This document shows, one piece after another, positions 1 through 64,000 of a stretch of 64,000 nucleotides of DNA; positions within the stretch are counted from its first letter, which is position 1; each line of letters starts with the position of its first letter. The stretch lies in assembly GCA_965205945.1 (NCBI GenBank), contig CBDBIB010000003.1, positions 672,394-736,393 of the forward strand, in the 5' to 3' direction. The notes under the pieces were generated by a model. The model saw only the letters and a program-made list of their open reading frames with translations. It searched no databases and was not told the origin of the DNA. The DNA is from Bdellovibrionales bacterium. Lineage in GTDB: Bacteria > Bdellovibrionota > Bdellovibrionia > Bdellovibrionales > UBA1609. The translations under genes were made by a program, and so were the position numbers.

Positions 1-1
1 T

Positions 2-472
2 GGATTTTATAGATTCCATATTATTAAAATAAGTAAAGATTTTAAAGAGTCTAAGAGAGTGACTCAAGGTGCAGATAAGTGGCTTGATGTGTCTAAGTGG
101 ACAAATACAAAAGATTGTATTTTAACTCTTAAAGAGAGTGGTTATAGAGTTTATACAACACATTTGTCTAAAAAGGCGGTTGAATTTGATGAATTAGATT
201 TAAATCAAAAAACAGCTGTTATTTTTGGAAATGAAAGAGATGGAGTTAGTAAAGAGGCGCTGTCTCTTGCTCATGGCAATGTCTTACTTCCTATGGCAGG
301 TTTTACACAAAGTTTTAATATTTCCGTTGCAGGTGCCTTGAGTTTTCAGAGAGCTTTTTTTAAAAATCCTCCTAAAATTGATGAAGAAGAAAAAAAACTT
401 TTAAAAGCAGTGTATTTTTTAAGAACTATAACCTGGCCTGAAAAAGCTTTATGTAAGATTTTTAGTGACTAG
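2..472 (+). CDS. SpoU/TrmH-family RNA 2'-O-methyltransferase (5' part lies outside the window)
   Basis: Frame is open from the window edge; SPOUT motifs IFGNERDGVS and PMAGFTQSFNISVA. Confidence 0.85.
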   Translation, partial: GFYRFHIIKISKDFKESKRVTQGADKWLDVSKWTNTKDCILTLKESGYRVYTTHLSKKAVEFDELDLNQKTAVIFGNERDGVSKEALSLAHGNVLLPMAGFTQSFNISVAGALSFQRAFFKNPPKIDEEEKKLLKAVYFLRTITWPEKALCKIFSD

Positions 473-571
473 TGTATCATAAATTAAATTTTAATGGCAT
501 AGAGTGTTTTTATATTATACTTTTTTATTAATTTATAGAAGAGCTATAGAGTCAAAAAAAGTATTAAAATG

Positions 572-653
572 GGCGTTGTTGCACATGAGTGTTTAATCTA
601 AGATTAAAGGTTTAAAAAAATACTTCCTACCCATTTTAAAATAAATTTAAAAG
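572..653. repeat. Dispersed intergenic repeat, copy 1 (MITE-like)
   Basis: GGCGTTGTTGCACATGAGTGTTTAATCTAAGATTAAAGG...TACTTCCTACCCATTTTAAAATAAATTTAAAAG is nearly identical to 21754-21833 and shares its first ~45 nt with 61601-61646. Confidence 0.85.
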
Positions 654-710
654 CGGATCTAAGAAAGTTTAGAAATAAAAACTTTGCTGACAATATAATT
701 TGGTTTGAAT

Positions 711-1169
711 TTATTTAGTTTCTACTTTTTTTTTCAACGCCTCATTCATTGAATTTAGCATGCTAGGCACCGTAGTTTTTATACTGTTCCAAAACATGGG
801 CACAAGAAGTCCTTTAAAGTATTCTTTGTGAATTAATCGTGTGCCATCTGGTGTTGCTTCTAATTCAAAAGATTTATCATTAGTGAAAATAAATCCGGCT
901 ATCATTTTAGCGCGCCATCGAAAAGACTTAGCTTCATTAAAAAATGTGATTATAGGTTGGTAAGAAGGCCCATCCTTGCCTCCTTTTCCCTCTTTGCCTG
1001 TCATTATGATTGATAATTTTGCCCCTAAAAAAGGATCACCTTTTGATTTTTGAATAATAGGACTCCATTCATACCAGTTTTTAATATTAGAAATAATACT
1101 CCACACTTTATCTGGAGATGCAGAAATTTGAATTTCTGTTTTAATTTCTCGCATACTTTTTCCTTTCAT
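711..1169 (-). CDS. SRPBCC/polyketide cyclase-dehydrase family protein
   Basis: EIQISASPDKVWSII..W.EWSP N-terminus and GTRLIHKE.F.G..VP C-terminus. Confidence 0.8.
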   Translation of the reverse strand: MKGKSMREIKTEIQISASPDKVWSIISNIKNWYEWSPIIQKSKGDPFLGAKLSIIMTGKEGKGGKDGPSYQPIITFFNEAKSFRWRAKMIAGFIFTNDKSFELEATPDGTRLIHKEYFKGLLVPMFWNSIKTTVPSMLNSMNEALKKKVETK

Positions 1170-1445
1170 TTAAAACACCACTATTTTAAAATAGACACAA
1201 ATAAAAACACCAATAATTATTTTCTTTATTATAGTTTCTTACATGCAGCTTTAAAAGTAATGATCTAATTTAAATCATATTCATATTGTATTTGTCTAGT
1301 TATATTGCCAAAAGCCTTCTAATTACTTTTCTTTATTAACGATAAGTTGATTTTTAGAGTGTTATTTAAATTGTCTTTTTTAGAATATAGCGTTAGTAAT
1401 AATATTTTTAATAAAGGTGGGGAACCTTTTTATTTAATGTTGAGC

Positions 1446-1928
1446 CTATTTTTTCCAACTAAAACTGTTTAAAGAATTTCCACAAGCAATGAATTCATTA
1501 TTAACTTTGTTTGACTGGCAGGTTAGAGTAACAAGTTTATTATTTTTTATACTTATGTACTGCTTAAAGATTTTTTTAGAGCTTTTGTGCACAGCCTTAA
1601 TCAAGTAGCCGTAGGTGATTTTGTTAAGTTTAAGAGGAGTTTTTTGAGTAATTTTAAAACCGTAAGAATTATAGTCGATTAACCATGTGTGTACATTTTT
1701 CTTTAAAGATTTCTCTTTAAGATAATTAAACTCACGAATTGTGAAAGTTGATTTTTTTGATGGTGATTCAAAAGCCTGTTGAAGAGTTGAGATGTCTTTT
1801 AGTGCTAATTTACGCCATTTTACTTCATTAGTAATTAAGTAATCTTTAAATTCAATGGAAGCAAGACTTTGTATGCTTAGGGAAAAGATTAAAAAACTTA
1901 GGATTTTCATTAGTTTAGATGTTTTCAT
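1446..1928 (-). CDS. Hypothetical secreted protein
   Basis: 160-aa ORF with a signal-peptide-like N-terminus; overlaps the mutY stop. Confidence 0.6.
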   Translation of the reverse strand: MKTSKLMKILSFLIFSLSIQSLASIEFKDYLITNEVKWRKLALKDISTLQQAFESPSKKSTFTIREFNYLKEKSLKKNVHTWLIDYNSYGFKITQKTPLKLNKITYGYLIKAVHKSSKKIFKQYISIKNNKLVTLTCQSNKVNNEFIACGNSLNSFSWKK

Positions 1929-2934
1929 AAAAGTTAGGGTGTTGCCAAATCTTTTCGATAAGAGATGATGGTGTGGCTCTTTTAAGCTTTATTCTTTCTG
2001 TTTTTTGAGGCCTTGGTCCGGGTTTTGGGTTGTTTATAAACTTAATAAAGAGGTTATGGTTGGTGATGGTGTGCATGAAATCATATTTTTTAGGCTTTTT
2101 CTTAAGTTTTTTAAAAGAGCCTAGGGGGAGTATATTTTTTTTTAAAATAGGTGAGCTGATATCTTTAGCATTTATTGCGTAAAGAGCCTTAGAACCTAAA
2201 CAGTTTTTGTAAACACTATATTGCCAAAATTCTTTTTTTTTTCTTGGCCTTGGGAGTGGAAGTTTGTTTTGAAGTCTTTTTTTAAATGTTTCACAAACTT
2301 TAGTTAAAGGACATAGTGAGCACATTACTTTTTTAGGGGTGCAAATAGTTGAGCCTAAATCCATAAGAGCTGGGTTTATAATTTTAGGAGGAGCGATTTG
2401 GCAAAGAGTGTCAGAAAAATTTTGAGTAGAGTTAAAAAAGCTTTTTTTCCACCAATCTAGTTTTTGCCCCAAAAGTCTGTTGTAAACTCGAAGAACATTT
2501 CCATCTACAACGCCAACTTTTTCATTAAAACAAATACTGCTAATGGCCCTAGAAGTGTATGGTCCTATGCCTGGAAGCGTGAGAAGTTTTTCAGCTGTAT
2601 TAGGAAGTTTGCCGTTAAAATTAGAGTCTATAATTTGTGCAGCTTTAAGAATATTTCTAGCTCTAGAATAGTAGCCAAGACCCGCCCAGTACTCGTTAAC
2701 TTCTTCTTGTTTAGCCTTTGCTAGATCACTTACAGAGGGCCATTTTTCTGTAAACCGTATAAAATAGGGTCTAACCGCTTGTGTAGTGGTTTGTTGTAGC
2801 ATGATCTCTGAAATCCAAACTAGATAAGGGTTTTGTCTAGGTTTTCTCCAAGGCAAGTTTCTCTTATTAGATTTAAACCATTTTATAAGGTGCTTTGAAA
2901 TTTCTATGGAGTTTAGGCTTTGATTTGAGGTCAT
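1915..2934 (-). CDS. mutY: A/G-specific adenine glycosylase MutY
   Basis: PYLVWISEIMLQQT, WAGLGYYSRARN, LPGIGPYT, VDGNV and 4Fe-4S motif CTPKKVMCSLCPLTKVC; likely start ATG 2934. Confidence 0.93.
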   Translation of the reverse strand: MTSNQSLNSIEISKHLIKWFKSNKRNLPWRKPRQNPYLVWISEIMLQQTTTQAVRPYFIRFTEKWPSVSDLAKAKQEEVNEYWAGLGYYSRARNILKAAQIIDSNFNGKLPNTAEKLLTLPGIGPYTSRAISSICFNEKVGVVDGNVLRVYNRLLGQKLDWWKKSFFNSTQNFSDTLCQIAPPKIINPALMDLGSTICTPKKVMCSLCPLTKVCETFKKRLQNKLPLPRPRKKKEFWQYSVYKNCLGSKALYAINAKDISSPILKKNILPLGSFKKLKKKPKKYDFMHTITNHNLFIKFINNPKPGPRPQKTERIKLKRATPSSLIEKIWQHPNFYENI

Positions 2935-2979
2935 AATGGACCTTATTTTGACTCTTTTTTGTCTATGTGTCACATCTTA

Positions 2980-3960
2980 ATGATGTCAAATGTACACTTT
3001 TTACCTATTCATGGTCGCCAGATGCCTCGTTTTGGTGGAATTAAAACCTTTTTTAGACTTCCTCATATTAAGAAAACAGATGAGCTTTTTAAAAACTTAG
3101 ATATTGCAATTTTTGGGGTTCCTTTTGATGGGGGGGTCTCTTATAGGCCTGGGGCTAGGTTTGCCCCATCTAAAATTAGAGAGGTTTCTTCATTAGGTAG
3201 AGGTTATCATTTTTCAAGAGATCTTACGGTTTTTGATAGTTTAAATGTAGCAGACACAGGGGACTGCTTAGTGACTCCTATGTCTGTTGAAAAAACATAT
3301 GAACTTATTAAAGCGTATACGGGAGAGCTTTTAGAAAAAAATAAAAAATTTATTTCAGTGGGCGGTGACCATTCAACAACGCTTGCTCATCTTAGGGCAT
3401 TAAAGGAAAAAAATGGAAAAGCAGTATCATTGCTTCATTTTGATGCCCATTTAGATACCTATGCTTCAGCATGGGGTTGTGAATATCACCATGGCGCTTT
3501 TGTAAGGCATGCTGTAAATGAGGGCTTGATTGATTCAAAAACCTCTATTCAAATTGGTATTAGAGGGTCTTTAGCTGGAAAATCTGACTTAGATTTTAAT
3601 GTAGAGCATGGCCTTTCATATATTACCGTAGACAACATTCGTTTAAAAACTTTAAGTCAAGTTATGAGTAAGATACATGGGCATTTAAAACAAGAGTCTG
3701 TATTTTTAAGCTTTGATATTGATTGCCTTGATCCAAGTTGTGCGCCAGGAACTGGAACTCCTGTTCATGGAGGTCTTACAGTGTATGAGGTTCAAAAGAT
3801 TTTTCAGGAGCTTAGAATTAAAAATTTAGTTGGAGCAGATATTGTAGAGGTTTGTCCTCCTTACGACACAGCAGAGATTACAGCTTTGGCAGCGGTAGAT
3901 GTTATGTTTGAAATTTTGTGCTTGTATAAAATTGAGATGAACAATGGTCATAAAATTTAA
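2980..3960 (+). CDS. speB: Ureohydrolase (agmatinase/guanidino-acid hydrolase family)
   Basis: MPRFGG..TFFRLP, GVPFD, RPGARFAP, GGDHS, DAHLD, SFDIDCLDP..APGTGTP; substrate uncertain. Confidence 0.85.
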   Translation: MMSNVHFLPIHGRQMPRFGGIKTFFRLPHIKKTDELFKNLDIAIFGVPFDGGVSYRPGARFAPSKIREVSSLGRGYHFSRDLTVFDSLNVADTGDCLVTPMSVEKTYELIKAYTGELLEKNKKFISVGGDHSTTLAHLRALKEKNGKAVSLLHFDAHLDTYASAWGCEYHHGAFVRHAVNEGLIDSKTSIQIGIRGSLAGKSDLDFNVEHGLSYITVDNIRLKTLSQVMSKIHGHLKQESVFLSFDIDCLDPSCAPGTGTPVHGGLTVYEVQKIFQELRIKNLVGADIVEVCPPYDTAEITALAAVDVMFEILCLYKIEMNNGHKI

Positions 3961-5395
3961 TAGAGTAAAAGAAAAGTTTCATCATGAAAATTGGCCGACC
4001 CCAGTTTTTTATGCTCCGGTATTTTTATACTATCTTTATAATTCACTAAAATTTAGAAAATTAAATTATTTTACCACTGCAAATCCAGGTCTAAAGGCAG
4101 GTGGAATGTGTGGTTTTTCAAAATTTGAATCATTTAAACTTCTTCCCTTAAAAGTTATCCCTACTACGATTTTATTAAATAATAAGCTTTATAGTGAGCA
4201 GCAGATTAAAGAGATGTTGAGTGAAAAAGGGTTAGAGTTTCCACTGGTGGTGAAGCCAGATCAAGGGGAGCGTGGGTTTTTGGTGTCTAAAGTAGATAAT
4301 CTAAGAGAGCTAGTAGAAACAATAAGTAATAAGACTTTAAAAATAAATTTTTTAATTCAAGAGTTTATTGACGAGCCTTTAGAGTTGGGTGTTTTTTTAA
4401 TAAGGCAAAATAAAGAGTGGAAGGTGTCTTCTATTACATCAAAGGATTTTTTAAGTGTTTTAGGTAATGGGGTAAAAACCATTAAACAGCTTATTGTAGA
4501 AGATAAGAGAGGTCGAAAATATTTTAATCCTTCTAAAATGAAGCTTGATCTTAAAAGAGTGCCTAAGCATAATGAAAGAGTTTTGCTTGAACCTATTGGT
4601 AATCATTGTAGAGGAACTAAGTTTGTAAATGAATGTGGTAGCATCACAAAAGAAACACATAAGGTTTTTAATAATTTTTTAAAAGATGTTAAGGGCATTA
4701 ATTATTGTAGATTGGATTTAAGGTCTTCATCTTGGCAAGCTCTTTATAAAGGTAGGTTTAAAATATTAGAAATTAATGGTGTTTCAGCAGAGCCTGGGCA
4801 TATTTATGATTCATCTGTATCTTTAATAAGAGCTTATAAGGATTTATTCTTTCATTGGAATGAAATGGCTTGTGTGGCTAAAGAGCAAGTCTTAAAAGGC
4901 GAAAAGGCAGAGAAGTTTTTTGATACCATGGGGTTTATAAGAACTCATATGAAACGAAAAAAAGAACTTCAAAGAGCTAAAGATTTAGTTATTGATGTTA
5001 TAGGCTGTAAAGGGTTAAATCTTTCTTTGGATCCGGAGGTGATCTTAAATAAATTTTCACAAGAAGAGTTGACGTTAAATCATAAATGTGTAGAAACCAC
5101 TTATGGTTATGAGAGAGCAGTGCTTTTTAAAAACAAAGATGTTGAGATTGTATTTTGCCATTGGCGTCCAGGAGATAAAAGTTCTGTACATCTACATCCA
5201 GGTGTAAACTGTTGGTTTAAATGCCTAAAAGGTGATATTGTTGAATTAAGATCAATGGGAAAAGAACAAAATTTTCTTACTAAAGGAGCTATAGGAAATA
5301 TTGACGACACAAAAGGCGCTCACCAAATGCTTAACATGTCTAATGAGTGCGCTTACTCAGTTCATATATATCAAACTAAAAAAGAGAATTCATGA
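3944..5395 (+). CDS. ATP-grasp carboxylate-amine ligase fused to a C-terminal cysteine dioxygenase (cupin) domain
   Basis: ATP-grasp motifs FPLVVKPD.G.RG, FLIQEFI..P.ELGV, RLDL, ILEING..AEP; C-terminal CDO motifs YER..W....S.VHLH....C, GAH and SVHIY. Confidence 0.8.
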   Translation: MVIKFNRVKEKFHHENWPTPVFYAPVFLYYLYNSLKFRKLNYFTTANPGLKAGGMCGFSKFESFKLLPLKVIPTTILLNNKLYSEQQIKEMLSEKGLEFPLVVKPDQGERGFLVSKVDNLRELVETISNKTLKINFLIQEFIDEPLELGVFLIRQNKEWKVSSITSKDFLSVLGNGVKTIKQLIVEDKRGRKYFNPSKMKLDLKRVPKHNERVLLEPIGNHCRGTKFVNECGSITKETHKVFNNFLKDVKGINYCRLDLRSSSWQALYKGRFKILEINGVSAEPGHIYDSSVSLIRAYKDLFFHWNEMACVAKEQVLKGEKAEKFFDTMGFIRTHMKRKKELQRAKDLVIDVIGCKGLNLSLDPEVILNKFSQEELTLNHKCVETTYGYERAVLFKNKDVEIVFCHWRPGDKSSVHLHPGVNCWFKCLKGDIVELRSMGKEQNFLTKGAIGNIDDTKGAHQMLNMSNECAYSVHIYQTKKENS

Positions 5396-6783
5396 AAGAT
5401 CTGCTTTTTCATATTCTGGAAAAAGCATTGCTTTTAAAAGAAAAACCTTTAGTAAGCTTAAAATCTCCCAAAAAACTTACGGAGTCTTTTGATCTAAGTT
5501 TAAAAGATGAAAAATATTTAGGCGATGCTAAAAATCTAATAGATTCTGTTTTTAAAAACTCTGTAAATACTCAAAACCCAAGATTCTTAAATCAGCTCTA
5601 CGGAGGGTCAACTCAAGAATCTTGGATAGGTGAATTTTTAGTTTCCATTTTAAATACTTCTATGGCTACATATGAAATAGCGCCGCTAGCAACTCTTATG
5701 GAAAAAGAATTGATTAAAAGTGTTAATAAAAAAGTGGGTTTTCCTAAAGTTGAAGGACTCATGGTTCCAGGTGGGAGTTATGCTAACATGCTCGGTCTTC
5801 AGTGTGCTAGATACACTCATAATAGAAAAATAAAAGAACAGGGGCTGTATGATTCTCCAAAATACAAGGTTTTTATTTCAAAGGAAGCTCATTATTCTTT
5901 TGAAAAAGCCTTAGGTCTTATGGGGCTAGGAACAAACTCTTTAGTTGAGGTGAAAATAAGCCTAGATAAGAAGATGCTTAGTTTAGATTTAGAGTTAAAA
6001 ATTAAGAAGTGTTTAGCTGAGGGTGGAGTGCCTCTTTGTGTTGTTTCAACTGCAGGAACAACTGTTTGGGGTTCATTTGATCCAATTAAAGAAATTGATG
6101 AAATTTGTAAGAAATTTCAAGTTTGGCACCATGTTGATGCTGCCTGGGGGGGGCTGGGTCTTTGGTCACATAGGGGAAAAGACCTTTTTAAAGGTCTTAA
6201 GCAAGTAGACTCTATTACTATTGATTTTCATAAACTTTTTGCATCTACGTTAACAAAGGGACTTTTTTTAACATCACATAAGAACGTGCTTAAAGGGGCT
6301 AATTCTGGTGGAGGAACAAAATATATCTTTCACAGTGCAGATGAAGAAGAAATTTCATATGATATAGGCACTTACGCAATTCAGTGTGGTCGAAAGGTAG
6401 ACTCTTTACCTGTATGGTTTCAGTGGAAAATGGGTGGAACTGATCAGTTTAAAAATAAAGCCTCCCACTTATATAAACTGGTAAACTGGACCACAGAATA
6501 TCTTTTAAAAGAAGCTAAAGAGTATAAATTGCAACTAAGTCCTGAATACATGAATATATGCTTTCAAATGCTTCCTGGAGACAACAAACTAGATGTAGGA
6601 GAGTTTAATAAAAGAGCGAGAGCTCTTTTATTAAAGCGTGGAAACTTTATGGTGAATTTTTCTAGCACAGAAGAAGATGGTGTTTTTTTTAGATTAGTAC
6701 TAAGTCACTGGGGACTTACACAAAATATTCTTGAAGAGTTTTTTATTGAGTTAAAAAATATTAAAGAAGAGCTTAAATTCTAG
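5392..6783 (+). CDS. Group II PLP-dependent decarboxylase, cysteine sulfinic acid decarboxylase/GAD-like
   Basis: PRFLNQL, NTSMATYEIAP, PGGS.AN, HYS, TAGTTV.G.FD, HVDAAWGG, DS...DFHK (PLP lysine), QCGRK.D; ATGA overlap with the upstream gene. Confidence 0.88.
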   Translation: MKDLLFHILEKALLLKEKPLVSLKSPKKLTESFDLSLKDEKYLGDAKNLIDSVFKNSVNTQNPRFLNQLYGGSTQESWIGEFLVSILNTSMATYEIAPLATLMEKELIKSVNKKVGFPKVEGLMVPGGSYANMLGLQCARYTHNRKIKEQGLYDSPKYKVFISKEAHYSFEKALGLMGLGTNSLVEVKISLDKKMLSLDLELKIKKCLAEGGVPLCVVSTAGTTVWGSFDPIKEIDEICKKFQVWHHVDAAWGGLGLWSHRGKDLFKGLKQVDSITIDFHKLFASTLTKGLFLTSHKNVLKGANSGGGTKYIFHSADEEEISYDIGTYAIQCGRKVDSLPVWFQWKMGGTDQFKNKASHLYKLVNWTTEYLLKEAKEYKLQLSPEYMNICFQMLPGDNKLDVGEFNKRARALLLKRGNFMVNFSSTEEDGVFFRLVLSHWGLTQNILEEFFIELKNIKEELKF

Positions 6784-6804
6784 TTCTTATGAGGAGAGTT
6801 TAAA

Positions 6805-7785
6805 TTGGAATTTTTTCCTGAATTAGATCAAATTGAAAAAGTAACAAAAAGGTTAAAACGTCAAGGAGTACCCTTTGAACGTAACACATTGGCTCAAATA
6901 GAGCATAAAGGTAAAAAATATCCAATACAGGGTTTTGTTATAGGATCAAAAAATCCAGAGGCCCCAACACTTGGTTTATATGGTAGTGTTCATGGTTTAG
7001 AGAAAATTGGAACACATGTTATTTTAAATTACTTAAACTCCCTTGCATTTAGATACTCTTTAAATTTATACATAAGAAAAAAATTTGAATCTTTTAGAAT
7101 TGTATCTATACCTATGGTGAACCCATATGGGGTAAAGCACAATAAAAGAGGCAATATGAATGGGGTTGATCTTATGAGAAACTCCCCAGTAAAAGCAATA
7201 GGCAAAACCTTACCATTTCTTTCAGGTCACCGAATATCTCCTAGAATTTGGTGGTACAGAGGTGAAGAGAATAAAATGGAGCAGGAGTCGTTGGCCCTCA
7301 TCAATTTTGTAAAAGAACAGATGTTTTCTTCAGAATTTTCTATGGCTCTAGATCTACATTCTGGTTTTGGATTAAGGGACAGGTTGTGGTATCCATACTC
7401 AAAAGCAGTAGGGATATTCCCCTTAGAGCATGAAGCTAGAAATCTAAAAAGAACAATGAAACTTATTAACCCCTTTCATATTTATAAGATTGAACCTCAA
7501 TCAGACTCTTATTTAATTCATGGTGATTTGTGGGATCATATGTTTGATTTACATTTTTTAGATTCTAAATACAAAGGGTTTTTTTTACCGTGGACTTTGG
7601 AGATGGGAAGTTGGAATTGGATTAAGAAAAATCCATTTCAAATTTTTTCACAAAAAGGCTGGTTTTATCCAATGAAACTACATAGGGTGAATCGAGTGAT
7701 GAGAAGGCATTGGTGGCTTTTAGACTTTTATACAAACTTTATTGCTAATGGTGGGATAGATTTAAGCTCTAGTAATTTTAAATAG
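6805..7785 (+). CDS. M14-family zinc carboxypeptidase-like protein
   Basis: HGLE zinc motif, NP.G, NGVDLMRN, DLHSG and LEMG; TTG start with GAGGAG RBS. Confidence 0.8.
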   Translation: MEFFPELDQIEKVTKRLKRQGVPFERNTLAQIEHKGKKYPIQGFVIGSKNPEAPTLGLYGSVHGLEKIGTHVILNYLNSLAFRYSLNLYIRKKFESFRIVSIPMVNPYGVKHNKRGNMNGVDLMRNSPVKAIGKTLPFLSGHRISPRIWWYRGEENKMEQESLALINFVKEQMFSSEFSMALDLHSGFGLRDRLWYPYSKAVGIFPLEHEARNLKRTMKLINPFHIYKIEPQSDSYLIHGDLWDHMFDLHFLDSKYKGFFLPWTLEMGSWNWIKKNPFQIFSQKGWFYPMKLHRVNRVMRRHWWLLDFYTNFIANGGIDLSSSNFK

Positions 7786-7939
7786 CAGAACAATTTTTTA
7801 ATAGAGTTTTTTTAAAAGTAATGAGAATAAGAATTTGTCTTAATAGATTATTTCATAATGTAGGTAAAAATTATTAAGAGAGTAAGAAATAAGCCTAAAT
7901 AGGCTTTTGTTGAACAAAACCTTGGAGGTTAAGATTAAT

Positions 7940-8773
7940 ATGGAAAAAGTAAAACTTTTACAAGGTGTGACAGCATATGAAGACTTAAATAAAGAGTTTT
8001 TAAAGGTAGTTGTTTTTCTCCATGGTGGAACTATTCCAAGCTGGTGTTATGATCATGTGTTTAAAAAACTTCAGGGCAAAAACTTTAGACTTATAAGGTA
8101 TGATATGTATGGCAGAGGGGAGTCAGATAGTCCAAATCTTAAATATAATAGAATTACATATTTACAACAGTTAGAAAACTTTTTAGAAAATTTAAAAATT
8201 AATAAGGTGCATGCTATTGTTGGATGTTCTTTTGGGGCTTCTTTAGGAACTTTGTTTAGCTTAAAAAATCCCCGCGCTGTTAAGAAAATTATTTATATTT
8301 CTCCAGCTATAAATTGGGTTAATAATATTAAATTGGCAAGAATATTTTTTATTCCTATTCTGGGTAGAATTTTGTTTTATACAGTAGGTAAAAAACTCAT
8401 TAGAAAAAGAGCATTAGGTTTTATGAAGTTTTTAAAAGATGAGGAATTTTTAGTTTATCAAACACTAATAGAAAAACAATTTCATATAAATAATCATGGT
8501 TTTTGGGATTCTCTTTATAAGCAACTTACAACAGATGCGTTAAAGAGTTATCTTGCTGAGTACAAAACTTTAGGGGGTTTGAACCAACATGATGTGAGCC
8601 TTATTTGGGGTATTGGTGATAAGGAAGTAAGTGCGGATGATATAAAAAATATTAAGCAGTATTTTCAAAATATTAATATAAAAAATATAAAGGGAGCTGG
8701 TCATGGTCTTATGGCAGAATTTCCTGAACTGGTGGCAGCGTTTGTTGTAGAGGCTTTAAAGGAGGCGCCTTAA
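7940..8773 (+). CDS. Alpha/beta-fold hydrolase
   Basis: FLHG, YDMYGRGES, nucleophile elbow GCSFG, WG..D and AGH; GGAGG upstream of ATG 7940. Confidence 0.85.
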   Translation: MEKVKLLQGVTAYEDLNKEFLKVVVFLHGGTIPSWCYDHVFKKLQGKNFRLIRYDMYGRGESDSPNLKYNRITYLQQLENFLENLKINKVHAIVGCSFGASLGTLFSLKNPRAVKKIIYISPAINWVNNIKLARIFFIPILGRILFYTVGKKLIRKRALGFMKFLKDEEFLVYQTLIEKQFHINNHGFWDSLYKQLTTDALKSYLAEYKTLGGLNQHDVSLIWGIGDKEVSADDIKNIKQYFQNINIKNIKGAGHGLMAEFPELVAAFVVEALKEAP

Positions 8774-8840
8774 ATTTTTAGATAGTAGAGTCTTTATTTT
8801 ATGGAGTTTAAAGATTTAGCCTTAAAAACATTACGTTTTT

Positions 8841-11462
8841 TTAAGATAAAAGACTTATAACTGTTGAGTTTAGGTTTTTAATCGATTCAACGGTTCCTTG
8901 TGCAAAATCAGGTTTTCCGCCACCTTTACCACCGAGCTTTATGGTGAGCTCTTTTAAAAAAATCCCAGCACTAAAATCTTTAAAATCTTTTGTTTTAGAT
9001 ACAAGAATAGGAAAGCCTTTGTTTGTTTTTTCGGCTGTAAAAATACAGACTCCAGGTTTTTTCATCTGGCCCCTTGCTTTGTCTGCAGCAATTTTTAAAT
9101 CATTTCTACTAAAATTTTTAAGATGTGAAATACAAATCTTAATCTCTCCAAATTTAGAGTCTATACTTTCAAACTGAGAGGGGGCAGCTAAGGCTTTAGA
9201 TTTAATTTTTTTATTTAAAGTTTTAATTTCTTCAGTTAATTTAGATACTTGTGTTATAAGATCTTTACTTGAGGAGTTTTTATTAAAACCTAAATAAAGT
9301 GCAACCTCTTCAAAATCAGAAGTTTTTTGATTTAGGTATGAAAAGGCTTTAGCCCCTGTAACAGCTTCGATTCTTCTAATTCCTGAGCTTATTCCAGACT
9401 CAGTTTTAATTTTAAAGCTACCTATGTCTTGAGTATTAGAAACATGTGTTCCTCCACAAAGCTCTTTTGAGAGGTCACCCATGGTAAGAACTCTTACTTT
9501 AGAACTATACTTTTCCCCAAAAAGTGCTTGAGCTCCAGCTTTTTTAGCCTCATCAATATTCATAAGTTCTGTTTGAACAGGGTTAGCTTTTTTAATTTCT
9601 TTATTAACTAGTCGCTCAATTTCTTTTAAGTTATCTTTAGAAATAGGGCCCTTGTGGGAGAAATCAAATCTTAGCTTATTCTCATTAACTAGTGACCCTG
9701 CTTGCTGCACGTTATCTCCACAAACTTTAACTAAGGCAGCATGTAGTAGATGAGTTGCAGAGTGGTTTTGTTGGGTTTGATATCTTAGAGTTTCATCAAC
9801 TAAAAGAGAAATTTTATCACCATTTTTAAAGCTTCCATTAATTATTTTACAAAGGTGGACAAAAAGATGATCAAGCTTTTTAACATCTAAAACCTTAGCA
9901 ATATTTTTTTCACAAGTTATTCTCCCTCTGTCTCCAACTTGCCCACCGCCCTCAGCATAAAAAGGGGTAGTATTAGAAATTAAATAAAAATCTTTAAAGC
10001 TACTAGTGTTGATTTCGCCTTCACAGGTTGTATGCATTTGAAGAATGGTTCCTTTATCAGAGGTGTTTTTATAACCTGTAAACTTAGTAGGCTTTAAATT
10101 CTTTAAAGAGATTTTAATACTTTTAGGAAAATCAAATAAGAGGGTTTCTTTTTTACTTATAGATTTTGCTTGATTTTTTGCAGAGAGTAACTTTTCTTTA
10201 AAGCCTTTTTCATCAAGATTATAGCCTTTCTCAGTTAAAATGATTTTTGTTAAATCAATAGGAAATCCAAAAGTATCGTAGAGTTTAAAAGCGCTTTCTG
10301 CAGATAAAGTTTTTAACCCTTTTAAATTTAAGAGTTCTTTTTCTAAAAGCCTTTCCCCTTTATTAAGAGTATTTAAGAATTTGGTTTCTTCTTCAGTTAC
10401 GGTTTTTAAAATTATTTGAGAACGCTCGTTTAGTTCAGGGTAGAATTTACTCATTTGTGCAATCACTTTTTCACAAAGTAGGGGTAAGATTGGGGTGTTA
10501 GAAAGTTTATTATTAAAGCGGACTGCGCGTCTAAGAATACGTCTAAGAACATAACCACGGCCTTCATTGTTTGGTAAAATACCGTCAGCAATTAAAAAAG
10601 AAACAGCTCTTGCATGATCAGCTAGGACTCTTAAAGCAGCTCTACTAGAAGATCTTTTTGGATCATCTAAATCATAAGGAGTTTGTAAGAGTTTTGAAGC
10701 TCTTTGAATAATAGGTAGAAATAAATCTGTTTCATAGTTACTGGTTTTATTTTGTATCACCATAGAAATACGCTCTAAACCCATTCCTGTATCAATTGAT
10801 GGTTTTGGTAAGAGTTTTTGTCCGTCTTCATTTTCATGAAATTGCATAAAAACAAGATTCCAGATTTCAATAAAACGATCACCGCTTCCACCAACTACGT
10901 CCTTAAGTCTAGATCCCATTTTAGGTCCAAAGTCATAAAAGATCTCAGAACATGGTCCACAGGGGCCAACATTTCCCATTCGCCAGAAATTGTCTTCCTC
11001 TCCAAAAGTAGAATAATGGTTTTTTGATATTCCTATTTTTTTAAGCCATATTTTTTCAGTTTCATGGTCAGTTTTAAAGCCTGTGATGTAGAGTTTTTTA
11101 GGGTCAAGGCAAAGCTCTTTTGTTAAAAAATTCCATGCATAATCAATAGCGCTTTCTTTAAAATAATCTCCAAAAGAAAAATTTCCAAGCATTTCAAAAA
11201 AAGTGTGATGCCTGGCTGTAAATCCCACATTGTCTAAGTCATTGTGCTTACCGCCAGCACGAATACATTTTTGACAAGTCGTTGCACGTGGAGTTCTTGG
11301 AGTTTGAGTGCCAAGGAAAATAGGTTTAAATTGATTCATTCCAGCATTGCTAAACATAATTGTTGGATCATTGTGAGGAATTAAAGAAGAGGAAGGAAGA
11401 ATGAGATGGTCATTTTTCCTAAAGTAATTTAAAAAAGAAGACCTAATGTCTGAACTTTTCAT
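8841..11462 (-). CDS. alaS: Alanine--tRNA ligase
   Basis: NAGMNQFK, RHHTFFEMLGNFSFGDYFK, DTGMGLER, HSATHLL, ELCGGTH and GGGKPDFAQG. Confidence 0.98.
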   Translation of the reverse strand: MKSSDIRSSFLNYFRKNDHLILPSSSLIPHNDPTIMFSNAGMNQFKPIFLGTQTPRTPRATTCQKCIRAGGKHNDLDNVGFTARHHTFFEMLGNFSFGDYFKESAIDYAWNFLTKELCLDPKKLYITGFKTDHETEKIWLKKIGISKNHYSTFGEEDNFWRMGNVGPCGPCSEIFYDFGPKMGSRLKDVVGGSGDRFIEIWNLVFMQFHENEDGQKLLPKPSIDTGMGLERISMVIQNKTSNYETDLFLPIIQRASKLLQTPYDLDDPKRSSSRAALRVLADHARAVSFLIADGILPNNEGRGYVLRRILRRAVRFNNKLSNTPILPLLCEKVIAQMSKFYPELNERSQIILKTVTEEETKFLNTLNKGERLLEKELLNLKGLKTLSAESAFKLYDTFGFPIDLTKIILTEKGYNLDEKGFKEKLLSAKNQAKSISKKETLLFDFPKSIKISLKNLKPTKFTGYKNTSDKGTILQMHTTCEGEINTSSFKDFYLISNTTPFYAEGGGQVGDRGRITCEKNIAKVLDVKKLDHLFVHLCKIINGSFKNGDKISLLVDETLRYQTQQNHSATHLLHAALVKVCGDNVQQAGSLVNENKLRFDFSHKGPISKDNLKEIERLVNKEIKKANPVQTELMNIDEAKKAGAQALFGEKYSSKVRVLTMGDLSKELCGGTHVSNTQDIGSFKIKTESGISSGIRRIEAVTGAKAFSYLNQKTSDFEEVALYLGFNKNSSSKDLITQVSKLTEEIKTLNKKIKSKALAAPSQFESIDSKFGEIKICISHLKNFSRNDLKIAADKARGQMKKPGVCIFTAEKTNKGFPILVSKTKDFKDFSAGIFLKELTIKLGGKGGGKPDFAQGTVESIKNLNSTVISLLS

Positions 11463-11700
11463 ATTCCGTCCTTCAGGGGTGGGGGTGTTTTTTTAGTTCT
11501 TAAAAAAAAGATCCTTTATGGTAATATTAAAAGCAACGTATTTATTGTTTATTATGCCAAATTTTTTACAAAGATGATAGGTTGTTTTATGCTTTGTACC
11601 TTTTTTTATGGTCTTTAAGATTTTGAGGCGGTGAGTCTTGGTGACTTATAAGAGGCCTTTTCCTTTACTTTAGACTCTAACTAAAAGATATATTTAAAAT

Positions 11701-12168
11701 ATGCACAACAAAATTTGGCCAGAAGGTATAGCAACTTTATTCGGTGTGGGGCGTATAGGCAAAGCTCCTGGTACAATGGGGAGTCTTGTAGCCTTTCCTG
11801 TAATTTTTTTTATGAGTTATTTATCTCCCTTTTTATATATGGGTTTAGCAGTAGCATTAATTTTTTTATCTATAGTAGCAGCGGATAAATACGGTAAGGG
11901 CAGGGATTTAAAAGAAATTGTTGCCGATGAATTTACAGGCCTTATGGTGACCTTGTTCATGATCCCTCATAAGTGGTCGCTTTGGATATTAGGTTTTTTG
12001 CTTTTTCGCTTTTTTGATATTTTAAAGCCTTTTCCAATTTCTTATTTGGATAAGAATGTTAAAGGTGGTTTTGGGGTAGTTTTAGATGATTTGGTTGCGG
12101 GTCTGGCTGCTAATGCTTGTATTCACTTTATTTGGATTGTTTATGTGGATGCTTATGTTTCTTTTTAA
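11701..12168 (+). CDS. pgpA: Phosphatidylglycerophosphatase A
   Basis: APGT.GS, EIVADE, FRFFDILKP.PI and GG.GVVLDDLVAG. Confidence 0.93.
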   Translation: MHNKIWPEGIATLFGVGRIGKAPGTMGSLVAFPVIFFMSYLSPFLYMGLAVALIFLSIVAADKYGKGRDLKEIVADEFTGLMVTLFMIPHKWSLWILGFLLFRFFDILKPFPISYLDKNVKGGFGVVLDDLVAGLAANACIHFIWIVYVDAYVSF

Positions 12169-12340
12169 CTTATTACCTCTATAGACTTAAACTTAGTGTT
12201 AAAGAAAGGTTAAAATAAAAGGAAAATAACTTTATATTAAGGGTATTAAAATAAGTCTTAAGCTTTGTTGTGTTGCTAAAGTATGGGGGAGTGTAGTTAA
12301 AAGTAAATAGAGTTAGCATTAATTTTTAAGTGGAGACAAA

Positions 12341-12820
12341 ATGTTAAAAGAAGAAATCTTTAATTATTTTAAAAAACATAATAAAACTTTATCTTTAGTA
12401 GAAAGCTGTACTGGAGGAGGGCTTTGTCAAGATTTTGTGCTTATTCCTGGAGCTTCAAAAGTTTTACGGGGTAGTTTGGTGGCGTACCAGGATTTTAGTA
12501 AAAACAAATGTCTCAAAATAGATCAAAAATTAATCAATGAGCAAACCTCGGTTAGTGCTTCTGTGGCATTAGAAATGGCTAAAAAGGGAGCTCTTTTTTT
12601 TCAAAGTGATGTAAGCTTATCAACGACGGGCTGGGTTGGGCCGGGAGGTGGAAATAGTGCTGATCCAGTGGGCACGATTTATTTTGCAGTGTGTGGTAAA
12701 GGCATTGAACTTGTTGAAAGGCGGATGTTTAAAGAGTGTAATAAACGTAAGTTACTAATGGAGCGCTCAAACACTTATGCATGGCAGGTGCTAGCAAGAG
12801 CTTTAAGTATAATAAAGTAG
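12341..12820 (+). CDS. cinA: CinA C-terminal domain / NMN deamidase (PncC-like)
   Basis: ESCTGG, PGAS, EMAKKG, TG.VGP.GG...PVGT; lies upstream of recA. Confidence 0.85.
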   Translation: MLKEEIFNYFKKHNKTLSLVESCTGGGLCQDFVLIPGASKVLRGSLVAYQDFSKNKCLKIDQKLINEQTSVSASVALEMAKKGALFFQSDVSLSTTGWVGPGGGNSADPVGTIYFAVCGKGIELVERRMFKECNKRKLLMERSNTYAWQVLARALSIIK

Positions 12821-12870
12821 GTTAAAATAAAAACTAAAAGATTAAACACAACAATGAAAAAGAGGTTTTG

Positions 12871-13956
12871 ATGAAACAAACAACAGATATAAATAAGACT
12901 AAAGCACTAGACTTAGCGTTAACTAATATTGAAAAACAGTTTGGTAAGGGTTCTATCATGAAGATGGGTGATGGAACATTAGTACAAGAAGGTATTGAGG
13001 CGATTAGTACAGGAGCTTTAAGCCTTGATATAGCATTAGGGATTGGTGGGCTTCCAAAGGGAAGAATCATTGAAATTTATGGGCCTGAAAGTTCAGGTAA
13101 GACAACTTTAGCTTTATCAACTATTGCACAGGCTCAAAAAATTGGTGGGACAGTGGCTTTTGTTGATGCTGAACATGCTTTAGACGTTACTTATGCAGAA
13201 AAACTAGGTTGTAAAATTAATGATATGTTAGTTTCACAGCCAGACACAGGTGAACAAGCATTAGAAATTACAGAAGCTCTTGTTAGATCAGGTGCTATTG
13301 ATGTGTTGGTTATTGATTCCGTAGCAGCACTTGTTCCAAGAGCTGAAATTGAAGGGGATATGGGGGATAGCCACATGGGTCTTCAGGCTAGACTAATGTC
13401 TCAAGCTTTAAGAAAACTTGCAGGGGTTATTAATAGAAGTAATACAATGGTTATTTTTATTAATCAGTTAAGAATGAAAATTGGTGTAATGTTTGGAAAT
13501 CCAGAAACTACAACAGGTGGAAATGCTTTAAAATTTTATGCTTCAATTCGCCTTGATGTAAGAAGAATCGGAGCCATTAAAAATGGTGAAGAAGTTATTG
13601 GAAATAAAACAGCTGTAAAAGTTGTTAAAAACAAACTGTCTCCTCCCTTTGCAAGAGTTGAGTTTGATCTTATGTACGGTGAGGGTATTTCTTTAGAAGG
13701 AGATCTTATTGAACTTGCGGTTAAGAAAGATATTGTGAATAAAGCGGGTGCTTGGTATTCCTATGAAGGTGCTAAACTTGGCCAGGGTAAAGAAGCTGCA
13801 AAAGGACTGTTAAAAAAAGACACTAAACTTAGAGAAGACATTATGAAAAAAGTTAGAGTGGCTTATGGTATTGCTAAAAAAAGTGATACAGTAATTGCTC
13901 AAGGAAAAGTTTTAAAAGCGCAGACTGTTAAAAAAGAAAAAAACTTTAAAGCATAG
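12871..13956 (+). CDS. recA: Recombinase A
   Basis: [39 protein letters not shown]. Confidence 0.99.
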
Positions 13957-13970
13957 CCTCTTAAGTTTTT

Positions 13971-14345
13971 ATGAAATTTTTAATAGTATTAGGATGTATT
14001 TTATTTTTTGGATGCAACACAACTCAAAACTCTTTTAAGGAAGCTTTTTTAGGCTTTGAAAAAGAAAAACTTAAATACCTTTCTTCTTTAGAGGGCGGGG
14101 CTTATAAAACACCATGCATTCATCTTCCTTTTATAGATAAAAACTTTCCTGAATTTTTAGGAAGTGTAATTAGGCTTTATGATCCGAAAGTTGATCTTGT
14201 TGGAGCATATAAAATTTCGCGTTTATTAGTAAAGCAGGAAGGAAAGGCAAGAACTCATGTTATAGATACTAGTTCTGTAAACCTTTGCAGATTAGGAGAT
14301 GAGATGGGTTATTCTTTTAAAGCTGTTAATATTGAAAAAAAATAA
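13971..14345 (+). CDS. Hypothetical lipoprotein
   Basis: Short signal peptide with lipobox-like FFGC. Confidence 0.55.
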   Translation: MKFLIVLGCILFFGCNTTQNSFKEAFLGFEKEKLKYLSSLEGGAYKTPCIHLPFIDKNFPEFLGSVIRLYDPKVDLVGAYKISRLLVKQEGKARTHVIDTSSVNLCRLGDEMGYSFKAVNIEKK

Positions 14346-14705
14346 ATAAAACTAAATTTTAGAACAATAAATTAAAAATAAGGCAGGGTTATTTTGTCAA
14401 CAAGCCCTTTATAAGCTGCTTTGAAAGTAAATCGTTGATTTGCTTCATAAATTTTTTAGATTTTATATAAGGTATAGAGATTATAAGGTGGTGGTTTTTT
14501 TGTAAAGATCTTGGATTAAAGCTTTAAAGTTAAAGAAGGCTTTAGTTTGATTTTTAAAAATTTTTGCAATCTTAAAATAAAAGAATCAAGGGGATATTTT
14601 CATAGGTAGGGTCATTTAGTGATTTTTTTAAAAACATCAAACCTTTAAAAGTTATCTTTTTTTTGAGTTATTGTGGTTTCAAGTTAGAATACTTTATTAT
14701 CACTA

Positions 14706-15579
14706 GGGTGTGTCCTCATAAGAGAGTCCTGAAATCAATACATTTGCCCAGTTGAATGACTTAAAATGATGGGAAAAACTCGACTTATCGAGGTATTTTG
14801 CATGGTAAGAAAAGTTTTAACAGATTCTCTATGGGAGCAGCTTGAAGTGATTTTGGTTTCACATGGCTGCAGAAGATCAAAAAATAACCGTAATGTTATG
14901 GAGGCTATCCTGTGGAAGCTTCGAACAGGTGGTCCTTGGAGGGGATGTACCTGAAAAGTTTTGTCCTTGGAAAACAGCTTACAATCGGTTTAATCGATGG
15001 GCTGCAAAGGGCTTGTGGGATAATTTTTTTTTGCTTTACAAGAAGAAGTTGATACAGAGTGGGTGTCCATCGACGGAACTTACGTACGCGCTCATCAGCA
15101 TGCTAGTGGAGCTAGGCGTGGAGAGTACCGTGCAATTGGAAGGTCTGCAGGTGGAGCCACAACAAAAATACACATGGCCTGTGATGCCCATGGAAATCCG
15201 ATTTGTTTTGAAGTCACTGGGGGTCAAGTGCACGACAGTAAAGCTGCACCCAGCTTGATTGAACAGCTAGAGGCAGAAAGTTTACTGGCAGATAAAGGCT
15301 ATGACTCTGAACAGATCAGGCAACTAGCTCGAGATAAAAATATGAAGCCAATGATACCTCAAAGAAGAAACAGTAAGAAATTAAATCCAGAACTGGATAA
15401 AGATACTTACAAGGCCAGACACCAAGTGGAGAATGTCTTTGTAAGGCTTAAACACTTTAGAAGTGTGGCGATTCGCTTTGAAAAACTCGCTAGAAACTTT
15501 AGATCGATAATATCTTTAGCGTGCACTTTTGTGTGGCTAAAACTTAACTATGCTGGTCCAGGGTTATGAGGACACGCCC
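14706..15579 (+). mobile_element. IS5-family insertion sequence (IS427-like, 874 bp)
   Basis: Terminal IRs GGGTGTGTCCTCATAA / TTATGAGGACACGCCC (15/16 match), TA on both flanks, visibly higher GC than the surroundings, transposase inside. Confidence 0.92.
14802..15569 (+). pseudogene. IS5-family DDE transposase split over three frames
   Basis: LTD..W..L, WKLRTG.PWR/DVP, W.T.YNRF.RW, SIDGT.VRAHQHA, ADKGYD, RHQVENVF..LK.FR; shifts at G4 (14941-14944) and T9 (15024-15032). Confidence 0.85.
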
Positions 15580-15633
15580 TAATAATGAATTAATTTGAGT
15601 CAATGCCCTAATAAGGAATTAATTTGAGTCAAT
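15576..15633 (+). repeat. 29-bp tandem direct duplication overlapping the IS right end
   Basis: GCCCTAATAATGAATTAATTTGAGTCAAT followed by GCCCTAATAAGGAATTAATTTGAGTCAAT (28/29 identical). Confidence 0.9.
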
Positions 15634-15690
15634 TTAATTTAATTTGTATTTTTTTGTAAAGTTTTTTGATATTTAATCCGATGCTCAGTT

Positions 15691-17208
15691 ATGAGAAACT
15701 TAGAAAAAATACTGATTTTATTTGTGGGTGTTACAGCCTTATTTTTTTTAGAAATTAGCTTTGCCAAAAGTGTTGATCCACAAGCCATATTAAATGGGCA
15801 TGCACAAGATGAAGCAAAAACGACATTAGAAGAGATAGCTTTTGAGGCTTATGATGTTAAAAATTTAGAAGACCTTGAAAAAAAGATGAAGAAAATCAAG
15901 CAGGCCATGGACGACTTAATATTGGATAAGGATATTGTAAATGGGCCGCAAGGGGGGGCGACTCATCTAACGAGCTTTGAAGTTTTTTTAAATGACGCTA
16001 AGAGCTTTTATGATGAGCAAAAAGAATTATTTAAAAAGGCTGTAGGGTGTTGTGGAAACCCAGATTCTTGTAAATCTACTATTGAAGTAGTGGTAGAGGA
16101 GGCTGCGCCTTGGATTGGAGTTGCTGCTGGGCTTGGATTGGATATTCTTTCTGGTGGAGGCGCACAATGTGTTCAGAGTTTAACTCAAATTGGTCAAACC
16201 CTGGGTGGTTTTATGGGAGTTAGCAAGGCTTGTGAAATACTTCACAGTGGGGGCACTATTGAAGGGAAAACCGTTATTGGCGCAGTTAATCTTGCTAAAG
16301 GGCTTAAAGAAGTTCTTAAGGCCGCAAAGTTAAAAGATCTACCGGCAAATAGCTCAGCTGCGTTGGTAGCTAAGCAGCAAAGTTTAAAAAAAATTCAGAC
16401 AGACTTTATTCAAGACATGGACAAATCAATTAATCAAGTTTCAAATTTACTAAAAAAAGGTCAAGTGCAGGCTAAGGCTCTATCTGACAGTTTATTACAG
16501 TCAGCTGTTCCAGCAACGTCGTGTGTGCTAAAATTAGTAAGATTATTAGATGAGGATGGAACTAATACTAATACTAATTCAATTGCGGCTGTTAACTGTA
16601 TAAATTTAAATGATGTTGCAGCAAATCCTGGAATTTGTAGAGGTTATGGAGGATCAGCTTTTAATAAAGATATTGGTTTTCAAAAAATTGCAACGGCTGA
16701 TATTGGATCAGATGGGTCTCCTGGATTGTATAAGAACTCGCCCAAAGTAGATCCATTAGATCTATCAGATAAAGAAGAAAAACACACTGCTCCTTCTCCT
16801 TCTTCTTCTGGCCCAACAGCGGCTGCAAGCACATCACCAGGAGGCTTCGGTGCTGGAGGCTCTAACGGAGGCAATCAAGAAAAAACAACAGGCGGCAGCG
16901 GCAATAGAAAAACAGCTGGTAAAGAGGGTAAACTATTTAACGGTTATCGACGAAATAGGTCTGCAGGAGGATCATCATTTAATAGATTTAAAGGGTTTAA
17001 CAGCGGACTTAACATGTCAGGTAAAACTGAGGAACAAAAGAAAAATGCTTTAGTGGCTTTAGATCGATTAATTAAAGCAAGGGTTTCTCCTGATCAAGCA
17101 GGTTCTATATTTGAGAGAGTTTCAAATAGATTTAAAACATCAATAGTAAAAGAAAATTTATTTGATTGTAAGGGTAATAAAGAATCATGGATGGAAAACC
17201 TGAAATGA
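15691..17208 (+). CDS. Secreted Cys-containing protein with Gly/Ser-rich region and C-terminal SIFERVSNRF motif
   Basis: 505 aa, signal peptide ending SFA, GCCGNPDSC, low-complexity G/S/P tract. Confidence 0.7.
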   Translation: MRNLEKILILFVGVTALFFLEISFAKSVDPQAILNGHAQDEAKTTLEEIAFEAYDVKNLEDLEKKMKKIKQAMDDLILDKDIVNGPQGGATHLTSFEVFLNDAKSFYDEQKELFKKAVGCCGNPDSCKSTIEVVVEEAAPWIGVAAGLGLDILSGGGAQCVQSLTQIGQTLGGFMGVSKACEILHSGGTIEGKTVIGAVNLAKGLKEVLKAAKLKDLPANSSAALVAKQQSLKKIQTDFIQDMDKSINQVSNLLKKGQVQAKALSDSLLQSAVPATSCVLKLVRLLDEDGTNTNTNSIAAVNCINLNDVAANPGICRGYGGSAFNKDIGFQKIATADIGSDGSPGLYKNSPKVDPLDLSDKEEKHTAPSPSSSGPTAAASTSPGGFGAGGSNGGNQEKTTGGSGNRKTAGKEGKLFNGYRRNRSAGGSSFNRFKGFNSGLNMSGKTEEQKKNALVALDRLIKARVSPDQAGSIFERVSNRFKTSIVKENLFDCKGNKESWMENLK

Positions 17209-18101
17209 AAAAAGCTATTTCAATACTAATTTTAGTGCTTGGTATGAGTTTGATGGGGCCACATGCTTTATATGCAGGGGGTTCAACGGATGCTAATATT
17301 TCAAGAGCTACTAACCTTGTAGGGGCAGCGGCATCTAGTGTATATTCTGCCAAGAAATTTTCTTGCTGTAATCCTAAGGGTATATGGTGTTGTATTGAAG
17401 GTGTTTTAGGGGCTTTACAAGCTCTTGAAATGTTTCGTGGTGCAGTAAATTCAGGGAGTGTAGCAAAAGCTCTTAATAATGGTTCTTATGACGGGCTTGG
17501 TTTTGATCCTATAAAGGCAGGGTTTTGTTTTGAAGAAAAAAATGGCTGTACTTCTGATGACATAGATTCAACCTTAAAAGGTTTTAAAGAGGCTTTTAAA
17601 ACAGGTAAGGGCTATGGTGATGAGATTTTTAAAATGGAAAAAAAAGCTTTAGCACAGCTAGCTGAAATTGAGAAAAAAGGTTTTAAAATAGATAAAAAAG
17701 CTCGGACTATTACAGATCCAAAAGGTGAAGTTTTTAGTCTTGATGGAGCTCAGGGTTTAAAAATTCCTAAAAGTTTATCAAAGATAGCATCTAATAAGGT
17801 GGAAGGGGTTCAAAGTCTTTTAAATAATAAAAAAACAGGTCAAGGCAAAGCTGCAGCGTCAGCGGGTACAAGTAGCGATGGGGTTATTTTTAAAGATGAG
17901 TTTGCTCTAAACCTTGGTAATAGTGGCGCTTTAAATAATAAAAAAAGAAAGCCTTTAGGAGAAAATAAAAAGAAGTTTTTAGCAGGGCTTTTAGATAAGG
18001 ATACTAAGGGTGGAGTTGGTTTTTCTGGAGATGATATCTTTAAAATGATTCAAAGGCGTTACAGGAAAAAAATAGAAAATAAAGAATTTTTAGAAGAGTA
18101 A
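17205..18101 (+). CDS. Secreted Cys-containing protein with C-terminal DIFKMIQRRY motif
   Basis: ATGA overlap with the upstream stop; signal peptide MKKAISILILVLG; SCCNPKGIWCC. Confidence 0.7.
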   Translation: MKKAISILILVLGMSLMGPHALYAGGSTDANISRATNLVGAAASSVYSAKKFSCCNPKGIWCCIEGVLGALQALEMFRGAVNSGSVAKALNNGSYDGLGFDPIKAGFCFEEKNGCTSDDIDSTLKGFKEAFKTGKGYGDEIFKMEKKALAQLAEIEKKGFKIDKKARTITDPKGEVFSLDGAQGLKIPKSLSKIASNKVEGVQSLLNNKKTGQGKAAASAGTSSDGVIFKDEFALNLGNSGALNNKKRKPLGENKKKFLAGLLDKDTKGGVGFSGDDIFKMIQRRYRKKIENKEFLEE

Positions 18102-18150
18102 GAAAATTAAAACTAGCAAGTGATATTTAAAACTGTTAGAATTTGTGTTA

Positions 18151-20271
18151 ATGAATTTTAAAAATAAGTTAGTTAAAATGAAAGGGCAGATTACAATTTT
18201 TGTAGCCCTTGTTTTTATGGTTTTGTTTACTTTATTTGGAATGACTATTAGTATGGGCATGTTTGTTCATGATAAAATAAATTTACAAAACGCAACAGAT
18301 TTAGCCTCATACTATGTAGCAACTAAGCAGGCTGAAATGTTAACAGCTATTGCCCATTCAAATTATCAAATTAGGCAAAGTTGGAAGCTTGCAACTTTTA
18401 GGTATAGAGTTATAGGAAACGGTGCAAGATCAATCGGCGGGTACAGACATCCAGGAACCTTTTCTTATCCAGATCAGTATAAGAATGATCATAGTGTTTA
18501 TATACCTGCAAAGGTACATATTAAAGGTAGTAATTTAATTCCTCCAAGAGTGTGTGTTGGTGCTACTTATATGTTTAAGGAGCTCAATACGGATAATGTT
18601 TGTTCGAAGATTAATTTTAGAGTGGGCTATATTCCAGAAGTTAAGTTATATACTTTAGGGAGTAGAGTAAGTCAAACTAATAGGCAAATTAGGCAATCAA
18701 CTATATCAATTAAAAACACTTGCTCAAAAAGTTCTTATATAAACTGGTGGTTTGCAAATACTATTGTTGGCTCCCATAAGTTAGAGCAAAGAGATAGAAG
18801 ACAAGTAATTCAGGCTTTAGCTAACAACTTAGCACTGCCCATTACTATTGAAGGAATGAAGGATTTAGAAGGTAAATCTGTTTTTGAGGGGGCGCTAAAA
18901 ACTTTTCGATTTAATCTTTCAGAGTCTAATCGAGAAGATCTTAATACAGCCACTATTAAGTTTACAAACTCGATGAAAGGGTTAAAACCAGAAGATTGGC
19001 TTAAGCCAATATATATAAATACAATTATTCCGTATTCTTTTATGACAACTACTGGCGGCAAGTGTGAAGAAAAACTGTATACACATACAAATTCTAGCCC
19101 AGTAAAAGGGTTATTTAATTCTGCAGAGGGTTCTTTTGCTGTAAAGTTAAAAAACTATTTAGATCCAGACAATCAGATAGAGTACTATGGTTCTTTAGGG
19201 GCAAATAGTGATAAATTTTTGAATCTTTCTGTAGGGGTTGAGAAAAACCCATGGTATATGGTTTATAACAAAGCAAGCGCAAGCGCTGTTTCTAGACCAC
19301 TTTTTTTAAATGATCTTTTTAAAATAGGAATTCAAATGAAAGCCATAGCATACTCAAAGCCTTTTGGAGGGCGTATTGGCCCATGGTATAAAAGCCAATG
19401 GTCCTCAGGTTCTTTAGAATCTGATAGTGGATACAGAACAGACCCTCTTCTTCCTCCTCGTGTTACTAGTAAAGAACTTGGGAGACCTAAAGAGGAACTG
19501 GATAAAACTCTATGGCCTAACTACTCACGTTTTCCTGGTGATAAAGAGGGGATGACCTCTAAGGCAGCAATGGTTGCAGCAGGTAAAATTATAGGGAAAT
19601 GGGGAATAAATGGTAAGTCTGAAACAAGTGTATTTCATTATCATCGAGCAACCTACTCTTATACAAATACTTTATATAATGATCCATTAGCACAAAATAT
19701 TTCTAAGGAAGGTCAGCCTTGGAATGCTTTTAATCGAAGACTTGAAATTGCTGCCATTGCGCCAGACATGTTTGATATGATTTATTATACAATTGTTCCA
19801 GGCTTTTATGATTATTTTATAGATGGCCCTAATGGAAAACTAAAAGATTGGCTAGTTGTACCAAGCGAAGTACAGGTTCGAGGTGATATAGGTTCTTCTA
19901 ACGAAGGGCCAGTAAAATTTGATATTAAAGATCAAATGAATATTTCTCAACCTTCTGAGCATTTTGATAAGGTTAAAAGAGAGCGCTTGGCGCCATGGTT
20001 GAACAATCCAGGTGGCAAAGCTTTTTTATCTTCATGGATACCGGGTACAGAAGTTATGAATTATGATCCGGCGGATCAGGGTACTGTAAAAGATAGGTTT
20101 GCCAAGTGTAATAAAGGGTTGGCTTCAGACAAAAAGCCTAAAATTCCATCAGAATGTTTAAACGGTGGACGTTCAGGTTATTCTGTTAAAATAATTTCTA
20201 AAAAGTACCTTGAGGCTGATCATCCTATTGGTGGTTCAGGAGTTTCAGGAAAGATAAAAATTGTTTACTAG
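18151..20271 (+). CDS. Tad/Flp pilus TadG-like pilin-domain protein
   Basis: N-terminal KGQITIFVALVF..LF....ISMG..VHDKINLQNATDLAS matches the Tad domain pattern; large Cys-containing extracellular region. Confidence 0.75.
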   Translation: MNFKNKLVKMKGQITIFVALVFMVLFTLFGMTISMGMFVHDKINLQNATDLASYYVATKQAEMLTAIAHSNYQIRQSWKLATFRYRVIGNGARSIGGYRHPGTFSYPDQYKNDHSVYIPAKVHIKGSNLIPPRVCVGATYMFKELNTDNVCSKINFRVGYIPEVKLYTLGSRVSQTNRQIRQSTISIKNTCSKSSYINWWFANTIVGSHKLEQRDRRQVIQALANNLALPITIEGMKDLEGKSVFEGALKTFRFNLSESNREDLNTATIKFTNSMKGLKPEDWLKPIYINTIIPYSFMTTTGGKCEEKLYTHTNSSPVKGLFNSAEGSFAVKLKNYLDPDNQIEYYGSLGANSDKFLNLSVGVEKNPWYMVYNKASASAVSRPLFLNDLFKIGIQMKAIAYSKPFGGRIGPWYKSQWSSGSLESDSGYRTDPLLPPRVTSKELGRPKEELDKTLWPNYSRFPGDKEGMTSKAAMVAAGKIIGKWGINGKSETSVFHYHRATYSYTNTLYNDPLAQNISKEGQPWNAFNRRLEIAAIAPDMFDMIYYTIVPGFYDYFIDGPNGKLKDWLVVPSEVQVRGDIGSSNEGPVKFDIKDQMNISQPSEHFDKVKRERLAPWLNNPGGKAFLSSWIPGTEVMNYDPADQGTVKDRFAKCNKGLASDKKPKIPSECLNGGRSGYSVKIISKKYLEADHPIGGSGVSGKIKIVY

Positions 20272-21503
20272 CTTGAATTTTTAAATGACAAATGTAGAAA
20301 AACAACAGCAGCTAAAAGAAATGGAAATAAAATTAAAACTGAATAGGTGTTTCCTCCTAAAAGCTTAGCACTTACACCAACAGCTAGGGGCCCTAATATG
20401 GCAGAAAGTTTTCCAAAAACATTTAAGAATCCAAAGCTTAGCCCTTGCTGAGATGCATTAATGAGTGTTGCAAAGTGTGAACGACTTAGTGCTTGAAGAC
20501 CTCCCTGTGAAAGGCCAATAAAACTTGCTAAAAAAGTAAAGGAATAAATATTTGTTATAAAGGGTGAGAATCCAACAACAATAGAATAACATAAAAGTCC
20601 TAAGTAAAGAGCTGCTTGAGTTGTGTATTTTTTAGCAACCCAATTCATGAACAGAGTTCCTGGTACACCAACAATTTGCACATAGATTAAAACCATGATA
20701 AGAGCGTTTTGCGATATCCCCATGCTTAGGCCAAAATCAATAGCCATTTTATACATAGTAAATACAACATCAATATATAAGAAAAACCCTGTTAAGAATA
20801 AGAGAGTTTGTTTGTTTAAACTTTTTAAGAATTTTAAAAAGTTTGAAAAAACTTTTTCAGGTGTATTTGAAATATTGTTTAATTTTTTAATGCCTAATAA
20901 AGGAATTGAAAAAAAGATCCACCAAAGACCCGCAGTTAGAAAACAAAGTTTTACTGGCATGAGAGGAGATGAGAAACCTAAATTTTTATAAAAAACTAAG
21001 GTAAGGCTTTGAAGAAGTAAGAGAAGTCCTCCTCCTAGATAGCCATAAAGATAACCTTTAGAAGAAAGTGTATTTAATTTTTTATGAGAGGGGTTTTTAT
21101 AAATTTTTAAGAATATTCCATCATATTGAGTATTTCCGAAAGCAAAAAGTATGAAAGAAGCTACATATAAAGCTAGAGCCACTTGATATGATCCTTCCTG
21201 GACAAAAAACAAGCTTGCTGTAAAACCACCACCTAAAACAGCGGTGAAAAAAAGAATTTTTTCAGGCTTATTAATTATTTGATCAATGGCATGACCTAAA
21301 AAAGGAAGGAAAAGAACAAGGATTAAAGATGTTGCAGAGCTTGCAAGACCTAAGTAAAGAGTAATTTCTTCAGATAAGAGTCCTTTGCCCCAATAATTTC
21401 TGAGCACTATGGGGAAAAAGGCAGAAGCTACACTAGTTGCAAAAACAGAGTTTGCAAAATCATATAAGACCCATCGTTTAGGGTTATTAAGATTAATAGT
21501 CAT
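20268..21503 (-). CDS. MFS transporter (UMF1/ATG22-like)
   Basis: WVLYDFANS.F, GY.GG, QALSRS.F, FGKLSAILGP; about 12 hydrophobic segments. Confidence 0.85.
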   Translation of the reverse strand: MTINLNNPKRWVLYDFANSVFATSVASAFFPIVLRNYWGKGLLSEEITLYLGLASSATSLILVLFLPFLGHAIDQIINKPEKILFFTAVLGGGFTASLFFVQEGSYQVALALYVASFILFAFGNTQYDGIFLKIYKNPSHKKLNTLSSKGYLYGYLGGGLLLLLQSLTLVFYKNLGFSSPLMPVKLCFLTAGLWWIFFSIPLLGIKKLNNISNTPEKVFSNFLKFLKSLNKQTLLFLTGFFLYIDVVFTMYKMAIDFGLSMGISQNALIMVLIYVQIVGVPGTLFMNWVAKKYTTQAALYLGLLCYSIVVGFSPFITNIYSFTFLASFIGLSQGGLQALSRSHFATLINASQQGLSFGFLNVFGKLSAILGPLAVGVSAKLLGGNTYSVLILFPFLLAAVVFLHLSFKNSS

Positions 21504-21753
21504 AGTTTTTATTATAATTTTTCTCCTAAGAGTTTAGAGCTATTTTTTAAATCTATATAAGAAGGTTTTTTATAAGATTTGGTTTATTTAATTTAAAGTA
21601 AAAATAAGTCAATGTTTACCTTAATTTTTTAACTTGTACTTGTTAAGGTGGCAATGACAGGTTTTTAAGAAACCTATCTAGGTGTAAAGTTTAAAATTTT
21701 TAAAAGCTCTTTTTTAGTTATACTTAAGCTCTTTGCATAAAGCCATGGAAACA

Positions 21754-21833
21754 GCGTTGTTGCACATGAGTGTTTAATCTAGACCAAAGGTTTAAAAAAT
21801 TACTTCCTACCCATTCTAAAATAAATTTAAAAG
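21754..21833. repeat. Dispersed intergenic repeat, copy 2
   Basis: GCGTTGTTGCACATGAGTGTTTAATCTAGACCAAAGG...TACTTCCTACCCATTCTAAAATAAATTTAAAAG matches 573-653. Confidence 0.85.
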
Positions 21834-21889
21834 AAACATATTAAGTATGCTTAACCCTAGTTTATTGTTAAGTAGTCATACAATTTAAT

Positions 21890-24049
21890 TTACAGGCTCG
21901 AATAAAAAGTTTTTTCTGATTGAGCTAGTGCTACTAACGAGTCTGCAGGATTAAATCTTTTTCCATATTTAGATTCATAAATTTCAAGTTGTGAAATAAT
22001 TTCTTTAAGGCCTTGCTTATCTGCATACTTTAAAAGGCCGCCTCTAAATGGAGGAAAGCCTGCACCCATAATCATAGCTAAATCTACTTCATGTGGTTTT
22101 TGAACAATCTTGTCTTCTAATAAAGCACGACTTGCTTCATTCACCATTGTAAATATTCCACGTGTAATGCATTCTTCTTCTGATAACGAATTTTTTCGAC
22201 TTCCTAACCCAAGTTCACTATATACAGTAGGATCAAAACCTGACTGTTTTCCTTTACTGTCATACTTATAAAACCCTAAGCGGTTCTTTTTACCTAACCT
22301 TTTTAAACCCTCTAATTTTTTAACTAAATTTGAAGTTTCTATCCTATCTGAAAATGCAGTTTTAAAAATCTTTAAAACCTTAACGCAAACATCTAAACCT
22401 ACTTCATCCATTAGTCTATATGGTCCCATGGGCATACCAAAAGTATGAGTATACATTCTATCAACTTTTACAACATCCATTCCATCATCTAAAAGAAATA
22501 AAGCTTCAGCAAGCCATGGGAGCAAAAGTCTATTTACTAAAAAACCTGGACCATCATTAACAACAACAGGAAATTTCCCCATATTTTTAGCTAGTTTAAA
22601 TGTAGTCGCTACAACTTCATCACTTGTTTCTTTTCCTCTAATAATTTCAACAAGAGGCATTTTATCTACTGGATTAAAAAAATGCATTCCTACAAATTGT
22701 TTAGGGTTAGGATGAGCCTTGGCCATCTCATTAACAGATAATGATGATGTATTCGTCGCCATAATAGCATCTGGTTTTAGGTTTTTTACTGTTTCTAAAA
22801 TAGTAGTTTTTTTAATATCCATATTTTCAACAATAGCTTCGATAACTAAATCTGTATTTGCAAATCCTGAAAAATCTAAACCTCCACTTAGATGGTTCAT
22901 TTTTTGAGTAAAATCATACTTTGTCATACGTTTTCTTTTTACTTTCTTATTCCAAACTGTAGCAGCAGCTTTAAAGCCTAGTGCCAAGGCTTCTAATGAG
23001 ATATCTTTCATCCTTACAACAATACCTTTATCTGCGGCTAGTTGAGCAATGCCTCCACCCATAGTACCAGCACCTAAAACTGATATATGGCTTACCTTTT
23101 TAGGTTTAACGCTAGGCCCTAGAACTCCTGTAGCTTTTTTAATATCTTCAGTTATAAAGAAAATATTTATAAGATTCTTGCTAATATCTGTTGTAGCAAC
23201 TTTTAAAAAACCTTTTGCTTCTCTTTTTAATAATTTTTCTCTGTTTGAAGAACCATAAGTATCCTTAATAACTGATAGCGCCTCTAAAGGTGCTGGATAG
23301 TGACCTTTTGAAACTTTCATAATATTTTTTCTGGCTCCTGAATAAATGAAATTTCTTAAAAAAGGTCCTTGCATAAATTTAGCAATTCCTTTTCCAGAAA
23401 ACTGTTTCTTTCTTTTTTTAGCCCCTTTTTTAATAATATTTAAAGTAAATTCTTTAACTTTCTTCTCAAAAATCTCCATAGGATAAACTTTATCAACTAA
23501 TCCTATTTTTTTTGCCCTAACAGCTGGAATCAATCTTCCTGTTAAAATAAGTCCTAAGGATTCCACTAAACCAATAACTCTTGGAAGTCTTATACAACCA
23601 CCAAAACCTGGAATAATACCTAACTGAGTTTCAGGCAATCCTATTTTTGTAAACCGATCATCTGAAGCAATTCTATAATCACAGGCTAGGGCAAATTCAC
23701 AACCCCCACCGACGCAAGCACCGTTGATTGCAGCAATAGTTGGAATAGCTAGATCCTCAAAACTGTTCATTAAACCTTGTCCAGATTCAACAGCCTTTAA
23801 AAACTCTTTTTTAGTATTTATTTTTTTAATCTCATTAATATCAGCGCCAGCTATGTAGATTCTAGGTTTTTTAGAGATAATAATTAGAGCCTTTATTTCT
23901 TTATTTATTTTAATTTCTTCTAAAACCTTTTTAAATCTAATAAGAACAGGTTTAGAAAACTTATTTACCTTCTCCCCTTCTAAATCTAATTCTAACCATC
24001 CAATTTGTTTATCTATTCTTAAAGCTACACTTTTTTTCATATCTAACAT
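21890..24049 (-). CDS. fadJ: Fatty acid oxidation complex alpha subunit (enoyl-CoA hydratase / 3-hydroxyacyl-CoA dehydrogenase)
   Basis: AGADI, GGGCEFALACDYR, GLPETQLG, GAGTMGGGIA, TNTSSL, GMHFFNP, GFPPFRGG. Confidence 0.92.
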   Translation of the reverse strand: MLDMKKSVALRIDKQIGWLELDLEGEKVNKFSKPVLIRFKKVLEEIKINKEIKALIIISKKPRIYIAGADINEIKKINTKKEFLKAVESGQGLMNSFEDLAIPTIAAINGACVGGGCEFALACDYRIASDDRFTKIGLPETQLGIIPGFGGCIRLPRVIGLVESLGLILTGRLIPAVRAKKIGLVDKVYPMEIFEKKVKEFTLNIIKKGAKKRKKQFSGKGIAKFMQGPFLRNFIYSGARKNIMKVSKGHYPAPLEALSVIKDTYGSSNREKLLKREAKGFLKVATTDISKNLINIFFITEDIKKATGVLGPSVKPKKVSHISVLGAGTMGGGIAQLAADKGIVVRMKDISLEALALGFKAAATVWNKKVKRKRMTKYDFTQKMNHLSGGLDFSGFANTDLVIEAIVENMDIKKTTILETVKNLKPDAIMATNTSSLSVNEMAKAHPNPKQFVGMHFFNPVDKMPLVEIIRGKETSDEVVATTFKLAKNMGKFPVVVNDGPGFLVNRLLLPWLAEALFLLDDGMDVVKVDRMYTHTFGMPMGPYRLMDEVGLDVCVKVLKIFKTAFSDRIETSNLVKKLEGLKRLGKKNRLGFYKYDSKGKQSGFDPTVYSELGLGSRKNSLSEEECITRGIFTMVNEASRALLEDKIVQKPHEVDLAMIMGAGFPPFRGGLLKYADKQGLKEIISQLEIYESKYGKRFNPADSLVALAQSEKTFYSSL

Positions 24050-24108
24050 TTTTACTCTTCTTTTTTAATTTGTTTATTTTAATTAATTTTTATAAGTTTT
24101 CTTTATGA

Positions 24109-25455
24109 TTAATTCATTCGCTCAATGATCATAGCACCACCTTGACCGCCACCAATACATAACGTTGCAAGACCAAACTCAACATCTCGTCGTTGAATTT
24201 CTTTCATAAGTGTTATTATTAAACGAGTTCCCGTTGTTCCTACCGGATGTCCTAAAGCTATTGCCCCGCCATTTACATTTAAGATTTCATCTTTAATTTC
24301 ACCCACAGCCTGACTTAGACCTAAGTTATCTTGCGCAAATTTCTTACTTGCAAAAGCTTCTTGGCAAGCTAGGACCTGTGCAGAAAAAGCCTCATTAAGT
24401 TCGATTAAACCAATATCTTTCATTATAAGACCGGCTCTTTTTAAAGCTAGTGGTGTTGAGTATACAGGGCCCAACCCCATACGTTTGGGCTCTAAACCTG
24501 CAAAGCCATAGCTTTTAATTTTTGCAATTGGCTTATACCCTTTAGCTAAGGCTTTTTCTTTCGTCATTAAAAGAACCGCAGCAGCTCCGTCTGTAATAGG
24601 ACAAGCATTTGCAATAGTAACTGTTCCATTTACTTTATCAAAAAAAGGCTTCATTTTTTTAAGATTTTCTAATGACTGCCCTTTTCTTGGGCCAATATCT
24701 TTTGAAACAACTTTATCAAAGTTTTTACCAGCAAATACGGGAGTGATTTCTTTTGCTAAAATCCCATTTTGTTCAGCTTTAATGGCTTTATCATGGCTAT
24801 TTTTTGCAAAAATATCCTGAATTTCTCTGCTTAAACCAAACTCCTTAGCTAAAATTTCTGCTGTCTCTCCCATGCTAATACCTTCAAAAGGGTCTGTAAG
24901 GCCTTCCATAATGGCAATACGAGGTTTAAATTTTGAAGGTTTTAAAGGTGACATTGTTGCAAAGTCTTTTATCTGGCTAATATTTGCACTAAGAAGGCTT
25001 ATTAAGCTCTTTACTTTAGAAAAAGGATTTTTTGCTTTTGATAAAGCTTGTAAACGCCTTACATGTTCATAATTCCATAAAAGTGGGCTTTGAGACATAT
25101 TCTCTGTTCCACCTGAAATAACACAATCCATAGCTCCTGACATGATTTTATCATATCCAGTTGAAATACTTTCTAACGCTGATGCACAGTTTCTATGTAC
25201 AGTTGCTGCTGAAACTGATAGCGGTAAACCTGCACCTAAGGCGACAACTCTTGAGATATTAACTGCATCTGAAGGGCTTCCTACATTCCCCATTAAAACT
25301 TCTTCTACAAGCTTAACATCAAGACTAGTTTTGTTAATAAGCTCAGTTACTGCTATTCTGCCTAAATCGCTTGCATGCACATCTTTTAATGCTGTTCCTG
25401 ATTTTGCAAATGGTGTTCTGACGCCTTCAACAATCACAACTTCTTTATTAGACAT
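24109..25455 (-). CDS. fadI: 3-ketoacyl-CoA thiolase
   Basis: RTPF, NCAS, NEAF, NGGAIALGHP.G.TG, CIGGGQG. Confidence 0.92.
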   Translation of the reverse strand: MSNKEVVIVEGVRTPFAKSGTALKDVHASDLGRIAVTELINKTSLDVKLVEEVLMGNVGSPSDAVNISRVVALGAGLPLSVSAATVHRNCASALESISTGYDKIMSGAMDCVISGGTENMSQSPLLWNYEHVRRLQALSKAKNPFSKVKSLISLLSANISQIKDFATMSPLKPSKFKPRIAIMEGLTDPFEGISMGETAEILAKEFGLSREIQDIFAKNSHDKAIKAEQNGILAKEITPVFAGKNFDKVVSKDIGPRKGQSLENLKKMKPFFDKVNGTVTIANACPITDGAAAVLLMTKEKALAKGYKPIAKIKSYGFAGLEPKRMGLGPVYSTPLALKRAGLIMKDIGLIELNEAFSAQVLACQEAFASKKFAQDNLGLSQAVGEIKDEILNVNGGAIALGHPVGTTGTRLIITLMKEIQRRDVEFGLATLCIGGGQGGAMIIERMN

Positions 25456-25638
25456 ATTTAACCTCGCTTATTTTTAAGCAACATCATCTACCTCACGTTT
25501 GTTTTTGTCAAAACGTGTTCAGATTGACACATAAACTTTTGAGCTCGACACTTATTCTTAAAGAAACTAGTTAAATCTTATGGGGCTTGAGAGTCAAATA
25601 ATGCATTATTTATGCACTACTGCTTAAGAGGATTAAAA

Positions 25639-27942
25639 ATGGATAAAATTGAACGCGACTCCTTAAAATATCATTCAAAAACAACTCCTGGAAAAGTTGA
25701 AGTAATCTCTTCAAAAGATGTCAGCACTGATTATGCTCTCTCGTTAGCTTATTCACCTGGTGTTGCAGCTCCTTGTAAAGAAATAGCAAAAGACCCGCTT
25801 AAAGTTTTTGAATATACATCTCGTGGAAACTTAGTTGGTGTTATTACAAATGGAACTGCTGTACTTGGCTTAGGTGATATTGGTCCTTTAGCAGGAAAAC
25901 CTGTTATGGAAGGAAAAGGTGTTCTTTTTAAAAAATTTGCAAACATAAATGTTTTTGATATTGAAATAGACACTAAAGATATAGAAGTTTTCATTCAAAC
26001 GGTTAAAGCCTTAGAACCAACTTTTGGTGGAATCAACCTTGAGGATATTGCGGCCCCTGAATGTTTTGAAATCGAAGAGCGTTTAAAAAAAGAAACTTCT
26101 ATTCCTATATTTCATGATGATCAACATGGTACTGCAATTATTTCAACAGCTGCATTAATAAATGCATGTGAGTTAACCGAGCGAAAAATAAAGGATATTA
26201 AAATTGTTTTCAATGGTGCTGGTGCAGCTGCAATGGCTTGTGCAAAACTTGTTGTCGATATGGGTGCAGATCCTAAAAATCTTATTATGTGTGATTCAAG
26301 GGGCGTTATAAGAAAAGACCGCACTGATTTAAATAAGTATAAAATTCCTTTTGCTCAAGATACAGCGCTAAAAACGCTTAGTCAGGCCTTAAATGGTGCT
26401 GATGTTTTTATTGGTGTTAGTGTTGGAGGATGTGTTACTGAAGATATGGTGAAGAATATGGCGGATAAACCTATTATTTTTGCCATGGCAAATCCTGAGC
26501 CGGAAATTCGACCAGAGCTTGTGTTAAAAATCTGTCCTAATGCCATTATGGCAACGGGTAGAAGTGACTATCCAAATCAAGTTAATAATGTTTTAGGTTT
26601 TCCATACATTTTTAGAGGAGCTTTAGACGTTAAAGCCACTAATATTACTGAGAATATGAAGCAAGCTGCTGCTTATGCTATTGCAGAACTTGCTAGAGAA
26701 TCTGTTCCTGATGAAGTTTCTCAAGCTTATGATGGTGAGATCTTTCACTTTGGCCCTAATTATATTATTCCAAAGCCTTTTGATCCTCGTGTACTCTTAA
26801 GGGTTGCCCCTGCTGTAGCTAAAGCTGCTATGAAGGATGGGGTTGCGCAAAATCCTATTAAAAACATGAAAGCCTATATTGAAGGGCTAGAAAGGTTTTT
26901 AGGCGCTAAACAAAGTTTTATAAGGCCAATCATAAATAGAATTGTTAGAACAAATAAAAAAATAAAGAACATACCTAAAATCGTTTTTCCCGAAGCCAGA
27001 AGTAGGAAGGTCTTAAAAGCCTGCCAAGTTATTATGGAAGAAGGTTTTGCAGAACCTGTATTGATTGGATCTAAACAAGATGTATTAAGAATAGCTGGAG
27101 AAAATGAACTTCCATTAATTAAAAATATTCAAGTCATTAATCCAAGAACTGCTAAGAACATTAATACTTTAAAAAAAAACCTTTATAAACTTAGAGCAAG
27201 AAAAGGTCTTTTAGAATCTGAGGCTTCTCAATTAATTGAAGATCCCTATTACTACTCAGCTATGCTCGTGCAAGAAGATTTAGTTGATGGTTTAGTCTCA
27301 GGCGCAGCCACAGTATATTCTCAATCTATAAAACCAATCATTGAAATCATAGGGCCTGAAAAAGATAAAGTTATTTCTGGTTTAAATATATTTTTACAAA
27401 ATGGAAAATACTTTTTCTTAACCGACACAACAGTGAATATTAATCCAACAGCTGAAACACTTGCACAAATTGCAATTGATGCTGCTAAAGTAGTAACTTC
27501 ATACAAGCAAACACCTTCGATAGCTTTTTTATCCTATACAAATTATAAAGGGCATGGCAACTCTCCATCAAAAATGAAAAAAGCTGCTAATTTAGTTAAA
27601 GAACACTCTCCTTTATTAAATGTTGATGGAGAAATGCAGGCTGATACCGCAGTAAATAAAACTATTATTGATAGACTTTTTTCTTTTACCAATTTAAAAA
27701 GTGAGGCAAACTTACTAGTATTTCCTAATCTTGATGCTGCAAATATTTCATACAAACTTTTACAACAACTTTCTAAGGGTGAGATGATTGGTCCGATCTT
27801 AGTGGGTGCTAGCAAACCTGTTAATATTGTTCAAAGAACTGGTGGAGTGACTGATATTGTTAATGCTGCAGCTTTAGTGGCTTTAGAGTGCCAAGAAAGA
27901 AAATCTAGAACTCAGGTTTATACTGAAGAAATCAAGTTATAA
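25639..27942 (+). CDS. maeB: NADP-dependent malic enzyme with PTA-like domain
   Basis: [41 protein letters not shown] and C-terminal DGEMQAD; GAGG RBS before ATG 25639. Confidence 0.95.
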
Positions 27943-28214
27943 TTCTAGATTAGATAAGGTTAGTGTTGTTGGATGAGTGATAAATTTAATTTTAAAAATT
28001 TTTAAAAGAATAAAAATATAAAATACAGTGGCACCTTTATTAAAGGACTTTGTCGGTATTGGTACGTTAATTTTTTTCTTTAAAATTTAAAAAAAGCTTT
28101 ACAAAATTTAATTTTTTTTTAAAAGCCTCATGGAACGAAACATAATATTTAAAATGTTATTTCTACTAAACTTACATTGACCCTAGATAAGTTGGTTTCT
28201 ATAACTTATTTTTA

Positions 28215-29102
28215 ATGTCTAAAAGTCTTTTTACGGTCTTTGACCAGCCTTTTGAATTTTGGGAAAAAGTAATATTTACGGCTCATTCTATTAAAAACGG
28301 TAATTTTAAGCCTTGTAAAAATTTAGAAAATAAACGTATAGGGCTTTTATTTTTTGAACCAAGTTCAAGAACAAGGTGGAGTTTTGAGAAGGCTTGTTTA
28401 GATCTGGGTGTTCCTTTAATGACCTGTGTTGTTGATGAGTCTACAAGTCTTATAAAAGGTGAGACTAATCAAGACACTTTGGATCTTTATATTCAATTAG
28501 GTTTTGATCTTATAATTATGAGATCAGGTTTAGAAAATGTTTTAAAAAAAATAGCGCTTGAATCAAAGGTGTCTTTTATAAGTGCAGGGTTTGGCTCTGA
28601 ATCCCATCCAACACAAGCTTTATTAGATTATTTTACTTGGACTACTGATTGGAGCCTTGAAGTTAAAAAAGTTCTTATTATGGGGGATCTAAAACACTCA
28701 AGAGTTGCAAGATCGCACATTAGATTTGCTCAAATTTTTGGCTATGAAGTGGGTTTGTTAGCAGCTAAAGGTTATGAAATTTCTAAAGAGGAGCTTTTTA
28801 AGCTAGGCGTGGCAAGAGTTTTTTCCAATAGAGCTTTAGCTATTTCCTGGGCAGATGTAGTGATGCCCCTTAGAGCTCAAAAAGAGCGACATAAAGGTAG
28901 TAAACTTAGTGGCCTGGAGCCTTTTCCCCCTTTAAAAAGTATAGAGCTATCTGCTAACCAAGCCATTATGCACCCAGGTCCTTTTATACGAGATAAAGAC
29001 TTAGAGTCATCATTAATAAAAGATTCAAGGAGTTTAATTTTTAAACAAAAACGTAACGGTGTTTATTGTAGAGCAGCTTTGTTAAGTTGTATGCTTTCTT
29101 AG
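28215..29102 (+). CDS. pyrB: Aspartate carbamoyltransferase catalytic subunit
   Basis: FFEPSSRT..SFE, HPTQALLD, GDLKHSRVARS, R.QKER, MHPGP. Confidence 0.9.
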   Translation: MSKSLFTVFDQPFEFWEKVIFTAHSIKNGNFKPCKNLENKRIGLLFFEPSSRTRWSFEKACLDLGVPLMTCVVDESTSLIKGETNQDTLDLYIQLGFDLIIMRSGLENVLKKIALESKVSFISAGFGSESHPTQALLDYFTWTTDWSLEVKKVLIMGDLKHSRVARSHIRFAQIFGYEVGLLAAKGYEISKEELFKLGVARVFSNRALAISWADVVMPLRAQKERHKGSKLSGLEPFPPLKSIELSANQAIMHPGPFIRDKDLESSLIKDSRSLIFKQKRNGVYCRAALLSCMLS

Positions 29103-29114
29103 GTAGGAATTATA

Positions 29115-30218
29115 ATGGATAAAAAAGGTTTTCTGATTTTAGAAGAGGGTAGTGTTTTTAAAGGTGCTCATCTTAATGATTCCTTTGGTATTGGTGAAGT
29201 TGTATTTAACACATCCCACTCAGGTTATGAAGAGATGGCAACAGACCCAAGTTATTTTAAACAAATTCTTGTTACCACAGCACCAATGCAAGGAAACTAT
29301 GGTGTGTCAGATGATGTGTGGGAGTCTAATAAAATTAATATTAAGGGATTTTTATGCTTAGAAATGCAGAATTCAAAGATGGACTCTTCTTGGCTTAATA
29401 GGCTTTCAAAACATGGTGTTCCTGTGCTTTCAGAGGTAGATACAAGAAAACTTACGCTTTACTTAAGAGATAGAGGCTCTATTTGGGGTGGTATTTTTAG
29501 TACTAAAGATATTGAATTTGCAAAGAAGGCAATAGCATTAGAAAAAGAAAAATTTATAAATAAAGATTGGACGAAAATAGTTTCAATTAAAGAGGTTGAG
29601 CAGTTTAAAGGAGAGAGTTTAAAAGGGTTTCATTTAGGTCTTTTGGATTTTGGATATAAAAAAAATATTTTAAGAGAGCTTTTAAAAAGAACTTCAAAGA
29701 TCACAGTATTTCCATCAACAACAAGTGCTGTTGATATTATAGAATCAAAAGTAAAAGGCCTTTTGCTTTCTAACGGTCCTGGTAATCCGGATTTAGTTAA
29801 AGAGCCCGTTGTTCAGATTAAAAAACTATTGGGTAGAATTCCTATTATGGGGATTTGTATGGGTCATCAGCTTTTAGGAAGGGCCTTAGGTATTTCAACT
29901 TTTAAGCTTAAGTTTGGGCATAGAGGTGTGAATCATCCTATTCATGATTTAAATAAAGATTCTGTATATATGAGTGCTCAAAATCATGGCTATGCTTTGA
30001 AAAAAGAAGAGGTTTTAGGTGATGTTAAAGTGACGCACATAAATCTTAACGACAATACAGTTGCAGGAATTAAAGATTTATCTAAAAATTGTTTTTCAGT
30101 GCAGTTTCATCCAGAAAGTCACCCAGGACCACATGAGGCAGTATATTTATTTAATGATTTTATTGAGTTAATTAGTAAGCGTGTGATGAGTAGGTCTTTT
30201 TTAGTAAATGGGGTTTAA
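29115..30218 (+). CDS. carA: Carbamoyl-phosphate synthase small subunit
   Basis: GEVVFNT..SGY.E..TDPSY, SNGPG.P, GICMGHQ, QNHG, QFHPE. Confidence 0.96.
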   Translation: MDKKGFLILEEGSVFKGAHLNDSFGIGEVVFNTSHSGYEEMATDPSYFKQILVTTAPMQGNYGVSDDVWESNKINIKGFLCLEMQNSKMDSSWLNRLSKHGVPVLSEVDTRKLTLYLRDRGSIWGGIFSTKDIEFAKKAIALEKEKFINKDWTKIVSIKEVEQFKGESLKGFHLGLLDFGYKKNILRELLKRTSKITVFPSTTSAVDIIESKVKGLLLSNGPGNPDLVKEPVVQIKKLLGRIPIMGICMGHQLLGRALGISTFKLKFGHRGVNHPIHDLNKDSVYMSAQNHGYALKKEEVLGDVKVTHINLNDNTVAGIKDLSKNCFSVQFHPESHPGPHEAVYLFNDFIELISKRVMSRSFLVNGV

Positions 30219-30905
30219 AATGGGGTTTAGCTTTTTAAAATCAAAGGCTATAGTTATGAAAGACTCAGAGTATAATCTTGAACAAATTACAAATGAAGTT
30301 TTTTTATTTTTTCAAGAAATGTACCCTAAGGATGTTGAATTGGCTAGGGTTAACTTTGTTAAACTTACAGGGCAATTTGATGAAGAACATGAATATTTTG
30401 AATTAAAACTTGATGATTTTAGGAACTGGTTTTTATTTTTTTATGGGGATGCTCAATTTACTAATTTAAAAAAAATAAAAAAAGAAAAAAGATTTAGTAA
30501 ATATTATGATTATCTTTTGTCAGGAATATTTTCTATATTTTTAGTTCAAAATATTAAAGGTGAAGAAGTTACGCTTAAAGATATAGCTAGCAATATTATT
30601 TATAAGGTAAAAAATGCAGCTGTAGCTTTAAGTATGGAGCAAGGAAGCTGTATACAAACTTCTTTGTATTATCAAAGTGGTGGATTATATGAATTTGGTT
30701 TAAGTATATTGGTTCACCCTATTAGGAGTTTAAAATATATTAAAAAAAAGTTAAAGAAGTAAAAAAAGGAAAAGGCATTTTAAAAGAAGATCTTTTTAAA
30801 AAACTTATTGGGATGAGATATCAACTTTTTAAGTATAAGCATCTAAAGGTTAAAGAAATTTATTCAGATAAATCATTGTTATTTAAGAAAATGAGTGAAT
30901 CATAA
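30208..30905 (+). CDS. Hypothetical protein, frameshifted at an A8 run (possible pseudogene, slippage site or sequencing error)
   Basis: ORF stops at 30762, but adding one A at 30742-30749 continues it as KVKEVKKGKG...MRYQLFKYKHLKVKEIYSD...SES* to 30905. Confidence 0.65.
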
Positions 30906-30927
30906 ATAAAAAAATATAGGGAGTCTT

Positions 30928-33900
30928 ATGTTAGATCCAAAAAGAGAGAAAATCTTAATTTTGGGTAGTGGCCCAATTAAGATTGGGCAGGCTTGTGAGT
31001 TTGATTACTCAGGTACACAAGCGTGTAAAGCATTAAAAGACCGTGGTTATAAAGTTGTTTTGGTCAATTCAAATCCAGCAACGATTATGACAGATCCTGA
31101 GATTGCAGATAGAATTTATATTGAACCATTAACACTAGAGTATGTTAAAGAGATTATTAAAAAAGAAAAACCTACAAAAATAATTCCTACACTCGGAGGG
31201 CAGACAGCATTAAACCTTGCCTTAGAGTTAAATACTAAAGGAATACTTGAAAAATATAATATTCAGCTTTTAGGTGCTAACCCTGAAGTGATTAATAAAG
31301 CTGAAGATAGAGAGCTTTTTAATGGAGTTCTTGATGAGGTTGGAGCTTCTTATGCTAAAAGTTTTATGGCAAGAACCTTTGAAGAGGGTTTAAAGGATAT
31401 TAAAAATTTAGAGTTTCCAGTGATTCTAAGGCCGAATTTCACACTTGGAGGAGGAGGAGGAGGAGTCTGTTATTCTTTAGAGGAATACAGGCAAAATCTT
31501 ACAAAAGGCTTACATGAGAGCCCCACATCAGAAGTTTTAGTGGAGCAAAGTCTTTTAGGGTGGAAAGAGTTTGAGCTAGAGGTTATGAGAGATCATAAAG
31601 GGACCTTTGTAATTATATGTTCAATTGAAAACATTGACCCTTGTGGCGTTCATACTGGAGACAGCATTACTGTTACCCCACAACAAACTTTATCTGATGG
31701 TGAGTATCAGCAGATGCGTGATGAAACCTATAGAATTGTTGAAGCTGTAGGGGTTGAAACAGGCGGAGCTAACGTTCAGTTTGCGGTAAACCCTAAAAAT
31801 GGCCATAGAGTTGTAATTGAAATGAATCCTCGTGTGAGTAGATCATCTGCTTTAGCTAGTAAAGCAACGGGATTTCCCATCGCTAAAATTGCAGCTCTTG
31901 TGGCTGTTGGAGAAACATTAAAGAACTTAACAAATGATATCACCCAAACAACGCCTTCTTGTTATGAGCCGGCACTAGATTATGTTGTTACTAAAATTCC
32001 AAAATTTTCATTTGAAAAATTTCCAGGCTCTAAAGACTTGCTTTCAACACAGATGAAGTCTGTTGGCCAGGTTATGGGAGTGGGTAGAACGTTTAAAGAA
32101 TCTTTTATTAAAGCTTTTAGATCAATGGAGTCAAGAGCGTTGTTTGGAAAACTAAGCACATATTCTAAAGAAAAGATTACGTACCCAAATAGTCAAAGAA
32201 TGTTTCATATTGTAAAAGCTTTAGAAAGTGGTGTAAGTGTTAAAGAGATCTCTTCTTGGGCTATGATAAGTCCTTGGTTTATTGAGCAACTTAAGGAAGT
32301 TGTATCTTTATCTAAAGATTTAAAGGAAAATGTTTTAGAAAATTACCTGAAGGCTAAAAGATTTGGTTTAAGTGATGAGCAGATTAGTTATTTAAGTGGG
32401 AAGACAGTAGCTTTTGTTTTAAAAGTGTCGAAAAACTTTAAGCCAGCTTATTTACAGGTAGATACATGCGCTGGAGAGTTTGAATCAAAGACCCCTTATT
32501 TTTATTCCACTTATTGGACAAAAGAATGTTCTTTAAACAAATTAGATGACCATATTAAGAATACGTACGTAGTTATTGGGAGTGGTCCAAATAGAATTGG
32601 TCAAGGAATTGAATTTGATTATTGTTGTGTAAGGGCTGTTAAAAAACTAAAAGAGCTTGGATGCAGAGTAGTAATGATTAATTCAAACCCTGAGACTGTT
32701 TCAACAGATTATGATACATCAGATATTTTATTTTTTGAGCCCTTAGATGAAGAGAGTGTTTTAAATATATTAAAAAAACTTAAACCACTCGGGGTTTTAT
32801 GTCAGCTTGGTGGTCAAACACCAATTCATTTGGCAAAATCTATTGAAGAATATGGATTTAAACTTTTAGGAACTCCTATGTCGATTATCGATATGGCTGA
32901 GGATAGGTACCAGTTTTCAAAAATTTGTCAAAAGGTTGGTGCAAAGGTTCCAAGTTCTACAGTTGTGAGTAGTGAAGATGAGGCGCAAGAATTTGTAAAT
33001 AAGGTAGGCTTTCCTGTAATTTGTAGACCGAGTTACGTTATTGGAGGTCAAAGAATGGAAGTGATCGAAACTAAATGGGATCTTGAAAAATATTTTAAAA
33101 CTCATTTAAAAATTTTTGGTAAAAGAAATCTATGTTTTGTGGATCAGTTTCTTGAAGGGGCTTTAGAGGCAGATGTAGACTTGATTTGTTTTAAAGATTT
33201 TATTTTTGTAGGAGGTATTGTTGAGCATATTGAGGTTGCAGGGGTTCACTCTGGAGATAGTATGGGTGTTTTTCCTCCACAAAGGCTTCGTGTAACTACA
33301 AAGAAAAAAATTGAAGAAATTTGTATAAAATTGGCTGAAAAAATGGGTATTCTAGGTTTTTTAAATATTCAAATAGCAATTAAAGATGATCAGGTTTATA
33401 TTATTGAGGCAAACCCAAGAGCATCAAGAACAATTCCATTTATAGCAAAAGCACTAGGTGTGCCATTGGTTGATTATGGTGTTCTTGGGATGCTTGCAAA
33501 ACCATGTCCTAAAGAATTAAAGGCATTTAATTGGTTTAAGGCGGAAGGTGTTTTTGTTAAAGGAGTGGTTTTTCCTTTTAATAAGTTTCCTGAATCTGAT
33601 TCTCTTCTTGGTCCTGAAATGAAATCTACAGGTGAGTCAATGGGAAGAGGAAAAACATATTCAAGTGCTCTTTTAAAAGCTTTTCAAGGGACAAATATTA
33701 AAATTCCTATATCAGGAGAAATATTTTTATCTCTTAAGGATAAGGATAAAGTAAAACTGCTACCTTTTATTAAAGAATTTAAAGAGATAGGGTTTAAAAT
33801 TTCAGCTACAGGTGGAACTGCCAGGTTTTTAACTCAACAAGGGGTGGATTGTATTTTGGTGAATAAAGTTTTAGAAGGGCGTCCTCACTGTGTAGACAGA

Positions 33901-34104
33901 ATCCGTTCTGGACAGGTAGATCTTGTTGTAAACACAGTCTCTGGGAAGCAAGCTATTGAGGCTAGTTATAGTATACGTAGGAGTTGTTTAGACTTTTTTA
34001 TACCATGTATTACAGAAAGTGAAGCTGCAAAAGCGTATATTTTAGCTTTAAAGCAGAATATCACTGGTAATGTTGATGTGGAGGCGTTAACATTATCTAT
34101 ATGA
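30928..34104 (+). CDS. carB: Carbamoyl-phosphate synthase large subunit
   Basis: [51 protein letters not shown] domain. Confidence 0.98.
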
Positions 34105-34976
34105 GTAATCAAGCAATAGATTGTGTAAATGTGTCTAAAACATTTAAAACAGGTCTTATATCAAAATCTGTACAGGCATTAAAAAATATTTCTTTCTCCA
34201 TTCCTGAAGAAACTGTGACAGGGTTTTTGGGGCCTAACGGTTCTGGAAAATCTACATTTCTTAAAATTGCCACAGAATTTATAACACCAACCACTGGAGA
34301 GGTTACATTTTTTGGTGGGCAGTCTTTTTCTAAAGTTAAAAAAAATGTGGGCTTTGTTTCTGAAAAACCAAGTTATCCAAAAGGATTTACTGGAATGCAA
34401 ATTTTAAAGTTTCATGCAGCTTTAACAAAAGAAACCTTAAATAGGGTAGATGAGGTTATAGGTTTAGTAGGACTTGATCACGCTGTAGCAAGGACATTTG
34501 GAACTTATTCAAAGGGTATGAGGCAAAGACTTGCTATTGCACAAGCCTTGTTGCCTGATCCAAAACTTTTGATTTTAGATGAGCCTCTTTCAGGGTTAGA
34601 CCCTGATGGACGAGAAGTGCTGATTCAAGTGATTATGAAGTATTCAAAAAAACCTAGAAAAACAGTAATTTTAAGTAGTCATTTATTAGAGGATCTTCAG
34701 CGTATTTGTAACAATTTAGTTGTTATTAATAGAGGAGAACTTTTGTTTTCAGGAGATCCAAGGTCGGTTTTTAATCCAAATAGTTTTACAATTAAGTATA
34801 AAAAAAGTGGTAAGATAAAAGACTGTTCAGTCTTAAAAGAAGGGTTGAATGAAAAACTTAAAGAGCTTATTGAAAATGGAGTAGAGCTTCAATCTGTAGA
34901 GCCTGAGTCAAAAGCGATTAGCTCACTCTATTTTGATCTAACAAGGGATCATAAGGGGAGAGAGTTTAGAGTATGA
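34101..34976 (+). CDS. ABC transporter ATP-binding protein (PilH-like)
   Basis: [26 protein letters not shown]; precedes a permease and pilD. Confidence 0.88.
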
Positions 34977-35740
34977 ATGAAGTTTTTTTGCTATCAAAGT
35001 TCTTTTTTAAAGACTTAATTTATAGAAAAATAGTTTTTTTAACCATAGCAATAGGCTTAGTGTTTATAATACTTAGTATGCTTTTAGGGTCACTAAGTTA
35101 TAGTGAAGAGTCAAGATTAGCTATAAATTTTTCATTATCAGGTTCTCAAATAGCTTTAATATTTTTAAGTATTTTAGTTGGAGCAGATTTTGTTAGAGAT
35201 GATATAAAAACTCAATCCATCCATTCTTTTTTAGCAAGACCAATTACAAGATTTCAGTATTATTTTTCAAAATTTTGTACATTTGCTTTTTTTCTTCTTT
35301 TTTTAACATTCTTAATGTGGCTTATGTTCTTTATAATCTCTTTTATGTTAGGAATAAAAGAATCTTTTATATCCATGATTCCTTATTTAGGAATTTATAT
35401 TGAATCCTTGGTGCTTTTTAGCTTTGCACTTATGAGTTCACTTTTTTCATCCTTACTAGTAACTGTTGGTGCGAGTTTTACCCTTTTTTTGGTTGGTCAT
35501 GGGTTAAATATTTTTGAATTTTTGATGGAAAAATCTACTAACTTTATGATTAAAATTCTAGGTTTGCTGCTTTTAAAGGGTATTCCGAATTTAGAGAGTC
35601 TTAATTGGAAATCTCATTTAACTTATGGTGAATGGATGCCTTTTATGAGCTATATAAAATTTTCAGCTTACGGTTTTAGCTGGGCATTTTTTATTTTGTT
35701 AATAGGGTATTTTATTTTTTCTAAAAAAGACTTTTCTTAA
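34973..35740 (+). CDS. ABC-2 type permease (PilI-like)
   Basis: About 6 TM segments, LARPITR..Y..SKF, ends F.KKDF. Confidence 0.8.
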   Translation: MNEVFLLSKFFFKDLIYRKIVFLTIAIGLVFIILSMLLGSLSYSEESRLAINFSLSGSQIALIFLSILVGADFVRDDIKTQSIHSFLARPITRFQYYFSKFCTFAFFLLFLTFLMWLMFFIISFMLGIKESFISMIPYLGIYIESLVLFSFALMSSLFSSLLVTVGASFTLFLVGHGLNIFEFLMEKSTNFMIKILGLLLLKGIPNLESLNWKSHLTYGEWMPFMSYIKFSAYGFSWAFFILLIGYFIFSKKDFS

Positions 35741-35754
35741 AGAGAGAGTTTTAG

Positions 35755-36543
35755 ATGCTTTTAGATTTTGAGACTGTAGTGTTTTTATTTTTATTCTTTT
35801 TCTTAGGATCTATGATAGGTAGTTTTTTAAATGTTGTTATTTATCGATGGCCAAGGGAGGAGAGTTTTGTCACTCCTCGTAGTAAATGCCCATGTTGTAA
35901 AGTACCTATTCCAATTTATTTAAATGTTCCTATACTTTCATGGTTAGCTCTGTTTGGAAAGGCTCGTTGTTGTGGTAATAAAATCAGCGTGCATTATCCT
36001 TTAGTCGAGGTTTTAACAGGAACTCTTTTTGCATTTACTTTTTATAAGTTTAGCCTGACTTTTCAGACTTTTGAATATTGTTTATTTTTAGCAATGGCAA
36101 TTCCATGTTTTTTCATAGATCTTAAGCACTACCTTTTACCAGATATTTTTACTATTTCAGGGATTTTTGTGGCATTTGCGGGCAGTTTTTTGTCTATGAC
36201 AAGGACGCCTTTAGATTCTTTTTTAGGTTTGATTTTAGGTGGTGGGTTATTTTGGTTAATAAGCTATTTTTATAAAAAAGTTAGAAAGAAAGAAGGCATG
36301 GGCTTTGGGGATGTAAAGCTTATTGCATGGTTAGGTTCTTTAGGTGGTTTAAGTTCAGTACCCTTTATAATATGGACTTCAGGGCTTACGGGAACTTTAG
36401 TCGGTGTTTTTTTAATACTTTTTAAAGGAGGATCTCGAAATTCAGCATTGCCTTTTGGACCCTTTTTAATCACTTCAGCCTTACTATATTTTTATTTTAT
36501 TAAAAATTTAAAGGAGCTTTTTCCATACTTTGTAGGGTTTTAA
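35755..36543 (+). CDS. pilD: Prepilin peptidase / N-methyltransferase
   Basis: GSFLNVVIYR.P, SKCPCC, GMGFGDVKL, PFGPFL. Confidence 0.93.
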   Translation: MLLDFETVVFLFLFFFLGSMIGSFLNVVIYRWPREESFVTPRSKCPCCKVPIPIYLNVPILSWLALFGKARCCGNKISVHYPLVEVLTGTLFAFTFYKFSLTFQTFEYCLFLAMAIPCFFIDLKHYLLPDIFTISGIFVAFAGSFLSMTRTPLDSFLGLILGGGLFWLISYFYKKVRKKEGMGFGDVKLIAWLGSLGGLSSVPFIIWTSGLTGTLVGVFLILFKGGSRNSALPFGPFLITSALLYFYFIKNLKELFPYFVGF

Positions 36544-36558
36544 CTTTAACACATTCTT

Positions 36559-36587
36559 TTGACAGTTTCATTGTATTTAGATCTAAT
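36559..36587 (+). promoter_or_regulatory. Putative sigma70-type promoter for pilM
   Basis: TTGACA-N17-TCTAAT ending 6 nt before the pilM GTG. Confidence 0.35.
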
Positions 36588-36593
36588 AGATAA

Positions 36594-37628
36594 GTGTTTG
36601 GATCTAATAAACTTTTTGGTTTAGATATAGGAAATGGGACTATTAAATCTTGTAAGCTTTCTGTGCGTGGAAAAGCTGCAAAGCTGAATAAAATTTCTTT
36701 TGTTAAGATGGATAAGAGTGTATATAAAAACGGTGAGATTCTTAATCCAAATCTACTCGTTAATTATATAGAAGCTTCTGCTAAAGAAATAAAGATAAAG
36801 AAAGCTGCAATTGGTGTAAGTGGCTCATCTGTTATGGTAAAAAAAATTACAATACCTAAAATGGATGTAGCAGTACTTCCTGAACAAGTAAGGTGGGAAG
36901 CTGAACAATACATTCCTTATAATATAGATGAAGTAAATATTGATTATATTATTTTAGAGAATAAAGATACTATGGATACTATGGATTTATTATTGATTGC
37001 AGCTCAACAGAGTAGAATCTTACAATATGTAAACGTTTTTTCTGATTCAAAAATAAAAGTGAAACTTGTAGATGTATCAAGCTTTGCATTGGCAAATTGC
37101 TTTATGTTTAATTATCCTCAAGCAAAAGGTAGCACGGTAGGTTTAATCGATATAGGTGCTTTTTTTACACACTTTGTAGTTTTACATAAAGGTGAAGTTG
37201 TTTTTTGTAGAGATATTCCATCAGGTGGCGGAGTTTTTGATGAAGGACTTGCTAAAAATTTAGGAATCCCTGAAGAAGAAGCATTACAAATTAAAGAATC
37301 TGGGGAATCTATGCCTGACATTGCAGTGGATACTTTAAAGAGCCTTGGAAAGCAGTACTCTAAGCAACTAGTGGGTGCTGTAGAGTTTTTTACAGAAATA
37401 ACTAAAGAAATTTTGTTAGAAAAGTTTTATCTTACTGGAGGGGCAAGTCTTACCCCAGGACTTTTAGAGTTATTAGCAGAACATCTAAATAAGCCGGTTG
37501 AATTTATGGATGTTTTACAAAAAATTACGCCATCAAGCAGGGTTTTAAAAGAAGTGAATGAAAAAGATTTACAATATAAGGCAGCTGTTACAATAGGGCT
37601 GGCACTTAGAAACCTAGGGGATGCGTAG
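36594..37628 (+). CDS. pilM: Type IV pilus assembly protein PilM
   Basis: GLDIG, WEAEQYIPY, IDIGA, LTGGAS, IGLALR. Confidence 0.92.
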   Translation: MFGSNKLFGLDIGNGTIKSCKLSVRGKAAKLNKISFVKMDKSVYKNGEILNPNLLVNYIEASAKEIKIKKAAIGVSGSSVMVKKITIPKMDVAVLPEQVRWEAEQYIPYNIDEVNIDYIILENKDTMDTMDLLLIAAQQSRILQYVNVFSDSKIKVKLVDVSSFALANCFMFNYPQAKGSTVGLIDIGAFFTHFVVLHKGEVVFCRDIPSGGGVFDEGLAKNLGIPEEEALQIKESGESMPDIAVDTLKSLGKQYSKQLVGAVEFFTEITKEILLEKFYLTGGASLTPGLLELLAEHLNKPVEFMDVLQKITPSSRVLKEVNEKDLQYKAAVTIGLALRNLGDA

Positions 37629-38293
37629 TGATTAGGGTTAATCTTTTAGAAGACAAAGCTGTTGTAGGAGAAAAGAAAAATAGTTTGTCGATGAAAGGAA
37701 ATGTACAAACGCCTGCAATAGAGAACTTTAGTTTTGATACTAACGCTAAAACTTTTGAATATTCTCAAATAGGGCAATTATTAAAAATATTTTTACTCAT
37801 CAGCTTTATTATTCCATTAATATTTTTTGAGAAAGTTAGAAAAAACCAAGATAAGGAGCTAGTGGCTAGAAAAACTGCTGAGGTTCAAGCTATTCAAAAT
37901 ATTAAAATTGAAAAAGAAAAACAAGTTAAAAAATATGTTAATCTTAATAAGAAGAAAAAAGTTTTAGAATTAATAAACTTAGAGTTACAAGAGATGAAAG
38001 GTGAAAGACTTATTGCAGTGCAAAGTCTTAATGCCATACAAACAGCAGTTCCTAAAGATATATGGCTAATAGGAATTACCCTTTCAAAGGGTATTTTACA
38101 AATTAAGGGACAAACTTTGGTGGATACAGGGCTTGATTTATTTGTGAAAAATTTAAAAAAAGAAAATATTTTTATAGATATTAATGTGCTTAAGGATGTT
38201 AAGGTTAAAAATATTGGAGGACAAGTATTAAATGATTTTTTAATTACACTAAATATTAATAAAATATTTAAACCAGTAGTTAAGGAGAGTTGA
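37628..38293 (+). CDS. pilN: Type IV pilus assembly protein PilN
   Basis: IRVNLL motif, single TM, coiled coil, P..IWL. Confidence 0.85.
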   Translation: MIRVNLLEDKAVVGEKKNSLSMKGNVQTPAIENFSFDTNAKTFEYSQIGQLLKIFLLISFIIPLIFFEKVRKNQDKELVARKTAEVQAIQNIKIEKEKQVKKYVNLNKKKKVLELINLELQEMKGERLIAVQSLNAIQTAVPKDIWLIGITLSKGILQIKGQTLVDTGLDLFVKNLKKENIFIDINVLKDVKVKNIGGQVLNDFLITLNINKIFKPVVKES

Positions 38294-38886
38294 TGGAAGA
38301 AAAGTTAAATCAACTTGCGTTTATTAATGCTGCTTTATTTGGAATATTAGTGGCGGTGGCTTATTATGTGTTTTTTTATCGCGCCTTAAGTCCCCATAAT
38401 CAAATAGAAAAAATAGAACAAGAGGTTTCAACCATAAAAAAAGATATTTTAAGATTTGATAAAGAACTTAAAGTTGAACAAAAAATTAATCAAGAAGTTA
38501 TTTTTATGCAAGACAAGATTAACAAGGTTTATTCTCAATTGTCTGAAAATTTATCTGTTGAACGTGCTGTTAATATTATTTCTGAAGAGGCTAGATCTAC
38601 AGGAATGTCTATTGAGTCGATTTCTGCAACAAGTGGAGGTTGGCAGGAACAAAAAACCATTGCGATAACCGTTATAGATGTTCGTTTATCTGGAAGCTTT
38701 AATCAGGTAATGGTTTTTTTATCAGAACTTACAAGAAGTAATAGGATATACTCAGTATCAAGTCTTTTATTAAATACTCGTGAAGTAGGTAAGAAAGAAG
38801 CTTTATCCATAACTTTAAAACTTCAAGCTTATAGAAAACTAACTGCAAAAGAGATGAGTCTTAAAAAGGATGGGATTAATGAGTAA
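38293..38886 (+). CDS. pilO: Type IV pilus assembly protein PilO
   Basis: TM plus coiled coil, G.F.QV..FL..L....RI; operon position. Confidence 0.82.
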   Translation: MEEKLNQLAFINAALFGILVAVAYYVFFYRALSPHNQIEKIEQEVSTIKKDILRFDKELKVEQKINQEVIFMQDKINKVYSQLSENLSVERAVNIISEEARSTGMSIESISATSGGWQEQKTIAITVIDVRLSGSFNQVMVFLSELTRSNRIYSVSSLLLNTREVGKKEALSITLKLQAYRKLTAKEMSLKKDGINE

Positions 38887-39412
38887 GTTTATTTTTGTGC
38901 TTCTTTTTTTTGTAAATATAGTTTTTGCTCAAGATAATGATACCTCTTTAGATGAATTTAAAGAGAAGAACTTAGTGGATGAAGATGAGGTTTTAAATCA
39001 ATTAGATAAGTTAAATGAGCTTTCAAATAGAAGCATGGAATTTAAGCCGTTTATATATTCAGGAGGTGGCCGGCGCAGTCCTTTTTTAAAGTCTGGAGAG
39101 GTTAAGAGAGTAGAGTCGGAAAATAAGATAGCGTTTGCAGAAGAGATCTTACAAAGCACAGGGCTTGAAGGTTATGATGTGTCTAGTTTTGAGTTAACAG
39201 CTGTGATGTGGGACATAAAGCATCCAAAAGCCTTGGTTAAGGATTTAGGAAAGGAAATTTATGTTATTGAAGAAGGAACAAGAATTGGCCGTCTTAATGG
39301 TTATGTTGCAAAAATTCGTGAAGGTGAGGTGATCATTGTGGAGCCCAACGTGCTTCTTGGTGAAAAAAAAGCCAGACTTTACAAGACTCAAGTCTTGAAA
39401 TTAGGAAGGTAG
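38879..39412 (+). CDS. pilP: Type IV pilus assembly protein PilP
   Basis: Y...GRR.PF, LE.YD, A.V.D, G..IG...G.V..I. Confidence 0.82.
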   Translation: MSKFIFVLLFFVNIVFAQDNDTSLDEFKEKNLVDEDEVLNQLDKLNELSNRSMEFKPFIYSGGGRRSPFLKSGEVKRVESENKIAFAEEILQSTGLEGYDVSSFELTAVMWDIKHPKALVKDLGKEIYVIEEGTRIGRLNGYVAKIREGEVIIVEPNVLLGEKKARLYKTQVLKLGR

Positions 39413-39473
39413 TTTTTAAAACTTCTTTTTATTGAGAAACTAATAATAGATAAGTTTATTTAAAAAGGATCTA

Positions 39474-41597
39474 ATGAAAACAAGTTTATATTTTATATGT
39501 ATTTTACTCTTACTTACCTCTTGTAGTAATTTAGAAAAGATTAAGCCTTTAAGTACAGATTTAAATTTTGAGGAAAAGGTTTCTTCTGAACTAGAAGGAA
39601 TTGATTTTAATGAGACCTCTAATGAGTCTGCAGACTTTGAAAGTTTAGATTTAAAAGAAAATAAGGAGGATTTAAACAGTTTAGAATTTGACGTGTTTAA
39701 AGAAGACACCCCATCGACTGCTGTAGAGGATCTAATAATAGAGCCCTCTGCTCAAGAGCCAATTGTAGATACAAATAATGATATTCAAATAGATACCTCT
39801 TTTGATTTACCGTCTAAATTTAAGAATACGCCTAACAAAGATGAACTTATTTTTTCTTCAGAACCTGAAACAAAAGATTTATCACAAGGTGAACAAATAC
39901 AAAATGAAATTTTAAGTATAGATTATAATGCATTTCAAAATGGAGGCTCGTTTATAATTTCGGTTTCTCAAAAAGCAAATTATGTGACAGAGTATATTCC
40001 AGAAACTAATCAGTATATTGTTAAGTTTAAAAATACACGTATTGGAAAGAAACTTGCAAGACCATTTTTAACAAAAGACTTTAGGCAAAGCTTTGAGGCC
40101 ATGAATTCTTATGGTGGAGATGATGGTAGTGTAAGGCTAGTTTTTCAATTAAAAGATAAATCCTTTCCAAGTGTAAACTTTTTAAAAGGTAAATTAATTG
40201 TTGAACCAGGCTTTTTAGAATCAATGAGTGTTAAACAAAACAATCTTTTAAATAAGGACGAAGATAAAGTTTTGTTGTCTGCTTCGTCATTTGAAGATTT
40301 TTTACTTGGCAATTCTAAGTTTATTGGTAAACCAATATCCATACAAGTTAAAGATGAAAGTATCGTTACTATTATACAGTTTATAGCTGAACAAGTGGGG
40401 GCTAACATTGTTTTGTCTTCTAGCGTTCAAGGTAATATTTCTATAAAACTTAAAAAGGTTCCTTGGGATCAGGCTTTGGTGACTATTATGAAGGCTAAGG
40501 GGCTTGGTTATGTAAGAAATGGAAATATTTTAAGAGTTGCTACCTTAGCAGAACTTAAAAAGGAATCTGTAGCAGCAGTTGAAGTTCAAAAGGCAAGAAA
40601 AATATTAGCTCCATTTCATGTAAAAGTATTTCCGTTAAGTTATGCATCTCCAATCAAGCTAGCGGAAAAAATAAAACCTTTTTTAACTCTAGGGGCTCAA
40701 GGAAGCGGTAGATCAGGTCAGGTGCTTTCAGAAGAAAGATCCTCGTCCTTGATTGTAAGAGATACTTTTGAAGTGATTCAAAACGTGGCTACTCTTATAA
40801 AGGAGCTAGATAGTGCTCCTCTTCAGGTTATGATAGAAGCTAAAATTGTTGAGGCAACTAAGAATTTTACAAAAGATTTTAGAGGTAATGGGGTTAATAT
40901 TGGGTTTAATAGTAACACCCTAGGAGGGGCTGTTTCTGGACGTTCAAATTTAAATTATAGAACTGAAAATGGAGTAGGAACTTTTTTTCCAGAGGTTAGC
41001 ATTGGTGGAATTGATTTTTTTGGTTCTTTAAGTGCAAGTTTACGTTTACAAGAAATAGACTCTAAAGTAAAAATTCTAAGCTCTCCCAGTGTTTTAGTGA
41101 TTAATAATCAAACTGCAAAAATAACACAGCAAGATGAGATTTTAAATCAAATTGTAACAATTGGCGAGGGAGGAGTCACCTCTACTTCCACAGAAAGAAG
41201 TCCTGTTGAATTAAGCTTAGAGGTTACACCACAGGTTTCATCTGATAGTAGTGTTATTATGAAAATTGCTGTTAAAAGACAATTTCCAGTGACTCAAAGT
41301 CTTGGTAATGCTTTGAGTAGTAGAGAGGCTAATACAAGAGTTATTATAGAAAATAATAAAACAGCAATGATTGGTGGTATTTACCAAGTTTTAGAGAGAA
41401 AGAGTATTTCTGGTGCTCCGGTTTTGCGTAAATTGCCATTGTTAGGGTGGTTGTTTAGGAGTGACTTAAAGGCTAAAGATGATACGGAGCTTGTAATTTT
41501 TATTACACCTAGGGTGATAAATAAAAACAGTAAAGAAGACCGTTTTGTAGATCGACCCTTAACCCCCTTACAAGGAAATAGGATCTCAAAGTTTTAA
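39474..41597 (+). CDS. pilQ: Type IV pilus secretin PilQ
   Basis: Lipobox LTSC, VPWDQAL, QVMIEAKIVE, L.VTPQ, P.L..LPLLGWLF, ELVIFITP. Confidence 0.93.
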   Translation: MKTSLYFICILLLLTSCSNLEKIKPLSTDLNFEEKVSSELEGIDFNETSNESADFESLDLKENKEDLNSLEFDVFKEDTPSTAVEDLIIEPSAQEPIVDTNNDIQIDTSFDLPSKFKNTPNKDELIFSSEPETKDLSQGEQIQNEILSIDYNAFQNGGSFIISVSQKANYVTEYIPETNQYIVKFKNTRIGKKLARPFLTKDFRQSFEAMNSYGGDDGSVRLVFQLKDKSFPSVNFLKGKLIVEPGFLESMSVKQNNLLNKDEDKVLLSASSFEDFLLGNSKFIGKPISIQVKDESIVTIIQFIAEQVGANIVLSSSVQGNISIKLKKVPWDQALVTIMKAKGLGYVRNGNILRVATLAELKKESVAAVEVQKARKILAPFHVKVFPLSYASPIKLAEKIKPFLTLGAQGSGRSGQVLSEERSSSLIVRDTFEVIQNVATLIKELDSAPLQVMIEAKIVEATKNFTKDFRGNGVNIGFNSNTLGGAVSGRSNLNYRTENGVGTFFPEVSIGGIDFFGSLSASLRLQEIDSKVKILSSPSVLVINNQTAKITQQDEILNQIVTIGEGGVTSTSTERSPVELSLEVTPQVSSDSSVIMKIAVKRQFPVTQSLGNALSSREANTRVIIENNKTAMIGGIYQVLERKSISGAPVLRKLPLLGWLFRSDLKAKDDTELVIFITPRVINKNSKEDRFVDRPLTPLQGNRISKF

Positions 41598-42034
41598 TCA
41601 AGGACAATTCTAGGGTGATCTTTGCTTAACATATATAAAATTTCAGCATCTAAATTTGTGGTATAAGCATGAACGTTATGTCCAATAAAGCTACTCATAA
41701 TATGTGATTCTTCTTTAGTAGAGTGAAGAAGACCTAATTCACAGTGACCCAGCTCATGAATAATTAAGGCTTCTCTAGTTTTTTCAGAAAAATCTTTCCA
41801 AAGGTCTTCATTAATATGTATTTGCTTTGTTTCAAGTAAACATCTTGCAGGGACTCCCTTTGACAAAGGTGAAAATTCAATATTTGAAGTTACCTCGATA
41901 TTAAAAAGCTTTTCAAAAATTTGAATATAAGGTTTAAAGTTAGTAGGGTATATATTAACAGGGTCATCTTGTGCTACATGCTCACAAGCGTTTAATAATA
42001 AGGTTAAGAGAAAAAGAGGTATAAGTTTAGTCAT
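41594..42034 (-). CDS. Small lipoprotein zinc metalloprotease (metzincin/matrixin-like)
   Basis: Lipobox LNAC, HELGHCELGLLH zinc motif, followed by SHIM (Met-turn-like). Confidence 0.7.
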   Translation of the reverse strand: MTKLIPLFLLTLLLNACEHVAQDDPVNIYPTNFKPYIQIFEKLFNIEVTSNIEFSPLSKGVPARCLLETKQIHINEDLWKDFSEKTREALIIHELGHCELGLLHSTKEESHIMSSFIGHNVHAYTTNLDAEILYMLSKDHPRIVLD

Positions 42035-42242
42035 ATAAAAGCTAGAGTTATATTTTTTAAAATAAGAAATTCTGCTGGCAAAACTGCAATAAGCAAGAAG
42101 AGCTGGGGTTTAAGGCAAAGTCTTGTTAAATAAGAGAGTTTTCTCATAAAACTAATATATTCAATAAAAGTGCCAACTCTAATTGGATTTAAAATTATTA
42201 AGGGGTATAAGCTGTAAACACTATTGACATAAGGTAAGAATA

Positions 42243-43334
42243 ATGGAGTTATTTAGCGCAATAAATGTAAAAAAGCCCTTGGCTGAAGAGTTAAGACCTT
42301 TATCTTTAAAGAGTATTTTACTCGAGGATGGCCATGAGCTTTTAAGTCTTCATAAGGCATGGTTAAGAGGAAAGAGAGGGAGCTTTCTTATTTATGGACC
42401 TACAGGGTCAGGTAAGACTTCATTTATTAAGACTCTTTATGACTCTTATCAGGGTAGAAGGGAGTTAATAAATGCTGTGGATGTGGGGATTGCCCAGCTT
42501 AGAGAAACTTTAAAAGCTTTAGAGGATCACTTTAGAATCACCGGAGAGCCAACTTTAATGCTTATCGATGAGGCTCATAGGTTAAAAGCTCCACAACAGG
42601 ATATTTTGCTTCCAGTACTTGAATCTGGAGCGGTTTTATTGTTGGCCGCAACTACTCAGAACCCTAGTTTTAAATTTAATAAAGCCTTTTTAAGTAGGCT
42701 TAAGCTTATTAAGCTTAAGCCTCTTTCTGCTAAGCATATGCAAATTCTTTTAGATAGAGGGCTTGAGTATTTAGGGTTTAAAGGGGTGCTTTCTTATGAA
42801 ACTAAAAAGGCTTTGCTCACTAGGGCAGGTGGGGATGGGAGAAGACTCTTAGGTGATTTATCAGGTGTTGTTGATTTGTTTTCTTCTGATAGTGGGCAGA
42901 TAGATGATGTTGCTGCTAGTAAATATCTTGAGGCAGAGGTGTTTTTAGGCTCAAAAGAACTAAGGGTTAATGGCCTATCTGCATTAATTAAATCTATGAG
43001 AGCCTGTGATGAGGGAGCTGCGGTCTATTATATGGGACTGCTTTTAAAAGCAAAAGAAGATCCTGAGGTTTTATTAAGAAGAATGCTAATATTTGCATCA
43101 GAAGATATTGGAAATGCGAACCCTCAAGCAGTTATTTTTATAAATTCTCTTTGGGAGGGGTTTTTAAAGGTAGGAATGCCAGAGGCTGTGTACTCTTTGT
43201 ATCAGGGGTGCGCTTATTTAGCTAAATCTTCTAAGTCAAGAAGACATGTTGATCAGGTAAATTGGGCTGACCAGGTAATAGACAATAATATTGAAGGAAC
43301 TTTTTTTCCTAAGCATTTAAGAAAAAGCTTTTAA
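42243..43334 (+). CDS. rarA: Replication-associated recombination protein A (C-terminally short)
   Basis: PLAE.LRP, GPTGSGKT, IDEAHR, ATTQNPSF, IKSMR..D, ASEDIGNA.P, GMPE. Confidence 0.88.
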   Translation: MELFSAINVKKPLAEELRPLSLKSILLEDGHELLSLHKAWLRGKRGSFLIYGPTGSGKTSFIKTLYDSYQGRRELINAVDVGIAQLRETLKALEDHFRITGEPTLMLIDEAHRLKAPQQDILLPVLESGAVLLLAATTQNPSFKFNKAFLSRLKLIKLKPLSAKHMQILLDRGLEYLGFKGVLSYETKKALLTRAGGDGRRLLGDLSGVVDLFSSDSGQIDDVAASKYLEAEVFLGSKELRVNGLSALIKSMRACDEGAAVYYMGLLLKAKEDPEVLLRRMLIFASEDIGNANPQAVIFINSLWEGFLKVGMPEAVYSLYQGCAYLAKSSKSRRHVDQVNWADQVIDNNIEGTFFPKHLRKSF

Positions 43335-44071
43335 CCTATAAATTACATAAAACAACTTACCTTTTTACTTATTTTTATCCCCTGTGGTATTAGAATTCTG
43401 GCTAAGTTTTTTGATAATTAAATTTCTATGTGTGGGACTAAAAACAATTCTCCAATAGGACCTAGTTTAATGTTTATTCAGCGTGTGAATATGAGGTTGA
43501 AAAATCAAAGAAGTCATCCTTTTTTTTAAAAGAAAATCTTTTCTCCCATGGGGCAGGTATCTGCTGTGAGAGCCTACATTTAAATATTTAAAGAGAGCCT
43601 AAGAATACAAGCTACTTTTTTTAGCTATTAGATTACACCTTTAAGAAGCCAACTTAAGCAGGTCATCCTTTAAAAGCTTTGTTTTAATTAAGGATTTCAT
43701 GGATTTTTAAAATTAAACAGGGCATCAATTATCAAATACCTGCACACATAAGGCATATGAAAGTAGAAATCAGGTTAAAACTAAATGTCATTAAAATACT
43801 TTCCTATATTTGGTTAAGCAATAGTTTAATAGGCATTAGGTATACTTATTTGTCTTACGGTATTAAAATAATGGGTCAATAAGGATGAAATGAAAACCAT
43901 AATGACAAGATTTAGCTGTTTTATAAGGCTTTAAATTTACTGACTTAGATAATATAAAAATAAAGGTAAATATCAAAATATTTAAGCCTAGGCTATTGAC
44001 ATAAGCGTGTTAATTGGTAAGAACACATATCTTTGCAGTTAGGGCAACCTATTTTAAGGGTGTTTTCATAT

Positions 44072-44114
44072 ATCGAGCACCAACTAATTTAGGACTCTAG
44101 GTGCGATTTTTTTT
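44072..44114 (+). promoter_or_regulatory. Putative S10-leader hairpin / attenuator
   Basis: ATCG(AG)CACC...GGTGCGAT stem followed by a T-run, about 80 nt before rpsJ; TTGACA at 43996. Confidence 0.4.
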
Positions 44115-44194
44115 GTTTCAAGCTTACTTAATTGGGGTAAAATAATTATTTAAAGCGTTTTTAGTTAAGGAACGTTGAGAAACAAGGTGGAACT

Positions 44195-44515
44195 ATGCAG
44201 AGTCAGAAAATTAGAATTCGTCTTAAGGCTTTTGATCATAAGCTACTTGATCAATCCACAAAAGAGATTGTTCAAACGGCCATTAGAACAGGTGCTAAAA
44301 TTGCCGGTCCAGTTCCATTGCCTACTAGAATTAATAAATATACGGTTCTTAGATCTCCCCATGTAGATAAAAAATCTAGAGAACAGTTTGAAATTAGAAC
44401 ACATAAAAGACTATTAGATATTTTAGAGCCAACACAACAAACTGTAGATCAACTCATGAAGTTAGATCTTTCAGCGGGTGTAGATGTTGAAATTAAGCTT
44501 TCAGCAGTTGATTGA
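44195..44515 (+). CDS. rpsJ: 30S ribosomal protein S10
   Basis: [25 protein letters not shown]. Confidence 0.98.
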
Positions 44516-44548
44516 GTCTTTTTTTAAAGCCACCAGAAGGGAATTGTG

Positions 44549-45229
44549 ATGTCAGATCAAGAAAATATAGAGGAAAAAGTAGCTGTAACATCAAATAGTT
44601 TAGCTCTTCCTGTGGTTTATGGGTTTAAAAAAGGAATGACCGCAATTTATAATGATTTAGGAGTGAGGGTTCCTGTAACTATTCTAGACTGCTCTCCATG
44701 GGTTATCACTCAAATTAAAACAAAAGATAACGATGGGTATGATTCAGTACAAGTGAGTTTTGGAATTAAAAAAGCTAAGAACGCAACAAAATCAGAAACT
44801 GGCCACGTTAAAGCGGCAGGTTGTCAAACAGGTTACAGATTATCAAAAGAAGCTTGTAAGGGAGTTTTTAAAGGATGTGAGCCGGGTAAACAGGTTTCTT
44901 CTGCAAGCTTAGTGGTTGGAAAGAAAGTACAAATCACAGCAATATCTAAAGGTCGTGGCTTTTCAGGTGTAATGAAAAGGTATAATTTTAGAGGAGGGCC
45001 CGCTTCACATGGATCTGGTTTTCATAAAAGACCTGGCTCAATGGGGAACTGTACTTTTCCGGGCAGAATTATGCAAGGTAAGAAAATGCCGGGTCAGTAT
45101 GGTAACAAAAAGGTTACTTTAAGAGGGATTGAAATTGTTGGTGTAAATTTAAAAGCAAATATTGTTTTATTAAAAGGTGCTGTTCCAGGTTCTATTAACG
45201 GATTAGTTAAAATAGCAGTAAAAGGTTAA
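44549..45229 (+). CDS. rplC: 50S ribosomal protein L3
   Basis: K.GMT, SKGRGF.GVMKR, GKKMPG. Confidence 0.97.
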   Translation: MSDQENIEEKVAVTSNSLALPVVYGFKKGMTAIYNDLGVRVPVTILDCSPWVITQIKTKDNDGYDSVQVSFGIKKAKNATKSETGHVKAAGCQTGYRLSKEACKGVFKGCEPGKQVSSASLVVGKKVQITAISKGRGFSGVMKRYNFRGGPASHGSGFHKRPGSMGNCTFPGRIMQGKKMPGQYGNKKVTLRGIEIVGVNLKANIVLLKGAVPGSINGLVKIAVKG

Positions 45230-45236
45230 AGGTGTT

Positions 45237-45869
45237 ATGGCTACTATAGAGGTTATAAATTTAGATAGTAAAAAGGTAGGAAGTGTTAAACTTAACACTG
45301 ATCTTTTTGAAAGATCTGTTAGAAAAGATATTTTACAAATTGTTGTTAAATGGCAGTTAGCAAAGAGAAGGCAGGGAACTCACAAAACTAAGACCAGAGC
45401 TGAAGCTTCTGGTGGTGGTGCAAAGCCTTATAAGCAAAAAGGTACTGGTAATGCGCGTAGAGGCTCAACAAGATCTCCATTGATTCGTGGTGGCGGTGTT
45501 ATTTTTGGTCCAAACCCGAAAAGTTATGCCTTTGCTGTTTCTAAAAAGCTTAGAAAAGCGGCTGTAAAGTATGCATTATCTTATTTATATAAAACAGGAA
45601 AGGTTATTGTTGTGGATTCTTTTGTTTCAACTAAAGGTAAAACTAAAGTTTTAGCCGCTCAACTCTCAGGAATGGGTCTTAAGAAATCAGTTTTATTAGG
45701 TGAGAGTCTTAATGATAATTTTGAAAGAGCATCTAGAAATATTCCTAAATTTATTTATCAGCCTGTAGAAGGTGTTAATGTTTATGATCTTCTTAAATAT
45801 GATGGGGTTGTTCTTGAACAAAGTGGCCTTACAAAGTTAGAAAAACGTTTGGGGGAAAGTGTAATATGA
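45237..45869 (+). CDS. rplD: 50S ribosomal protein L4
   Basis: RQGTH.TKTR, KPYKQKGTGNAR.GS. Confidence 0.97.
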   Translation: MATIEVINLDSKKVGSVKLNTDLFERSVRKDILQIVVKWQLAKRRQGTHKTKTRAEASGGGAKPYKQKGTGNARRGSTRSPLIRGGGVIFGPNPKSYAFAVSKKLRKAAVKYALSYLYKTGKVIVVDSFVSTKGKTKVLAAQLSGMGLKKSVLLGESLNDNFERASRNIPKFIYQPVEGVNVYDLLKYDGVVLEQSGLTKLEKRLGESVI

Positions 45870-46153
45870 TTTTTACAATTAAAAAACCACTTGTTACAGA
45901 AAAATCATCAGGAGCTCAAAATGAACAAGGGTTTTATACTTTTCAAGTTCAAAAAGCTGCAACAAAAATTGAAATTAAAAAAGCTGTTCAAAAACAGTTT
46001 GATGTAAAGGTTAAGAGCATTAAAACTTTAGTATGCAGAGGTAAAGCCAAAAAAACAGCTAAAGGTATCGTGAAACCTAGGTATTGGAAAAAAGCTTTAG
46101 TCAAGCTTAAAACTGGTGAGCAAATTAAAATGTTTGAAGGGGGAGCAAACTAA
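45866..46153 (+). CDS. rplW: 50S ribosomal protein L23
   Basis: P.VTEKS, ATK.EIK.AV, WKKA.V. Confidence 0.95.
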
Positions 46154-46974
46154 TGGGAATTAAAGCATTAAAACCTTGTTCAAACGGGCAAAGAAATAGA
46201 TCAGGCTTTGATTTTAAAGAAATTACGAAAGCTACTCCGGAAAAAGCTTTAACAAAAGCTTTAAGAAGAACTTCTGCTAGAAATAATTTTGGAAGAATTA
46301 CAATGAGACATCAAGGTGGAGGGCATAAGAAGCGTTATCGTTTAGTAGATTTTAAAAGAAATAAAACAGATATTTTAGCAAACGTATTAGCTATTGAATA
46401 TGATCCGAATAGATCATGTCGTATTGCTTTAATCTGTTATGTAGATGGAGTTAAATCATACATTCTTGCTCCCGCAGGGCTTTATGTGGGTGATACGGTT
46501 ATATCTAGCAATTCTGCGGATATTAAAATTGGAAACTCTTTAGCTTTAACAAGTATTCCAACTGGTACGACTATTCATAATATTGAGCTTAGACCTGGTA
46601 AAGGGGGTCAAATGGTTAGAGGTGCTGGATCATCAGCTTCTTTAGTGGCTAAACTAGGTAAGTATTGTCAAGTCAAGCTTCCTTCAGGGGAGGTACGACA
46701 GGTTCTTGCAACTTGCAGAGCTACAATTGGTCAAGTTGGCAATACGGATAATGAAAATATTAAGATTGGTAAAGCTGGACGTAAGCGTTGGATGGGTATT
46801 AGACCGACAGTTCGTGGTGTAGCAATGAATTCAAACGATCATCCCCTTGGTGGTGGCGAAGCAAAAGGTAAAGGACATCACCCCGTATCTCCTTGGGGGC
46901 AACCGTGTAAGGGGTTTAAAACTAGAAGTAATAAAAGAACTGACAACATGATTGTTAAAAGAAGAGGTAAATAA
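46153..46974 (+). CDS. rplB: 50S ribosomal protein L2
   Basis: [31 protein letters not shown]. Confidence 0.98.
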
Positions 46975-47240
46975 TGGCTCGTTCGTTAAAGAAAGGTCCT
47001 TTTGTTGATCACCATCTTCAAGCTAAAATTAGTAGAGCTTTAGAAGTAGGTGATAAGAAAGTAATTAAAACTTGGTCTAGAAGGTCTATGATTAGTCCTG
47101 AAGCTGCGGGTTTAACATTTGCTGTTCATAATGGTAAAAAATTTGTTCCTGTTTTTATTTCTGATAATATGATTGGCCATAAGTATGGCGAGTTTGCACC
47201 AACTAGAAATTATACAGGTCATGGCAATAAGAAGAAATAG
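46974..47240 (+). CDS. rpsS: 30S ribosomal protein S19
   Basis: [23 protein letters not shown]. Confidence 0.98.
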
Positions 47241-47254
47241 GAGTAAATTGTTAA

Positions 47255-47584
47255 ATGGAAGTTAAAGCATCACTAAAATATGCAAGAATAGGGGCTTTTA
47301 AAGCTAGATTAGTTGCTAATCTAGTTAGAGGGCAGGAAGTTAACAAAGCTATTCGTAATCTTACTTTTTCATCTAAAAAAGCTGGGTTAATGATTAAGAA
47401 ATTAATTGAATCTGCAGCCTCAAATATTCAAAATCAGGTTATGGATGTGGACAATCTTTATGTGAAAACAATTACTGTTGATGAAGGTCCAGTTTTAAAA
47501 AGGTTTCGTCCAAGGGCTCAAGGTAGGGCTTCAGGTATTAAAAAGAAAACAAGTCATATCAACGTAGTATTGGCAGAGAGGTAG
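47255..47584 (+). CDS. rplV: 50S ribosomal protein L22
   Basis: KARLVA..VRG, RPRAQGRA..I.K.TSHI. Confidence 0.97.
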   Translation: MEVKASLKYARIGAFKARLVANLVRGQEVNKAIRNLTFSSKKAGLMIKKLIESAASNIQNQVMDVDNLYVKTITVDEGPVLKRFRPRAQGRASGIKKKTSHINVVLAER

Positions 47585-47588
47585 GGTA

Positions 47589-48254
47589 ATGGGACAAAAG
47601 GTTAATCCAATAGGCTTAAGAGTTGGGGTTATTAGAACATGGGATTCTCGTTGGTTTTCTACTGGAAAACAATATGTTGAAAATATTCATGAAGATTTTA
47701 AAATTAGAAATCATATTAAAAAAATGCCTGTTCTTAAAAGAGCCGGTGTTTCTAAAGTCGAAATTGAAAGAGCGGCTAAAAAAGCGAAAGTTATTATTTC
47801 AACAGCGAGACCGGGTGTTGTTATCGGTAAAAAAGGTGCTGGAATAGATGCTTTAAAAATAGATCTTCAAAAAGTCTCTAAGAATGAGATTTTTGTAAGT
47901 ATTCAAGAGGTTAGAAAGCCTGATTTAGATGCAAATCTTATTGCTCAAAATATTGCTATGCAGTTAGAGAAAAGAATTTCTTGGAGAAGAGCCCTTAAGA
48001 AAGCTATTACGGCTTCGGTAAAAGGTGGGGTAAGAGGAATTAAAATTCAAATTGGTGGACGCCTTGACGGAGCTGAAATTGCAAGAAGCGAGTGGTACAC
48101 AGAAAAATCTGTACCACTACACACATTAAGAGCTGATATTGATTATGGAACTGCAGAAGCATTAACTACATATGGGGTTATTGGATTAAAAGTATGGGTT
48201 TATCGTGGTGATATTTTAACTACTAAAGAAGTTGAGGAGGCCGGTCGTGCTTAG
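47589..48254 (+). CDS. rpsC: 30S ribosomal protein S3
   Basis: [34 protein letters not shown]. Confidence 0.98.
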
Positions 48255-48660
48255 CCCTAAGAAGATAAAGTGGAGAAAGCAACGAAAAGGTCGTATTACT
48301 GGGCAGGCTAAAAGAGGTACTACAGTAGCCTTTGGTGACTTTGCAATTAAAACTTTAGAGCAGGGAAGAATTACAGCTCGTCAAATTGAATCTGCTCGTA
48401 GAGCAATTCAAAGATCTGTGAAAAGAGGGGGAAAACTTTGGATTAGAATTTTTCCAGATAAGCCTCTTACTAAAAAACCTGCTGAAGTAAGAATGGGTAA
48501 AGGTAAGGGCAGTGTGGAATTATGGGTGGCACCTGTAAGACCAGGTAGAATCTTATATGAAATTAACGGAATCACTAAAGAACAGGCTCAAAAAGCATTT
48601 AAACTAGCTGGCTACAAACTTCCTGTTAAAGTTAAATTTATTCAAAGAGAGGGTCTATGA
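48247..48660 (+). CDS. rplP: 50S ribosomal protein L16
   Basis: GTG start after GAGGAGG; RQIE.AR, RMGKGKG. Confidence 0.97.
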
Positions 48661-48866
48661 AATTTACAGACGTAAAAGATCTTTCTGTTACTGAATTAGT
48701 AAAAAGAATTAATCTGAAAAAAAATGAACTATTTGAACTTAAAATGAAATCACATATGGGCCAGCTTACAAACCCTGTGCAGGTAAGAACATCGAGAAGG
48801 GAATTGGCAAAAATGTTGACTGCTATAAATAAAAAAGAAACAAGTAAAGGAGGCGTAAATGAGTGA
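48657..48866 (+). CDS. rpmC: 50S ribosomal protein L29
   Basis: ELF.L.M....GQL.NP...R..RR..A; operon position. Confidence 0.93.
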
Positions 48867-49131
48867 AATAACTGCTGCTACTAGAGGTCGACGTAATGAA
48901 GTTATTGGCGAAGTAATTAGTGATAAAATGAATAAAACAATTTCTGTTAAAATCTTTAGAACTGTTAAGCATCCAAAATATGGTAAATACATTAAGAAAA
49001 CATCTATTTTTAAGGCTCATGATGAATCCAATGAAGCTAAAACCGGTGATATTGTTAAAATTTTTGAAGCTCGTCCTTTTAGTAAATTAAAAAGATGGAA
49101 GCTTTCAAAAGTTATTGAGAAAAGTAAATAG
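48859..49131 (+). CDS. rpsQ: 30S ribosomal protein S17
   Basis: SDKMNKTI, HPKYGK, AHDE.N, RP.SK.KRW. Confidence 0.97.
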   Translation: MSEITAATRGRRNEVIGEVISDKMNKTISVKIFRTVKHPKYGKYIKKTSIFKAHDESNEAKTGDIVKIFEARPFSKLKRWKLSKVIEKSK

Positions 49132-49149
49132 GAATTAAAGGGGTTTAAA

Positions 49150-49518
49150 GTGATTCAAATGCAAACAAAACTTTCAGTTGCAGATAATTCAGGAGCAAAA
49201 GAAGTTCAATGTATTAAAGTACTTGGTGGGTCTAAGAGAAGAACAGCCTCAGTGGGAGATATTATTGTTGTATCTGTAAAAGCAGCATTGCCTAATTCAA
49301 AAGTTAAAAAAGGTGATGTAGCAAAGGCTGTTGTTGTTAGAACTATTCATAAGATTAGAAGAGCTGATGGAAGTTATATTAGATTTGATGAAAACTCAGC
49401 AGTTTTGATTAACGCTTCAAAAGAACTCATAGGCACTCGTATTTTTGGTCCTGTTGCTAGAGAGTTAAGAGTTAAGTCATTTATTAAAATTGTTTCATTA
49501 GCTCCAGAGGTAATTTAA
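49150..49518 (+). CDS. rplN: 50S ribosomal protein L14
   Basis: [19 protein letters not shown]. Confidence 0.98.
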
Positions 49519-49519
49519 A

Positions 49520-50062
49520 ATGAGTTTAAGTTTAGATAAATATAAAAATGAAGTGATTCCAGTTTTGAAAAATCAATTAGGTACAGATAATCTAATGAAA
49601 CTTCCAAGGCTTGAGAAAATTGTGATTAATCAGTGTATTAGTGAGGCCGTTCAAAACCCTAAACTTATTAATACTGCAGTTAAAGAGTTAACTGATCTTT
49701 CAGGGCAAAAAGCTGTTCCTACAAAAGCAAAAAAAGCTATTGCAAATTTTAAATTAAGAGAAGGTATGTCTTTAGGTGCTCGTGTAACTCTTCGGCGTGA
49801 AAATATGTGGGCTTTTTATGATAGACTTGTTCATTTGGCTCTTCCACAGGTTAGAGACTTTAGAGGTTTATCTCCAAAAGGATTTGATGGTCGTGGAAAT
49901 TATAATATGGGAGTTAAGGAGCAAATTATTTTTCCTGAAATTTCTTATGATAAAGTAGATAAAGTACGTGGAATGAATATAACGATTTGCACAAGCGCAA
50001 GTAATGACATAGAAGGAAGGGCTCTTTTAACAGAGTTAGGAATGCCCTTTAAAAAGAAGTAG
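49520..50062 (+). CDS. rplE: 50S ribosomal protein L5
   Basis: [23 protein letters not shown]. Confidence 0.97.
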
Positions 50063-50077
50063 GAGGGAGGTGTAGTT

Positions 50078-50467
50078 ATGGATACAGTTGGAGATTTTCT
50101 TACAAGAATTAGAAACGCAGGTATGGCAAGGCATGAAAAGGTGGATGTTCCTTCGTCAAATTTAAGAAAAGGAATTGCTACAATTTTAAAAGAACATGGT
50201 TATATTAAGAATTTTAGAGAAGCTAAAGATGGCAAACAAGGTATTATGAGAGTTTATTTAAACTACGATGCTAAAGGTAAAACTGCTATTGATACGATCT
50301 CAAGAGTAAGTACGCCAGGTAAAAGAGTTTATGTTAAGGCAACAGAAATCCCTGAAGTTAGATCAGGGTTTGGTGTTTCAGTGGTGAGTACAAGTAAAGG
50401 GGTTTTAAGTGGAAAACAAGCAGCTCAGCAGAATCTGGGTGGCGAGTATCTACTTAAAGTTTGGTAG
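50078..50467 (+). CDS. rpsH: 30S ribosomal protein S8
   Basis: D.LTRIRNA, S.PG.RVY, STSKG, GGE. Confidence 0.97.
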   Translation: MDTVGDFLTRIRNAGMARHEKVDVPSSNLRKGIATILKEHGYIKNFREAKDGKQGIMRVYLNYDAKGKTAIDTISRVSTPGKRVYVKATEIPEVRSGFGVSVVSTSKGVLSGKQAAQQNLGGEYLLKVW

Positions 50468-50476
50468 GGTATTAAG

Positions 50477-51019
50477 ATGTCTAGAGTGGGTAAAGCTATA
50501 ATTAATATTCCTGAAAAAGTGACCGTAACAACAGATGATAAAGGCTTAGTTACAGTTAAAGGTGTAAAAGATTTACAGACAGTTCAACTTACAGGTTCTA
50601 TTTCAGTTAAAGTTAAAGGTTCTGAGTTGAGTGTTTGTAGAGGTGATGATGAGACTAAAACAAGAACTCTTCATGGTCTTTATAGAAGTTTAGTTTTTAA
50701 TGCTGTTTATGGGGTTTCAACTGGTTGGTCTAAAACTTTGATTTTAAATGGTGTTGGTTACCGGGCTGCTGCTTCTCAAAAAACATTAGACTTAACATTA
50801 GGGTTCTCTCATCCAATTCAATTTTTAATTCCCAGTGGAATTACTATTAAAGTAGAGAAGCAAACAACTGTTACAATAACAGGAGCTAACAAAGCTTTAG
50901 TTGGTCAAGTTTCAGCAGATATTAGAGCATATAGGCTTCCTGAGCCATATCTTGGAAAAGGAATTAGATACTCTGATGAAGTGATTAGAAGAAAAGCTGG
51001 TAAATCAGGTAGCAAGTAA
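50477..51019 (+). CDS. rplF: 50S ribosomal protein L6
   Basis: MSRVGK, GVGYRA, PEPY.GKGIRY. Confidence 0.97.
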
Positions 51020-51030
51020 GGAGCTATGAA

Positions 51031-51396
51031 ATGAGATTGAGTTTTAAAAAAAAGACTAATGATAAAACTATTGGTCGACTTAAAAACAGAATGAGAATTA
51101 GGAAAAAAGTAAGTGGCACCATTGAAAAGCCAAGACTTGCTGTTTTTAAGAGTATAAAAAATATATATGTTCAACTTATTGATGATGTCTCAGGTAAGAC
51201 TTTAGCTTCAGTTTCTACTTTAAAAACTTCTGGTAATGGAAATAAAGAAACAGCAAAGGCTGTGGGAAAAGAAATTGCTAAGAAAGCAGCAACTTTAAAA
51301 ATTAAAAAAGTTGTTTTTGATAGAAGTGGTTATGTATACCATGGCAGAGTACAAGCAATCGCAGAGGGTGCTCGTGAAGCTGGATTAAAATTTTAA
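51031..51396 (+). CDS. rplR: 50S ribosomal protein L18
   Basis: PRL.VFKS, FDRSGY.YHGRV..A..ARE.GL.F. Confidence 0.97.
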
Positions 51397-51408
51397 GGGA
51401 GTTAAAAG

Positions 51409-51900
51409 GTGATTGAACAACAAGAATTTGAGGAACGTGTGGTTGCAATTAATAGAGTTGCAAAAGTGGTTAAAGGAGGGCGTAGGTTTTCATTTTCAGC
51501 TCTTGTAGTAGCTGGGTCTGGACAGGGTGAAATTGGCTTTGGTTCTGGTAAGGCAGGAGAAGTTCCAGCTGCAATCGGAAAAGCCAGTCGTCTTGCTAAA
51601 AAAAATGCTACAAAAATTGAAATGAAGGAAAGTAGAACTATTCCTCATAAGGTTGTGGGTGTTTATGGAGCGGCTAAAGTTGTCATGCTTCCAGCTGCTC
51701 CGGGTACAGGTGTTATTGCTGGTGGTGCTGTAAGATCGGTACTTGAAGCTGCAGGTATTAAGGATATTTTAACAAAGTGTATTGGGACAAGAAATCCACA
51801 CAATGCTGTGAGAGCAACATTTCAAGGGCTAAGTCAGTTAACAGATAAAACGTTCTTGGAAAGACAAGAGGCGGAAAAAAGAAATAAGAGAGGGTTATGA
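51409..51900 (+). CDS. rpsE: 30S ribosomal protein S5
   Basis: [26 protein letters not shown]. Confidence 0.98.
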
Positions 51901-52079
51901 AAAGCTTTAAAGTTACATTAAAAAGTAGTGCAATTGGAGCAACTCAAATTCAAAAAGAAACGCTAAGGTGTTTAGGGCTTAAGAAAATAGGTTCTTGTGT
52001 TATTATTAAGGACAATCCTGCACAGAGGGGACAGATTTTTAAAATGCAACAGTGGTTAAAAGTTAAAGTGCACAAGTAG
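51897..52079 (+). CDS. rpmD: 50S ribosomal protein L30
   Basis: VTL..S.IG, T...LGL.K, D.P..RG. Confidence 0.9.
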
Positions 52080-52119
52080 ATTTTAAGCTATGATTAGGAA
52101 AAAGCTTAAGGAGTTAAGA

Positions 52120-52569
52120 ATGAGTTTATTATCAAATTTAAGACCTAAAAAAGGTTCTACACATAATAGAAAAAGAATTGGACGTGGTGATGCGTCTGGA
52201 TCCGGTGGAACAGCTGGAAAAGGTCATAAAGGCCAAAAAGCAAGAGCCGGTGGTGGTATTCGATTAGGGTTTGAAGGTGGTCAAATGCCTTTAGTAAGAA
52301 GACTTCCTAAATTTGGTTTTACAAACTCAAAATTTAAGAAGACATATGATTTAGTGAGTTTAGAGCAATTAAATTATTTTAAGGGTGATATAACAGTTGA
52401 AACTCTAAGAGAAGCTGGCTTGGTTCATAAAAAAGGTAGAGTTAAAGTGTTAGCTAAAGGTGAACTTACTAAGGCTATTAATGTAAGGGTTCATAAAATC
52501 AGTGATTCTGCTAAAAAAATTATTCAAGATAAAGGTGGCAAGGTTGAGGTTATTGAGTGTCAAAAATAG
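52120..52569 (+). CDS. rplO: 50S ribosomal protein L15
   Basis: GKGHKGQKAR, FEGGQMPL.RRLPKFGF; AAGGAG RBS before ATG 52120. Confidence 0.97.
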   Translation: MSLLSNLRPKKGSTHNRKRIGRGDASGSGGTAGKGHKGQKARAGGGIRLGFEGGQMPLVRRLPKFGFTNSKFKKTYDLVSLEQLNYFKGDITVETLREAGLVHKKGRVKVLAKGELTKAINVRVHKISDSAKKIIQDKGGKVEVIECQK

Positions 52570-53882
52570 ATAATTTAGCAAGTAATCAAAAGCTTACAAA
52601 CAAGATTTTATTTACACTAGCCATGCTTGCGATTTATAGAATTGGTGTTCAAATTCCATGCCCTGGTCTTGATGCCAGCGCTGTACAATCCTTCTTTCAA
52701 AACCAAGGGGGTGGATTGTTTGGGATGTTTAATACATTCACAGGTGGAGCTCTTGAAAGGTTTTCTGTATTGGCCTTAGGCGTAATGCCGTATATTTCAG
52801 CTTCGATTATATTTCAGCTCCTTCAATCAGGGGTTCCATATTTAGAACAATTAAAAAAAGAAGGTGAACAGGGACGTAAAAAAATCAATCAATACACAAG
52901 ATATGCCACGGTCCTTTTATGTGTGGTTCAAGGCTATGCAATGTCTAATTGGCTTTTTAAATCAGCAGCTCCGGATGGTTCAACTCTTGTATTATCTAAG
53001 AGTATCGGATTTATTGATTTTAGAATTTTAACTGTAATTACTTTAACAGCAGGTACGTGTTTTATTATGTGGCTTGGTGAGCAAATTACTGAAAGAGGCA
53101 TTGGTAATGGGATTTCTTTAATTATCTTTGCTGGTATCGCCTCAGGTATGCCTGCAGGGGCAGTTTCTATATGGAAACAATTTCAATCTGGTCAATTGTC
53201 ACTACCTTTGGTTTTAGGGTTACTAGGAGGGATGGTTTTTATATTAGGCTTTATAATTTTTATAGAAGTTGCCCAGAGAAGAATCCCTGTTCAATACTCT
53301 CAACGAGGGGCTGGCAAGCAGTCTATGCAGGCTCAAGGTAGTCATTTGCCTTTAAAAATTAACTTTGCCAATGTAATTCCCCCAATTTTTGCATCAAGTA
53401 TTTTAATGTTTCCTGCTACAATGGCGCAATTTTTTGGAGATTCTCAAATTATTAAATTTTTACAAGAGAATTTAATGCCTACAGGCGCCTTATATCAAAT
53501 AATATTTATTGCTCTGGTGGTCTTTTTCTGCTTTTTCTACACAGAAATTGTTTTTAATCCGGAAGAAGTTTCAGATAATCTTAAAAAATATGGTGGATTT
53601 ATTCCAGGGATAAGAGCAGGCAGAAGTACTGCTGAGTATATTAAGCGTGTGTTAGACAGACTTACTGTTGTAGGTGCAGTATACTTAAGTGCTGTTTGTG
53701 TATTGCCAATTATCCTTATGCAGAGTATGAGCTTATCTTTTTATTTTGGTGGAACAAGTCTACTGATTCTAGTAGGTGTTGCTCTAGATTTTATACAACA
53801 GGTTCAATCGCATTTACTGTCTTCAAAATATGAAAATATGATGAAAGGTACTCGTGTTAAGAGTAGGAGGGTTCAGTATTGA
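52557..53882 (+). CDS. secY: Preprotein translocase subunit SecY
   Basis: ALG.MPYISASI, MWLGEQITERGIGNG.S, IPGIR.G, GGTSLLI. Confidence 0.98.
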   Translation: MSKIDNLASNQKLTNKILFTLAMLAIYRIGVQIPCPGLDASAVQSFFQNQGGGLFGMFNTFTGGALERFSVLALGVMPYISASIIFQLLQSGVPYLEQLKKEGEQGRKKINQYTRYATVLLCVVQGYAMSNWLFKSAAPDGSTLVLSKSIGFIDFRILTVITLTAGTCFIMWLGEQITERGIGNGISLIIFAGIASGMPAGAVSIWKQFQSGQLSLPLVLGLLGGMVFILGFIIFIEVAQRRIPVQYSQRGAGKQSMQAQGSHLPLKINFANVIPPIFASSILMFPATMAQFFGDSQIIKFLQENLMPTGALYQIIFIALVVFFCFFYTEIVFNPEEVSDNLKKYGGFIPGIRAGRSTAEYIKRVLDRLTVVGAVYLSAVCVLPIILMQSMSLSFYFGGTSLLILVGVALDFIQQVQSHLLSSKYENMMKGTRVKSRRVQY

Positions 53883-54511
53883 TCTGGCTACTTTTTGGCC
53901 CTCCAGGTTCAGGTAAAGGAACTCAATCTAAATGTATTCAAGAGTCCTATGGTTTTGATCACTTAAGTACAGGGGATATGTTTAGAAAGCACCTTAAAGA
54001 AAATACCGAGCTTGGAAACAAGGTAAGATCATTTATAGGAGATGGAAATTTAGTTCCTGATGAACTGGTCATTGAAATGGTAGATAGTGAGTTAAATTTT
54101 AAGAAGGATGTGATATTGGATGGATTTCCACGTACCTTTAAGCAAGGTAAGGCCTTAGCAGCTTTTTTATCAAGTAAAGAGGTTGAAATAGGTGGGGTTA
54201 TTTATTTAGATGTGGAAGAAAAGATTTTATTATCAAGGCTTATGGGTCGTAGAGTATGTAAAGACTGTGGAGAAGTTTACCATATAGAAACAACTTTAAC
54301 AAAAATTAATGGAGTCTGTGATAACTGTGGTGGTGATATTGAGCAGCGTAATGATGACTCGTTAAAGGTTATTCAACATAGGCTTTCTGTTTATAATGAG
54401 CAAACTAAACCACTAATGGAGTATTATGATAGTTTAGGGCTTTTAAGACATGTAAATGGTCAAGGGTCTTTAAGAGAAGTATTTAAGCGTATTAGAGAGA
54501 TTTTAGATTAG
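53879..54511 (+). CDS. adk: Adenylate kinase (zinc LID)
   Basis: GPPGSGKGTQ, STGDM.R, LDGFPRT, CKDC...CDNC. Confidence 0.96.
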   Translation: MIWLLFGPPGSGKGTQSKCIQESYGFDHLSTGDMFRKHLKENTELGNKVRSFIGDGNLVPDELVIEMVDSELNFKKDVILDGFPRTFKQGKALAAFLSSKEVEIGGVIYLDVEEKILLSRLMGRRVCKDCGEVYHIETTLTKINGVCDNCGGDIEQRNDDSLKVIQHRLSVYNEQTKPLMEYYDSLGLLRHVNGQGSLREVFKRIREILD

Positions 54512-54604
54512 TTGGTTGAAAAAGTTAAAATTTTGACTTGAGAGCTGGACTTATATTTAATCCAATGTTAGTTTTCGGCATTTTGAGCTTTAAAGAGGTA
54601 GAAG

Positions 54605-54718
54605 ATGAAAGTAAGGCCTTCGGTAAAACCGATTTGTAAAAATTGTAAAGTTATTAAAAGAAAAGGGATAGTAAGAGTGATTTGCACAAACCCTAGGCAT
54701 AAACAGAAGCAGGGATAA
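54605..54718 (+). CDS. rpmJ: 50S ribosomal protein L36 (zinc-binding form; absent from the ORF track)
   Basis: Manual translation [44 protein letters not shown]. Confidence 0.96.
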
Positions 54719-54722
54719 TAAT

Positions 54723-55091
54723 ATGGCTCGTATTGTAGGTGTTGATTTACCTAAAAACAAAAGAATGGAAATTGCTTTAACATATATATATGGTTTGGGT
54801 ACAACTTTAGCTAAGAAAATCTGTAAAAAAGCAAAGTTTTCAGCTTCTTTAAGAACTGATGACTTAACAGATGATCAACTTAAAGTGCTAAGAGAAATTC
54901 TTGATGAAAATTACAAAGTTGAAGGTGATCTAAGGCGTGAGGTTGGTCTTTCAATTAAGAGGCTTATGGATTTAGGTTGTTATAGAGGTTTAAGGCATAG
55001 AAGAGGTCTTCCTGTAAGAGGTCAGTCTACAAGACAGAACGCTCGCACAAGAAAAGGCCCAAAGAAAACAGTTGCTAATAAAAAGAAATAA
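54723..55091 (+). CDS. rpsM: 30S ribosomal protein S13
   Basis: [23 protein letters not shown]. Confidence 0.98.
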
Positions 55092-55105
55092 ATAAAGGTT
55101 AGAAA

Positions 55106-55492
55106 ATGGCTGGAAAGAAAACGACTAAGAAAAAAGTTAAAAAGAATGTGCCTTCAGGCAGGTGCTATATTGCGGCTGGTTTTGGAAATACAATTATCAC
55201 TGTAACCGATCCTGCTGGTAATGCTATTGCATGGTCGAATGCTGGTGGAATGGGATTTAAAGGTAGTCGTAAAGGCACCCCTTATGCAGCACAGGTTACT
55301 ATGGAGGACGCCATTAAAAAAGCTAAAGATCAAGGTCTTAAATCAGTAGATGTTTTCTTGTCTGGTCCCGGTGCAGGTAGAGAGCCTGCTCTTAGAGCCT
55401 TGGGAGCATTAGGAGTTAGAGTTTCTTCTTTTAGAGATACAACTCCGGTTCCACATAATGGATGCCGTCCACCGAAACGTAGAAGAATTTAA
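55106..55492 (+). CDS. rpsK: 30S ribosomal protein S11
   Basis: [28 protein letters not shown]. Confidence 0.98.
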
Positions 55493-55542
55493 GATTATTT
55501 TTTTGATAAAATACAAAAATTGCACTTTAAGGAGAAACTAAG

Positions 55543-56619
55543 ATGCAGCCTCATTATTACAAATTTTGGAGAGATTTAATAGCTCCACAAGGGTTTGAAC
55601 AAACAGGATCAAAAGTAACTGGTGTTTACGGGAAATTTATGATTAAACCTTTAGAAAAAGGTTATGGAGTTACTCTTGGTAATTCTCTTAGAAGAGTTCT
55701 TTTAAGCTCAATGATGGGGTCAGCTGTTAAAGCTGTTAAGTTTGAAGGTGTTCTTCATGAGTTTAGTACAATTCCAGATGTAATGGAAGATGTTACCGAT
55801 ATTATTTTAAATTTTAAAGAACTTAGATTTAAGCAGCATGATGCAGATATAAAATCTTTAAAAATTTTTAAAAAAGGATCAGGTGCTGTTACTGGTGCTG
55901 ATGTTCAAGAAGTTACTGGGATTGAGGTTTTAAACCCAGAGCAACATATTGCTACTTTAGGAAAGAATGCTACTTTTGAAGCTGAAATTTTAGTTGAATT
56001 TGGTAGAGGTTATGTTGCAGCTGAAGCGAATAATAATTTAGACCTTCCAACAGGATTCATTCCAGTAGATTCATTGCATAGCGCTGTTAGGAAAGTAAAC
56101 TACAGAGTTACAGATGCCCGCGTTGGCCAAAGAACTGATTATGACTCTCTTGAAATTGAAGTTTGGACGGATGGATCCTTAAAACCAGATGAAGTTATTT
56201 CTCTGGCTGCAAAAATTTTAAAAGAACAGCTTCAAATTTTTGTTACATTTGATGAAGATATTGAACCTGTAGAGACAAAAGAAACTTCAGCTTCCCCAGA
56301 GTTAAACAATAATCTATTTAGATCTGTAGATGATTTAGAGCTTTCAGTAAGAAGCGCAAACTGTCTTAAGAATGCGAACATTAGATTTATTGGTGAATTG
56401 GTAACTAAGAGTGAAGGCGAAATGTTAAAAACTAAGAATTTTGGTAGAAAATCATTAAATGAAATTAAAGATATTTTAATAAAAATGGGTTTAAATCTTG
56501 GAATGAAAGTTGAAGGGTGGCCGCCTTTAGATTGGGATCCAAATACTGCACAAGCATATGTTCCTCCTCAAATAGATAGTGCTGCTGTAGGCGTGGTTAA
56601 GCCTGAGGAAATGAATTAA
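55543..56619 (+). CDS. rpoA: RNA polymerase alpha subunit
   Basis: [35 protein letters not shown]. Confidence 0.98.
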
Positions 56620-56661
56620 TTAGGTAGATGTTTTTTTAAATATAATTTTTGGAGATTAGTC

Positions 56662-57168
56662 ATGAGACATAAGGTTATGAAGAAACATTTTGGTAGAAGA
56701 AATGGGCCCAAAAAAGCTCTGATTAAAGGCTTAGTAGAGTCTTTAGTTAGAGATGAGAGAATAAAAACTACTCTTTCTAAAGCAAAAGAGCTTAGAAAGC
56801 ATGTTGAAAAAGCTATTACAAAAGGTAAATCAGGAACAGTACATGCAAGGCGTGTAATTCTTAGTAAGTACTCAAATAAAAACACTATGGAAAAAATTGT
56901 AGATGTTTTATCTGTGCGATTTAAGGAGCGCCCAGGCGGGTACACAAGAATTAGAAAACTAGGTAGCAGAGTGGGTGATCAAGCACCGATAGCATATATT
57001 GAGTTTGTTGATTATGTACCTCCGGTTAAAGATGAGAAATGGGTACAGGAGAATGAAAAAAGAGTGCAAGAAGAAAAAGCATTATCAGTGAAAAGAGCGG
57101 ATAAACTTAGATCTAGTAAAAGAAAAATCCAATGTAAAAGTAGAAGTTATAATTTTACTAAAACTTAG
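56662..57168 (+). CDS. rplQ: 50S ribosomal protein L17 with C-terminal extension
   Basis: MRH, I.TT..KAKELR, R.GGYTRI, GD.A. Confidence 0.96.
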   Translation: MRHKVMKKHFGRRNGPKKALIKGLVESLVRDERIKTTLSKAKELRKHVEKAITKGKSGTVHARRVILSKYSNKNTMEKIVDVLSVRFKERPGGYTRIRKLGSRVGDQAPIAYIEFVDYVPPVKDEKWVQENEKRVQEEKALSVKRADKLRSSKRKIQCKSRSYNFTKT

Positions 57169-57175
57169 TAAAATT
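57151..57175 (+). terminator. AT-rich hairpin over the rplQ stop codon
   Basis: AATTTTACTAA-AAC-TTAGTAAAATT perfect 11-bp inverted repeat; no clear U-tract. Confidence 0.3.
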
Positions 57176-57566
57176 CAGGAGTAAATGAGCTTTATCAATA
57201 AGTGTAGAGTATAACTAAACCTTGTGCTTGGTTTTATGAAAAAACCCGTACTAGGCAGATAATATCAATTTTTTTCGTAATGACTAGAAAGCAGGCTCTA
57301 ATTTTTTGCTACTTTCTGCTTTTTTTAAAAGCTATGAAAAAACTTGCGCTAAACCCTGTTTTCTAGATTAAAACTTAATTCTTTTATCTATTATTTATAC
57401 GTATTCTAAAGGCTATATTAAAGGAAATATTTTAACTCAGAATAAATGGAGTAAATCTAGTATCTTAGGAGTTTATAGTTTAAAACGGTTAAAATAAAAT
57501 ATTGTTTTAAGACAAATTAGAAAGTATTTCTGGCTAAATAGGCTAAGATCAAAGAAAATATAAAGT

Positions 57567-57830
57567 ATGAGTATTAAAAAGCACGGTTTTTTATTTTTTC
57601 TAAAAATATTAAGTATAGTAATATTTTTTGTTATTAATCTAAGTTTTGCTCAAGCTAATAAAGATATTGTTTCTTTATCATTTACAGAGGCAAGACAAAG
57701 TATTGCTGAGCTTAAAAAATCTTTAGCTGCAGCTAAAGGTGATAAAAGAGGTAAAATTATTAAAAAAATTGCTGAACTTGAGAACAAAATTTTAGAAAAA
57801 GATTTAGGTTCTTTTAAGAAACCTTATTAA
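57567..57830 (+). CDS. Small secreted hypothetical protein
   Basis: Signal peptide ending SFA-Q, helical basic C-terminus. Confidence 0.5.
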   Translation: MSIKKHGFLFFLKILSIVIFFVINLSFAQANKDIVSLSFTEARQSIAELKKSLAAAKGDKRGKIIKKIAELENKILEKDLGSFKKPY

Positions 57831-57909
57831 AAAGGTTTCTTTCCTTTGCTCAAAACCTTATAATTAGATAGTTTAAAGCCTTTTAGGTATTTATAAATAG
57901 GGGTTTTTA

Positions 57910-60441
57910 GTGCTTAAGTCAGGTAGCAATAGTAAAGATTTAGATCAACCAAAGCTGACACCATTAATGAAGCAGTATGGAGCTATTAAAAAACAGCACC
58001 AGGATAAGCTTTTGCTTTTTCGAATGGGTGATTTTTATGAGCTTTTTAATCAAGATGCAAAGATAGCGTCTGAAGTTTTAAATATTACGCTTACAAAAAG
58101 GAATAAAAAAGCAGGGGATGATACGTTTATGTGCGGATTTCCACACCATGCAATGGAATCACCTGTAAATAAACTTCTTAATGCAGGTTACTGTGTAGCT
58201 ATTTGTGATCAGTTAGAAGCCCCCTGTGAAGCAAAGGGTATAGTTAAAAGAGGGGTGACACTATTGTTGTCTCCAGGAGTTGTTTTTAATACCAATTTAT
58301 TAGAGGCAGATGCACATCATTATATTTTATCTTTTGATAGTCAAAGGGCTTGTTGGATAGATTCTTCCACAGGAAAGGCTTATTTTAGAAAAATAAAATC
58401 ACTTTATGAGGTTAAAGATTTAATTTTAAAAATTCAACCGAAAGAAATTTTGTGTTTAGATTCTGATAAATTTAAAGTGTGTTCTTTTTATAAAGGTCTT
58501 AAGCAAAACGTTTCAGGAAGCCCTTTTGAGAAAAAAGTTCTTTCAAAAGACTCTCGAAAAACTCTACTTAACTATTTAGAGTATATGCAAGGTGAAGGGG
58601 CTTCTTTTGGTTTTACTAAATGGATTGAAGTAAAAAATGATGAGAGTCTAGGGCTTAACGTACATTTTTTTAAACATATAGAAGTTTTTAAATCAAATGA
58701 AGGTGATAAGCAAAAAAGTTTATTTAATGCCATTAAAAAAACAAAAACTCCTGGAGGGACAAGGCTTTTAAGACATTGGCTTCAGACACCATTAGTAAAT
58801 CTTGATAAGATTAAGGAGCGTCAAGGATCTATTTATAAATGGAAAGAGGACTATACAAAACTTATGAGCTTTAGAGAGGAGCTTTTTTTTGTTGGTGATA
58901 TTGAAAGACGTGTTGCAAGAGCAGGGCATCCTTTAGGAGCACCACAGGATTTGCTAAGGCTTAGAAGGTCGTTAGAGGCCTTTTTAGAAAGCTTTAAAGA
59001 GCTTTATTTTCAGGGTTTAAATGATGTGGTAGAGGTTAAAAATCTTTTAACCTCCTCTATTGAAGAGGATCCTGTAGGTCAATGGCAAACAAAAGGTGGT
59101 TACCTTAAAAAAGGGTTTTCTAAAGATTTAGATAAATTAATAGATATAGCCTCAGGAGCTCAGAAAGAGGTTAATGATCTTGAAGAAAAAGAAAGAAAAG
59201 CAACTGGAATTTTAAGTCTTAAGATTAGATTTAATAATGTTTTTGGGTTTTATATTGAAATTTCAAAAAGTCATAAAGGGCAGGTTCCCCAATATTATGT
59301 TAGAAAACAAACACTAACTAATGCTGAACGGTATACAACTCAAGATTTATCGATATTAGAAGAAAAAGTTTTATCAGCTAAAACGAAAAGAATTCTTTTA
59401 GAAAAAGAGGTTTATGCTAAGATAAAAGAACAAATTTGTTCTAATTTAAAAGCACTTAAAAGTGCTTGCGATATGTGCAGCCTGGAGGATGTTTATTCTT
59501 CAATGGCTTATCTGTGTTTTGAAAAGAATTATTCTATTCCTGAGTTTAAGGGCTTTAAGAATTTAGAAGTTAAAGGTGGGTTTCATCCTGTTGTTGTTGA
59601 TGAGTTGATTCAGTCTGAAAAACAAGGGTTTATTACAAATGAATTGAGCTTAAATGAGGAAAATAAGTTTTTCTTAATTACAGGCCCTAATATGGCGGGA
59701 AAGAGTACGATGATGAGACAAGTTGTTATTATTGCATATCTTGCTCAATGTGGGTTAGTTGTTCCTGCTGAATCAGCAAGCCTTCCAATTTATGACAGTA
59801 TTTTTACTCGAGTAGGAGCTTCGGATGTTTTATCCGAAGGACTTTCTACTTTTATGGTTGAAATGAAAGAAACTGCAGATATTTTAAAAAATGCTACATC
59901 TAAAAGTTTATTAATTCTTGATGAGATTGGAAGAGGTACAAGTAGTAGTGACGGTTTAGCACTTGCTCAAGGTATAATGAATTATATTGTTTCAAAGATT
60001 AATTGCCATACTTTGTTTGCTACACATTATCATGAGTTAACAGGGGTTTTTTCTAATGAAAAAAAGCTCCATAATATACATATGGGTTATTCTAAAAAAG
60101 ATGATCAGATTGTTTTTACATACAAAATTAAAAAAGGAGCTTCTCAAAAATCTTATGGTATTGAAGTTGCAAGACTTGCAGGGCTTCCTGAAGAGGTTGT
60201 TCTAGAAGCTAAAGAGTTTTCAGGAAAAAATCCTAATTTAGAGTCTTTAAAAATATGCCCTCAAGTTGAAGAAACTCTTTCTACTTCATTTAAAAATAGA
60301 CAGCTTGAGCTCTCATTAGAGACTTCTGAGCAAATAAAAACAAAAAAAGTTATCAAAGAGTTATTAGAAATTGATTCTCTTAAAATGACCCCGCTAGAAG
60401 CTCTAACAAAGATTACTATGTGGAAAGACAATTTTTTATAG
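57910..60441 (+). CDS. mutS: DNA mismatch repair protein MutS
   Basis: TPLMKQY, FRMGDFYELF, TGPNMAGKST.MRQ, DEIGRGTS, FATHYHEL, SYGI.VA.LAGLP. Confidence 0.97.
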   Translation: MLKSGSNSKDLDQPKLTPLMKQYGAIKKQHQDKLLLFRMGDFYELFNQDAKIASEVLNITLTKRNKKAGDDTFMCGFPHHAMESPVNKLLNAGYCVAICDQLEAPCEAKGIVKRGVTLLLSPGVVFNTNLLEADAHHYILSFDSQRACWIDSSTGKAYFRKIKSLYEVKDLILKIQPKEILCLDSDKFKVCSFYKGLKQNVSGSPFEKKVLSKDSRKTLLNYLEYMQGEGASFGFTKWIEVKNDESLGLNVHFFKHIEVFKSNEGDKQKSLFNAIKKTKTPGGTRLLRHWLQTPLVNLDKIKERQGSIYKWKEDYTKLMSFREELFFVGDIERRVARAGHPLGAPQDLLRLRRSLEAFLESFKELYFQGLNDVVEVKNLLTSSIEEDPVGQWQTKGGYLKKGFSKDLDKLIDIASGAQKEVNDLEEKERKATGILSLKIRFNNVFGFYIEISKSHKGQVPQYYVRKQTLTNAERYTTQDLSILEEKVLSAKTKRILLEKEVYAKIKEQICSNLKALKSACDMCSLEDVYSSMAYLCFEKNYSIPEFKGFKNLEVKGGFHPVVVDELIQSEKQGFITNELSLNEENKFFLITGPNMAGKSTMMRQVVIIAYLAQCGLVVPAESASLPIYDSIFTRVGASDVLSEGLSTFMVEMKETADILKNATSKSLLILDEIGRGTSSSDGLALAQGIMNYIVSKINCHTLFATHYHELTGVFSNEKKLHNIHMGYSKKDDQIVFTYKIKKGASQKSYGIEVARLAGLPEEVVLEAKEFSGKNPNLESLKICPQVEETLSTSFKNRQLELSLETSEQIKTKKVIKELLEIDSLKMTPLEALTKITMWKDNFL

Positions 60442-60622
60442 CAGAGGCCTATTTAGAGTGTTTTTTTAAAAAAAACCAGACTAGCCTGTTTTTTAATTAT
60501 AAACAGGTCATTGTGTAAGTATTTGTAATAATTATAAAAAAATAATTTTTTTTGGCTTCCGTCTAGGTTTTTAAAATAGTCGGATTAAGGGCTTGCAACA
60601 AAACTTAATTCTTGCAAAAATT

Positions 60623-60656
60623 TATAGTGTAGTTTCAAGGTTGGAACTACACTATA
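60623..60656. promoter_or_regulatory. 16-bp inverted repeat just upstream of the LuxR-gene RBS
   Basis: TATAGTGTAGTTTCAA-GG-TTGGAACTACACTATA (15/16 complementary). Confidence 0.7.
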
Positions 60657-60669
60657 CAAGGGAGCAAGG

Positions 60670-61056
60670 ATGCTAAGAGAAGTGTTGTTAAAAGAAGGTT
60701 TGTCAAACCGTGAAACAGAAGTTGCCGAACTAGTTACTCAAGGCCTTTCAAATAAAGAAGTTTCAAATAGATTATTTGTAACTGAAAAAACAGTGAAGTT
60801 TCACCTTACAAATATTTATAAAAAAATGAATGTTAAGTCGCGTGCACAGCTTATTGTTTGGTGCTTACCTAACATGACTTTTGTTGAGAGAAAAGAGCAG
60901 AGCCAGGGTGTACAAGATATTAATTCTAGTAATAAAAGTAGTGGTTTAGGTCCAATTCCTGCAGGGCATGCGCCACTAAATTCTGAAGTAGATACACAAT
61001 CTGAACAAGCTAACAACATTATAGCAGGTCAGTTTAATAATAAATCTACTAAATAA
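60670..61056 (+). CDS. Solo LuxR-type helix-turn-helix regulator
   Basis: LSNRE.EV..LV..GLSNKEV...LFVTEKTVKFHLTNIYKK..VKSR; no receiver or ligand domain. Confidence 0.9.
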   Translation: MLREVLLKEGLSNRETEVAELVTQGLSNKEVSNRLFVTEKTVKFHLTNIYKKMNVKSRAQLIVWCLPNMTFVERKEQSQGVQDINSSNKSSGLGPIPAGHAPLNSEVDTQSEQANNIIAGQFNNKSTK

Positions 61057-61077
61057 AATATTAATCTAGGAGCTTTG

Positions 61078-61590
61078 ATGTCTCAAAGCATAGGCAAAAG
61101 AGGGACCCCAAAAGCCTCCAGTGTGATAATGACAGAGCTTGTTTTGCCCTACCACACAAACTCTTTAAATAGTGTCTTTGGTGGTACGATCATGTCTTGG
61201 GTTGATATAGCAGCTGCTATATCTGCGGGAAAGCACTGTAAGAAAGATGTTGTGACAGCTAGTATAGACGCCCTACACTTTATTACCCCGGCATATGTTG
61301 GTTGGGTTGTTGAAGTTTATGCACGGGTTAATTATGTTTTTAAAACTTCAGTTGAAGTAGGTGTCAGAGTGGAGTCTATAGCTCCTAAAGCTGGAAGACG
61401 AGTTCATACAGCATCAGCTTATCTAACATTTGTAGCATTGGATGACTTAGGTAAGGCTACGCTTGCCCCAGAATTAAAACTTGAAACAGAGGAAGATAAA
61501 AAAAGAGCTCAAAAAGCAGTTGCTCGTAGAGAGTATAGAATACTTCAAAAACAAGAAATTTTAAAAAAGAATAGGTTTTTAGTAGAATAA
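61078..61590 (+). CDS. Acyl-CoA thioesterase (hotdog fold, YciA-like)
   Basis: P.HTN....FGG..M.W.D, VVTAS.D, S.EVGV.V, AYLTFVALD. Confidence 0.9.
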   Translation: MSQSIGKRGTPKASSVIMTELVLPYHTNSLNSVFGGTIMSWVDIAAAISAGKHCKKDVVTASIDALHFITPAYVGWVVEVYARVNYVFKTSVEVGVRVESIAPKAGRRVHTASAYLTFVALDDLGKATLAPELKLETEEDKKRAQKAVARREYRILQKQEILKKNRFLVE

Positions 61591-61600
61591 AAATCTTTCC

Positions 61601-61662
61601 AAGTTATTGTACATGAGTGTTTAACCTAGATTAAAGGTTTAAAAAATCATATGTAACAATGC
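61601..61662. repeat. Dispersed repeat, copy 3 (short, with imperfect terminal inverted repeats)
   Basis: GTTATTGTACATGAGTGTTTAACCTAGATTAAAGGTTTAAAAAA then TCATATGTAACAATGC, whose reverse complement matches GCGTTGTTGCACATGA at 13/16. Confidence 0.75.
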
Positions 61663-61686
61663 TTTTAAAAAGTGCATACCCAGGTA

Positions 61687-62691
61687 TTATATAAAATCTA
61701 TAAAGGATTTATGAATAGTAGAAGAAGCTGATTGAAGTAGTTTTTCTATAAGTTTTTTCTTCTCTTCATGCTCAAGAAGAAAGATTTCATGGGTTTTATT
61801 AAGGTTTAAAAGATAATCTTCACTTGTTTTAATCTCATCAATAAGGCCTAAGTTTACAGCGTCTTCACCAAACCAATATTCACCAGTGCCAATTTTTTCC
61901 ATATCAAGATTTGGTCTGTATTTATTTACAAACTTTTTAAATAAATTATGAATTTGTTCAAGTTGATCTATAAATTTTTCTCGTCCTTCTTGGGTATTTT
62001 CTCCAAACATAGTTAAAGTACGTTTGTATTTACCAGCTGTTAGAACGTCATAGTCGATGTTATTCTTTTTTAAAAGCTTATTAAAGTTTGGCATTCCAGC
62101 AACAACTCCAATGGAACCTACTATAGCAAAAGGAGCTGCAATGATTTTATTTGCAACACAAGACATCAGGTAGCCACCACTTGCAGCTACTTTGTCAACA
62201 GCAACAGTAAGGTTTAAATTTGCATCTCTAAGTCTTGAAAGTTCGGAAGCAGCTAGTCCGTAGCCAGAAACCATGCCCCCAGGGCTTTCTAGTCTTATAA
62301 GAACATTATCTTTTAAAGGATCTGCAAGATTTATAACTTGTGTTACACATTTTCTTAAAGATTCAGCTGCAGAAGCCTTAATATCACCATTAAAATCAAG
62401 GATAAAAAGTTTTTTATTTTTCTTATTTTTAAATTTCTTTTCGTTTTTTTGTTCAGTTTTAAAAAGCTTTTTAGCGCTCTTATCTGAAAGCATGTCTTTA
62501 TTAAGCTCTTTTCTAAGTTGAGAGGTTACTTTCTTTATACTCTTAGACAAATTAGTAAGCTTAAAATTCTTTTCAGTAAGCTTACCTTTTAAGGCTAAAC
62601 TTGTAAGAACACTTGCAATTATAATGATTGCTGTAACAATAATAATGGCTTTAGCTAAAAAAACAGCTAAATCTAGTAAAATTTCAAGCAT
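61687..62691 (-). CDS. sohB: S49-family protease SohB
   Basis: F.GDIKAS, LESPGG.V.GYGLAAS, DKVAASGGY.M, GSIGVV, TAG.YKRTLT. Confidence 0.93.
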   Translation of the reverse strand: MLEILLDLAVFLAKAIIIVTAIIIIASVLTSLALKGKLTEKNFKLTNLSKSIKKVTSQLRKELNKDMLSDKSAKKLFKTEQKNEKKFKNKKNKKLFILDFNGDIKASAAESLRKCVTQVINLADPLKDNVLIRLESPGGMVSGYGLAASELSRLRDANLNLTVAVDKVAASGGYLMSCVANKIIAAPFAIVGSIGVVAGMPNFNKLLKKNNIDYDVLTAGKYKRTLTMFGENTQEGREKFIDQLEQIHNLFKKFVNKYRPNLDMEKIGTGEYWFGEDAVNLGLIDEIKTSEDYLLNLNKTHEIFLLEHEEKKKLIEKLLQSASSTIHKSFIDFI

Positions 62692-62773
62692 ATAAGCTCC
62701 TTTAGTATGGACAAAAGTGGATCAAAATTACCATTAGGCTGGAATCAAAACAAGGTTTGATGTAATATAGGCT

Positions 62774-63187
62774 ATGTTAAGAGTACAAAGTTTTTTCTAT
62801 GTATTTTTTTTCTGTCTATGTTTTCCGCAAAATTCGTGGTCTATTCATTTTGATTTTTATAAACAAAAACAGAAAAAAAAAGAGCTTAAGCTAGAGCGAG
62901 AGTATGGGGCTAAAGCAAAAATAAAAAATAGAAAGAAAACAATTAAGGTGAAAGAAAAAAATAGAGAGGCTTATTCAAAAAAACGTTTAAAAATGACTAA
63001 AGAAAAGACATCTAGAGAAAAGATGTTTAATAAAGATTTAGCTAAAAAAGAAAAGTATAAGAACCTTAAAGTTCATCAAGCAAATGAATATGCAAAAAAA
63101 AGAAGGAGAAAAAAAAATAACTTAAGCTGGAAAGAGCAAAATCTTGAATATGGAATAATTCTTCCAAAACAATCTGACAAGAATTAG
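62774..63187 (+). CDS. Lys-rich secreted hypothetical protein
   Basis: Signal-like N-terminus then a very basic coiled-coil; fits exactly between its neighbours. Confidence 0.5.
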   Translation: MLRVQSFFYVFFFCLCFPQNSWSIHFDFYKQKQKKKELKLEREYGAKAKIKNRKKTIKVKEKNREAYSKKRLKMTKEKTSREKMFNKDLAKKEKYKNLKVHQANEYAKKRRRKKNNLSWKEQNLEYGIILPKQSDKN

Positions 63188-63188
63188 C

Positions 63189-63893
63189 TTATTGTTTAAT
63201 GAGTTCTTCTTGGCTTAGGCCTGTGTGTTTTTTTAAGTCTTTAAAGAGCTGAAAGAGTGTAAAAGCTAAAAAGATCATCATAGGAAGTCCAATTGCAACC
63301 ATACCAAGCCATGTCATTTGAGAGATTTGACTGTTTAAAATAATAGCCTTGTCTTCATCTGATGCTTTTAAAGGAGCAGGGGAAAATATATATAAGGCTA
63401 GGACAAAATTTAAAATTGAGCTTAAAAAAAATGAGGCAGCAAAAAAGTTGTTAGCCTTAATATATGAGTTATGAACTTGTGTGGTTTTATTTTGTTCAAA
63501 AGCTTTTGCTTCAATAAGATCCATTTTTAAAAAACCACTCATAGATATAAAAGTTTTAAAAAATGGTTTATTCTTTATAGTGGAAATATAAACACCAATT
63601 CCAAGTATTGCAGGCATAGCAGCTTCTTTTATTGCAAACCAAAACCCATCTAGTTGAAATACTGCCAGTAGTCCTGTTATAAGAGTGTTTGCAATTCCTA
63701 ATATAGAAAAATAATTTGTTTTAGAATTTTTAAAAAAATCCCATAAACCGTAAGTTAAAGGAAATATAAGCGCAGCTAAAAGAGCCCAAAAAGCCTTATT
63801 CTCTCCAGGAAAAAGGCTTGTTTTGTTTAAGATAAATACTGGTATAAGGATATTTGCTAATAGATTTATAAGGGGGTTTTCTTTTTTTTGCAT
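63189..63893 (-). CDS. Multi-pass membrane protein (VC0807 / IspA-like)
   Basis: N.L.NI.IP..IL.K, W.AIKEAA.P, SF..S..LNF.LA. Confidence 0.7.
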   Translation of the reverse strand: MQKKENPLINLLANILIPVFILNKTSLFPGENKAFWALLAALIFPLTYGLWDFFKNSKTNYFSILGIANTLITGLLAVFQLDGFWFAIKEAAMPAILGIGVYISTIKNKPFFKTFISMSGFLKMDLIEAKAFEQNKTTQVHNSYIKANNFFAASFFLSSILNFVLALYIFSPAPLKASDEDKAIILNSQISQMTWLGMVAIGLPMMIFLAFTLFQLFKDLKKHTGLSQEELIKQ

Positions 63894-64000
63894 AAGAGGT
63901 TTAAAATCTCAAAAAAAAACAAGACCTGCAATCTAAAAAGGATTTATTTTAAAGCTCAATCTTCTTGCATAAGGCGGTTAAAACTTTAAACAAAAAATAT

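Follow-up and report, generated by a model that had tools for sequence, protein, structure and literature searches.

What can an ATP-grasp ligase be doing on the same polypeptide as a cysteine dioxygenase (CDO), and does their union disclose the compound on which the ligase acts? The question is raised by a gene in a stretch of 64,000 nucleotides of a Bdellovibrionales genome, which was analysed as a whole and is called the window here. The original prediction, made from the letters of the DNA, held that one uninterrupted frame encodes an ATP-grasp ligase, a basic helical linker and a CDO domain, and that this fusion ties a Ddl-like ligase family to sulfinate or taurine chemistry, suggesting a substrate for the family. 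No published description of an ATP-grasp–CDO fusion was found in titles or abstract openings. Other cupins have been described in the available parts of two papers, including SbzM homologues that are clustered with ATP-grasp genes in actinomycetes (PMC2922099, PMC9113183).

One frame for a ligase and a dioxygenase

The frame is indeed uninterrupted over its 483 amino acids (Table 1). The predicted ATP-grasp motifs are found at residues 102-110 (VKPDQGERG), 138-141 (IQEF) and 274-289 (ILEINGVSAEPGHIYD). The N-terminal part is recognised by the Pfam model RimK over residues 60-145 (26.4 bits against a cut-off of 21), and the C-terminal part by Pfam CDO_I over residues 388-477 (29.8 bits against 23; 30.4 bits in the whole-genome profile scan). 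In an AlphaFold2 model of the fused protein, with a mean pLDDT of 94.1 and a pTM of 0.87, the two domains match the ATP-grasp and CDO folds by VIA-align, and a helix with a basic stretch sits between them, in agreement with the predicted linker.

Table 1. The fused gene, its parts and its neighbours, in window positions
Feature	Position	Strand	Basis or details
Arginase-family ureohydrolase (agmatinase / guanidino-acid hydrolase clade)	2959..3960	+	Pfam Arginase 291 bits
Fused ORF: ATP-grasp ligase, basic helical linker, cysteine dioxygenase	3944..5395	+	483 aa; ATG start, TGA stop
ATP-grasp domain (residues 1 to ~320) with a conserved aromatic helix at its N-terminus (19-37)	3944..4903	+	Pfam RimK, Foldseek, VIA-align
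Basic helical linker, residues 325-348	4916..4987	+	DSSP helix H325-348 in the model; sequence HMKRKKELQRAK
Cysteine dioxygenase domain, residues 351-481	4994..5386	+	Pfam CDO_I, alignment to human CDO chains, VIA-align
CSAD/GADL1-type group II PLP decarboxylase, 463 aa	5392..6783	+	Pfam Pyridoxal_deC 218 bits
M14 zinc carboxypeptidase-like protein	6805..7785	+	Pfam Peptidase_M14 57.2 bits; DUF2817 31.7 bits

A joining of two separate genes by misassembly or sequencing error could be suspected from the low local read depth (about 4), from breaks in the unitigs near 4945-4974 in X1, the sole run that holds the stretch, and from the occurrence of split forms in relatives. This suspicion is already contradicted by the conservation of the fusion, and its probability is practically negligible. 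The same fused frame is found in 20 further full-length protein clusters from several sources (42-83% identity) and, besides the window, at four further genomic loci (L001, L002, L003 and L085); frames of 483-499 amino acids without internal stops also occur in three other genomes of the genus (G078, G082 and G170). The linker is conserved among the fused proteins and modelled as a confident helix, and GC content is even over the junction (0.31-0.33). The proposed check of reads across the junction agrees but adds little: Logan contigs of X1 span 3800-5700 with zero differences, at that same low depth and in what is probably the source sample. X2 holds three short pieces of the stretch and X3 none, and no RNA run was listed as holding window positions 4600-5500.

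In three related Bdellovibrionales genomes (L004, L005 and L006), the ATP-grasp ligase and the CDO are encoded by adjacent genes. As fusion or as neighbours, the pair persists among ligases whose identity ranges from 83% to about 38%. For the split proteins of L004, complex prediction gave 0.00 against a mark of 0.32, which is no evidence either way. Together with a syntenic locus in G140, the five fused and three split loci make up the nine that were compared; all of them lie beside mutY in relatives of one order, and they are therefore orthologous and not independent.

The enzymes of the locus and their relatives

Judged by its residues, the CDO is an Arg-type enzyme with an intact domain. 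All catalytic residues (rat numbering) have their counterparts in an alignment to human CDO chains: Y389 and R391 pair with Y58 and R60, the three histidines H416, H418 and H460 with H86, H88 and H140, C423 with C93, and S472, H474 and Y476 with S153, H155 and Y157. Seven of them (R391, H416, H418, C423, H460, H474 and Y476) are invariant in 21/21 fused proteins and are also kept in the three split CDOs, and Y389 is conserved in at least 90%. Residues 351-479 superpose on B. subtilis CDO 4qm9 with a VIA-align Z of 15.6 (127 aligned, rmsd 2.5) and on rat CDO with Z 13.5-13.8; Foldseek matches the domain to 4z82 with E 8e-10, and the fold corresponds to that of the B. subtilis, rat and human enzymes. 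Profile score, three-histidine iron site, Y58/R60 pair, Ser-His-Tyr motif and cupin fold all place the domain in the CDO_I family.

According to the available part of PMC8050391, an Arg at position 60 marks cysteine-specific CDOs and a Gln marks 3-mercaptopropionate dioxygenases; the same part describes a Cys-Tyr cross-link that is formed in eukaryotic CDOs, with bacterial forms using an unmodified Tyr. The fused CDO carries the two residues of this potential Cys-Tyr pair, otherwise described for eukaryotic CDOs. A Cys equivalent to C93 is present in 127 of the 146 closest matches to the CDO domain. A metagenome scan with a narrower CDO alignment returned 24 loci, among which L085 is the single fused form; the remaining 23 hold distantly related mini-CDOs (25-39% identity) with no ATP-grasp or decarboxylase in their flanks, many of the contigs being short.

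The decarboxylase follows the ligase and CDO genes directly in all nine loci, G140 included, and is the only Pyridoxal_deC gene in the genome. It has the group II PLP fold, with human CSAD (2jis, E 3e-81) as its best solved relative, and the D-F-H-K that holds its PLP lysine aligns with N-P-H-K of that enzyme. The specificity triad is Y/S/A in 8/8 orthologues, against F/S/Y in CSAD, Y/S/Y in GADL1 and S/N/F in GAD67. A CSAD substrate motif F/W-X19-S-X-Y is quoted in the available part of a preprint (bioRxiv 10.64898/2026.08.27.747329). All eight orthologues have Y-X19-S-X-A instead, in which the aromatic residue and the Ser fit and the third residue is Ala. At the first two positions the triad, as read from sequence, is that of CSAD and GADL1 and not that of GAD; the enzyme thus appears to resemble the CSAD/GADL1 group, while the motif does not assign it to CSAD. 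With Ala in place of Tyr at the third position, it might act on another substrate, such as the aspartate of GADL1.

The ligase–CDO gene begins at 3944, before the upstream gene has ended at 3960, and its stop shares an ATGA at 5392-5395 with the start of the decarboxylase gene; these overlaps indicate one operon. The upstream ureohydrolase, whose true start is probably an ATG at about 2980, scores 204.2 bits with the agmatinase model TIGR01230 (cut-off 174.3). Among solved structures it is closest to guanidinobutyrase 3nio (E 2.9e-67), proclavaminate amidinohydrolase and guanidinopropionase, and agmatinases rank lower. One of three arginase-family genes in the genome, it lies upstream in 5/5 fused loci and in 0/4 split or CDO-less ones, and we regard it as accessory to the operon of the fused type. 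The M14 carboxypeptidase-like gene is possibly associated with the operon: it stands directly behind the decarboxylase gene in 4/5 fused loci, in 3/3 split loci it lies 5 to 5.5 kb further down, and it is preceded by a GGAGG box of its own and starts with TTG. The alpha/beta-hydrolase gene that lies further on, at 7907-8773, was rejected as a member of the module, with no match in L001-L006.

The N-terminal half belongs to the ATP-grasp superfamily by profile and fold, RimK being the sole ATP-grasp model to exceed its cut-off; all 18 listed NCBIfam models for ATP-grasp or related proteins are far under theirs. Membership in the RimK/LysX group (TIGR00768, 30.1 bits against 143.4; LysX, 25 against 275.6) is not supported, nor is membership among the cyanophycin synthetases (TIGR02068, 26 bits against 850 over residues 79-279). 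Structurally, residues 20-314 superpose best on the G domain of cyanophycin synthetase 7wae (VIA-align Z 15.6 over model residues 21-310, 265 aligned, rmsd 4.6; Foldseek E 3.9e-11), and of that protein the G-domain part alone aligns (chain residues 163-481). GshF 3ln6 is a close neighbour as well (Z 13.3). Ddl ATP-grasp domains match too but rank below cyanophycin synthetase, and with 16.7 bits against 245.65 for TIGR01205 and 14.9 against 24 for Pfam Dala_Dala_lig_C, the label Ddl-like turns out to be a loose one. A sequence search of the PDB with the ATP-grasp half returned no chain at E <= 0.01.

In the databases, 586 matches to the ligase were found at E <= 0.001, mostly named 'hypothetical protein' at the source; where other names are given, there is one 'RimK-like ATP-grasp domain' and one 'D-alanine--D-alanine ligase'. 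The ESM Atlas returned only unnamed or generic ATP-grasp clusters, and precomputed matches to TTL (PF03133) exist for members P0026, P0029 and P0103. Over 117 family members, CDO-linked and stand-alone, 56 positions are at least 90% conserved; they include K104 (in VKPD), R256, D258, E276 and N278 (in ILEING), which, by analogy with other ATP-grasp enzymes, may correspond to the ATP-binding Lys and the Mg2+-binding Asp and Glu-x-Asn residues. The CDO-linked ligases form one clade nested within the family tree, in which fused and split types are sister clades (SH-aLRT 97). Seven ligase positions are specific to this clade, and five of them have changed from hydrophobic to polar or charged (Y/W/F>H14, A>N41, F>K192, V>E323 and I>T328), which would fit a more polar or anionic substrate.

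The wider family has partners of another kind. Stand-alone forms are accompanied by genes for a LysE exporter (43/74 loci), a DinB-like protein (42/74) and TANGO2 (23/74), and also by YceI, DoxX and YHS genes, and the genome itself encodes a VTT/DedA–ATP-grasp paralogue at another locus. That paralogue, the fusions of alpha/beta-hydrolase, VTT and ATP-grasp domains, the frequent LysE genes and the conserved Trp/Tyr/Phe-rich N-terminal helix are leads to a possible role near the membrane. As a transmembrane anchor, the N-terminal helix is unsupported (hydropathy 0.5-1.1 over 19 residues, unlike a classical transmembrane helix). Nor does the hydrolase encoded at 7907-8773 match the hydrolase domain of the fusions significantly (best E 1.6).

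No CDO_I match was found in G140, a genome of 99% completeness. There the ligase has lost 15 of the 56 universal positions, keeping 41 where the 117 others keep at least 51 (median 56), and the losses include D258>E, E276>D, N278>S and the GNHCRG loop. From its sequence this ligase looks inactive, while the decarboxylase gene next to it still encodes Y/S/A. Such degeneration of a ligase without a CDO is seen in this one genome only.

Candidate reaction and its rivals

The reading that we favour, tentatively and with a probability of about 0.45, is that cysteine is converted via cysteine sulfinate to hypotaurine and that the ATP-grasp enzyme links a product of this pathway, most likely the amine of hypotaurine, to a carboxylate as an amide. 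The iron-dependent Arg-type CDO domain, with its complete active site, would oxidise free L-cysteine to cysteine sulfinate. The translationally coupled CSAD/GADL1-type decarboxylase would turn this into hypotaurine, a step suggested by homology and strict adjacency. In the last and least certain step, the N-terminal domain may activate a carboxylate as an acyl phosphate and join it to the amine from the pathway. This amine would most likely be hypotaurine, which, lacking a carboxylate, can act only as nucleophile. An N-acyl- or peptidyl-hypotaurine would be formed, which could oxidise to the taurine form, and the ureohydrolase and the M14 peptidase may be accessory, supplying the partner or trimming the product.

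The predicted tie between the ligase and cysteine sulfinate or hypotaurine chemistry is strengthened for this clade by the complete Arg-type CDO, the split loci with their adjacent genes, the constant presence of the decarboxylase and the degenerate ligase motifs where the CDO is missing. Its extension to the whole ligase family is so far not supported. No CDO or decarboxylase was found within the fetched flanks of 74 stand-alone loci, four of the five tested genomes titled as Cytophagales genera gave no CDO_I match, and the CDO-linked forms are but one clade of the family. Since the 56 conserved ligase positions, putative substrate loops included, are common to CDO-free stand-alone forms, the chemistry of the ligase may involve no sulfinate. 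The adjacency of ligase and decarboxylase in G140 also fits a link that is independent of the CDO.

The ligase might instead take cysteine sulfinate as amine acceptor and receive its carboxylate donor from a GADL1-like decarboxylase, which might make beta-alanine from aspartate, for instance. The result would be a dipeptide, perhaps beta-alanyl-cysteine sulfinate, that the M14 carboxypeptidase could cleave. Consecutive steps are often found on fused domains, and here the ligase would receive the CDO product directly. Carnosine synthase is likewise an ATP-grasp enzyme, the first triad position is the Tyr of GADL1 and not the Phe of CSAD, and a free C-terminal carboxylate would suit the M14 enzyme encoded in most fused loci. 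GADL1 is needed for beta-alanine and carnosine peptides, as stated in the available part of PMC7367687. We nevertheless consider this scheme unlikely: a CDO beside a CSAD-type decarboxylase constitutes the known two-step route to hypotaurine, for which cysteine sulfinate is the simplest decarboxylase substrate, and the genome has no second group II decarboxylase. G140, where ligase and decarboxylase stay together without CDO, could speak for it, yet with a ligase that looks inactive this locus shows no working pair. Distinctly unlikely is also that the halves are functionally independent, the ATP-grasp domain catalysing the same reaction as stand-alone and VTT-fused members and the CDO and decarboxylase merely disposing of or converting cysteine. 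The fusion would then reflect co-regulation or an accident at a gene boundary, fixed in one lineage. This would agree with the many positions common to stand-alone forms against only seven that are clade-specific, with the absence of sulfur-amino-acid enzymes among the neighbours of those forms (LysE, DinB-like, TANGO2), and with the VTT/DedA-fused paralogue elsewhere in the genome. Against it stand the persistence of the arrangement over the whole range of ligase identity, the apparently fixed orientation of the two domains suggested by the pTM of the model, and the decay of the ligase in the sole genome where a CDO was not found.

Very unlikely, in our estimation, is a C-terminal tagging of peptides or proteins with cysteine sulfinate or hypotaurine, in the manner of RimK, tubulin-tyrosine ligase or cyanophycin synthetase, with the M14 carboxypeptidase as eraser. 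Eukaryotes do pair TTL-type ligases with M14 carboxypeptidases. The M14 gene in the operon, the above-threshold RimK model, the TTL matches in three family members and the closest structure, a cyanophycin synthetase domain that extends the C-terminus of a peptide, would all be in keeping with such a pair; but the loci have no conserved gene that could encode the substrate, in the split loci the M14 gene stands outside the operon, and the score falls far below the curated RimK cut-off. Highly doubtful, too, is the idea that the ATP-grasp family consists of membrane-proximal ligases which use a small amine as a cap for a lipid that bears a carboxyl group or for an exported metabolite; in the CDO-linked clade this cap would be hypotaurine, supplied locally by the fused CDO and the decarboxylase. 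If it were true, predatory bacteria would contain a previously unrecognised sulfino- or sulfono-lipid or conjugate.

How bacteria turn cysteine into hypotaurine or taurine is barely explored, and we know of no enzyme that conjugates hypotaurine by an ATP-grasp mechanism. The ligase–CDO protein and its decarboxylase point to a hypotaurine-derived compound that has not been described. If the favoured pathway exists, bacterial organosulfur metabolism would gain a step, an ATP-grasp family of mostly hypothetical proteins would have its first functional handle, and bacteria would be known to use a CDO with the Cys-Tyr pair, a trait described for eukaryotes. The fate of prey-derived cysteine in small-genome Bdellovibrionales might be explained as well, for instance in detoxification or as an antioxidant or osmolyte.

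Comparison with known systems

With CDO type I, exemplified by mammalian CDO1 and B. subtilis YubC/CdoA, the fused dioxygenase has in common the cupin fold, the three-histidine site, the Y58/R60 clamp that binds the cysteine carboxylate, and the S-H-Y motif. It differs in being the C-terminal domain of a 483-residue ligase fusion and, from the bacterial enzymes as described, in having a Cys that corresponds to C93. With about 130 amino acids it is as short as its closest relatives, which are mini-CDOs of 130-140.

The ligase has its best structural neighbours in the cyanophycin synthetase G domain and GshF, yet identity to them is only 13-19%. Unlike cyanophycin synthetase it has no M or N domain, and an N-terminal segment HHENWP..FY.P..YY is specific to its family as compared with both. 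The stand-alone proteins of about 340 amino acids, mostly titled Bacteroidota, belong to that family, with 37-44% identity and the 56 conserved positions in common; further relatives are the VTT/DedA–ATP-grasp fusions of about 530 amino acids and those with an additional alpha/beta-hydrolase (877-890). A membrane-capping role would have its counterpart in aminoacyl-lipid systems, with their logic of synthase, flippase and hydrolase.

A bacterial taurine or hypotaurine pathway of CDO and CSAD was reportedly described by Agnello and co-workers in 2013 (ACS Chem Biol 8:2264). In that pathway, as here, the CDO gene stands beside a gene for a CSAD-family decarboxylase, and the aromatic-X19-Ser part of the motif is retained; the third residue, in contrast, is Ala and not Tyr in the orthologues studied here, and an ATP-grasp ligase is joined to the CDO or encoded beside it, so that one more step, driven by ATP, is implied. 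For such a step the animal GADL1/CSAD and carnosine synthase couple offers the same logic, the product of a CSAD-family decarboxylase, a non-proteinogenic amine or acid, being condensed to a small amide by an ATP-grasp enzyme, and animal GADL1 has the first triad Tyr in common with our decarboxylase. The animal genes, however, are unlinked and involve no CDO fusion.

One reading frame for two enzyme domains

As in the original prediction, an ATP-grasp ligase and a cysteine dioxygenase (CDO) are joined in one uninterrupted frame of 483 aa, and Pfam, an AlphaFold2 model, VIA-align and Foldseek all concur on the two halves. In Pfam, residues 60-145 match RimK-type ATP-grasp (26.4 bits against a cut-off of 21) and residues 388-477 match CDO_I (29.8 bits against 23). 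The structural model, built from a 115-row alignment (mean pLDDT 94.1, pTM 0.87), has the corresponding folds, separated by a helix at residues 325-348 (HMKRKKELQRAK). With VIA-align, residues 20-314 superpose on the G (ATP-grasp) domain of cyanophycin synthetase (7wae; Z 15.6, 265 aligned, rmsd 4.6) and residues 351-479 on the CDO of B. subtilis (4qm9; Z 15.6, 127 aligned, rmsd 2.5); the rat and human CDOs give Z 13.1-13.8.

The fusion is not an artefact. A homologue search covering 5.8 billion clustered proteins gave 586 matches (E <= 0.001), and the 120 matches listed include, in addition to the query, 20 full-length clusters (97-100% coverage, 470-499 aa, 42-83% identity), which stem from several sources. 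The fused frame is also carried by three loci whose record titles name Bdellovibrionales MAGs (L001, L002, L003), by a metagenome locus (L085) and by the three other sampled genomes of the window's genus (G078, G082, G170). The GC content shows no shift at the junction. Reads had been named as a check from the outset; the contigs of the sole run holding this stretch show no difference over it, which carries little weight at a depth of about 4 and in a run that probably derives from the source sample itself.

Residue-level alignment to human CDO chains pairs H416, H418 and H460 with the iron site (H86, H88 and H140), Y389 and R391 with the carboxylate clamp (Y58 and R60), and S472, H474 and Y476 with the S-H-Y motif (S153, H155 and Y157), while C423 corresponds to C93, the partner of Y157 in the Cys-Tyr pair. 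By this alignment, the CDO half has a complete set of predicted catalytic residues. Across 21 fused proteins, R391, H416, H418, C423, H460, H474 and Y476 never vary, and conservation of Y389 is 90% or higher. According to PMC8050391, R60 marks the cysteine-specific "Arg-type" CDOs, Gln-type enzymes being 3-mercaptopropionate dioxygenases, and the C93-Y157 cross-link is assigned to eukaryotic CDOs, bacterial ones using an unmodified Tyr. Because of this assignment, the invariant Cys deserves attention: it gives a bacterial CDO a candidate Cys-Tyr pair of eukaryotic likeness. An exhaustive HMMER search with the CDO domain found 650 relatives (E <= 0.001), the closest being "mini" CDOs of 130-140 aa. 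A Cys at the C93 position occurs in 127 of the best 146 of these 650 matches.

CDO domains also occur in other architectures. One genome (G049) encodes a 660-aa protein with an N-terminal CDO_I and a C-terminal SAM-dependent methyltransferase domain, which has Gly in place of C93. Neighbouring genes encode an Asp/Glu racemase-family protein, a histone-deacetylase-family protein and a HAD hydrolase, and similar frames of 655-674 aa are found in G065, G077 and G125. The database proteins P0124-P0138 and others (600-920 aa) contain three to four tandem CDO_I domains, P0124 having four CDO stretches in 814 aa (362 bits).

The operon and its decarboxylase

Coordinates of the operon genes and of other features (window positions unless a contig or locus is named)
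Feature	Position	Strand	Remark
Arginase-family ureohydrolase	2959-3960		end overlaps start of fusion; = C3:675493-676311
ATP-grasp-CDO fusion	3944-5395	+	single ORF, 483 aa, ATG start, TGA stop
Group II PLP decarboxylase	5392-6783		start overlaps stop of fusion (ATGA)
M14 peptidase-like protein	6805-7785		own ribosome-binding site
Second arginase-family gene	C3:545168-546073		same genome
Third arginase-family gene	C3:165822-166628		same genome
VTT/DedA-ATP-grasp paralogue	L082:4543-6147		contig C1, outside the window
CDO-methyltransferase fusion	L083:3488-5470	-	genome G049
Two overlapping ORFs	14863-15569	+	131 and 168 aa; by eye, resembling a frameshift-split transposase

The decarboxylase is the sole Pyridoxal_deC gene of the genome. 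Among solved structures, human cysteine sulfinic acid decarboxylase (CSAD; E 3e-81) is closest to it, ahead of GAD67, mouse CSAD and GADL1. The preprint bioRxiv 10.64898/2026.08.27.747329 quotes F/W-X19-S-X-Y as the CSAD substrate motif. By direct alignment, the substrate triad is F/S/Y in CSAD, Y/S/Y in GADL1, S/N/F in GAD67 and Y/S/A in the window decarboxylase, whose third position is thus Ala where both CSAD and GADL1 have Tyr; Y/S/A is found in all eight orthologues. On account of these relatives and this triad, the enzyme would be of the CSAD/GADL1 type, with short acidic amino acids as substrates and an unusual residue at the third position.

The ureohydrolase scores above the agmatinase equivalog cut-off (204.2 bits vs 174.3). 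Despite this, its best solved relatives are guanidinobutyrase, proclavaminate amidinohydrolase and guanidinopropionase, placing the operon copy nearest to guanidino-acid hydrolases among solved structures. Arginase-family genes number three in the 1.87-Mb genome, which also encodes a SpeA-like decarboxylase.

At 6781-6805, the decarboxylase and M14 genes lie in one reading frame with one TAG and 21 nt between them; a genome profile search reported an 801-aa "open frame" for the M14 match, and the TAG is nonetheless present. Since their frames differ in L001, the shared frame looks incidental.

Linkage to CDO and the wider ligase family

Nine loci were compared, and all adjoin mutY except L002, whose contig begins at the ureohydrolase. 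The five fused loci (the window, L001, L002, L003 and L085) all have the order ureohydrolase, fusion, decarboxylase, with the M14 gene next in four. In the three split loci (L004, L005 and L006), separate genes encode the ATP-grasp protein (326-328 aa), a CDO (164-178 aa) that keeps all CDO residues, and the decarboxylase. A gap of 15-20 nt separates the first two genes in L004 and L006, and their listed ORFs overlap in L005; the M14 gene is 5 to 5.5 kb further on. The gene after the decarboxylase in L004 encodes a glutathione peroxidase. Being orthologous within one order, the nine loci are not independent observations. In a quick IQ-TREE of the ATP-grasp domain (119 rows), the 21 fused forms make up one clade (SH-aLRT 99). 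Its sister is a group of ten 328-aa split-type forms (SH-aLRT 99), of which three were checked for CDO adjacency, and the joint branch (97) is nested among stand-alone forms.

These stand-alone relatives number in the hundreds, are about 340 aa long, have mostly Bacteroidota record titles and are 37-44% identical to the window protein; where a source name is given, it is mostly "hypothetical protein". The fetched flanks of 74 such loci contain no decarboxylase, CDO, ureohydrolase or M14 gene, and four of the five genomes tested with this form have no CDO_I match. Recurrent neighbours are a LysE-type exporter (43/74), a DinB-like protein (42/74), TANGO2 (23/74), YceI (20/74), DoxX (18/74) and a YHS protein (17/74). 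The same-strand order DinB-like protein, ATP-grasp, LysE exporter recurs, often with DoxX, YHS, YceI and TANGO2, and may represent a stress- or thiol-related cluster.

The window ligase stays below every curated ATP-grasp family cut-off, and a PDB sequence search with this half found no chain. At 56 positions, conservation is at least 90% in CDO-linked as well as stand-alone forms, and only seven positions separate the two groups, five of them changing from hydrophobic to polar or charged. Both groups therefore probably have a common core chemistry, with modestly shifted specificity.

Other family members carry membrane domains. A 534-aa paralogue in the same genome has a VTT/DedA domain fused in front of ATP-grasp; after it come a YHS-domain protein and a 649-aa Rieske-TPP-enzyme fusion. 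Such VTT/DedA-ATP-grasp proteins, about 530 aa long, are common in the order. Triple fusions of alpha/beta-hydrolase, VTT domain and ATP-grasp (P0267-P0270, 877-890 aa) suggest a membrane or lipid-related role of the family.

CDO_I occurs in 15 of 201 genomes of the order, including 4/4 of the window's genus and 3/4 of genus g19. The genome search of G140 (g19, 99% complete) gave no CDO_I match, and at its syntenic locus (L084) mutY, ATP-grasp, decarboxylase and glutathione peroxidase follow one another, the CDO being absent. Its ATP-grasp protein retains 41 of the 56 conserved positions (minimum 51 and median 56 in 117 others): E216, N220, H221, C222, R223 and E283 are lost, and D258, E276 and N278 are changed. 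The decarboxylase retains Y/S/A.

A possible pathway and its relation to known systems

The domain identities, the complete catalytic residue sets, the operon structure and the pattern of fusion, splitting and adjacency are observed. On established enzymology, the CDO domain would turn free cysteine into cysteine sulfinate, from which the decarboxylase would produce hypotaurine. In the least secure step, the ATP-grasp domain would condense a pathway amine with a carboxylate. Lacking a carboxylate that could be activated, hypotaurine is the favoured nucleophile. In rival readings, the ligase would take cysteine sulfinate directly, the decarboxylase supplying beta-alanine for a carnosine-like product, or would tag a peptide C-terminus, with the M14 protein as eraser. 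Alternatively, the two halves may be independent; the decay of the G140 ligase along with the absence of CDO, in one genome, would be expected of a ligase that relies on the CDO.

In the literature searched, no description of an ATP-grasp-CDO fusion was found. A bacterial CDO together with CSAD is already known, and so are ATP-grasp amide ligases. New, as judged from sequence, are the fused architecture, a bacterial CDO with a candidate Cys-Tyr pair, and the implied extra ATP-dependent step.

Follow-up and report, generated by a model that had tools for sequence, protein, structure and literature searches.

Gene organization of the locus

The DNA analysed here (the window, a stretch of 64,000 nucleotides) carries four genes aligned on the + strand, which were identified by ORF calls and profile HMM searches as an agmatinase (SpeB-type ureohydrolase; 2959/2980-3960; Pfam Arginase and TIGR01230), a 483-aa fusion of ATP-grasp and cysteine dioxygenase (CDO) (3944-5395; PF08443 and PF05995), a group II PLP decarboxylase of the CSAD/GADL1/GAD family (5392-6783; PF00282) and an M14 zinc carboxypeptidase (6805-7785; PF00246 and DUF2817). 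The gene identities given in a preliminary description of this DNA were all correct, and the tight spacing that it reported was confirmed by both the ORF calls and reading of the junctions. The ATG of the fusion gene at 3944 precedes the agmatinase stop codon at 3958-3960, making an overlap of 17 nt, and the fusion and decarboxylase genes share an ATGA at 5392-5395, as read directly from the sequence. The decarboxylase and M14 genes are separated by 21 nt, with a GGAG located six bases upstream of the TTG start at 6805. No convincing terminator was seen in the sequence between the four genes. A palindromic hairpin (7891-7906) followed by a T-run (TTTTG), matching the terminator consensus, is situated downstream of the M14 gene and may mark where the transcription unit ends.

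ATP-grasp domain of the fusion protein

The N-terminal part of the fusion (residues 1-345; 3944-4978) forms an ATP-grasp amide-ligase domain. The RimK ATP-grasp profile PF08443 matched residues 60-145 with 26.4 bits (cut-off, 21), and the AlphaFold2 model of the domain gave a pLDDT of 95.2 and a pTM of 0.92. The best Foldseek matches of the model were the ATP-grasp modules of cyanophycin synthetase, GshF and D-Ala-D-Ala ligase (E-values of 2.5e-11 to 1e-8; TM scores of 0.35-0.52). A total of 482 PDB matches were obtained at E<=0.001, and among the matches listed, all were ATP-grasp enzymes. The domain shares the fold and the ATP- and Mg-binding core with the cyanophycin synthetase G domain, GshF and D-Ala-D-Ala ligase, but the identity to these proteins is only 12-19%, and its N-terminal residues 1-70 are helical and distinct from theirs. 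Six columns (K104, E147, R256, D258, E276 and N278) are invariant among 105 sequences, and K104, D258, E276 and N278 are predicted to bind ATP and Mg. When compared with the characterised ligase families RimK, LysX, CphA, Ddl and GshB (NCBIfam cut-offs, 143-850), the domain scored below every cut-off tested, the best being TIGR00768 (30.1 bits versus 143.4). The family to which it belongs is large, with 2165 representatives at E<=1e-3 after clustering at 50% identity, and includes recurrent fusions of paralogs to DedA/VTT membrane domains, a LysE exporter or TANGO2. About 150 of 160 ATP-grasp loci, the named records being mostly of Bacteroidota, have neither CDO nor decarboxylase nearby, indicating that the ligase needs no hypotaurine as such.

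Cysteine dioxygenase domain

The remaining part of the fusion (residues 346-483; 4979-5395) consists of a linker and a CDO type I cupin domain, for which PF05995 matched residues 388-477 with 29.8 bits (cut-off, 23). By alignment with CDO1 structures, H416, H418 and H460 correspond to the three-His iron site (H86, H88 and H140), Y389 and R391 to Y58 and R60, C423 to C93, and S472, H474 and Y476 to the Ser-His-Tyr triad (S153, H155 and Y157). In CDO, Arg60 binds the substrate carboxylate, while 3-mercaptopropionate dioxygenases carry Gln at this position. The identification as cysteine dioxygenase was thus strengthened by a full cysteine-specific site, including the residues of the Cys93-Tyr157 pair, and the domain is predicted to be a cysteine-specific, animal-type CDO acting on L-cysteine. 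Seven of the nine site residues are invariant in 20 fused homologs, the exceptions being Y389 (kept in at least 90%) and S472. The split CDO copies (n=8) likewise keep the His ligands, His155 and Tyr157 throughout, and have Ser or Thr at the position of Ser153. The Arg60 equivalent was aligned in five of these eight copies, and YxR was recognized by eye in the other three (L004-L006), in which the Arg lies one residue off the MAFFT column. The Cys93 equivalent is replaced in two split copies (Ser in L134, Gly in L136).

Decarboxylase

The decarboxylase (Pyridoxal_deC PF00282, E 1.9e-64, 218 bits) is the only PF00282 gene product in the genome. Among proteins of solved structure, human CSAD (2jis; E 3e-81) ranked first, ahead of GAD67 (E 3.7e-79), GAD65 and GADL1 (E 2.2e-76), while DABA decarboxylases matched more weakly (1e-38 to 1e-47). 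The PLP-lysine motif DFHKL is located at residue 278. All 14 aligned decarboxylases (those of the 13 loci described below and of L139) keep its H-K, nine in the form DFHKL and five as D[TNA]HK[ML]. The three pocket residues are Y70/S90/A92, compared with F/S/Y in CSAD, S/N/F in GAD67 and F/T/A in the decarboxylases of the f20 type. The functional meaning of positions 2 and 3 is that reportedly given by Agnello et al. 2013. Since position 3 is Ala, instead of Tyr as in CSAD or Phe as in GAD, the three-residue motif matches neither enzyme. At position 1, all 14 sequences have Tyr or Phe; the residue there is Tyr in GADL1, Phe in CSAD and Ser in GAD according to PMC7367687, which also describes the conversion of cysteine sulfinate to hypotaurine by purified GADL1. 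The designation "CSAD-like" holds for the aromatic residue at position 1 but not for position 3. The enzyme probably acts on cysteine sulfinate and/or aspartate.

The trio in Bdellovibrionota

The ATP-grasp, CDO and decarboxylase components are grouped, either fused or split, in 13/13 loci of Bdellovibrionota (the window, L001-L006, L127, L133-L136 and L154), and the co-occurrence suspected from a single locus was upheld by this neighbourhood survey. ATP-grasp and CDO are fused in six of these loci and split in seven; in L135, two opposite-strand genes separate the ATP-grasp gene from CDO. Recurrence in 12 loci besides the window, spread over three or more families of the phylum, indicates that the arrangement is not due to chance. 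The CDO-linked ATP-grasp domains form one clade (18 rows, SH-aLRT 90), within the analysis of which the fused forms are monophyletic (SH-aLRT 100). No description of this combination was found in the literature searched. Judged by its conservation, the functional unit is the trio rather than a quartet.

The agmatinase gave a Pfam Arginase E-value of 9.3e-87, exceeded the cut-off of the equivalog HMM TIGR01230 (204.3 versus 174.3 bits), scored 299.7 bits versus 302 for PRK02190, and shows the motifs GGDHS, DAHLD and DIDCLDP. Of three ureohydrolases encoded by the genome, it alone exceeds the agmatinase cut-off, and the same genome encodes a SpeA-like arginine decarboxylase of 640 aa. Its gene precedes the trio in 6/13 loci, which belong to a single clade; a search of three split-type genomes (G003-G005) detected no ortholog. 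The agmatinase probably serves polyamine housekeeping outside the core trio, and is most likely an ordinary SpeB whose gene happens to come first in the transcription unit. The M14 product (PF00246 E 2.7e-15, 57.2 bits versus a cut-off of 21.6; DUF2817 E 1.4e-7) shows HGLE, DLHSG and TLEMG in its translation, presumably representing the HxxE...H zinc site and the catalytic Glu. Its gene directly follows the trio in four of the 13 loci and is 5-6 kb away in three; it is located on other contigs than the trio in G023 and G311, only a weak partial match was detected in G237, and the search of the same-genus genome G177 (98% complete) did not find it. M14 is a variable neighbour, the tie of which to the trio is doubtful. 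Neither the ureohydrolase nor the peptidase could be retained as the integral part of the operon that the preliminary description had made of them.

Complementarity with PanD

PanC was found in the source genome (97% complete) but PanD was not. PanD is missing from 11/12 full-trio genomes, compared with 134/401 genomes in the phylum sample. The same tendency holds within f20, where PanD is missing in 22/25 genomes with the decarboxylase and 14/75 without it, and within f1 (6/6 versus 4/21), both as counted by cross-reading of the tables. Based on the lack of PanD in the trio genomes and the presence of PanC here, the decarboxylase probably has an additional role in the source genome, the formation of beta-alanine from aspartate for pantothenate, and since the decarboxylase family is complementary to PanD, aspartate may even be its main substrate. 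A preference for Asp had been set against the proposed pathway from the outset, and with PanD absent, PanC present and strong complementarity across the phylum, it is in part borne out.

Lipid-type genes in related clusters

A tight run of same-strand genes in L135 consists of CDO, an OlsB-like GNAT (PF13444), the decarboxylase and the acyltransferase PlsC, spaced by 16, 9 and -4 nt. In L133 and L134, DoxX/YHS, VTT and PlsC genes are located directly downstream of the decarboxylase, PlsC being the only one of the two acyltransferase types there. In L249, a divergent VTT-ATP-grasp gene lies opposite a run of YHS, DoxX, decarboxylase, OlsB-like, PlsC, alpha/beta hydrolase and arginase-family genes. 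In the source genome, an OlsB-like gene and a PlsC gene orthologous to the operon-linked one (39% identity) are present away from the window locus. No acyltransferase was found near the trio at the window locus, nor in 9/13 of the trio loci, and no segment of the fusion protein comes close to the hydrophobicity usually required for a transmembrane helix (highest Kyte-Doolittle mean over 19 aa, 0.99).

Discussion

The linkage of the trio in 13/13 loci, the full CDO site and the CSAD/GADL1-like pocket make a hypotaurine-forming and ligating unit the most economical reading of the locus. The synthesis and conjugation of (hypo)taurine suggested in the preliminary description survives as far as the trio is concerned, while the agmatinase and M14 are not supported as parts of it. 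The C-terminal CDO domain would oxidize free L-cysteine to cysteine sulfinate, as its complete cysteine-type active site suggests. The CSAD/GADL1-like decarboxylase would then remove the alpha-carboxyl group to form hypotaurine, in line with its homology, its pocket residues and the constant adjacency of CDO. ATP-grasp enzymes use ATP to form an acyl-phosphate and then an amide bond; the ATP-grasp domain here would activate a carboxylate as the acyl-phosphate and couple it to the amine of hypotaurine (or taurine), to judge from the fusion, from the co-inheritance and from the chemistry that enzymes of this fold generally perform. Either a soluble acid resembling an amino acid or an acyloxyacyl aminolipid, through its carboxyl, may serve as the acceptor. 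We put forward this route from cysteine through cysteine sulfinate and hypotaurine to an amide tentatively, with a little under an even chance of being correct. The fusion of the enzymes for the first and third steps of a pathway is unusual. No hypotaurine-oxidising step was identified for the trio pathway.

The decarboxylase could chiefly be an aspartate 1-decarboxylase replacing PanD for CoA, with the ATP-grasp/CDO protein using cysteine sulfinate or beta-alanine otherwise, for instance in a carnosine-like beta-alanyl amide. The PanD pattern described above and the single PF00282 gene agree with such a role, as do close decarboxylase orthologs in G116 (57% identity) and G037, which are kept without CDO or the ATP-grasp gene, and the pocket Tyr, which is the GADL1 state, GADL1 being the enzyme that supplies carnosine synthase, an ATP-grasp enzyme, with beta-alanine (PMC7367687). 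Against it, CDO is adjacent to the decarboxylase at every trio locus, G350 carries PanD as well as the trio, and a second decarboxylase copy is present elsewhere in the f20 trio genomes G023, G195 and G311, which makes the CDO-linked copy extra and fits a specialised one. We consider this replacement as the chief function rather unlikely; as GADL1-type enzymes accept both substrates, roles in hypotaurine and beta-alanine formation are not exclusive. A pathway of all four genes, with agmatinase and M14 supplying or recycling the amine or the conjugate, would fit the operon-like spacing in the window, L001, L002 and L154, the recurrence of ureohydrolases of another subfamily close to the decarboxylase (L242 and L249) and next to M14 (L094), and the common pairing of an amide-forming with an amide-cleaving enzyme. 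It is nevertheless very unlikely, given the narrow distribution and true SpeB score of the agmatinase, the SpeA-like gene, the missing, weakly matched or unlinked M14 of related genomes, and a mutY...M14...alaS backbone that is syntenic regardless of gene function.

The remaining alternatives concern the ligase. If it were a cysteine-using enzyme making a low-molecular-weight thiol, with CDO and the decarboxylase only removing excess cysteine, the position of GshF among its top fold matches, the glutathione peroxidase gene after the decarboxylase in L004-L006 and the DinB-family and DoxX neighbours in Bacteroidota loci would be accounted for. However, two enzymes competing for the same substrate would not be expected to be fused, the trio loci share no conserved partner related to thiols, and the case is inferential throughout, making this role highly improbable. 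The ligase might instead attach (hypo)taurine to an ornithine-type acyloxyacyl aminolipid at its free carboxyl, giving a cerilipin-like head group. The OlsB-like, PlsC, DoxX/YHS and VTT genes of L133-L135 and L249, the OlsB-like and PlsC genes of the source genome and the DedA/VTT-fused paralogs point in this direction, as does the taurine transfer to the ornithine-lipid carboxyl in Gluconobacter cerinus, which is ATP-dependent and for which a 2026 review (PMC12971839) lists the gene as unknown. We regard it as quite unlikely, because most trio loci, including that of the window, have no acyltransferase nearby, the fusion has no near-transmembrane segment, and the LysE-exporter and TANGO2 fusions equally fit a soluble exported product. 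Carried further, the ATP-grasp family would be the long-sought ATP-dependent amine ligase for aminolipid carboxyls, for which Bdellovibrionota recruited CDO/CSAD to make a (hypo)taurine-capped, cerilipin-like membrane lipid from cysteine, a speculation to which we give a small chance. If so, the DedA/VTT-fused paralogs would couple synthesis to flipping, much as MprF does, and the class of genes responsible for transferring taurine to ornithine lipid would have been found.

The hypotaurine-conjugating reading can be set beside several known systems. Agnello et al. (ACS Chem Biol, 2013) reportedly described the animal-type taurine pathway of CDO and CSAD in a few bacteria (cited in PMC8153620 and PMC12019592). 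The window shares with that pathway a cysteine-type CDO beside a CSAD/GAD-family decarboxylase and the residues of the Cys-Tyr pair that typifies animal enzymes, but differs in that CDO is fused to ATP-grasp (fused or adjacent in the trio loci), decarboxylase position 3 is Ala and not Tyr, and the decarboxylase probably doubles as a beta-alanine source. Animal GADL1 and carnosine synthase (PMC7367687) likewise comprise a pocket-Tyr CSAD-like decarboxylase feeding an amine to an ATP-grasp amide ligase, although the ATP-grasp family of the window is unrelated in detail and CDO is present here. With cerilipin, the ornithine-taurine lipid of G. cerinus (PMC12971839), the common point is the ATP-dependent amide linkage of taurine and a carboxylate, as proposed here; OlsB/OlsA-type genes lie beside the decarboxylase and the ATP-grasp family in L135 and L249, whereas the window has no adjacent acyltransferase and the amine would be hypotaurine unless oxidised. 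The sulfur-containing aminolipids (SAL) of roseobacters, in which cysteinolic acid is the head group, are likewise bacterial acyl aminolipids that carry an aminosulfonate and involve an O-acyltransferase resembling PlsC (PMC11631085; 10.1101/2021.02.05.429882), but their head-group biosynthesis differs, and the available excerpts of these two sources report no ATP-grasp, CDO or group II decarboxylase.

The complementarity of PanD and the decarboxylase offers a testable answer to the source of beta-alanine in many Bdellovibrionota. To our knowledge, bacterial synthesis of taurine or hypotaurine is scarcely documented, and we know of no fate of the bacterial product beyond the free compound. A conserved CDO/decarboxylase module joined to an amide ligase would point to a conjugate of predatory bacteria that carries a sulfinate or sulfonate group and has so far not been described. 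As no member of this ATP-grasp family has been characterised so far, the assignment of one would annotate thousands of genes.

Gene Organization of the Window Locus

The locus lies in an AT-rich region (GC 0.27-0.37) of contig C3 (positions 672394-736393) of a 1.87-Mb genome, G000, which is 97% complete; the named relatives of the window are Bdellovibrionales MAGs. Four genes are aligned on the plus strand, as assigned with Pfam/NCBIfam: agmatinase (2959 or 2980 to 3960; TIGR01230 above cut-off), a 483-aa fusion of ATP-grasp and type I cysteine dioxygenase, CDO (3944-5395; PF08443 at residues 60-145 and PF05995 at residues 388-477), group II PLP decarboxylase (5392-6783) and M14 carboxypeptidase (6805-7785). 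In the ORF list, these genes are flanked by a mutY-like gene (1915-2973, minus strand) on one side, and by genes for alpha/beta hydrolase (7907-8773, plus strand) and alaS (8841-11462, minus strand) on the other. Direct reading of the junctions confirmed the 17-nt overlap, the ATGA overlap and the 21-nt gap, which includes a GGAG ribosome-binding site, and with them the four-gene arrangement noticed in the preliminary description.

A promoter scan of the locus gave 14 promoter-like sites, below the level in shuffled sequences (22.4). The hairpin at 5402-5427 sits within the decarboxylase gene, and neither the sites nor the hairpin were used as evidence. The alpha/beta hydrolase was rejected as a part of the system, being 24% identical over 105 residues to the hydrolases of the compared loci L249, L137 and L134, which are mutually 40-42% identical. 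Downstream of mutY, a 160-aa ORF (1446-1928, minus strand) with a signal-peptide-like N-terminus and without Pfam match is kept together with mutY in L001, L003, L127 and L154.

Active-Site Residues of the Predicted Enzymes

Alignment of the fusion protein to the human and rat CDO1 structures placed Y389, R391, H416, H418, C423, H460, S472, H474 and Y476 at the positions of CDO1 Y58, R60, H86, H88, C93, H140, S153, H155 and Y157, respectively. The roles of these active-site residues are textbook knowledge, and the Arg is the mark that distinguishes cysteine-type CDO from the 3-mercaptopropionate-type enzymes. Seven of the nine residues are invariant across 20 fused homologs, while Y389 is conserved in at least 90% of them and S472 is absent from the conserved columns. 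The eight CDO copies of split type all retained the His ligands, His155 and Tyr157, with Ser or Thr at the position of Ser153; the Cys is substituted in two of the eight.

The ATP-grasp domain was modelled with a pLDDT of 95.2, and cyanophycin synthetase, GshF and Ddl have ATP-grasp modules to which it is distantly similar (TM 0.35-0.52; 12-19% identity). Compared with the NCBIfam profiles of curated families, it reached no family cut-off. The clusters matched in an atlas search carry automatic names (for example hypothetical, ATP-grasp and putative Ddl); some of these clusters are mostly from Pseudomonadota. The conserved N-terminal helix (residues 19-37) was considered as a membrane anchor and dropped, since the maximum hydropathy over 19 aa is 0.99. 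This reading was further weakened by the retention of the same N-terminal region in VTT-fused paralogs and by the high-confidence modelling of residues 11-40 (block means 91-97).

Among solved structures, the decarboxylase is closest to human CSAD (3e-81); GAD67, GAD65, mouse CSAD and GADL1 come next, and the match to diaminobutyrate decarboxylases is far weaker than that to CSAD/GAD. A three-residue motif of the decarboxylase pocket was reportedly recognized by Agnello et al. in 2013. The alignments to these relatives gave F/S/Y for pocket positions 1/2/3 of human CSAD and S/N/F for those of GAD67. The window type, found in nine decarboxylases of trio loci (ATP-grasp, CDO and decarboxylase), is Y/S/A, and the type of family f20 (four trio loci and L139) is F/T/A. 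Position 1, which alone of the three is supported by the accessible part of PMC7367687, is described there as Ser in GAD, Tyr in GADL1 and Phe in CSAD, the Tyr or Phe making a smaller pocket that fits aspartate or cysteine sulfinate.

Distribution of the Trio

The ATP-grasp/CDO fusion is rare. Among the best 120 proteins listed, 21 were matched with at least 97% query coverage; the rest, about 287-370 aa in length, include the ATP-grasp part only, and the source-named records among them are mostly Bacteroidota. With one genome per species, the genes for CDO and decarboxylase were located beside the ATP-grasp gene in six of the best 80 loci (L001-L006), the ATP-grasp gene being alone in the other 74. 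For metagenomes, the same association was detected in one of 80 loci (L154). A Pfam search for CDO in 401 Bdellovibrionota genomes detected it in 52, and the neighbourhoods of 20 of the 51 foreign CDO loci added the trio in G177, of the same genus as the window, and in G023, G195, G311 and G350, all of another family (f20). For G237, the contig proved to be the one already counted as L003.

Counting the window, a total of 13 trio loci, six fused and seven split, was thus identified in a neighbourhood survey of 160 ATP-grasp loci and about 30 targeted loci, out of about 2165 family representatives. G398 is a partial case, in which CDO and a VTT-ATP-grasp gene are close to each other where the contig ends. 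In family f16, four CDOs standing alone were checked and had no partner gene. In a quick tree, the CDO-linked ATP-grasp domains grouped in a single clade (SH-aLRT 90), and the fused forms were monophyletic (100). No description of the ATP-grasp/CDO fusion or of the trio, and no report of a taurine lipid in Bdellovibrio, was found in the literature searched.

At split-type loci, the gene directly 3' of the decarboxylase encodes a homolog of glutathione peroxidase that is extended by about 70 aa at its N-terminus (L004:11035-11703, L005:10966-11595 and L006:10997-11620), followed in these three loci by photolyase, alpha/beta hydrolase and MFS transporter. A different CDO fusion exists in the same bacterial order as the window: proteins of 660-669 aa with N-terminal CDO_I and C-terminal SAM methyltransferase (L131:6564-8546 in G276; L132:7776-9785 in G372), with an Asp/Glu racemase-family gene directly after the fusion gene in L132.

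Agmatinase and M14 Carboxypeptidase

The four genes had been proposed to form a single operon for (hypo)taurine synthesis and conjugation. This interpretation was supported for the ATP-grasp, CDO and decarboxylase as a functional unit, but not for agmatinase and M14 as its parts. Agmatinase is located upstream of the trio in six of the 13 loci, all of the fused type. No ortholog was found in the split-type genomes G003-G005, the best match there being 33-34% identical. G000 encodes three ureohydrolases, of which the window gene alone passed the agmatinase cut-off, and an arginine decarboxylase similar to SpeA. M14 is the next gene in four of the 13 loci. In L004-L006 it is 5-6 kb off, behind opposite-strand genes, and converges on an arginase-like/alaS pair. 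It is absent from the trio locus in G177 and G237, was not detected anywhere in G177 with the window M14 as query, and is on contigs other than that of the trio in G023 and G311. Agmatinase and M14 are hence judged not to be core, and mutY...M14...alaS seems to be a syntenic backbone that has been retained.

In the split-type genomes (L094:1453-3656 in G003, and also L091 and L095), a 325-aa arginase-like ureohydrolase shares its strand with alaS, whose end it overlaps, and converges on the M14 gene. Its orthologs are the ureohydrolases that adjoin the decarboxylase in L242 and L249 (31-37% identity), and not the window agmatinase.

Complementarity between PanD and the Decarboxylase

PanC is present in G000 together with a single PF00282 gene, and PanD was not found in this genome. 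In the phylum, PanD is present in 267 of the 401 genomes and decarboxylase homologs (E<=1e-40) in 50. Within families f1 and f20, PanD (PF02261) and the CSAD-like decarboxylase family almost exclude each other. PanD is missing in 22 of 25 f20 genomes with the decarboxylase and 14 of 75 without it, and in 6 of 6 and 4 of 21 f1 genomes, respectively, as counted by cross-reading of tables for genomes that are related and so not independent, yet belong to many genera. Among the 12 full-trio genomes (completeness known for seven), PanD was detected in G350 only. G116 (57% identity) and G037 keep the decarboxylase without CDO or ATP-grasp gene, while G023, G195 and G311 have two copies each, one inside the trio.

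This complementarity across genomes suggests that the decarboxylase family, PLP-dependent, commonly replaces PanD in part of the phylum. In the genus of the window, aspartate and cysteine sulfinate are probably both substrates of one decarboxylase, a dual use of which GADL1-type enzymes are capable.

Links of the ATP-Grasp Family to Membrane and Lipid Genes

In f20, the trio continues into genes for DoxX/YHS, DedA/VTT and PlsC-type acyltransferase (L133 and L134), or is tightly packed in the order CDO, OlsB-like GNAT (PF13444), decarboxylase and PlsC (L135). In L249 of G012, the genes for YHS, DoxX, decarboxylase, OlsB-like protein, PlsC, alpha/beta hydrolase and arginase-family protein are closely spaced opposite a divergent VTT-ATP-grasp gene. 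In L248 of G121, YHS, decarboxylase and VTT-ATP-grasp are on one strand, with two ORFs without Pfam family between. G000 itself has a VTT-fused ATP-grasp paralog adjoining a YHS protein (L151). It also has an OlsB-like gene (C2; L152:6326-7141) and a PlsC gene (C1; L153:5115-5891) orthologous to the one in these operons; beside the window locus, no acyltransferase was found. A YHS-protein homolog was detected in 59 of the 160 ATP-grasp loci, and ATP-grasp fusions include TANGO2-, LysE-, VTT- and alpha/beta-hydrolase-VTT-ATP-grasp. The conserved neighbours in the Bacteroidota loci (n=80) are DinB-like (46), LysE (42), YceI (25), TANGO2 (24) and DoxX (20).

The eight-gene cluster of G012 (L249:4878-12658) encodes a group II decarboxylase of 546 aa, and the same genome encodes PanD and, at another site, a lone CDO that is weak. 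The second cluster of G000 (C1:415542-423457; L151:7543-15458) is aligned on one strand in the order VTT/DedA-ATP-grasp paralog (534 aa), YHS-domain protein, Rieske-TPP enzyme fusion (649 aa), ferric-reductase-TM-Rieske fusion (350 aa), 253-aa ORF and Rieske-glutamate-synthase-like FMN protein (537 aa); its three Rieske fusions are unusual. Lone ATP-grasp loci (L007-L080, of which named records are mostly titled Bacteroidota, and L155-L233) show recurrent flanks of DinB-like, LysE exporter, TANGO2/NRDE, DoxX, YHS, YceI and DM13.

These neighbours and fusions point to a membrane or exported product of the ATP-grasp enzyme, and those with OlsB/OlsA suggest, in particular, an acyloxyacyl aminolipid. 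According to the accessible part of a 2026 review (PMC12971839), G. cerinus joins taurine to ornithine lipid at its carboxyl in an ATP-dependent reaction, the gene for which is given as not identified. This taurine-ornithine lipid ligase may reasonably be sought in the ATP-grasp family, as a candidate class.

The analysis establishes the gene structure, the identities of the domains, the conservation of active sites, the joint inheritance of the trio and the complementarity with PanD; each substrate and product is inferred. Most likely, CDO would convert cysteine to cysteine sulfinate, the decarboxylase would convert cysteine sulfinate to hypotaurine, and the ATP-grasp enzyme would couple hypotaurine to a putative carboxylate at the expense of ATP, with the same decarboxylase doubling as a source of beta-alanine.
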